Source: Mycobacterium sp. KBS0706 | GTDB lineage: Bacteria > Pseudomonadota > Alphaproteobacteria > DSM-16000 > Inquilinaceae | Direction: 5' to 3' | Length of the DNA: 24,000 nt | Assembly (NCBI RefSeq): GCF_005938675.2 | Contig: NZ_VCCH02000084.1 | Location: forward strand, 1-24,000 | In this document: positions 1-24,000 of the stretch, piece after piece | How positions within the stretch are numbered: the stretch's first letter is position 1 | How the letters are laid out: each line of letters begins with the position of its first letter | Notes under the pieces: generated by a model | Database searches by the model: none | Told to the model about the DNA's origin: nothing | The model's input: the letters and a program-made list of their open reading frames with translations, nothing else | Made by a program: the position numbers and the translations under genes

Positions 1-456
1 CGGCGTCCGCCGCTTCAGCCAGATGGTGTAGACGAAGACGTAGAAGGCCGAGGCCGAGGCCAGGACCAGGGCGGCGATCCAGTTCACCGCCAGCCCCATC
101 ACCAGCACGGCGGCGACCGACAGGAACACGCCGAAGGCCAGCGCCTCGGACGGCGCGATGCGGCCGCGCACGATCGGCCGGCCGCAGGTCCGGCTCATCA
201 CCGCGTCGATGTCGCGGTCGTACCACATGTTGATGGCCCCGGCCGCGCCGGCGCCGACGGCGATGCACAGCACGGCGGTGGCGGCCAGGATGGGATGCAG
301 ATGGCCCGGCGCCGCGATCAGCCCGGCGATGCCGGTGAAGACGACGAGCGTCATCACCCGCGGCTTCAACAGCGCGAGATAGTCCTGCCAGGTGGCGCCG
401 CCTTCGGCGTCGGCCGCGGCGGTTCGGGCTGTCCGGTCCAGGGTCACGTCAACCAT
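1..456 (-). CDS. ctaB: Protoheme IX farnesyltransferase (heme O synthase), N-terminal part; the gene runs off the left edge
   Basis: Absent from the ORF track because it is truncated. My translation of the minus strand from the ATG at 456-454 gives [100 protein letters not shown]... This carries the UbiA-type NxxxDxxxD prenyltransferase motif. It lies directly downstream of ctaC-ctaD on the same strand. Confidence 0.85.
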
Positions 457-537
457 CATAAACCTCAAGCGGATCGGGCCGCACGGGGTATCCGCGCGGC
501 CCGGTCCGGTTTCCTCTTTCTTTCTCTCAGCCGCGGG

Positions 538-2208
<1,671 letters not shown>

Positions 2209-2225
2209 TCAGTCCCCGAGTGAGA

Positions 2226-3095
2226 TCATTGCCCGGCCTGGGCCAGCTTGGTGCGCGCCTGCGCCTCGTCCCAGGTCATGGTCAGAAGCTTCGGCTTCTC
2301 GGCCGGGTCGGGCCCGACCTTCTCGACGACCCATTTGTCGAAATCCGCGCGGCTGACCGCATGCACCTCGATCGGCATGTAGGCGTGGTCGGTGCCGCAG
2401 AGCTGCGAGCACTGGCCGTAATAGACGCCCGGCTTGTCGATGCGGACCCAGGTCTCGTTGGTCCGGCCCGGGATCGCGTCCTTCTTGACGCCGAAGGCGG
2501 GGATGGCCCAGGAGTGGATGACGTCGCCGGCGGTGGTCAGGATCTGGATGTCGGTGTCGACCGGCAGCACCACCGGGTTGTCGACCGACAGCATCCGCAC
2601 CTGGTCCGGCTTCAGATCCTCGTCCTTGACGCCGTAGCTGGTGTACTCGGCGACCTTCTGGTCCGGATACTCGTAGCCCCAGTACCACTGGTAGCCATGG
2701 GCGATCAGGGTCATCTCCGGGTTCGGCGTCCGGTCGCCGGCATAGAGCAGCCGGAAGGACGGCACCACGATGACCAGCAGGATCAGGACCGGCGCGACCG
2801 TCCAGATCACCTCGATCACGGTGTTGTGCGCGGTCTTGGACGGCACCGGGTTGCGCTCGGCGCTGAAGCGCCACATCACATAGACCAGCAGGCCCAGCAC
2901 GAACACCGTGAGCGCCACGATGATGACCAGGAGCAGGTTGTGGAAGCCGTTCATCTGCTCCTTGATCGACGAGGCTGCTTCCTGGAAGCCGAGCTGCCAG
3001 TTGTGCGGCGGGCCGTCGGCGAAGGCCGTGCCTGTGCCGAGGAGAAGCAAGGCCGACACCCCTGCCGCCAATTCACGCAGTCTGCCCGATCGCAT
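2226..3095 (-). CDS. ctaC: Cytochrome c oxidase subunit II
   Basis: The CuA motif (HSWAIPAFGVKKDAIPGR ... CSQLCGTDHAYM) and two N-terminal TM helices are present. The tracked ORF extends to 3284. I place the start at the ATG at 3095-3093 (MRSGRLRELAAGVSALLLLG, signal-like); the ATG at 3134 is an alternative. Confidence 0.9.
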   Translation of the reverse strand: MRSGRLRELAAGVSALLLLGTGTAFADGPPHNWQLGFQEAASSIKEQMNGFHNLLLVIIVALTVFVLGLLVYVMWRFSAERNPVPSKTAHNTVIEVIWTVAPVLILLVIVVPSFRLLYAGDRTPNPEMTLIAHGYQWYWGYEYPDQKVAEYTSYGVKDEDLKPDQVRMLSVDNPVVLPVDTDIQILTTAGDVIHSWAIPAFGVKKDAIPGRTNETWVRIDKPGVYYGQCSQLCGTDHAYMPIEVHAVSRADFDKWVVEKVGPDPAEKPKLLTMTWDEAQARTKLAQAGQ

Positions 3096-3424
3096 GCCGT
3101 GCGCTCTTTCGTTATCGTTGTCGTTCCCACCCATGGCCCATGCCGGCTGTCGCCGGTACTGGACTCCGTCCGGCCTTATAGCGATGGAACCGCAAGGGTT
3201 GAAGCCCTTACGACATCGCCGGCCGCATGAAGCCGGGCCAATCCTGGCCAGGGCGAAAATACAGGGCGTTCCGGGGGGCAACAACAGGCCGTGCTGCCGC
3301 GCCGCTCACGCAAATGGTCGCATCCCCTTGGCAAGCGATTCGGCCGCACCGCCGATCGGGGGCTGGCCCCCGCCGGCCGGCGGCACTATGTCTGGAGTCC
3401 AGATTCGCTGACCGGAATCCCGCC

Positions 3425-4858
3425 ATGAGCGTCCTCGACCAGACCGACGACCTGTTCTTCACCCAGGCCGGGCTCGACCGAGCCCGGCTCGAGCGGCTGG
3501 TCGGCGAGGCCCTGCAGGGGGCCGATGACGGCGAGCTGTTCCTGGAATACGTCCAGTCCGAGGGGCTGAGCTGGGACGACGGCAAGCTGAAGAGCGCCAG
3601 CTTCGACACCAGCCAGGGATTCGGCCTGCGCGCGGTGGCCGGCGAGACCACCGGTTACAGCCATGCTTCGACGCTGAGCGAGGATGCGGTCAAGCGGGCC
3701 GTGGAAACGGTGGGCGCGGTCCGCGCCGGCCATGGCGGCAGCCTGGCCGAGCCGCCGCAGGGCACCAACCGGCAGCTCTACACCGACGCCAACCCGCTTT
3801 CGGCCGTGCCGTTCGAGACCAAGGTCAAGGTTCTGGCTGAGATCGACGCCTATGCCCGGGCCAAGGATCCGCGGGTGCGCCAGGTCAGCGCCTCGATCAG
3901 CGGCAACTGGCAGGCGGTGCGGATCATCCGCGCCGATGGCCGGCACGCCGCCGACATCCGGCCGCTGGTGCGGGTCAACGTCTCGGTCGTGGTCGGCGAC
4001 GGCGACCGGATGGAAAGCGGCAGCCATGGCGCCGGCGGCCGCACCGGCTACGATCTCTATCTCGAGCCGGGGCAGTGGCAGGCGGCCGTGGACGAGGCGC
4101 TGCGGCAGGCCCTGGTGCGGCTGGACGCGGTCGAGGCGCCGGCCGGCGAGACCACCGTGGTGCTCGGCCCCGGCTGGCCCGGCATCCTGTTGCACGAGGC
4201 GATCGGCCATGGCCTCGAGGGCGACTTCAACCGTAAGAAGACCTCCGCCTTCTCCGGCCTGATGGGCCAGCGCGTGGCGGCGCCGGGCGTCACCGTGATC
4301 GACGACGGCACCCTGCCGGACCGGCGCGGCAGCCTGACGGTGGACGACGAGGGCACGCCGACCCGCAGCACCACGCTGATCGAGGACGGCATCCTGGTCG
4401 GCTTCATGCAGGACCGGATGAATGCCCGGCTGATGGGCGTGGCGCCGACCGGCAACGGCCGGCGGCAGAGCTATGCGCACCACCCGATGCCGCGGATGAC
4501 CAACACCATCATGCTCGGCGGCGGCACCTCGCCGGCCGAGATCCTGGCCTCGGTCAAGCGCGGCCTCTACGCCGTCAACTTCGCCGGCGGCCAGGTCGAT
4601 ATCACCAACGGCAAGTTCGTGTTCTCCGCCTCCGAGGCCTATCTGATCGAGGACGGAAAGATCGGGCCGGCGGTGAAAGGCGCGACCCTGATCGGCAACG
4701 GGCCTGATGCACTGACCAAGGTTTCGATGGTCGGCGACGACATGGCGCTCGACCCCGGCATCGGCACCTGCGGCAAGGAAGGCCAGGGCGTGCCGGTCGG
4801 CGTCGGCCAGCCGACCCTCAGGATCGACGGGCTGACGGTCGGCGGCACCCGCGCCTGA
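3425..4858 (+). CDS. tldD: Metalloprotease TldD
   Basis: Near end-to-end resemblance to E. coli TldD, including the HEAIGHGLEGD zinc motif and GNGRRQSYAHHPMPRMTNT. The tracked ORF starts at 3227, but the conserved N-terminus begins at the ATG at 3425 (MSVLDQTDDLFF). Confidence 0.93.
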   Translation: MSVLDQTDDLFFTQAGLDRARLERLVGEALQGADDGELFLEYVQSEGLSWDDGKLKSASFDTSQGFGLRAVAGETTGYSHASTLSEDAVKRAVETVGAVRAGHGGSLAEPPQGTNRQLYTDANPLSAVPFETKVKVLAEIDAYARAKDPRVRQVSASISGNWQAVRIIRADGRHAADIRPLVRVNVSVVVGDGDRMESGSHGAGGRTGYDLYLEPGQWQAAVDEALRQALVRLDAVEAPAGETTVVLGPGWPGILLHEAIGHGLEGDFNRKKTSAFSGLMGQRVAAPGVTVIDDGTLPDRRGSLTVDDEGTPTRSTTLIEDGILVGFMQDRMNARLMGVAPTGNGRRQSYAHHPMPRMTNTIMLGGGTSPAEILASVKRGLYAVNFAGGQVDITNGKFVFSASEAYLIEDGKIGPAVKGATLIGNGPDALTKVSMVGDDMALDPGIGTCGKEGQGVPVGVGQPTLRIDGLTVGGTRA

Positions 4859-5106
4859 CCGGTTGCTCTTTCGAACCTCACTGAAGACGGCTTCCTCTCA
4901 CGATCGGTCGTCAAGCACCTTGGCCGATCTTGAATATTATTTTATGTAATTTTGCAAACGATCGGTCCGTTCTGGTTAGATTCGACATACTCCTAACCTC
5001 CTACTCATTTGAGTGGTTCGTCCCTCTTGAACAATTTTACTACTTATGGCGTTATGAAGATGCGCTTTTGGCGTTATTTTATGATAGCTGTTTGGGGGAG
5101 AGAGAC
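4859..5106 (+). promoter_or_regulatory. AT-rich control region upstream of the pilus operon
   Basis: GC drops sharply relative to both flanks. It contains a TATGAT -10-like hexamer (5080-5085) with no good -35. It also has two copies of CTT[A/T]TGGCGTTAT (5043-5055, 5065-5077) spaced 22 bp apart, and a strong SD, GGGGGAGAG, just before the GTG at 5107. Confidence 0.45.
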
Positions 5107-5604
5107 GTGCGTGTCTCGTCGAGTTTTTTGATTGGTGCGGCGATCGCATTCTTGGCGCCAGCCAGTATTGTCCAGGCCGCGACGGCGACCACGACCTTCC
5201 AGGTCACGGCGACCGTACTGAAGTTCTGCATCGTGGTGGCGACGCCGATGGCGTTCGGCAACTACACCAGCTCGACGGTGTCCGAGACGACCTCGGATAT
5301 CACGGTCACCTGCACCAACGGCACGCCTTACGACATCGGCCTCAGCGCCGGCACGGCGGCTGGCGCCACCGTGACCACGCGCCAGATGTCGGGCACCACC
5401 GTCACCGCCGCCCGGCTGAACTACTTCCTTTACAGCGACTCCGGGCGCACCGTGAACTGGGGCGACACGGTGGGCACCGACACGGTCCATATCACCGCCG
5501 GCGCCACCCCGATCATCTCGACCGTCTACGGCCGCGTCCCGGCCGGCCAGTTCGTCGCCCCCGACGCCTATCTCGACACGATCGCCGTCACGGTCACCTA
5601 CTGA
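5107..5604 (+). CDS. Spore-coat-protein-U (SCPU) domain / Csu-type fimbrial major subunit
   Basis: Signal peptide (VRVSSSFLIGAAIAFLAPASIVQA). SCPU-like pattern follows: FGNY ... ITVTCTNGTPYDIGLSAG ... RQM ... LNYFLYSD ... NWGD ... YGRVPAGQ ... YLDTIAVTVTY. The GTG start at 5107 is chosen for its SD; the tracked TTG at 4930 lies in the AT-rich leader. Confidence 0.85.
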   Translation: MRVSSSFLIGAAIAFLAPASIVQAATATTTFQVTATVLKFCIVVATPMAFGNYTSSTVSETTSDITVTCTNGTPYDIGLSAGTAAGATVTTRQMSGTTVTAARLNYFLYSDSGRTVNWGDTVGTDTVHITAGATPIISTVYGRVPAGQFVAPDAYLDTIAVTVTY

Positions 5605-5618
5605 CCCGGGGAGGCACC

Positions 5619-6341
5619 GTGACGGCGATGCGGCGATGCCTCCCCCTGATCGCGGCGGCCTGGGCAGCGCTGTGCTTCGGCAGCGCGGCTGCCTGGGCTG
5701 GCGGGCTCGAGGTCGCGCCGCTCGGCGTCGACTTCGCGCCGGGCCAGATGGCGCAGACCATCACGGTGGCCAACCGGGCCACCGCGGCGACGACGATCCA
5801 GGTGCGGACCTTCGACTGGTCGCAGCCCGGCGGCGCCGACCAGCTGGTCCCGACCGATGCCGTGGTCGCCAGCCCGCCGATCGTCACCATCCCGCCGGGG
5901 CGGGAGCAGGTGATCCGGGTGCTGTTGCGCCGGCCCTCCGCAGGGGCGGCGGAGAAGAGCTATCGGCTGTCGGTCGACGAGATTCCGGTGCCCGTGCCGG
6001 GCCAGATCAACCTGGCCCTGCGCCTGTCGTTGCCGATCTTCGTCTCCGCGGCCATCCCCGGGCAGGCCAGGGTCGCCTGGTCGGCCCGGCCGGCCGGGAG
6101 CGGGGTGGTCGAGGTGGCGGCCCGCAACGACGGCACGATCCACGCCAAGTTCGACAGCCTGACCGTCGCCACCCGCGGAGGCGCGGCCAGCCGGGCCTTC
6201 GGCGGCTATGTGCTGCCGGGCCAGGAAAAGCGGTGGCAGATCCCTCTGCGCGGGCTGGACCGCGCCGGGCAGGTCACGTTGCGCGGCAATGGCGCCCAGG
6301 GCGGGGTCGATGTCACGATCGCCCTGGACGGCCGCCCTTAA
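5619..6341 (+). CDS. Periplasmic pilus chaperone (PapD/CsuC-like)
   Basis: 240-aa ORF with a signal peptide (LIAAAWAALCFGSAAAWA). Its size and beta-rich sequence fit chaperone-usher chaperones, and it sits between a pilin gene and an usher gene. SD GGGGAGG at 5608-5614. The start is either the GTG at 5619 or the ATG at 5628. Confidence 0.8.
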   Translation: MTAMRRCLPLIAAAWAALCFGSAAAWAGGLEVAPLGVDFAPGQMAQTITVANRATAATTIQVRTFDWSQPGGADQLVPTDAVVASPPIVTIPPGREQVIRVLLRRPSAGAAEKSYRLSVDEIPVPVPGQINLALRLSLPIFVSAAIPGQARVAWSARPAGSGVVEVAARNDGTIHAKFDSLTVATRGGAASRAFGGYVLPGQEKRWQIPLRGLDRAGQVTLRGNGAQGGVDVTIALDGRP

Positions 6342-8628
6342 GGCAGGCGCCGTGCTCGCCGCTGCTGGATGGCTGGCGGCCGGGCCGGCGACGGCGGAGG
6401 ACCGCGCTCTTTTTCTCGACGTCACGGTCAACGGCCAGAGCCAGCAGCTGATCGGGGAGTTCGTGGAGCGTGACGGGACCCTCTATGTGACGCCGGAGGA
6501 GCTGCAGGCGGTCGGCGTGCGGGCGCCCGAGGGTGTCGATCCCGCCGCCGACGGGCTGCTGCCGCTGTCCGCCGTCCCCGGCCTGCGCTACGACTATGAC
6601 GTGCCGGCCCAGGCGCTGCGCATCGACCTGCCGGAGGAGGGGCGCCAGCCGGTGCAGATCGGGGCGCGCGACACCCGGGTTGCCCAGGCCGACAGCGCCT
6701 ACGGCCTGCTGCTCAACTACGACCTGATCGGCACCCGCGGCGACGATTCGACCTATGGCTCCGGCGTGGTGGAAGGCCGCGTCTTCGGGCCGCTCGGCGT
6801 GCTCGACACCAGCTTCCTCGGCAATATCGGCTCCGGCGGCGGGCAGGATGAGGGGGTGATCCGGCTGGACACCACCTGGACTTATTCCGACCCCGGCGCG
6901 CTGCGCCGCTACCGGCTGGGCGATTTCATCAGCGGCGGCCTGGCCTGGACCCGGCCGGTGCGGATGATCGGCGGCCAGGTCGACCGCGACTTCACCATGC
7001 GGCCCGACCTCATCACCTTCCCGGTGCCGGCCTTCGGCGGCGACGCCGCGGTGCCGTCCACCGTCGACGTCTACATCAACAACGTGAAGCAGTTCACGAC
7101 CGAGGTGAAGCCGGGCCCGTTCGAGATCACCAGCCTGCCGGTGCTGACCGGCGGCGGCGACGCCCGTGTCGTGGTGCGCGACGCGCTGGGCCGCGAGACG
7201 GTGCAGACGCTGCCCTTCTACGCCAGCAACAGCCTGCTGCGCGAAGGCTTCGTCGACTATTCCTTCGAGGCCGGCTCGGTCCGCCGGCGCTACGGCGAGG
7301 CCAGCGCCGACTATTCCGGCTTCGCCGGCATCGGCTCGCTGCGCTACGGCCTCGACGACACGCTCACCCTGGAAGGCCATGTCGAGGCCAGCCGCGACCT
7401 GGTCCTGGGCGGTGCCGGCGTGGTCTATGGCGTCGGCACGCTCGGCACCGTCAACGCCGCGCTGGCGGGCAGCCACTCCGGCGGCGATTCGGGCCTGCAA
7501 TACGCGGTCGGGGTCGAGCATCTCGAGCCGCGCTGGAGCGTCGGCCTGCAGCACACCGGCACCGCCGGGGTCTATCGGGACGTGGCGTCGGTGGACGACC
7601 GCAGCCGGCTGCGCAGCAGTACCCGGGCCAGCGCCAGCCTCAACCTCGGCCGCTGGGGATCGTTCGGCGTCGTCTATGCCGAGCTCGACCGCACCGATTT
7701 CGGCCGGACGCAGATCGCCTCGGGCAACTACAGCGTGACGCTGTTCGACGACATCCAGCTGGTGGCCACCAGCTTCCTCGACCTCGACGACGGTTCGAAT
7801 GCCGGGGTGATGCTGTCGCTCACCGTCCCCCTCGGCCGCGAGACCAGCGTCGGCCTGGACGCCACGGCCCAGAACGGCCAGCGCTGGCTGACCCAGCGCG
7901 TCAGCTACGTCCAGGACACCGGCGTCTCCGACCGCGGCCTGGTGGTGAACGCCCAGGCCAGCGAAGGCGACCTGCGCCGCTATTCCGGCCAGGTCGACTA
8001 TCGCACGGCGCTGGCCGATTTCACCGTGGCGGCCGACCAGATCGACGACCAGACCAGCGTCCGCGGCGAGATCCGCGGCTCGCTCACCACGGCCGGCGGC
8101 GGGGTGTTCCTCGGCCAGCGCATCGATGACAGCTTCGCCGTGGTGGACACCGGCCTGCCCGATGTCGGCGTGACGCTGGAGAACCGGCCGGTCGGGCGCA
8201 CGGGCAGCGGCGGCCAGCTGCTGGTCCGCGGCCTGCGCGCCTATGAGGCCAACAAGATGGCGATCGACGTGACCGACCTGCCGGCCGACGCCGCCTTCGA
8301 CGACACCCGGCGCAGCGTGGTCCCGGCCGACCGCAGCGGCATCGTGGTGCCCTTCCCGGTCCGTGTCGGCGACGCCGCCACGATCCTGATCCATCGGCCC
8401 GACGGCACCGCGGTGCCGCCCGGCTCGACCCTGGTGCTGGACGGCGGCGGGGCGGAGCCGCTGCCGGTCGGCTATGACGGGCTGGGCTATGCCACCGGCC
8501 TGCAGCCGGAGAATGCCGGCACGGTGACCCTGCCGGACGGCAGCCAGTGCCGAATCGCCTTCGCTTTCGCGCCCGCGCCCGGCGACATCCCCCAGATCGG
8601 TCCCGTCACCTGCGGAGGAGCGCCATGA
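6310..8628 (+). CDS. Outer-membrane fimbrial usher (CsuD-like)
   Basis: About 770 aa. The N-terminus LFLDVTVNGQSQQLIGEFVERDGTLYVTPEELQAVGV is typical of ushers of SCPU-type systems. I choose the ATG at 6310 because it gives a proper signal peptide (MSRSPWTAALKAGAVLAAAGWLAAGPATA). It overlaps the chaperone gene by 32 nt; the GTG at 6352 is an alternative. Confidence 0.85.
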   Translation: MSRSPWTAALKAGAVLAAAGWLAAGPATAEDRALFLDVTVNGQSQQLIGEFVERDGTLYVTPEELQAVGVRAPEGVDPAADGLLPLSAVPGLRYDYDVPAQALRIDLPEEGRQPVQIGARDTRVAQADSAYGLLLNYDLIGTRGDDSTYGSGVVEGRVFGPLGVLDTSFLGNIGSGGGQDEGVIRLDTTWTYSDPGALRRYRLGDFISGGLAWTRPVRMIGGQVDRDFTMRPDLITFPVPAFGGDAAVPSTVDVYINNVKQFTTEVKPGPFEITSLPVLTGGGDARVVVRDALGRETVQTLPFYASNSLLREGFVDYSFEAGSVRRRYGEASADYSGFAGIGSLRYGLDDTLTLEGHVEASRDLVLGGAGVVYGVGTLGTVNAALAGSHSGGDSGLQYAVGVEHLEPRWSVGLQHTGTAGVYRDVASVDDRSRLRSSTRASASLNLGRWGSFGVVYAELDRTDFGRTQIASGNYSVTLFDDIQLVATSFLDLDDGSNAGVMLSLTVPLGRETSVGLDATAQNGQRWLTQRVSYVQDTGVSDRGLVVNAQASEGDLRRYSGQVDYRTALADFTVAADQIDDQTSVRGEIRGSLTTAGGGVFLGQRIDDSFAVVDTGLPDVGVTLENRPVGRTGSGGQLLVRGLRAYEANKMAIDVTDLPADAAFDDTRRSVVPADRSGIVVPFPVRVGDAATILIHRPDGTAVPPGSTLVLDGGGAEPLPVGYDGLGYATGLQPENAGTVTLPDGSQCRIAFAFAPAPGDIPQIGPVTCGGAP

Positions 8629-9131
8629 GACGATTCCTGCTGTCGCTTCTGGTGGCGGCCTGTGCCCTCCTGGCCGGTGGCCAGGCCCGCGCCGCCGGCG
8701 AAAGCTGCTCGGTGACTGCGACCGCGCTCGCATTCGGCAATTTCGCGCCGCTGTCGGGCACGGTGCTGGACGCGACGTCGACGATCACGGTGACCTGCGT
8801 CTGCCCGGCGCTGTGCCTCGGCATCAACTACACGGTCGCGGTCAGCACCGGCGGGTCGGGCACCTTCTCGCCGCGGCGGATGAGCGCCGGGACGCCGACG
8901 CTGGCCTATAACGGCTACACCGCCGCCGCCCGTACCACGGTGTGGGGCGACGGCAGCGGCAGCACCGCGGTGCAGACGCGCTGCCGGCTGGTCGGCGCCA
9001 TCGGCAGCAGCTGGGTCGAGCCGATCACCTTCTATGGGCGGATCCCGGTCAACACCGCCGCGATTCCCGGCAGCTACACGGACACGCTCAACGTGACCGT
9101 CACCTATACCGGCATCTCGCTCTGCCTCTAG
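8625..9131 (+). CDS. Second SCPU-domain fimbrial subunit (minor or tip subunit candidate)
   Basis: The ATG at 8625 overlaps the usher stop (ATGA). Signal peptide MRRFLLSLLVAACALLAGGQARA. SCPU-like pattern: CSVTATALAFGNF ... ITVTC ... RRM ... YGRIPVN ... YTDTLNVTVTY, followed by the extra tail TGISLCL. Confidence 0.8.
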   Translation: MRRFLLSLLVAACALLAGGQARAAGESCSVTATALAFGNFAPLSGTVLDATSTITVTCVCPALCLGINYTVAVSTGGSGTFSPRRMSAGTPTLAYNGYTAAARTTVWGDGSGSTAVQTRCRLVGAIGSSWVEPITFYGRIPVNTAAIPGSYTDTLNVTVTYTGISLCL

Positions 9132-9179
9132 CCACGGTCCGGCTACTCTGGGCCGAAGGACTCAGCCAGGGAGGAGCGC

Positions 9180-9518
9180 ATGATCGCCGTGATCTTCGAG
9201 GTCGAGCCGGCGGAGGGCCGGTTCGACGACTACCTCGACCATGCCGCCCGGCTGCGCCCGGTGCTGGAGCGGATGCCCGGCTTCATCTCGGTCGAGCGCT
9301 TCCGCAGCCTGACCAATCCGGACAAGTTGCTGTCGCTGTCCTTCTGGGAGGACGAGGCGGCGGTGGCCGGCTGGCGCAGCCGGGCCGAGCACCGCGCCGC
9401 CCAGGCCGCCGGCCGGGCCGGCATCTTCCAGGGCTACCGCCTGCGCATCGCCGCGGTGCTGCGCGACTACGACATGGACGAGCATCGCGAGCAGGCGCCG
9501 GCCGATTCACCGTTCTAG
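9180..9518 (+). CDS. Antibiotic-biosynthesis-monooxygenase (ABM) domain protein
   Basis: 112 aa. Dimeric alpha-beta-barrel pattern (MIAVIFEVEP ... GFISVERFRS ... LSLSFWEDEAAVAGWR). SD GGGAGGAG lies upstream. Confidence 0.7.
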   Translation: MIAVIFEVEPAEGRFDDYLDHAARLRPVLERMPGFISVERFRSLTNPDKLLSLSFWEDEAAVAGWRSRAEHRAAQAAGRAGIFQGYRLRIAAVLRDYDMDEHREQAPADSPF

Positions 9519-9904
9519 GGCGCGGCCACCAGGTCGGTCCGGCTGAAATCGTCGCCCTTGAACAGGAGGGGCTCGCCCCTTGTTGCCGCGAGGGCATAGG
9601 CGAAGCAGTCGCCGTAGTTCAGCCCGGCCGGGTGCCGGCCCTTGCCGAAGCGGCGCCATGCGCGCCGCGCCATCTGGGCTTGGTCGGCATCTACCGGAGC
9701 GACTTCGGCATCGAGCCGATGGAGCCAGAGGTCGAATTCCCGGCCGCCCGCATCTCCCAGCCGTGACTCGATCACGATGGCAGCCTCGACCAGGGTTGCT
9801 GCCGAGATCAGCCGCACCGGATCTGCAGCGATCCGTCGCTCGAAATCGGGGGCCTCCGGCTCGTCGAGCAAGATGGCGAGGATCGCCGAAGTGTCGATCA
9901 CCAT
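9515..9904 (-). CDS. vapC: Type II toxin VapC (PIN-domain ribonuclease)
   Basis: The MVIDTSAILAIL start is typical of PIN toxins, and conserved acidic residues are present (D4, E40-region, D95-region GDCFAYALA). It overlaps the upstream antitoxin by 1 nt (TGATG). Confidence 0.88.
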   Translation of the reverse strand: MVIDTSAILAILLDEPEAPDFERRIAADPVRLISAATLVEAAIVIESRLGDAGGREFDLWLHRLDAEVAPVDADQAQMARRAWRRFGKGRHPAGLNYGDCFAYALAATRGEPLLFKGDDFSRTDLVAAP

Positions 9905-10158
9905 CAGCGCGGCAGCCCGTCCTGGTCGTAGCCCAGGATCTCGTCCGGGCTGCGGCGATCCAGGATGGGCAGGGCCGCCATCCGCTTGCGGATTGCGGCC
10001 ATCTCCTCGAGCAGCAACGGCGCCTTCCTGGCACCGACCACGCGCCGAAGCCGATCCTCCAGGGCACGCCGAGTCGCCTCGGTGATCGACTCGCCAGTCC
10101 GCCGCGCCAGCTCGCGAGCCAACGTCTCGGTTTCCGGATCCTTGATGCTGAGGGCCAT
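9904..10158 (-). CDS. vapB: Type II antitoxin VapB (Rv0623-like / PSK transcription factor type)
   Basis: These are the last 84 aa of the tracked 318-aa ORF: MALSIKDPETETLARELARRTGESITEATRRALEDRL... This is a typical N-terminus for this antitoxin family. ATG at 10158-10156 with SD AGGAAC, and the gene is coupled to vapC. Confidence 0.8.
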   Translation of the reverse strand: MALSIKDPETETLARELARRTGESITEATRRALEDRLRRVVGARKAPLLLEEMAAIRKRMAALPILDRRSPDEILGYDQDGLPR

Positions 10159-10173
10159 AATGGTTCCTGGGTA

Positions 10174-10187
10174 TCTACCTAGGTAGA
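10174..10187. promoter_or_regulatory. Perfect 14-bp palindrome TCTACCTAGGTAGA, probable VapB operator
   Basis: Read directly from the sequence. It lies 16 bp upstream of the vapB start codon, inside an AT-rich patch (TTGCTATATTCTACCTAGGTAGATA on the minus strand). Confidence 0.55.
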
Positions 10188-10229
10188 ATATAGCAAAGAG
10201 CGGACCCGACGCCACATCTGCTAGCCCGC

Positions 10230-11489
10230 TCACCCCGCCGCCAGATCGGCCTCGTGGCGCAATTCCGCCGCCAGCGCCGGGTCCAGCGGCAACGGCGGCT
10301 CCAGGTTGTCGGATGCGGCGCCGGCGGCCAGGGTCTCGGCCTCGCGCCGGAACTTGGCGATGCCGGTGCAGCGACCGCTGTCGAGCCAGCCGGCGGCGTG
10401 GAGGATGAAATCGGCGCCGCAGGCCATCGCGGCGGCGGTGGCGCGGCCGCCGTCGGAGCCGGCCTGGGCATCGTCCAGCCGGGACGAGGTAACCCCGCCG
10501 TCGCCACGGCCGGGGATGCCGAGCCGCCGGGCCAGCGCCATGGCGCCGTACTGCACCAGGTGCAGGGCCGGGTCGCCGAACACCGGCACCATGCGGCTCA
10601 TCGAGAACGGCATGGTGAAGATGCCCATGATCACCGGCGTCCCGGGACACCACAGCTGGGCCAGCGCCAGCCCGGCCAGGACCTCGGCATAACCCTGGAT
10701 CAGGGCGCCGGCGACGGTGACCGGCCCGGTGGCGCCCATCATCATATAGGAGGTGACCAGGCAGCCCTGCCGGCTCTCGGCGGCCAGGCGCAGGCATTTC
10801 AGCGGATTGCCCTTGTAGGACAAGGGCGGGGTCGCGTTGATCAGATGCAAGAGGTGGCACCCAGCCGGCTTACCGTCCAGCGGGCCGATTGCCGCCGTCG
10901 CGGCGTCGATCACCTGCCGCATCGCGGCGGGGGATGCGATCGTGCCCATGAACGGCTTGTCCGACAGGGTCAGATGGGCGATCGCCATCTCCAGCGGCCG
11001 GGCGGCGTCCGGCACGTCGCCGATGACGCAGAGCATGTGGCCGGTGTTGGTCAGACCCGGCGCGGCATGGGCCATGGCCATCAGCCGGTGATAGTCGGCG
11101 CGCGTGCCGAAGCCGCCGCTGCCATCCTCGCGCAGCACGTTCGGCGGCCCGTAGACCGGCGCGAAGACCGGGCGCTCGCCGGCTCCGACCATCGTGCTGC
11201 GGGCCGGGTTGCGGCCGTGCAGCACGAAGCGCCCGGGCGCCGTGGCCCGGATGATCTGGCGCAGCCGCGGGCCGTCCAGGCGCACCCGGTCGCCGTCCAC
11301 CGCCGCGCCGGCCTGCCGCCACAGCGCCAGCGTCTCGGGATCGTCCTCGAAGCGCAGGCCGGTCTCGGCCAGGACGCGGTCGGCGGCGGCCTCGATCCGG
11401 TCCAGGGCCTCCGCGTCGAAGGCGGTGAAGCGGCCGGGCAGGGTGTCCTCAGCCGGCACGGCCGAACGCGCAGCTTCGATCTCAGGCAC
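10230..11489 (-). CDS. MttB-superfamily (trimethylamine methyltransferase family) protein, non-pyrrolysine type
   Basis: 419 aa. The family-typical layout is N-terminal AEALDRIEAAADRVLAETGLRF ... APGRFVLHGRNP ... then C-terminal ADFILHAAGWLDSG. There is no in-frame amber codon. The start overlaps the MFS gene end by 8 nt. Confidence 0.75.
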   Translation of the reverse strand: MPEIEAARSAVPAEDTLPGRFTAFDAEALDRIEAAADRVLAETGLRFEDDPETLALWRQAGAAVDGDRVRLDGPRLRQIIRATAPGRFVLHGRNPARSTMVGAGERPVFAPVYGPPNVLREDGSGGFGTRADYHRLMAMAHAAPGLTNTGHMLCVIGDVPDAARPLEMAIAHLTLSDKPFMGTIASPAAMRQVIDAATAAIGPLDGKPAGCHLLHLINATPPLSYKGNPLKCLRLAAESRQGCLVTSYMMMGATGPVTVAGALIQGYAEVLAGLALAQLWCPGTPVIMGIFTMPFSMSRMVPVFGDPALHLVQYGAMALARRLGIPGRGDGGVTSSRLDDAQAGSDGGRATAAAMACGADFILHAAGWLDSGRCTGIAKFRREAETLAAGAASDNLEPPLPLDPALAAELRHEADLAAG

Positions 11490-12717
11490 CGGCGCCTCCG
11501 ACCGCCACGGCGAAGCGCCGCTCGCTGGGCATAACAGCGGCCAGCAGGGCCGAGCACAGCGCCGCCGCCAGCATCGCCAGATAGATCGACTGGAATGATC
11601 CGGTCGAGACCTTCAGCCAGCCGCCGGCCATGTTGCCGACGATGCCGCCGAAGCCGAGGGCAATGTTGCCGAAGGCGAAGACCAGGGCCGACCGGCCGGC
11701 ACCGAAGGCATGGCCGATATAGGCCGGCACCAGGCCGAAGATGGCGTAGAAGGCGAGGCCGAAGGCGACGACAGCCAGGTACAGGATCGGCAGGTTGCCG
11801 CCGCCCGCGGCGGCCTGCAGCAGCAGCACGCAGGACCCGGCCAGGATCAGGTAGGTCAGCACCATCGCCCAGCGCACGGTGATCCGGTCGGCCAGGGCGC
11901 CGATGGCGAAGCCGCCGGCCATGCCGACGGCGCCGATCACGCTCCAGGCCATCGCCGCTACGTCCTGCGACAGCCCGACCTCGCCTTGCAGGAAGGTCGA
12001 CAGATAGGTCTGGTACGGCATGGAGGACAGGCCGTTCAGGAACATCATCAGCAGCACCGCCGCGGTCAGCCCCGGCGGCAGCGTCCGCAGCCGCGCGCCG
12101 ATCGAGGTCCGCGGCTGGGCGGCCTCCGCCGCCGGCCTCGTCCCGGCCGGCCGGCGCAGGCGCAGGAAGCCGGCCAGCGCCAGCACGGCGACGATCGCGC
12201 CGGTGGTCGCCCACAGGAAGCGCCAGCCCTCGGTCGCCAGGAAGCCGGTGATCAGCAGGCCGTTGACGAAGACGCCGTAGCTGGTGCCGGACGACATCAG
12301 CCCCAGCGCCTTGCCCTGGTGCGACCGGGGCACGATCTCGCTCGACACCTCGACCATCGGCACCCAGATCGCCGCGGCGCATCCGCCCAGGATGGTCAGC
12401 AGCACGCCCATGGCGACGATGTCGGTCACCAGCGCCAGCCCGCCCAGGCAGGCGGCGCAGACGGCGATCGACCCCAGGATCATCGGCAGGGCGCCGAAGC
12501 GGACGGTCAGCAGGCCGCTCAACAGCGCGCACAGCATGAAGCCGGCCTGGACGCAGCCGGAGATCACGCCCATCGCGTCATAGGTGAACGGCAGGTCGTG
12601 CCGGATGGCCTCGACGATGGCCGGGAACAGGTACATCCCGAAGCCGTAGGTCGAGGCGATGAAGGCCGTGAACAGGACGACCGCCTCGATGCTCCGATTC
12701 CGCCCCGCGGAAGACAT
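11482..12717 (-). CDS. MFS transporter
   Basis: 411 aa with about 12 predicted hydrophobic helices and a central loop (RLRRPAGTRPAAEAAQPRTS). The start is placed at the ATG at 12717-12715, behind SD GGGAGG. The tracked 519-aa ORF is an upstream extension that overlaps the GFA gene. Confidence 0.8.
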   Translation of the reverse strand: MSSAGRNRSIEAVVLFTAFIASTYGFGMYLFPAIVEAIRHDLPFTYDAMGVISGCVQAGFMLCALLSGLLTVRFGALPMILGSIAVCAACLGGLALVTDIVAMGVLLTILGGCAAAIWVPMVEVSSEIVPRSHQGKALGLMSSGTSYGVFVNGLLITGFLATEGWRFLWATTGAIVAVLALAGFLRLRRPAGTRPAAEAAQPRTSIGARLRTLPPGLTAAVLLMMFLNGLSSMPYQTYLSTFLQGEVGLSQDVAAMAWSVIGAVGMAGGFAIGALADRITVRWAMVLTYLILAGSCVLLLQAAAGGGNLPILYLAVVAFGLAFYAIFGLVPAYIGHAFGAGRSALVFAFGNIALGFGGIVGNMAGGWLKVSTGSFQSIYLAMLAAALCSALLAAVMPSERRFAVAVGGAGA

Positions 12718-12730
12718 GGCCTTCGCCTCC

Positions 12731-13153
12731 CTACCGGCCGGCGGCCGGCAGCTCCGACGGCGATTGCGGCCAGTGCGGCACGTCGTCGGTGATGGCGTAA
12801 TAGCCGCCCTTGTCGGCGGTGAAGGCATGGGCGACCAGGGCCAGGCCGGGGGCGCCGTCCAGCGTGCCGGCGCCGATGCTGATCCGGATGCTGCGGGCCG
12901 CCACCTGCCGCCAGAACAGGTTGCTGCCGCATTCGCCGCAGAAGCCGCGCTCCGCCTCGGGCGAGGAGCGGTACCAGCGCAGGCCGCGGTCACTCTCCAG
13001 CACCAGGTCGCCGGCGGCGCAGGCGGTGAAGGCGGCGACATGGCCCGAGGTGCGGCGGCACTGGCTGCAATGGCAGGCCACGACCGGACGCAGCGGCCCC
13101 GTCACCCGATAGCGCACCGCCCCGCACAGGCAGCCGCCGGTCTGGTCCGTCAT
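12731..13153 (-). CDS. GFA-family (glutathione-dependent formaldehyde-activating / CENP-V-like) zinc protein
   Basis: 140 aa from the ATG at 13153-13151 (SD GAGGGAG). Cys motifs GGCLCGAVRY, CHCSQCRR and FCGECGSNLF are typical of the GFA fold. Only 13 nt separate its stop from the MFS start. Confidence 0.75.
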   Translation of the reverse strand: MTDQTGGCLCGAVRYRVTGPLRPVVACHCSQCRRTSGHVAAFTACAAGDLVLESDRGLRWYRSSPEAERGFCGECGSNLFWRQVAARSIRISIGAGTLDGAPGLALVAHAFTADKGGYYAITDDVPHWPQSPSELPAAGR

Positions 13154-13266
13154 CGCTCGTCTCCCTCGCTGCGCCGGGCTCCAGCGTGTGGCCGTCGGGC
13201 CTCCGTCATTATGCCGGACCCGTCTCGCGATGTCGCAGGCGCGCCACCGCCATGTCGCGTTCGGCC

Positions 13267-13295
13267 TTGCCAAGCTTGAACCCGCTCCCGATATT
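13267..13295 (+). promoter_or_regulatory. Candidate sigma70-type promoter for the riboswitch-ribH transcript
   Basis: TTGCCA (13267-13272), a 17-nt spacer, then GATATT (13290-13295). This lies about 35 nt upstream of the riboswitch P1 stem. Confidence 0.35.
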
Positions 13296-13328
13296 CGACG
13301 GAGCCGTCCGGATCCCCCGGGCGGCGGA

Positions 13329-13484
13329 CGTTCTCAGGGCGGGGTGAAAGTCCCCACCGGCGGTGATGGCGTGGTCCCGAAACGGCCGCGCACGAGCCCG
13401 CGAGCGCCTGCCGGGCGACCGGCAGGGTCAGCAGATTCGGTCAGAATCCGAAGCCGACGGTCACAGTCCGGATGAAAGAGAACG
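13329..13484 (+). promoter_or_regulatory. FMN riboswitch (RFN element)
   Basis: P1 stem is CGTTCTC (13329-13335) paired with GAGAACG (13478-13484). Conserved core blocks are present: CAGGGCGGGGTGAAAGTCCCCACCGGCGGT, AGCCCGCGAGCG, GGTCAGCAGATTCGGT, CCGAAGCCGACGGT and AGTCCGGATGAAAGAGAA. It lies directly upstream of a riboflavin gene. Confidence 0.93.
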
Positions 13485-13560
13485 GGGACGGCGGGCCGGG
13501 TGCGAATCCTGGCGGTCGGTCCCGTATGCCCTGATTCTGGTCCGTTGCATGAGGATGACC

Positions 13561-14061
13561 ATGAATCAGCCCCTGTCTTCTGCTTCCCGTACCGACACGC
13601 CCCGCATCGCCTTCATCCAGGCGTGCTGGCATCGCGACATCGTCGACCAGTGCAAGACCGCCTTCCTGGCCGAGATCGCCCAGGCTGGCGCCGCGGCCCC
13701 CGAGGTCGATCTGTTCGAGGTGCCGGGCGTGTTCGAGATCCCGCTGCACGCCCAGCTGCTGGCCAAGAGCGGCCGCTACGACGCCATCGTCGCCACCGGC
13801 TTCATCGTCGACGGCGGCATCTATCGGCACGAATTCGTGTCGACCGCGGTGATCGACGCGCTGATGCGGGTGCAGCTCGACACCGAGGTGCCGGTGCTCT
13901 CCGCGGTACTGACGCCGCAGCGCTTCCACGAGCACGAGGCTCACACGGCCTTCTTCCGCGAGCATTTCCTGGTCAAGGGCAAGGAGGCGGCGGAGGCCGC
14001 GCTAAAGACCATCGCCGCGGTGGCGAAGCTGCGCGGCCAGGGCCTGCGCGCGGCGGCCTGA
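13561..14061 (+). CDS. ribH: 6,7-dimethyl-8-ribityllumazine synthase, type 2 (RibH2)
   Basis: Strong resemblance to Brucella-type RibH2 (IAFIQACWHRDIVD ... EVPGVFEIPLHA ... GRYDAIVATGFIVDGGIYRHEFV ... VPVLSAVLTP). The start is set at the ATG at 13561 (MNQ...), 5 nt after SD GAGGA. In-frame ATGs at 13549 and 13555 are alternatives. Confidence 0.9.
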   Translation: MNQPLSSASRTDTPRIAFIQACWHRDIVDQCKTAFLAEIAQAGAAAPEVDLFEVPGVFEIPLHAQLLAKSGRYDAIVATGFIVDGGIYRHEFVSTAVIDALMRVQLDTEVPVLSAVLTPQRFHEHEAHTAFFREHFLVKGKEAAEAALKTIAAVAKLRGQGLRAAA

Positions 14062-14081
14062 GCCGCACGAGCCGCAAGGTT

Positions 14082-14100
14082 GGGTTCGCATCGCGAACCC
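14082..14100. terminator. Hairpin between convergent ribH and rsmD
   Basis: GGGTTCGC-atc-GCGAACCC is a perfect 8-bp stem with a 3-nt loop. No U-tract on either side, so its function as a bidirectional terminator is tentative. Confidence 0.4.
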
Positions 14101-14119
14101 GACCTACGCGCCTGTCCGT

Positions 14120-14686
14120 TTACTCCGTCACCCGGCCGAAGCCGATGCGGGCGATGCCGTAGCGGCGCTCGTCCAGCAGGGCGAGCCCCTCCACCGCCGG
14201 CTCGTCGGCCGCGGTCTCGGCCACCACCAGGCAGCCGGGCGCCAGCCAGCCGGCGGCGGACAGCGCCCGGATCGCCGGGCCGACCAGCCCCAGGCGGTAT
14301 GGCGGATCGAGGAACAGGAGCGTCGCCTGCGCCCGCACCGACGGCGGTTTCAGCGCGTCGGCGCGCAGCAGATGCGCGCGGGCCGTCTCGCCCAGCGTCT
14401 CGGCATTCTTCCGGGCGAAGCCCAGCGCCGCGGCCGAGCTGTCGAACAGCCAGGCCTCGGCGGCGCCGCGCGACAGCGCCTCGAAGGCCAGCGCCCCGGT
14501 GCCGGCGAAGGCGTCCAGCACCACGGCGCCGGCCACCGCGTCGCCTTCGTCGGGGCCGTATCCGGCATGGGCCAGGATGTTGAACACCGCCTCGCGCACC
14601 CGCTCGCCGGTCGGGCGGGTGGCGCGGTCCGGCGGGGCGGCGAGCGCCCGGCCCCTATGCCGGCCGGCGACGAGGCGCAGGGGCAT
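14120..14686 (-). CDS. rsmD: 16S rRNA (guanine966-N2)-methyltransferase RsmD
   Basis: MPLRLVAGRHRGRAL ... TRPTGERVREAVFNIL ... VLDAFAGTGALAFEALSRGA ... LLFLDPPY (DPPY motif). Start at the ATG at 14686; the tracked ORF extends further upstream into rluB. Confidence 0.88.
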   Translation of the reverse strand: MPLRLVAGRHRGRALAAPPDRATRPTGERVREAVFNILAHAGYGPDEGDAVAGAVVLDAFAGTGALAFEALSRGAAEAWLFDSSAAALGFARKNAETLGETARAHLLRADALKPPSVRAQATLLFLDPPYRLGLVGPAIRALSAAGWLAPGCLVVAETAADEPAVEGLALLDERRYGIARIGFGRVTE

Positions 14687-15632
14687 GGCGGGAGGCGGCG
14701 CCGGTCGCGGGCCTGGACCCTGTCGGCTTCGCCGGTGTGGGCTTGGTCGGGGCGGGCTTGGCGGGAGCCGGCTTGCGCGTCGGCCGCTCCTCCTCATGGG
14801 TCGTCATCCAGCGGCCGAGCTGGTCGCGCAGCACCGAGGCCTTGATCTCCTCGGCCTCGCCCTTCTCCAGGATGCCCAGCTGGAACGGGCCGTAGGCGAC
14901 GCGGATCAGCCGGTTCACGTTCAAGCCGATCGCCTCCATTACCTTGCGCACCTCGCGGTTCTTGCCCTCGCGCAGGGTCACGGTCAGCCAGGCATTGGCA
15001 CCCTGCACCTTGTCCAGCGCCGCCTCGATCGGGCCGTAATGCACGCCGGAGACGGTGATGCCCTTGGCCAGGCCGGCCAGCTTCGCCGGATCCGGCGTGC
15101 CATGCACCCGCACGCGGTAGCGGCGCGGCCAGCCGGTCGACGGCAGCTCCAGCCGGCGCGACAGCTCGCCGTCATTGGTGAGGAGAAGCAGGCCTTCGCT
15201 GTTCAGGTCCAGCCGGCCGATCGAGACCACGCGCGGCAGCTCCGCCGGCAGGTTGTCGAACACGGTCTGGCGGCCCTGCGGGTCGGACCGGGTGGTGACC
15301 AGCCCGGCCGGCTTGTGGTAGCGCCACAGCCGGGTGCGCTCGGGCTCCGGCACCGGCACGCCGTCGACGCTCAGCACGGATCCGGGCGGCACGACCACGG
15401 CGGGGGTGTCCAGCACCTTGCCGTCCAGCGCCACGCGGCCCTCGGCGATCCAGCGCTCGGCCTCGCGGCGCGAGCACATCCCGGCCCGGGCCAGCACCTT
15501 GGCGACGCGCTCGCCGTCCTTCTCGCCGCCATCCTTGAAGGTGGCCTTGGGTTTCGCGGCCGGGGTCGCGGCGCCTGTCGCGGCCGGATCGCCCGCCGTC
15601 TTCCCGACGGTGGTCTTGGGGGTCTTGCTCAT
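14655..15632 (-). CDS. rluB: Pseudouridine synthase, RluB/RsuA family
   Basis: S4 domain (ERVAKVLARAGMCSRREAERWIAEGRVALDG). Catalytic motif IGRLDLNSEGLLLLTNDGEL. A basic Pro/Ala/Lys-rich C-terminal tail is present. Confidence 0.85.
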   Translation of the reverse strand: MSKTPKTTVGKTAGDPAATGAATPAAKPKATFKDGGEKDGERVAKVLARAGMCSRREAERWIAEGRVALDGKVLDTPAVVVPPGSVLSVDGVPVPEPERTRLWRYHKPAGLVTTRSDPQGRQTVFDNLPAELPRVVSIGRLDLNSEGLLLLTNDGELSRRLELPSTGWPRRYRVRVHGTPDPAKLAGLAKGITVSGVHYGPIEAALDKVQGANAWLTVTLREGKNREVRKVMEAIGLNVNRLIRVAYGPFQLGILEKGEAEEIKASVLRDQLGRWMTTHEEERPTRKPAPAKPAPTKPTPAKPTGSRPATGAASRHAPAPRRRPA

Positions 15633-15692
15633 CGCCCTTGTCTAGCGCGAAGCGCCCGGCCAGGGTTAGCGCGAAACTCGAGGATCTGACCC

Positions 15693-16160
15693 GTGCCCGC
15701 CGACCCGACAGCCTCCGACACCTATATGCGCCTCGCCCTCGACGAGGCGGCGGCGGCGGCTTCGCGCGGCGAGGTGCCGGTCGGCGCGGTGCTGGTCGAG
15801 GCCGCGACCGGCGCGGTGCTGGCCCGGGCCGGCAACCGGGTGGAGGAGCTGGCCGACCCGACCGCCCATGCCGAGGTGCTGGCGATCCGCGAGGCCGGGC
15901 GGCTGCGCGGCCGGCCGCGGCTGCCGGACTGCGACCTCTACGTCACGCTCGAGCCCTGCGCGCTGTGCGCCGGCACCATCTCCTTCGCCCGTATCCGCCG
16001 GGTGGTGTTCGCCGCCCTCGACCCGAAGGGTGGCGCGGTGCTGCACGGCCCGCGCTTCTTCGAGCAGAAGACCTGCCACCACCGCCCTCAGGTGGAACAA
16101 GCGCCGGGTGGGGAGGAGGCAGGCGAGCTGCTGCGGGCGTTCTTCCGGGCGCGGCGATAG
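15693..16160 (+). CDS. tadA: tRNA-specific adenosine deaminase
   Basis: Deaminase zinc motifs HAEVLAI and PCALCAG. GTG start at 15693 behind SD GAGGA; the ATG at 15726 (MRLALDEA) is an alternative. Confidence 0.88.
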   Translation: MPADPTASDTYMRLALDEAAAAASRGEVPVGAVLVEAATGAVLARAGNRVEELADPTAHAEVLAIREAGRLRGRPRLPDCDLYVTLEPCALCAGTISFARIRRVVFAALDPKGGAVLHGPRFFEQKTCHHRPQVEQAPGGEEAGELLRAFFRARR

Positions 16161-16238
16161 GAGCGGGCTGGCTGCCGGCCCGGCAATCTGACAAGATCGG
16201 GCGACCCCTGGGGGAGGGGTGATTTCAGAGTAGTCTTA

Positions 16239-17342
16239 ATGATGTCCGAATTTTTCGGCCGGCGCTGGTGCCGGTTTGCTGTGGCAGTCGCAGCTCTGAG
16301 CGTCCTCTTGGGATGCCAAGCGCCATTTCCCAAGGTGTCGGAGGCGAGCAAGGTCGATATCCGGTTGGTGCGCAGCGCCTGTTTCGGCTGGTGCCCGGCC
16401 TATGTGGTCGACATCGCCGGGGACGGGTCGGTGACCTATGAAGGGATCAGCTCGGTGGCGGTGAGCGGCCGGTTCCAGCATCGGATCGCCCCGGCGGAGG
16501 TCGCCGCCCTGCTGCGCATGTTCGAACGGGCGGACTTCTTCGCGCTGAAGGACGAGTACATCGCCGAAATCACGGACAACCCCTTCCATAGCGTCACGCT
16601 GACAATCGACGGCCAGACCAAGAAGGTCATCGACTATGTGGGCAAGATGGCCGGCATGCCGCCAACGGTCACCGAGCTCGAGGATGCGATCGACCGGACC
16701 GCGGGAACGGCGAAGTTCGTCAAAGGCACGCCCGAGACGATCGCGACGCTGCGGCAGGCCGGCTTCGACTTCACATCGGAGAAAGCGGCGACCTTTTTGG
16801 CCGATGCGCTGGAAATCCAGAACTACGCCTATGCCAGCGACCTGATCTTGGCGGGCGTCCCCCTGAACGGGCGCACCTCTCGCCAACAGCTGCCGGCATT
16901 CGAGCTGCTGTTCCCTCTCGCAACCTCGTCAAGGTCGGATCTCGAAAGAACCTTATTGCTGTTCAGCGAGGCCGCGGCCGAACGAGGCACCCGGCAAGAC
17001 AGAAGCGTGGCGCTTGTGATCGCCGCCCGACGGGACGATGCAGGCCTTGTTCGAAGGCTGGTTGCCTTGGGTGTCGATCCGGTGGTCGAGGAATCCGGGG
17101 TTGGACCCTACACCGCACTGCATACGGCGGCCTCGGCGAGGGTCGCCCGAATACTTCTGAGGGCAGGCATCGACCCCGATTTCACGAGTCCGATGATCCG
17201 AAAGGCTGTTCTGGTGACCGATTCCGAGGACGTGGCGCTGGTGCTGGCCGGAGCGCGGGTGAGCGGCGAGACCAAGACCGCGCTGATCGCCCGTGCCCGC
17301 GTGAAGGGCTGGACCCGCCTCCTGGCGAAGCTCGGTTCCTAG
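16239..17342 (+). CDS. Lipoprotein with an N-terminal DUF6438-like domain and C-terminal ankyrin-like repeats
   Basis: Lipobox LLGC after a hydrophobic signal (FAVAVAALSVLLGC). The block ACFGWCPAYVVDIAGDGSVTYEG ... DNPFHSVTLTIDGQTKKV resembles DUF6438 as I recall it. ANK-like units are present (YTALHTAASARVARILLRAGIDPD; ALVIAARRDDAGLVRRLVALGVDP). GC is slightly lower than in neighbouring genes. Confidence 0.6.
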   Translation: MMSEFFGRRWCRFAVAVAALSVLLGCQAPFPKVSEASKVDIRLVRSACFGWCPAYVVDIAGDGSVTYEGISSVAVSGRFQHRIAPAEVAALLRMFERADFFALKDEYIAEITDNPFHSVTLTIDGQTKKVIDYVGKMAGMPPTVTELEDAIDRTAGTAKFVKGTPETIATLRQAGFDFTSEKAATFLADALEIQNYAYASDLILAGVPLNGRTSRQQLPAFELLFPLATSSRSDLERTLLLFSEAAAERGTRQDRSVALVIAARRDDAGLVRRLVALGVDPVVEESGVGPYTALHTAASARVARILLRAGIDPDFTSPMIRKAVLVTDSEDVALVLAGARVSGETKTALIARARVKGWTRLLAKLGS

Positions 17343-18256
17343 ACCTCCGCTTCGCCCTTCAGCACCGGGATGCAGCCGCCGCCGACGGTGGCGCGGATGC
17401 CGTCCGCGGCGCGGCGGGCGGCGACGCGCAGCAGGCTCGGGCGGCCCATCTCCGCGCCCTGGACGATCTCGGCCTGCCCGGCCTCGGCTCCGGAGAGCGA
17501 CAGCAGCAGCGCGCCAAGGATGGCGTTGGCGCTGCCGGTCGCCGGGTCCTCATAGGTGCCGGAGAGGGGCGCGAACATCCGGGCGCGAATCCGGGCTCCG
17601 CCCGGCGCGGCGATGTCCGGTGCCGCCGGATCGCGGGCGTAGAGATGCAGCGACAGGCGTCGGCCCACTGCCAGGTTCTGTTCCTGGGTACGGCGGAAGG
17701 CGGCGATGTCCATGGTGGCGCGGGTCAGCGCCTCGCCCGTCACCTCGGCCAGCACGAAGGGCACGCCGACCGAGGCCAGCACAGGCTGATGCGCCTTGGT
17801 GATGATGTCGGATGGCGCCAGCCCGGCGCAGGCGGCGATCGCCTCGGCCGGCAGTTCCAGCAGCGTCGACAGCGGCTGCGGTGCTGCGATCACGGCGCCG
17901 GTCACGGCCCCGGCCGCGTCGCGCTCGACCCGTACCTCGACCAGGCCGGACAGCTCCTCGAACAGCAGCACGCCGTTGCGGTCCAGCCCGTGCCGGGCCA
18001 GGACGCAGCCGGTGCCGACATTGGGGTGGCCGGCGAAGGGCATCTCGTAGGTCCGGTTGAAGATCCGCACCCGCGCCGTGTGCGCCGGGTCCTCCGGCGG
18101 CAGCACGAAGGTCGTCTCGCTCAGGTTGAACTCGGCGGCCAGCGACTGCATCTCGCCGTCCGACAGGCCGCGCGCATCCGGGAACACCGCAAGCTGGTTG
18201 CCGCCAAAGCGGCGGTCGGTGAACACGTCGACGGTCTCGAAGGCGAAGCGGCGCAT
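17339..18256 (-). CDS. PhzF-family isomerase
   Basis: 305 aa from the ATG at 18256 (SD AGGAGG). [25 protein letters not shown] ... LSETTFV ... FAGHPNVGT ... YEDPATGSA are typical PhzF/DAP-epimerase-fold motifs. Confidence 0.85.
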
Positions 18257-18324
18257 CACGGCCTCCTGTCGGGCGAAAGGTGGCCGAGTCTTGACACGGC
18301 TTAGCCCTTTGGCAAAGTGCCGAA

Positions 18325-18624
18325 ATGTACCCAGCCAATCTCTTCCGCGCTTTAGCCAATGAGCGCCGCCTGCAGATCCTGGACTGGCTGAAGGATCCGC
18401 GCGCACATTTCCCGCCGCAGGCCGATGGCGACCTGGTCGAGGATGGGGTGTGCGGCGTGTTCATCGCCGACAAGCTCGGCATCAGCCAGCCGACACTGAG
18501 CGAGCATATGCGCGTCCTGGTCCAGTCCGGCCTGGTGGTGCCGAAGCGGATCAGGCAATGGACCTTCTACCGGCGCGACGAGGAGCAGATCCGCGCGGCC
18601 CGTGCGCTGGTCGACAGCCTCTGA
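18325..18624 (+). CDS. ArsR/SmtB-family transcriptional regulator
   Basis: 99 aa. [16 protein letters not shown] ... [24 protein letters not shown] is a winged HTH of ArsR type. It is divergent from the PhzF-family gene. Confidence 0.85.
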
Positions 18625-18684
18625 GGCTTTCCGCCGGCCGTTCCCGTGCCTATCTTCCAGCCGACGAGACAGGAAGACCGACCG

Positions 18685-19179
18685 ATGTTCCAGACCGCAC
18701 GCCCCGATCCCGCCCTGTCGAAGGCGGAGGCCTATCGCGACCTGCTCTCCCAGGCGGAGGGGCTGTTCCAGGGCGAGACCGACGCCATCGCCAACGCAGC
18801 CAACCTCTCGGCCCTGATCTATCACGGCCTGCCGGAGCTGAACTGGGCCGGCTTCTACCTGCTGCGCAGCGAAAGCGAGCTGGTGCTCGGGCCGTTCCAG
18901 GGCAAGCCGGCCTGCATCCGCATCCCGCTCGGCCGCGGCGTCTGCGGCACGGCGGCGGAGCGCCGGGAATCGGTGCTGGTGCCGGATGTGCACGCCTTCC
19001 CAGGGCACATCGCCTGCGACGCCGCCTCGCGCTCCGAGCTGGTGGTGCCGCTGCTGCGGGACGGGAAGGTGCTGGGCGTGCTCGACCTCGACAGCCCGCT
19101 GCCCAACCGCTTCGACGCCGAGGACCAGGCCGGGATCGAGGCGCTCGCGGCGCTGTGGGTGGCCGCGAGCGCCGCCTGA
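18685..19179 (+). CDS. msrC: GAF-domain free methionine-(R)-sulfoxide reductase (YebR/MsrC-like)
   Basis: Close resemblance to E. coli YebR (NWAGFYLL ... LVLGPFQGKPACIRIPLGRGVCGTAA ... FPGHIACDAASRSELVVPL ... GVLDLDS). ATG at 18685 behind SD AGGAAG. Confidence 0.85.
   Translation: MFQTARPDPALSKAEAYRDLLSQAEGLFQGETDAIANAANLSALIYHGLPELNWAGFYLLRSESELVLGPFQGKPACIRIPLGRGVCGTAAERRESVLVPDVHAFPGHIACDAASRSELVVPLLRDGKVLGVLDLDSPLPNRFDAEDQAGIEALAALWVAASAA
19168..19179. repeat. Left copy of the islet-flanking direct repeat, AGCGCCGCCTGA (last codons plus stop of msrC)
   Basis: Matches 20336-20347 (AGCGTCGCCTGA) at 11 of 12 positions. The GC drop begins at the next base. Confidence 0.45.
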
Positions 19180-19288
19180 TTATCTTCCTGTCGAGCCTGT
19201 GATTTTCAGAATCTTAAGCTACTGGCTGATGAGGGCCGGCTGTTCGGTTGATTCCGATTCTCAAGACTCTTTCTTAGAAAATTGATTC

Positions 19289-19297
19289 TGCTAAAAT
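19289..19297 (+). promoter_or_regulatory. Extended -10 promoter element TGCTAAAAT for the methyltransferase gene
   Basis: TGnTAAAAT lies 24 nt upstream of the ATG at 19321, followed by SD GGAGG (19311-19315). There is no convincing -35, which is consistent with an extended -10 promoter. Confidence 0.4.
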
Positions 19298-19320
19298 TCT
19301 CCCGAAAGATGGAGGGGAAT

Positions 19321-19914
19321 ATGGACCGAACGTATAATCTCAACGGTGGCTTCAAGCCCACGACGAAGCGATTTGCCGATTTAGATGGACCAGATTTTTA
19401 CCCGACCCCTCGTTGGGCGACATTTGCGCTGGCCGAGAGCGAGCCATTCAAGGGCGAGATTTGGGAATGTGCCTGTGGCGACGGCGCGATGTCAGATGTC
19501 CTCGTAGAATCTGGTAGCCGTGTAACTAGCTCTGATCTGTATGATCGCGGCTATGGAGAGGCGGGGCAAGATTTTATCAAAGTTAATCGAAAGCATAGAA
19601 ATATCATAACCAATCCTCCTTTCCATAGTGCTGAGGCTTTTGTGGCTTCGGCATTGAGTAAAGCTGAAGAAAAATTTGCTCTCTTGCTTCGACTTGCTTT
19701 TCTAGAGGGCGCAAATAGAACGAGGACAATTTTTCACACAGCGCCCCCGAGCCGTGTTTGGGTGTTTAGTGAGAGAATCACATTCTACCCCAAGGGGGTG
19801 AAAGCCACAGGAAGTGGTACCACCGCTTACGCGTGGTTCGTCTGGGATAAGAACCATGCCGGTTCGACTGAACTGGCATGGCTCAAGCCAGGATATAAGG
19901 CAAAGTACAGTTAG
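19321..19914 (+). CDS. Small gamma-class N6-adenine (amino) methyltransferase, probably acting on DNA
   Basis: 197 aa. Motifs occur in the order FYPTP (aa 26-30), ECACGDG (SAM motif I, aa 49-55), SSDLYD (aa 70-75), ITNPPF (motif IV, aa 96-101), then AYAWFVW near the C-terminus. ATG at 19321 with SD; the tracked TTG at 19282 is unlikely. Confidence 0.75.
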   Translation: MDRTYNLNGGFKPTTKRFADLDGPDFYPTPRWATFALAESEPFKGEIWECACGDGAMSDVLVESGSRVTSSDLYDRGYGEAGQDFIKVNRKHRNIITNPPFHSAEAFVASALSKAEEKFALLLRLAFLEGANRTRTIFHTAPPSRVWVFSERITFYPKGVKATGSGTTAYAWFVWDKNHAGSTELAWLKPGYKAKYS

Positions 19915-19919
19915 AAAAA

Positions 19920-20222
19920 TTATCTGCCTACAGCCGCCCGACCAGCGGCTGTAATCCTAAGTCCCTTATTGTTATCGTCATATTCAAGTAAGCCATTATT
20001 TATCGGATTGGTTGATGTTTCTCTGTGAGAGATAATGTTTCTGACGATCTGAGTGAATCGAATATCTGAGCGATTCATCAAAATTTCCGCGTCAGGCCCA
20101 GTTGGGTTAAAAGAATCAACCAAATGCTTGATAATATCGGAGGTTTTCATAAATCCGGTGCTTGATTCGGAAAGCAACTTCAATATAGGGACTGTGAGTT
20201 CCTTCTCTTCTGTAATTGACAT
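19920..20222 (-). CDS. Standalone winged-helix protein resembling the N-terminal domain of Mrr-type restriction proteins
   Basis: 100 aa. The pattern PILKLLSESSTGFMKTSDIIKHLVDSF ... IRFTQIVRNIISH ... GLLEYDDNNKGLRITAAG fits Mrr_N-like wHTH by my recognition only. SD AGGAGAAG precedes the ATG at 20222. AT-rich codon usage matches the neighbouring methyltransferase gene. Confidence 0.55.
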   Translation of the reverse strand: MSITEEKELTVPILKLLSESSTGFMKTSDIIKHLVDSFNPTGPDAEILMNRSDIRFTQIVRNIISHRETSTNPINNGLLEYDDNNKGLRITAAGRAAVGR

Positions 20223-20291
20223 GTCTTCTCCTATTGGAAAGTAACGTTCAAAAATTCCGTCTCGGAAATGCGATATGAAGACGGCTGGATA

Positions 20292-20300
20292 ACTATAGCA
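20292..20300 (-). promoter_or_regulatory. Extended -10 promoter element TGCTATAGT for the winged-helix gene
   Basis: The reverse complement of ACTATAGCA reads TGCTATAGT, about 70 nt upstream of the ATG at 20222. A 6-bp inverted repeat, CCGTCT/AGACGG (20257-20284), lies in the predicted leader. Confidence 0.35.
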
Positions 20301-20335
20301 GAGGCCGCAGAGCAGAAAAAGAAGCAGTGGTATAT

Positions 20336-20347
20336 AGCGTCGCCTGA
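20336..20347. repeat. Right copy of the islet-flanking direct repeat, AGCGTCGCCTGA
   Basis: Matches 19168-19179 at 11 of 12 positions. It lies at the point where GC content returns to host level, 4 nt before the greB stop codon. Confidence 0.45.
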
Positions 20348-20351
20348 CGGC

Positions 20352-20903
20352 TCAGCCTTTCTCGTACCGGATCTCGATGACCTCGGCGGTCTCCACGCCG
20401 CCAGGGGCGCGGACCTCGACCACGTCGCCCTCCTGCGCCCGCATCAGGGCGCGGGCGAGGGGGGAGATCCAGCTGATCTCGCCCTCTTCCGGCCGGGTCT
20501 CGTCGATGCCGACGATGCGCACCGTGCGCTCGCGGTCCTGGCCGTCGACATAGGTGACGGTGGCGCCGAAATACACCCGGTCGCGGTTGGTCTGGCGCGC
20601 CGGGTCGACCACCTCGGCGATCTCCAGCCGTTTGGTCAGGAACCGCACCCGGCGGTCGATCTCGCGCAGCCGCTTCTTGCCGTAGATGTAGTCGCCATTC
20701 TCCGACCGATCGCCGTTGCCGGCGGCCCAGGACACCACCTCGACCACCTTCGGCCGCTCGACCCGCCACAGCTGCTTCAACTCGTCCTGCAGCCGCTGGA
20801 AGCCCTCGGGCGTGATGTAGTTCTTCGACCCCGCGGGCAGGGGCGCCGGCGCATCGTCCAGCTCCTCCTCGGTGTCGGTCTCTTTGGTGAAAGCCTTGCT
20901 CAT
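20352..20903 (-). CDS. greB: Transcription elongation factor GreB
   Basis: [35 protein letters not shown] closely matches E. coli GreB ([33 protein letters not shown]). It has an acidic N-terminal extension of about 25 aa. Confidence 0.88.
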   Translation of the reverse strand: [183 protein letters not shown]

Positions 20904-20946
20904 CGGGACAGTCTACGCCGATCGGGCCGCAGGTTTCAAAATCGGG

Positions 20947-22206
20947 TCAGATGGCGATATCCCGGCGGCAGAATCCTTCGGGCCAGTCGATGCGGTCGAT
21001 CGCCTGATAGGCCCGCGACCGGGCCTCGGCGATGTCGGCGCCGAGGGCGGTCACCGCCAGCACCCGACCGCCCTGGGCGGTAACGATGCCATCGGCCTCG
21101 GCCTTCGTGCCGGCGTGGAAGACGATGGTGCCCGGCACCTGACCGGCCTGGTCCAGCGCCCGGATCGGGCTGCCCTTCTTGTAGCTGCCGGGATAGCCGT
21201 TCGCCGCCATCACCACCGTCACCGCCGCCTCCGGCCGCCAGCGCAGGGTCAGGTGGCGCAGCTCGCCGTCGGCCGCGGCGATCAGGGCGGTGAGCAGGTC
21301 CGAGTTCAGCCGTGGCAGCAGCGTCTCGCATTCCGGGTCGCCGAAGCGGACATTGTGCTCGATCAGCTGCGGCCCGCGCTCGGTCAGCATCAGCCCGGCG
21401 AACAGGATGCCGCGGAACGGCGTGCCCTCGGCCTCCATGGCGCGCAAGGTCGGCTGCACGATCTCGGCCATGATCCGGGCCTCGAGCTCCGGCGTTGCCA
21501 GCGGATGCGGCGACACCGCGCCCATGCCGCCGGTGTTCGGGCCCTCATCGTTGTCGAAGGCCCGCTTGTGGTCGCGGGCGGTGGCCAGCGGCAGCGCCGT
21601 CTCGCCGTCGCACAGGGCGAAGAAGCTCAGCTCCGGCCCGACCAGGCAGCCCTCGACCACGATCGACGCGCCGGCGGCGCCGAAGCCGCCGTCGGTCAGC
21701 ATGGTGTCGACGGCGGCCTGGGCCTCCGCGACCGTCGCGGCCACCACCACGCCCTTGCCGGCGGCCAGCCCGTCGGCCTTGACGACGATCGGCGCGCCCT
21801 CGGCGACGATGTAGGCCTTGGCCTCGGTCGCGTCGGTGAAGCGGCGGTAGCGCGCGGTCGGGATGCCGTACTTCGCGCACAGATCCTTGGTGAAACCCTT
21901 CGACCCCTCCAACGCGGCGGCCGCGGCGGTCGGCCCGAAAGCCTTGATCCCGGCTTCGGTCAGCCGGTCCACCAGCCCCGCCACCAGCGGCGCTTCCGGC
22001 CCGACCACGACGAAGTCGATCGCGTTCTCCCGGGCGAATGTCACCAGCCCGTCGACATCCTCGGCCGCGACCGGCACGCAGGTCGCCTCCTTGGCGATGC
22101 CGGCATTGCCGGGCGCGCAGAACAGCGTGGTGCACAGGGGGGAGGCGGCGATCGCCCAGGCCAGGGCATGTTCGCGGCCGCCGCCGCCGACCAGAAGGAT
22201 GCGCAT
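20947..22206 (-). CDS. purD: Phosphoribosylamine--glycine ligase
   Basis: 419 aa. [20 protein letters not shown], an ATP-grasp core and a [11 protein letters not shown]-terminal domain are all present. Confidence 0.96.
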
Positions 22207-22261
22207 CGAAGGACCCGTCTCACTTGCTCGAACGCGAGGGGTTTAGCATGGTGGCCGCAGC

Positions 22262-23785
22262 ATGACCGAGCAAAACGACACCCCCCCGGCCCCGGCCGGC
22301 CGCCCCGGCTCCAACCTGCCGGAATTCACCATCGCCGAGCTGACCGGCGCGCTGAAGCGCACCATCGAGGGCGAGTTCGGCCTGGTGCGCGTGCGCGCCG
22401 AGATCGGCAAGGTCACGGTGCCGCGCTCCGGCCATGTCTACCTGACGCTCAAGGACGACAGCTGCACCCTCGAATCGGTGATCTGGAAGGGCCAGCTGGC
22501 GCGGCTGATGGTGCGGCCGGAGCAGGGGATGGAGGTGATCTGCACCGGCCGGCTGACCATCTACGGCTCGCGCTCGCAATACCAGATGGTGATCGAGCAG
22601 ATGGAGCTGGCGGGCGAAGGCGCCATCCTCAAGATGCTGGAGGAGCGCCGCCGCCGCCTCGCCGCCGAAGGGCTGTTCGAGGCCGCGCGCAAGCGGGCGC
22701 TGCCCTTCCTGCCGCGGGTGATCGGCGTCGTCACCTCGCCGACCGGCGCGGTGATCCGCGACATCCTGCACCGCCTGTCCGACCGCTTCCCGCGCCATGT
22801 CCTGGTCTGGCCGGTGGCGGTGCAGGGCGAAAGCGCGGCAGGGCAGGTGGCGGCGGCGATCGAGGGCTTCAACGCGCTGCCGGTCGGTGGCCCGGTGCCG
22901 CCCGGTGGCCGGGTGCCTCGGCCGGACCTGCTGATCGTCGCCCGCGGCGGCGGCAGCCTGGAAGACCTGATGCCGTTCAACGAGGAGATCGTGGTGCGCG
23001 CGGCGGCGGCCAGCGCCATCCCGCTGATCTCCGCTGTCGGGCACGAGACCGACACCACCCTGATCGACTTCGCCTCGGACCGCCGTGCGCCCACTCCCAC
23101 CGCGGCGGCGGAGATGGCGGTGCCGGTCCGGGCCGAACTGCTGGGCCGGGTGCTGGACTGCTCCCGCCGCCTTGAAGCCGGCACCGCCCGGCTGTTCGGC
23201 GAGCACCGCACCCGGCTGGACGCGCTGCGCCGCGGCCTGGGCGACCCGGCGCGGCTGATCGAGACGGCGATGCAGCGGCTGGACGACCGCGGCGAGCGGC
23301 TGGACCGGGCCGCACTCGGCATCGTCGAGCGGCGCCAGGCGCGGCTGGCCGAGCTCGGCGCCCGGCTGCCGCATCCGCGCCGCCAGGTGGCGGAGACGGC
23401 GCGGCATCTCGCCCAGCTCGGCGACCGCCTGACCGCCTGCGGCACCCGCCTGACCCACCATCCGGCCGAACGCTTCCACACCCTGTCCGGCCGCTTCCGG
23501 CCGGAGCCGGTGCAGCGCGCTTTGGCCGACCGCACGGCCCGGCTGGCCGCCGCCGGCCGGCTGCTGGAGAGCTACTCCTATGTCGACGTGCTGCGCCGCG
23601 GCTACGCCCTGGTGCTGGACCCGGCGACCGGCCACGCGCTCGGCTCGACGCAGGAGGCGACGCCCGGCCGGGCGGTGTCGATCCGCTTCCAGGACGGTGA
23701 CGCCCCGGCCGTGATCGGCGGCAGCAAGCCGCACCGGCCCGCCCGCGTGCCGGACCCGAAGCCGGAGCAGGGATCGCTGCTGTAG
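22262..23785 (+). CDS. xseA: Exodeoxyribonuclease VII large subunit
   Basis: 507 aa. OB-fold N-terminus (VRVRAEIGKVTVPRSGHVYLTLKDD), GVVTSPTGAVIRDI, LIVARGGGSLEDL, SAVGHETDTTL, and a long coiled-coil C-terminus. Confidence 0.93.
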   Translation: MTEQNDTPPAPAGRPGSNLPEFTIAELTGALKRTIEGEFGLVRVRAEIGKVTVPRSGHVYLTLKDDSCTLESVIWKGQLARLMVRPEQGMEVICTGRLTIYGSRSQYQMVIEQMELAGEGAILKMLEERRRRLAAEGLFEAARKRALPFLPRVIGVVTSPTGAVIRDILHRLSDRFPRHVLVWPVAVQGESAAGQVAAAIEGFNALPVGGPVPPGGRVPRPDLLIVARGGGSLEDLMPFNEEIVVRAAAASAIPLISAVGHETDTTLIDFASDRRAPTPTAAAEMAVPVRAELLGRVLDCSRRLEAGTARLFGEHRTRLDALRRGLGDPARLIETAMQRLDDRGERLDRAALGIVERRQARLAELGARLPHPRRQVAETARHLAQLGDRLTACGTRLTHHPAERFHTLSGRFRPEPVQRALADRTARLAAAGRLLESYSYVDVLRRGYALVLDPATGHALGSTQEATPGRAVSIRFQDGDAPAVIGGSKPHRPARVPDPKPEQGSLL

Positions 23786-24000
23786 ATGCACCTGAGATCG
23801 AGACCTGCGTCGCGCAGTTCTGCCTCGGTCTCCTGGGCCTACAAGCGCGCTTGTCGCCGGATCATCCGGCAGCCGTTGCTGTCGATCCTTATTCTCGCCG
23901 TCGGCACCGCGACCCTGGTTGGTGCGGGCCAATTGTTAGGGGATGAGGCAGTCCTTGTCCGTAAGCTCATGGACTGCATTGTCGCGGCGGCAGTCGCAAT
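23786..24000 (+). CDS. Hypothetical membrane protein, N-terminal fragment (runs off the right edge)
   Basis: My translation from the ATG at 23786, which immediately abuts the xseA stop (TAGATG): MHLRSRPASRSSASVSWAYKRACRRIIRQPLLSILILAVGTATLVGAGQLLGDEAVLVRKLMDCIVAAAVA... It has a basic N-terminus followed by one hydrophobic helix. No family was recognised. Confidence 0.3.
   Translation, partial: MHLRSRPASRSSASVSWAYKRACRRIIRQPLLSILILAVGTATLVGAGQLLGDEAVLVRKLMDCIVAAAVA

Follow-up and report, generated by a model that had tools for sequence, protein, structure and literature searches.

A low-GC island of about 1.17 kb carries two convergent genes and nothing else, one encoding a small, probably GANTC-methylating N6-adenine DNA methyltransferase (MTase) and the other a standalone winged-helix protein. 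The same pair recurs, without a nuclease, in well over a hundred alphaproteobacterial genomes and is a conserved module, not a remnant. Our leading interpretation, held at a little under even confidence, is that the island is a nuclease-free cassette derived from restriction-modification (R-M) systems, in which a GANTC-type m6A writer is coupled to a methylation-sensing winged-helix regulator. We found no description of this pairing in the literature. The following features are numbered by their position in the window, which is the whole 24,000-nt stretch of DNA that was analysed.

19168–19179, + strand: left copy of a near-perfect 12-nt direct repeat (AGCGCCGCCTGA), coinciding with the 3′ terminus of the GAF gene
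19180–20335, no strand: low-GC island, about 1.17 kb, two genes only, horizontally acquired as judged from its GC content and an empty site in a relative
19209–19288, + strand: five GANTC sites in the MTase promoter region, at 19209, 19250, 19256, 19265, and 19284
19289–19297, + strand: presumed extended -10 element of the MTase gene (TGCTAAAAT), which aligns with -10-like elements of other cassettes
19321–19914, + strand: MTase, 197 aa, a small N6-adenine DNA methyltransferase, gamma-like, from the phage family of "CcrM-like specificity"; GANTC is its probable target
19920–20222, - strand: partner, 100 aa, standalone Mrr_N-like winged-helix protein, putative methylation reader or regulator
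20255–20267, - strand: terminator-like match, a small hairpin with a T-run after it, in the 5′ leader of the partner gene
20292–20300, - strand: presumed extended -10 element of the partner gene (TGCTATAGT), within a 16-nt stretch identical to the MTase -10 region at 13 of 16 positions
20336–20347, + strand: right copy of the 12-nt direct repeat (AGCGTCGCCTGA), immediately before the greB stop codon

The GC content of the island is 0.39 to 0.55, compared to about 0.70 in its flanks, which are the core genes GAF and greB; phage genes are absent. The otherwise syntenic Inquilinus limosus (locus L185) has the same greB-GAF junction without the island: homology ends at the GAF stop codon (19179) and picks up again at about 20333, and the junction contains 178 nt of GC-rich palindromic sequence. 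The 12-nt direct repeat (family D5, start-to-start spacing 1168 nt) bounds the island and may be an insertion microhomology or chance; its right copy is partly ancestral by comparison with I. limosus. It is the only mobility signature, as integrase, transposase, tRNA, and terminal inverted repeats were not found at the island. No nuclease or Xre protein was found within it either, which agrees with the original prediction that a restriction endonuclease, an Xre controller, and a recombinase are missing, and an Rfam search of the island for a hidden RNA element gave no match. Because the island lacks other elements, contrasts in GC with its surroundings, and is absent from the I. limosus junction, the description as a self-contained two-gene cassette is correct. 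Across 76 cassettes, the mean GC content is 0.11 below that of the flanks, and the flanking genes vary.

Both reading frames lie at the coordinates first given for them, and both proteins are "hypothetical" in the annotation of the source genome. The mechanically called reading frame of the MTase opens at TTG 19282; we took ATG 19321 as the start since all homologues begin with MDxTYNLNGG. The motifs FYPTP, ECACGDG, SSDLYD, and NPPF occur in the order read earlier from the letters, and this X-I-II-IV arrangement is gamma-like, not beta-class; Pfam returned no match to the beta-class family PF01555 (N6_N4_Mtase). ECACGDG is an AdoMet-binding motif, and NPPF, a catalytic motif of the (D/N)PP(Y/F) type, occupies residues 98–101 and leaves 96 residues beyond motif IV, just as few as had been estimated. 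The predicted structure is a Rossmann amino-methyltransferase fold, preceded by 26 N-terminal residues that are conserved yet modelled as disordered. The protein matches phrog_799, "DNA methyltransferase" (PHROGs, E 4e-58), and has more than 7,800 homologues, thousands of them unnamed; homologues are present in 571 phage records. The MTases of the cassettes form their own clade, being 56–83% identical to each other and less than 60% identical to any phage record.

Fold comparison places the enzyme near methyltransferases of more than one substrate: TrmM-like, METTL5, and KsgA/Erm chains rank alongside M.TaqI, so that DNA and RNA enzymes are not separable by this search, and there are weak Pfam MTS and NCBIfam Erm/RsmC matches. 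These tRNA/rRNA m6A/m2G enzymes among the best structural matches would suit an MTase that acts on RNA or protein, with an NPPF motif as in TrmM-, METTL5-, or RsmC-like proteins and an unrelated small regulator as its neighbour. We regard this as extremely unlikely, however, as significant sequence similarity is confined to phage DNA methylases, one of them experimentally verified, M.TaqI is also among the best folds, the promoter of the gene carries a strong and specific GANTC signal (see below), and the associated Mrr_N domain belongs to R-M systems. Clustering with rRNA, tRNA, or protein methyltransferases, a possible objection to the original prediction, was not what we saw; by sequence, the protein groups with DNA enzymes.

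The best guide to specificity is PhiLM21_p027, a phage enzyme reported to be GANTC-specific by experiment (PMC5537653), to which the MTase is collinear with 38% identity over 189 aa (BLASTP, E 1e-33), a level that does not guarantee shared specificity. Homology to PhiLM21_p027 and to JCM7686_1231, 2255, and 2934 of Paracoccus aminophilus is full length, with the same motif order and an NPP[FYW] motif. From this homology and the promoter signal described below, the MTase of the window most likely methylates GANTC. The phage and prophage enzymes of "CcrM-like specificity" are similarly small (179–218 aa) and come from alphaproteobacterial hosts. They sit in replication modules, co-directional with their neighbours and without a winged-helix partner; the cassette MTases, in contrast, have a conserved extra N-terminal peptide and are found in isolated 1.1-kb chromosomal islands. 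The promoter of PhiLM21_p027 is not GANTC-rich, unlike those of the cassette MTases.

The small size of the MTase, with about 96 residues past motif IV and no recognisable recognition domain, raises the question of whether the partner could be the target-recognition subunit of a domain-less methylase, comparable to HsdS with HsdM. The MTase is also far more conserved across cassettes than the partner (56–83% against 25–58% identity), as HsdM is relative to HsdS, and the conserved, model-disordered N-terminus could serve as a docking peptide. Yet equally small homologues are active by themselves: PhiLM21_p027 and three 179-aa Paracoccus prophage enzymes are reported to methylate GANTC when alone in E. 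coli (PMC5537653, PMC3925955), and hundreds of phage homologues have no partner. Moreover, the presumed recognition helix of the partner is its most conserved part, whereas variable specificity predicts the opposite, and the genes are convergent, not co-transcribed. We therefore consider a recognition subunit very unlikely.

The window partner aligns with positions 3–85 of the 87 in Pfam Mrr_N (PF14338), with 17.5 bits against a curated threshold of 29.5 (E 0.0046). Within its family, 52 of 117 members match Mrr_N at E ≤ 0.01 (best 6.3e-10), and several have a precomputed PF14338 assignment. The earlier designation as Mrr_N-like thus stands at the level of the family, which is a divergent branch of Mrr_N, but the window protein itself falls below the Pfam threshold. 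AlphaFold2 modelled the partner as a winged helix of topology H-S-H-H-S-S-H (pLDDT 83), and the best Foldseek matches are MarR, forkhead, E2F/DP, and PadR proteins (probability 0.97–1.0, but E > 0.09). The long helix H45-65, presumed to be the recognition helix, bears the invariant residues R51, Q58, N62, and H66. The protein is predicted as a plain winged helix without a nuclease fold, in keeping with the claim that it has no catalytic domain; at 100 aa without a further domain, it has no fused Mrr_cat PD-(D/E)XK nuclease. A hidden nuclease or known defence protein was rejected, as Pfam, NCBIfam, PHROGs, PADLOC, a PDB sequence search, and Foldseek returned the winged helix only. Pfam found no HTH_3/Xre match in the window partner, although some relatives carry a fused HTH_3, and no sequence similarity was detected to the winged helix of DpnI or to any solved structure. 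Prokaryotic winged-helix domains have precedent as m6A readers (PMC11037411), and we infer that the partner binds DNA and reads the methyl mark.

With a word-indexed search, which gave a single match, the partner looked like an orphan gene; this was overturned when full scanning with HMMER recovered 308 representatives and a profile search 259 proteins. Standalone proteins of about 100 aa predominate in this family, with frame and length kept across more than 130 loci. Selection is purifying on both genes, with dN/dS values of 0.08 (MTase) and 0.14 (partner); the latter falls to 0.00–0.03 in a standalone Rhizobiaceae trio, and all 85 pairs lie below 0.5. These data bear on whether the cassette is a decaying R-M remnant, in which the 100-aa frame would be a functionless leftover of a winged-helix-nuclease gene. 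Such decay would fit the longer relatives, encoded next to methylases, in which the winged helix is joined to HNH or another nuclease-like domain; the methylases beside these fusions, however, are of a different family (D12 class), and we judge a remnant to be hardly credible. The selection and distribution data have already largely refuted it, and the decayed stump that the original prediction listed as one option is not supported. Nor does the partner align only as a fragment of longer Mrr-like genes, as had been raised against it.

The pair is linked in genomes, metagenomes, and viral contigs. Of 80 genomic loci found with the MTase, 72 have the partner next to it in convergent orientation, with a modal stop-to-stop distance of -4 nt; in the window, the two genes are likewise tail-to-tail, their stop codons 5 bp apart, exactly as first described. 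Starting from the partner, 54 of 80 metagenomic loci show the MTase as a convergent neighbour; of the other 26, 11 stop too early to judge, and the remainder are mostly long nuclease fusions. On viral-labelled contigs, all nine short partner forms have the MTase alongside, and these nine are the only cassettes among 2.9 million viral contigs. Genomic context differs among cassette loci, with a stable lepA context in seven Rhodobacterales loci. There are also exceptions: an IS element directly follows the methylase and the partner is missing (L079), the methylase is frameshifted and the partner intact (L084), or a different 68-aa convergent frame without a Pfam match replaces the partner (L059 and L060). 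Whether homologues co-occur tail-to-tail elsewhere had been one of the checks proposed with the original prediction, and they do so in many unrelated contexts; this co-occurrence also bears out its view of the two genes as a unit outside the canonical type I–IV layouts.

The MTase promoter of the window contains five GANTC sites in 141 nt, where 0.52 are expected (P < 0.0005). The presumed -35 element is closely preceded by the motif GATTCTCAAGACTCTTTC, and the final GATTC directly adjoins the extended -10. This architecture recurs across cassettes: the 120 nt upstream of 114 MTase genes hold 178 GANTC sites against 48.9 expected (z 18.5), and nine control palindromes are not enriched upstream of the same genes. 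The positions are bimodal (-60 to -79 and -20 to -39), with spacing peaks at 9–10 and 29–31 nt. Within both coding regions GANTC is depleted (z -8.3 and -5.2), and the window as a whole has 45 sites where 97 are expected from composition. Concentration in promoters with depletion in coding sequence is the pattern expected for regulatory methylation sites.

The partner side is different, with no GANTC in the window's partner promoter. The sequences upstream of partner genes are heterogeneous, which ruled out a conserved motif, and show a modest GANTC excess (z 2.4) concentrated 50–69 nt before the start codon. An operator shared by the two promoters of a cassette was rejected as evidence, since matched pairs scored 10.21 and mismatched pairs 10.06 of 14 (p 0.03). 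The motif GATTCNCA occurs in 32 of 93 cassettes with F-type partners and in 0 of 20 with W-type partners; this co-variation of partner subtype and promoter motif is suggestive but confounded by shared descent, and was set aside. As to the basic signals, each gene had been credited with a strong Shine-Dalgarno sequence and its own extended -10. The sequences are where they were placed, with SD-like GGAGGGG upstream of the MTase (19311–19317) and AGGAG for the partner (20228–20232, - strand), but a strict sigma-70 consensus scan called neither extended -10 as a promoter, and these assignments are therefore only presumed. The likeness between the two -10 regions corresponds to inverted repeat I3.

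Relatives of the partner occur in several other architectures. The domain is fused to HNH nucleases beside D12-class (Dam-class) m6A methylases, some relatives of about 250 aa having this winged-helix-HNH architecture, and to PD-(D/E)XK-like nucleases, also beside adenine methylases; the fused HTH_3 domain mentioned above is of the Xre type. In a three-gene variant, found in at least 11 genomic loci, an immunity-like DUF7683 domain is fused to the winged helix, and this gene lies behind, and is overlapped by, a gene for a colicin-E3-like rRNase toxin (e.g., Pfam Cytotoxic, E 5e-26). The window has no toxin frame. At locus L129, the domain also occurs as a standalone protein, encoded between a methylase gene and one for a winged-helix-HNH protein, the position of a controller.

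Such arrangements could also indicate a nuclease-free self/non-self or addiction module, in which the methylase marks self and the winged helix senses whether GANTC is methylated, either across the genome or on DNA entering the cell. It would act by occlusion or silencing, or through cis-encoded effectors in the sister variants, and the window would carry the minimal, effector-less form. The wiring of the domain to the rRNase toxin via DUF7683 and to HNH or PD-(D/E)XK-like nucleases is consistent with this, as are the island-like, patchy distribution typical of defence genes, one cassette copy adjoining a Thoeris-like locus (L002), and the winged-helix m6A readers that drive type IV enzymes. 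However, the window form has no effector, PADLOC gave no match for the partner, and the lepA synteny fits a housekeeping-like role as well as defence. GANTC is also a poor self mark, because host DNA and many alphaproteobacterial phages already carry CcrM-type GANTC methylation. On balance, we think a self/non-self or addiction function fairly unlikely for the pair.

Like R-M systems with a C protein, the island is a compact mobile cassette of a methylase and a small DNA-binding protein with convergent genes; unlike them, the window has no endonuclease, its partner is an Mrr_N-type winged helix and not of the Xre family, and no C-box-like shared operator was found. From type II R-M systems it differs in having a methylase but no cognate nuclease by Pfam, NCBIfam, PHROGs, and PADLOC. 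The partner shares a winged-helix fold and membership in, or proximity to, Mrr_N with DpnI, HhiV4I, wH-HNH and wH-GIY-YIG enzymes, and the N-domain of Mrr, and the 224–283 aa of published wH-HNH enzymes match its relatives of about 250 aa with the same architecture. Those m6A-reader proteins are nucleases, whereas the partner is standalone, and published wH-nuclease fusions rarely adjoin methylases, whereas the partner domain nearly always does. The methyl groups of GANTC are furthermore one base pair further apart than those of the m6ApT step of DpnI. Of type II toxin-antitoxin modules, it is the three-gene variant that matches: its toxin gene comes first and is followed by that of an antitoxin whose DNA-binding domain is C-terminal. 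The cassette in the window lacks a toxin, and the winged helix is methylase-linked in every variant, unlike in ordinary modules. Finally, the promoter of ccrM in Caulobacter and other Alphaproteobacteria is itself methylation-sensitive and self-limiting. Like CcrM, the MTase is a probable GANTC m6A writer with GANTC in its own promoter and avoidance of it in coding sequence, but CcrM is a beta-class core enzyme of about 360 aa, while the MTase is gamma-like, 197 aa long, mobile, accessory, and accompanied by a winged-helix partner.

In the writer-plus-regulator model that we favour, the MTase would be a minimal phage-type enzyme acting on GANTC, the CcrM site, and recognising its sequence without the partner. 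In related systems, DNA recognition by HNH or PD-(D/E)XK-like nucleases that are encoded next to adenine methylases is the task of this same Mrr_N-type domain, which there must tell methylated from unmethylated DNA. The partner would then be a methylation-state-sensitive regulator, analogous to a controller protein. Positionally fixed GANTC sites appear to flank the -35 and -10 elements of the MTase promoter, which suggests that MTase output feeds back on its own transcription, and the convergent, often overlapping transcription may couple the two genes further. Against this model, CcrM, GcrA, and sigma-70 could read the promoter sites in place of the partner, the shared-operator comparison is near null, and the window's partner promoter lacks GANTC. 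Two options of the original prediction are compatible with the data, a writer with a reader and an orphan methylase of phage type that has its own regulator, and they merge into this single model, with the partner as the putative reader of the mark. That first reading did not include the probable GANTC/CcrM connection, the GANTC-laden promoter, or the variant architectures.

A broader but rather doubtful reading is that the winged helix is a portable adenine-methylation sensor that couples a private GANTC methylase to interchangeable outputs. The outputs would be none in the window, and elsewhere an Xre HTH, a colicin-E3-like rRNase held by an immunity domain, or an HNH or PD-(D/E)XK-like nuclease. 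If true, epigenetic self/non-self or addiction systems would include a modular family that has so far gone unrecognised, and the two-gene form would be a nuclease-free "restriction" (silencing) device or an epigenetic switch, overriding the CcrM/GcrA methylation clock of the host cell cycle. The toxin-immunity, Xre, and nuclease fusions suggest how R-M components have been put to new use as regulators, in addiction modules, and as nucleases. A partner that does read the mark would represent a small (100 aa), standalone bacterial reader of m6A in DNA, easily tested at that size; the known repertoire of such readers is termed "surprisingly limited" in PMC11037411. Alphaproteobacteria use GANTC methylation by CcrM as a core signal of the cell cycle. 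A mobile second writer of the GANTC type that brings along its own winged-helix partner and a promoter laden with GANTC would be able, as an accessory element, to sense or rewrite this signal.

The two open reading frames of the original prediction, a small methyltransferase (MTase) and a convergent winged-helix partner, are present with the predicted motif order, C-terminal tail, and stop spacing. The two genes fill an island with a GC content of 0.39–0.55 versus ~0.70 in the flanks:

18646–19179, GAF-domain gene, one flank of the island
19209, 19250, 19256, 19265, and 19284, five GANTC sites in the MTase promoter (5 versus 0.52 expected)
19289–19297, + strand, TGCTAAAAT, presumed −10 of the MTase
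19321–19914, + strand, MTase, ATG start, 197 aa
19920–20222, − strand, partner, 100 aa, stop codon 5 bp from the MTase stop
20292–20300, − strand, TGCTATAGT, presumed −10 of the partner
20352–20903, greB, other flank of the island

The ATG at 19321 was preferred as the MTase start because the homologues all open with MDxTYNLNGG and GGAGGGG lies just upstream. FYPTP, ECACGDG, SSDLYD, and NPPF follow in this order, with 96 residues C-terminal of NPPF. Both predicted −10 sequences were found in the window, but a strict sigma-70 scan called neither as a promoter, so we treat their promoter function as putative. The two −10 regions have a 16-mer in common (TCTGCTAAAATTCTCC at 19287–19302 and TCTGCTATAGTTATCC at 20287–20302; 13/16 identical, inverted repeat I3), a sharing that is not general across cassettes. 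Searches of the island for tRNAs, Rfam families, integrases, and transposases found none.

Two "hypothetical proteins" of "Mycobacterium sp. KBS0706" match the MTase and the partner exactly. Because the window's GreB falls into a 90%-identity cluster whose other members are Inquilinus proteins, including Inquilinus limosus, the source genome looks like an Inquilinus-like alphaproteobacterium (Rhodospirillales) under a wrong taxonomic label. The NCBI label is Mycobacterium (Actinomycetota) versus an Inquilinus-like GreB, a GC content of ~70%, and a gene order as in Inquilinus; the order xseA-purD-greB-GAF-arsR-phzF is common to the window and I. limosus. The greB–GAF spacer of I. limosus comprises 178 nt of GC-rich palindromic sequence and lacks the cassette; this empty site (L185, 4553–4730) has an element with nested palindromes (...CTCTCCCCGAGGAGAGGG..., ...CTCTCCTTGGGGAGAGG...) that is REP-like in appearance and whose place the cassette takes in the window strain. 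Homology between the two genomes runs up to the GAF stop codon (19179) and starts again near 20333, with only those 178 nt between in I. limosus; the 1.17-kb island, with its two genes and no others, is therefore a recent insertion or replacement. Its borders (19168–19179 and 20336–20347) share a direct repeat of 12 nt, near-perfect and in part ancestral, which could reflect microhomology or chance.

Tail-to-tail co-occurrence of the two genes was found well beyond this genome, in differing contexts. An MTase-seeded scan of one genome per species yielded 80 alphaproteobacterial loci (56–81% identity), and an iterated HMM search placed the partner immediately 3′ of the MTase, in convergent orientation, in 72 and upstream in one more; the stops are most often −4 nt apart. 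Among the exceptions are an IS insertion, a locus at a contig end, and two copies in which a different, unrelated 68-aa convergent ORF takes the partner's place (L059 and L060 of Xanthobacter sp. KR7-65, 4636–4842, − strand); this ORF has no Pfam match and may be a non-homologous substitute. A few loci show signs of decay: L079 has an IS3-like transposase immediately after the MTase and no partner (4570–5403), and L084 has a frameshifted MTase and an intact partner (3992–4640). A partner-seeded search retrieved 80 metagenomic loci, and the small MTase lies next to the partner in convergent orientation in 54 and in tandem in 1; among the rest, 11 contigs end too early and most others are longer nuclease fusions. 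On viral-labelled contigs, the MTase adjoins the partner in all nine short forms.

Flanking genes vary by lineage (mutL, purA, a Thoeris-like locus, lepA, exbBD), the site is kept in some lineages (e.g., the lepA context in 7 Rhodobacterales loci), and cassette GC averages 0.11 below the flanks (76 loci). Fragments of IS1595/ISXO2-like transposases lie just 5′ of the MTase in eight loci (L011, L018, L023, L026, L037, L040, L055, and L076), and in one representative protein (P0171) the winged helix is fused to an IS1595 zinc ribbon; these fragments may be a cassette vehicle or a gene-calling artefact. Both cassette genes are under purifying selection: the MTase has a median dN/dS of 0.08 and the partner one of 0.14 (85 pairs, all < 0.5), and a standalone Rhizobiaceae trio gives 0.00–0.03. 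With this the earlier suggestion of a decayed stump falls away, and that the cassette is a remnant is highly improbable.

The MTase has only sub-threshold matches in Pfam and NCBIfam and matches the PHROGs family phrog_799 "DNA methyltransferase" (E 4e-58). Its sequence places it in a known, partly characterised family with more than 7,800 matches and 571 phage records. It is collinear with the phage protein PhiLM21_p027 (38% identity over 189 aa, E 1e-33), which, according to PMC5537653, methylates GANTC, the CcrM site. Three 179-aa Paracoccus aminophilus prophage enzymes also methylate GANTC when each is produced on its own in E. coli (PMC3925955). Since such similarly small homologues act when expressed alone, the tiny MTase needs no separate recognition subunit, and a partner serving as that subunit is very unlikely. 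AlphaFold gives the MTase a Rossmann amino-methyltransferase fold (pLDDT 72), which matches TrmM-like, METTL5, KsgA/Erm, and M.TaqI chains alike; because RNA enzymes and M.TaqI match alike, the fold alone is indecisive between DNA and RNA. Its sequence relatives, phage DNA methylases, decide for DNA, as originally predicted, and a non-DNA methyltransferase is highly improbable. A search of solved structures with the MTase sequence found no relative. Residues 1–26 (19321–19398) hardly vary within the cassette clade (D2, Y5, G9, P13, K16, R17, and others) and are disordered in the model (pLDDT < 50), and the PhiLM21_p027 alignment starts at residue 16, with the first 15 residues outside it. This N-terminus may serve as a peptide for docking or for clamping DNA.

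A word-indexed search with the partner returned a single relative, a full HMMER scan 308 representative clusters, and a profile search 259 proteins, mostly ~100 aa. The predicted likeness to Mrr_N holds for 52 of 117 relatives (best E 6e-10); the match of the window protein itself spans the domain but scores below threshold, and the partner appears to be a divergent Mrr_N member. For the partner, AlphaFold predicts a winged helix (pLDDT 83) of topology H-S-H-H-S-S-H that resembles MarR, forkhead, E2F/DP, and PadR domains without a significant E-value. R51, Q58, N62, and H66 are invariant on the long helix H45–65, which we take to be the recognition helix, and position 56 is almost always F or W. 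PADLOC has no model for the partner. Prokaryotic winged helices that read m6A include DpnI, HhiV4I, and wH-HNH enzymes of 224–283 aa (PMC11037411).

GANTC is strongly enriched upstream of the MTase (178 versus 48.9 expected, z 18.5; 120 nt × 114 non-redundant cassette genes), and nine control palindromes show no excess in the same regions. The sites form two peaks, 60–79 nt and 20–39 nt ahead of the start codon, which corresponds to positions immediately 5′ of the presumed −35 and around the presumed −10, with preferred spacings of 9–10 and 29–31 nt. GANTC is depleted within the MTase and partner coding regions (z −8.3 and −5.2 versus synonymous-codon permutation) and occurs 45 times in the 24-kb window versus 97 ± 9 expected. 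Avoidance in genes together with concentration in the promoter is what regulatory methylation sites are expected to show. Eleven of the 45 sites fall inside the island, and small clusters at 3337–3419 and 13434–13567 may point to further intergenic regions under methylation control. No such GANTC cluster precedes PhiLM21_p027, which lacks a partner. Partner promoters have a modest excess (z 2.4) concentrated 50–69 nt upstream, and the window's own has zero sites.

The best-supported model, which we favour tentatively and with somewhat less than even confidence, is a nuclease-free cassette derived from restriction-modification. The MTase would write m6A at GANTC-type sites, the partner would be a methylation-sensitive winged-helix regulator, and feedback would run via the GANTC sites in the MTase promoter; convergent, overlapping transcription could couple the two genes further. 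The model has three weak points. The MTase and partner promoters of the cassette share no operator, and host CcrM or GcrA could read the promoter sites. Compared by partner subtype (F-type/W-type), the promoter motif was found in 32/93 versus 0/20, a link confounded by descent. A partner that reads the mark genome-wide, with a role in defence or addiction, is unlikely.

The winged helix occurs in these architectures:

Standalone winged helix, the form in the window
Xre HTH plus winged helix, ~180 aa, 11 Acetobacteraceae loci
DUF7683 plus winged helix, 223 aa, preceded by an 88-aa colicin-E3-like gene with a 4-nt overlap
N-terminal domain without assignment plus winged helix, preceded by a 105-aa ORF
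Winged helix plus HNH, ~250 aa, beside D12-class adenine methylases, not the small MTase
Winged helix plus PD-(D/E)XK-like tail, ~300 aa, likewise beside D12-class adenine methylases, not the small MTase

The 88-aa toxin-like gene matches Pfam "Cytotoxic" (PF09000, E 5e-26), and the layout reads as a toxin gene ahead of an immunity domain that is joined to a DNA-binding domain. DUF7683 probably confers immunity to the colicin-E3-like toxin, a role for which a literature search found no description. This three-gene variant is convergent with the MTase in L022 (5315–5581 and 4647–5318, both − strand) and also occurs in L024, L027–L031, L033, L034, L046, L084, and many metagenome loci.

Nuclease fusions were found in L129 (99–2412, +), L142/L153/L007 (2992–5585), L157/L161/L166, and L156/L163; one such locus belongs to a Monoglobales gut phage, and L157 additionally has RE_TdeIII and a 663-aa double methylase as neighbours. 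The adjoining D12-class methylases are unusually long (382–391 aa). In L129, a standalone winged helix lies between the methylase and the winged-helix-HNH gene, the spot of the controller gene in controller-regulated systems. The wH-HNH enzymes in the literature depend on methylation and seldom lie beside methylases, whereas the fusions found here adjoin them, and these pairs therefore merit attention.

In the searchable literature, an incomplete collection, we came across no account of this obligate pair as a mobile two-gene unit, of the GANTC-rich cassette promoter, or of variants coupling the same winged helix to toxins and nucleases. The finding would gain interest if the partner turns out to read m6A as a standalone protein, or if the CcrM cell-cycle signal is disturbed by the cassette.
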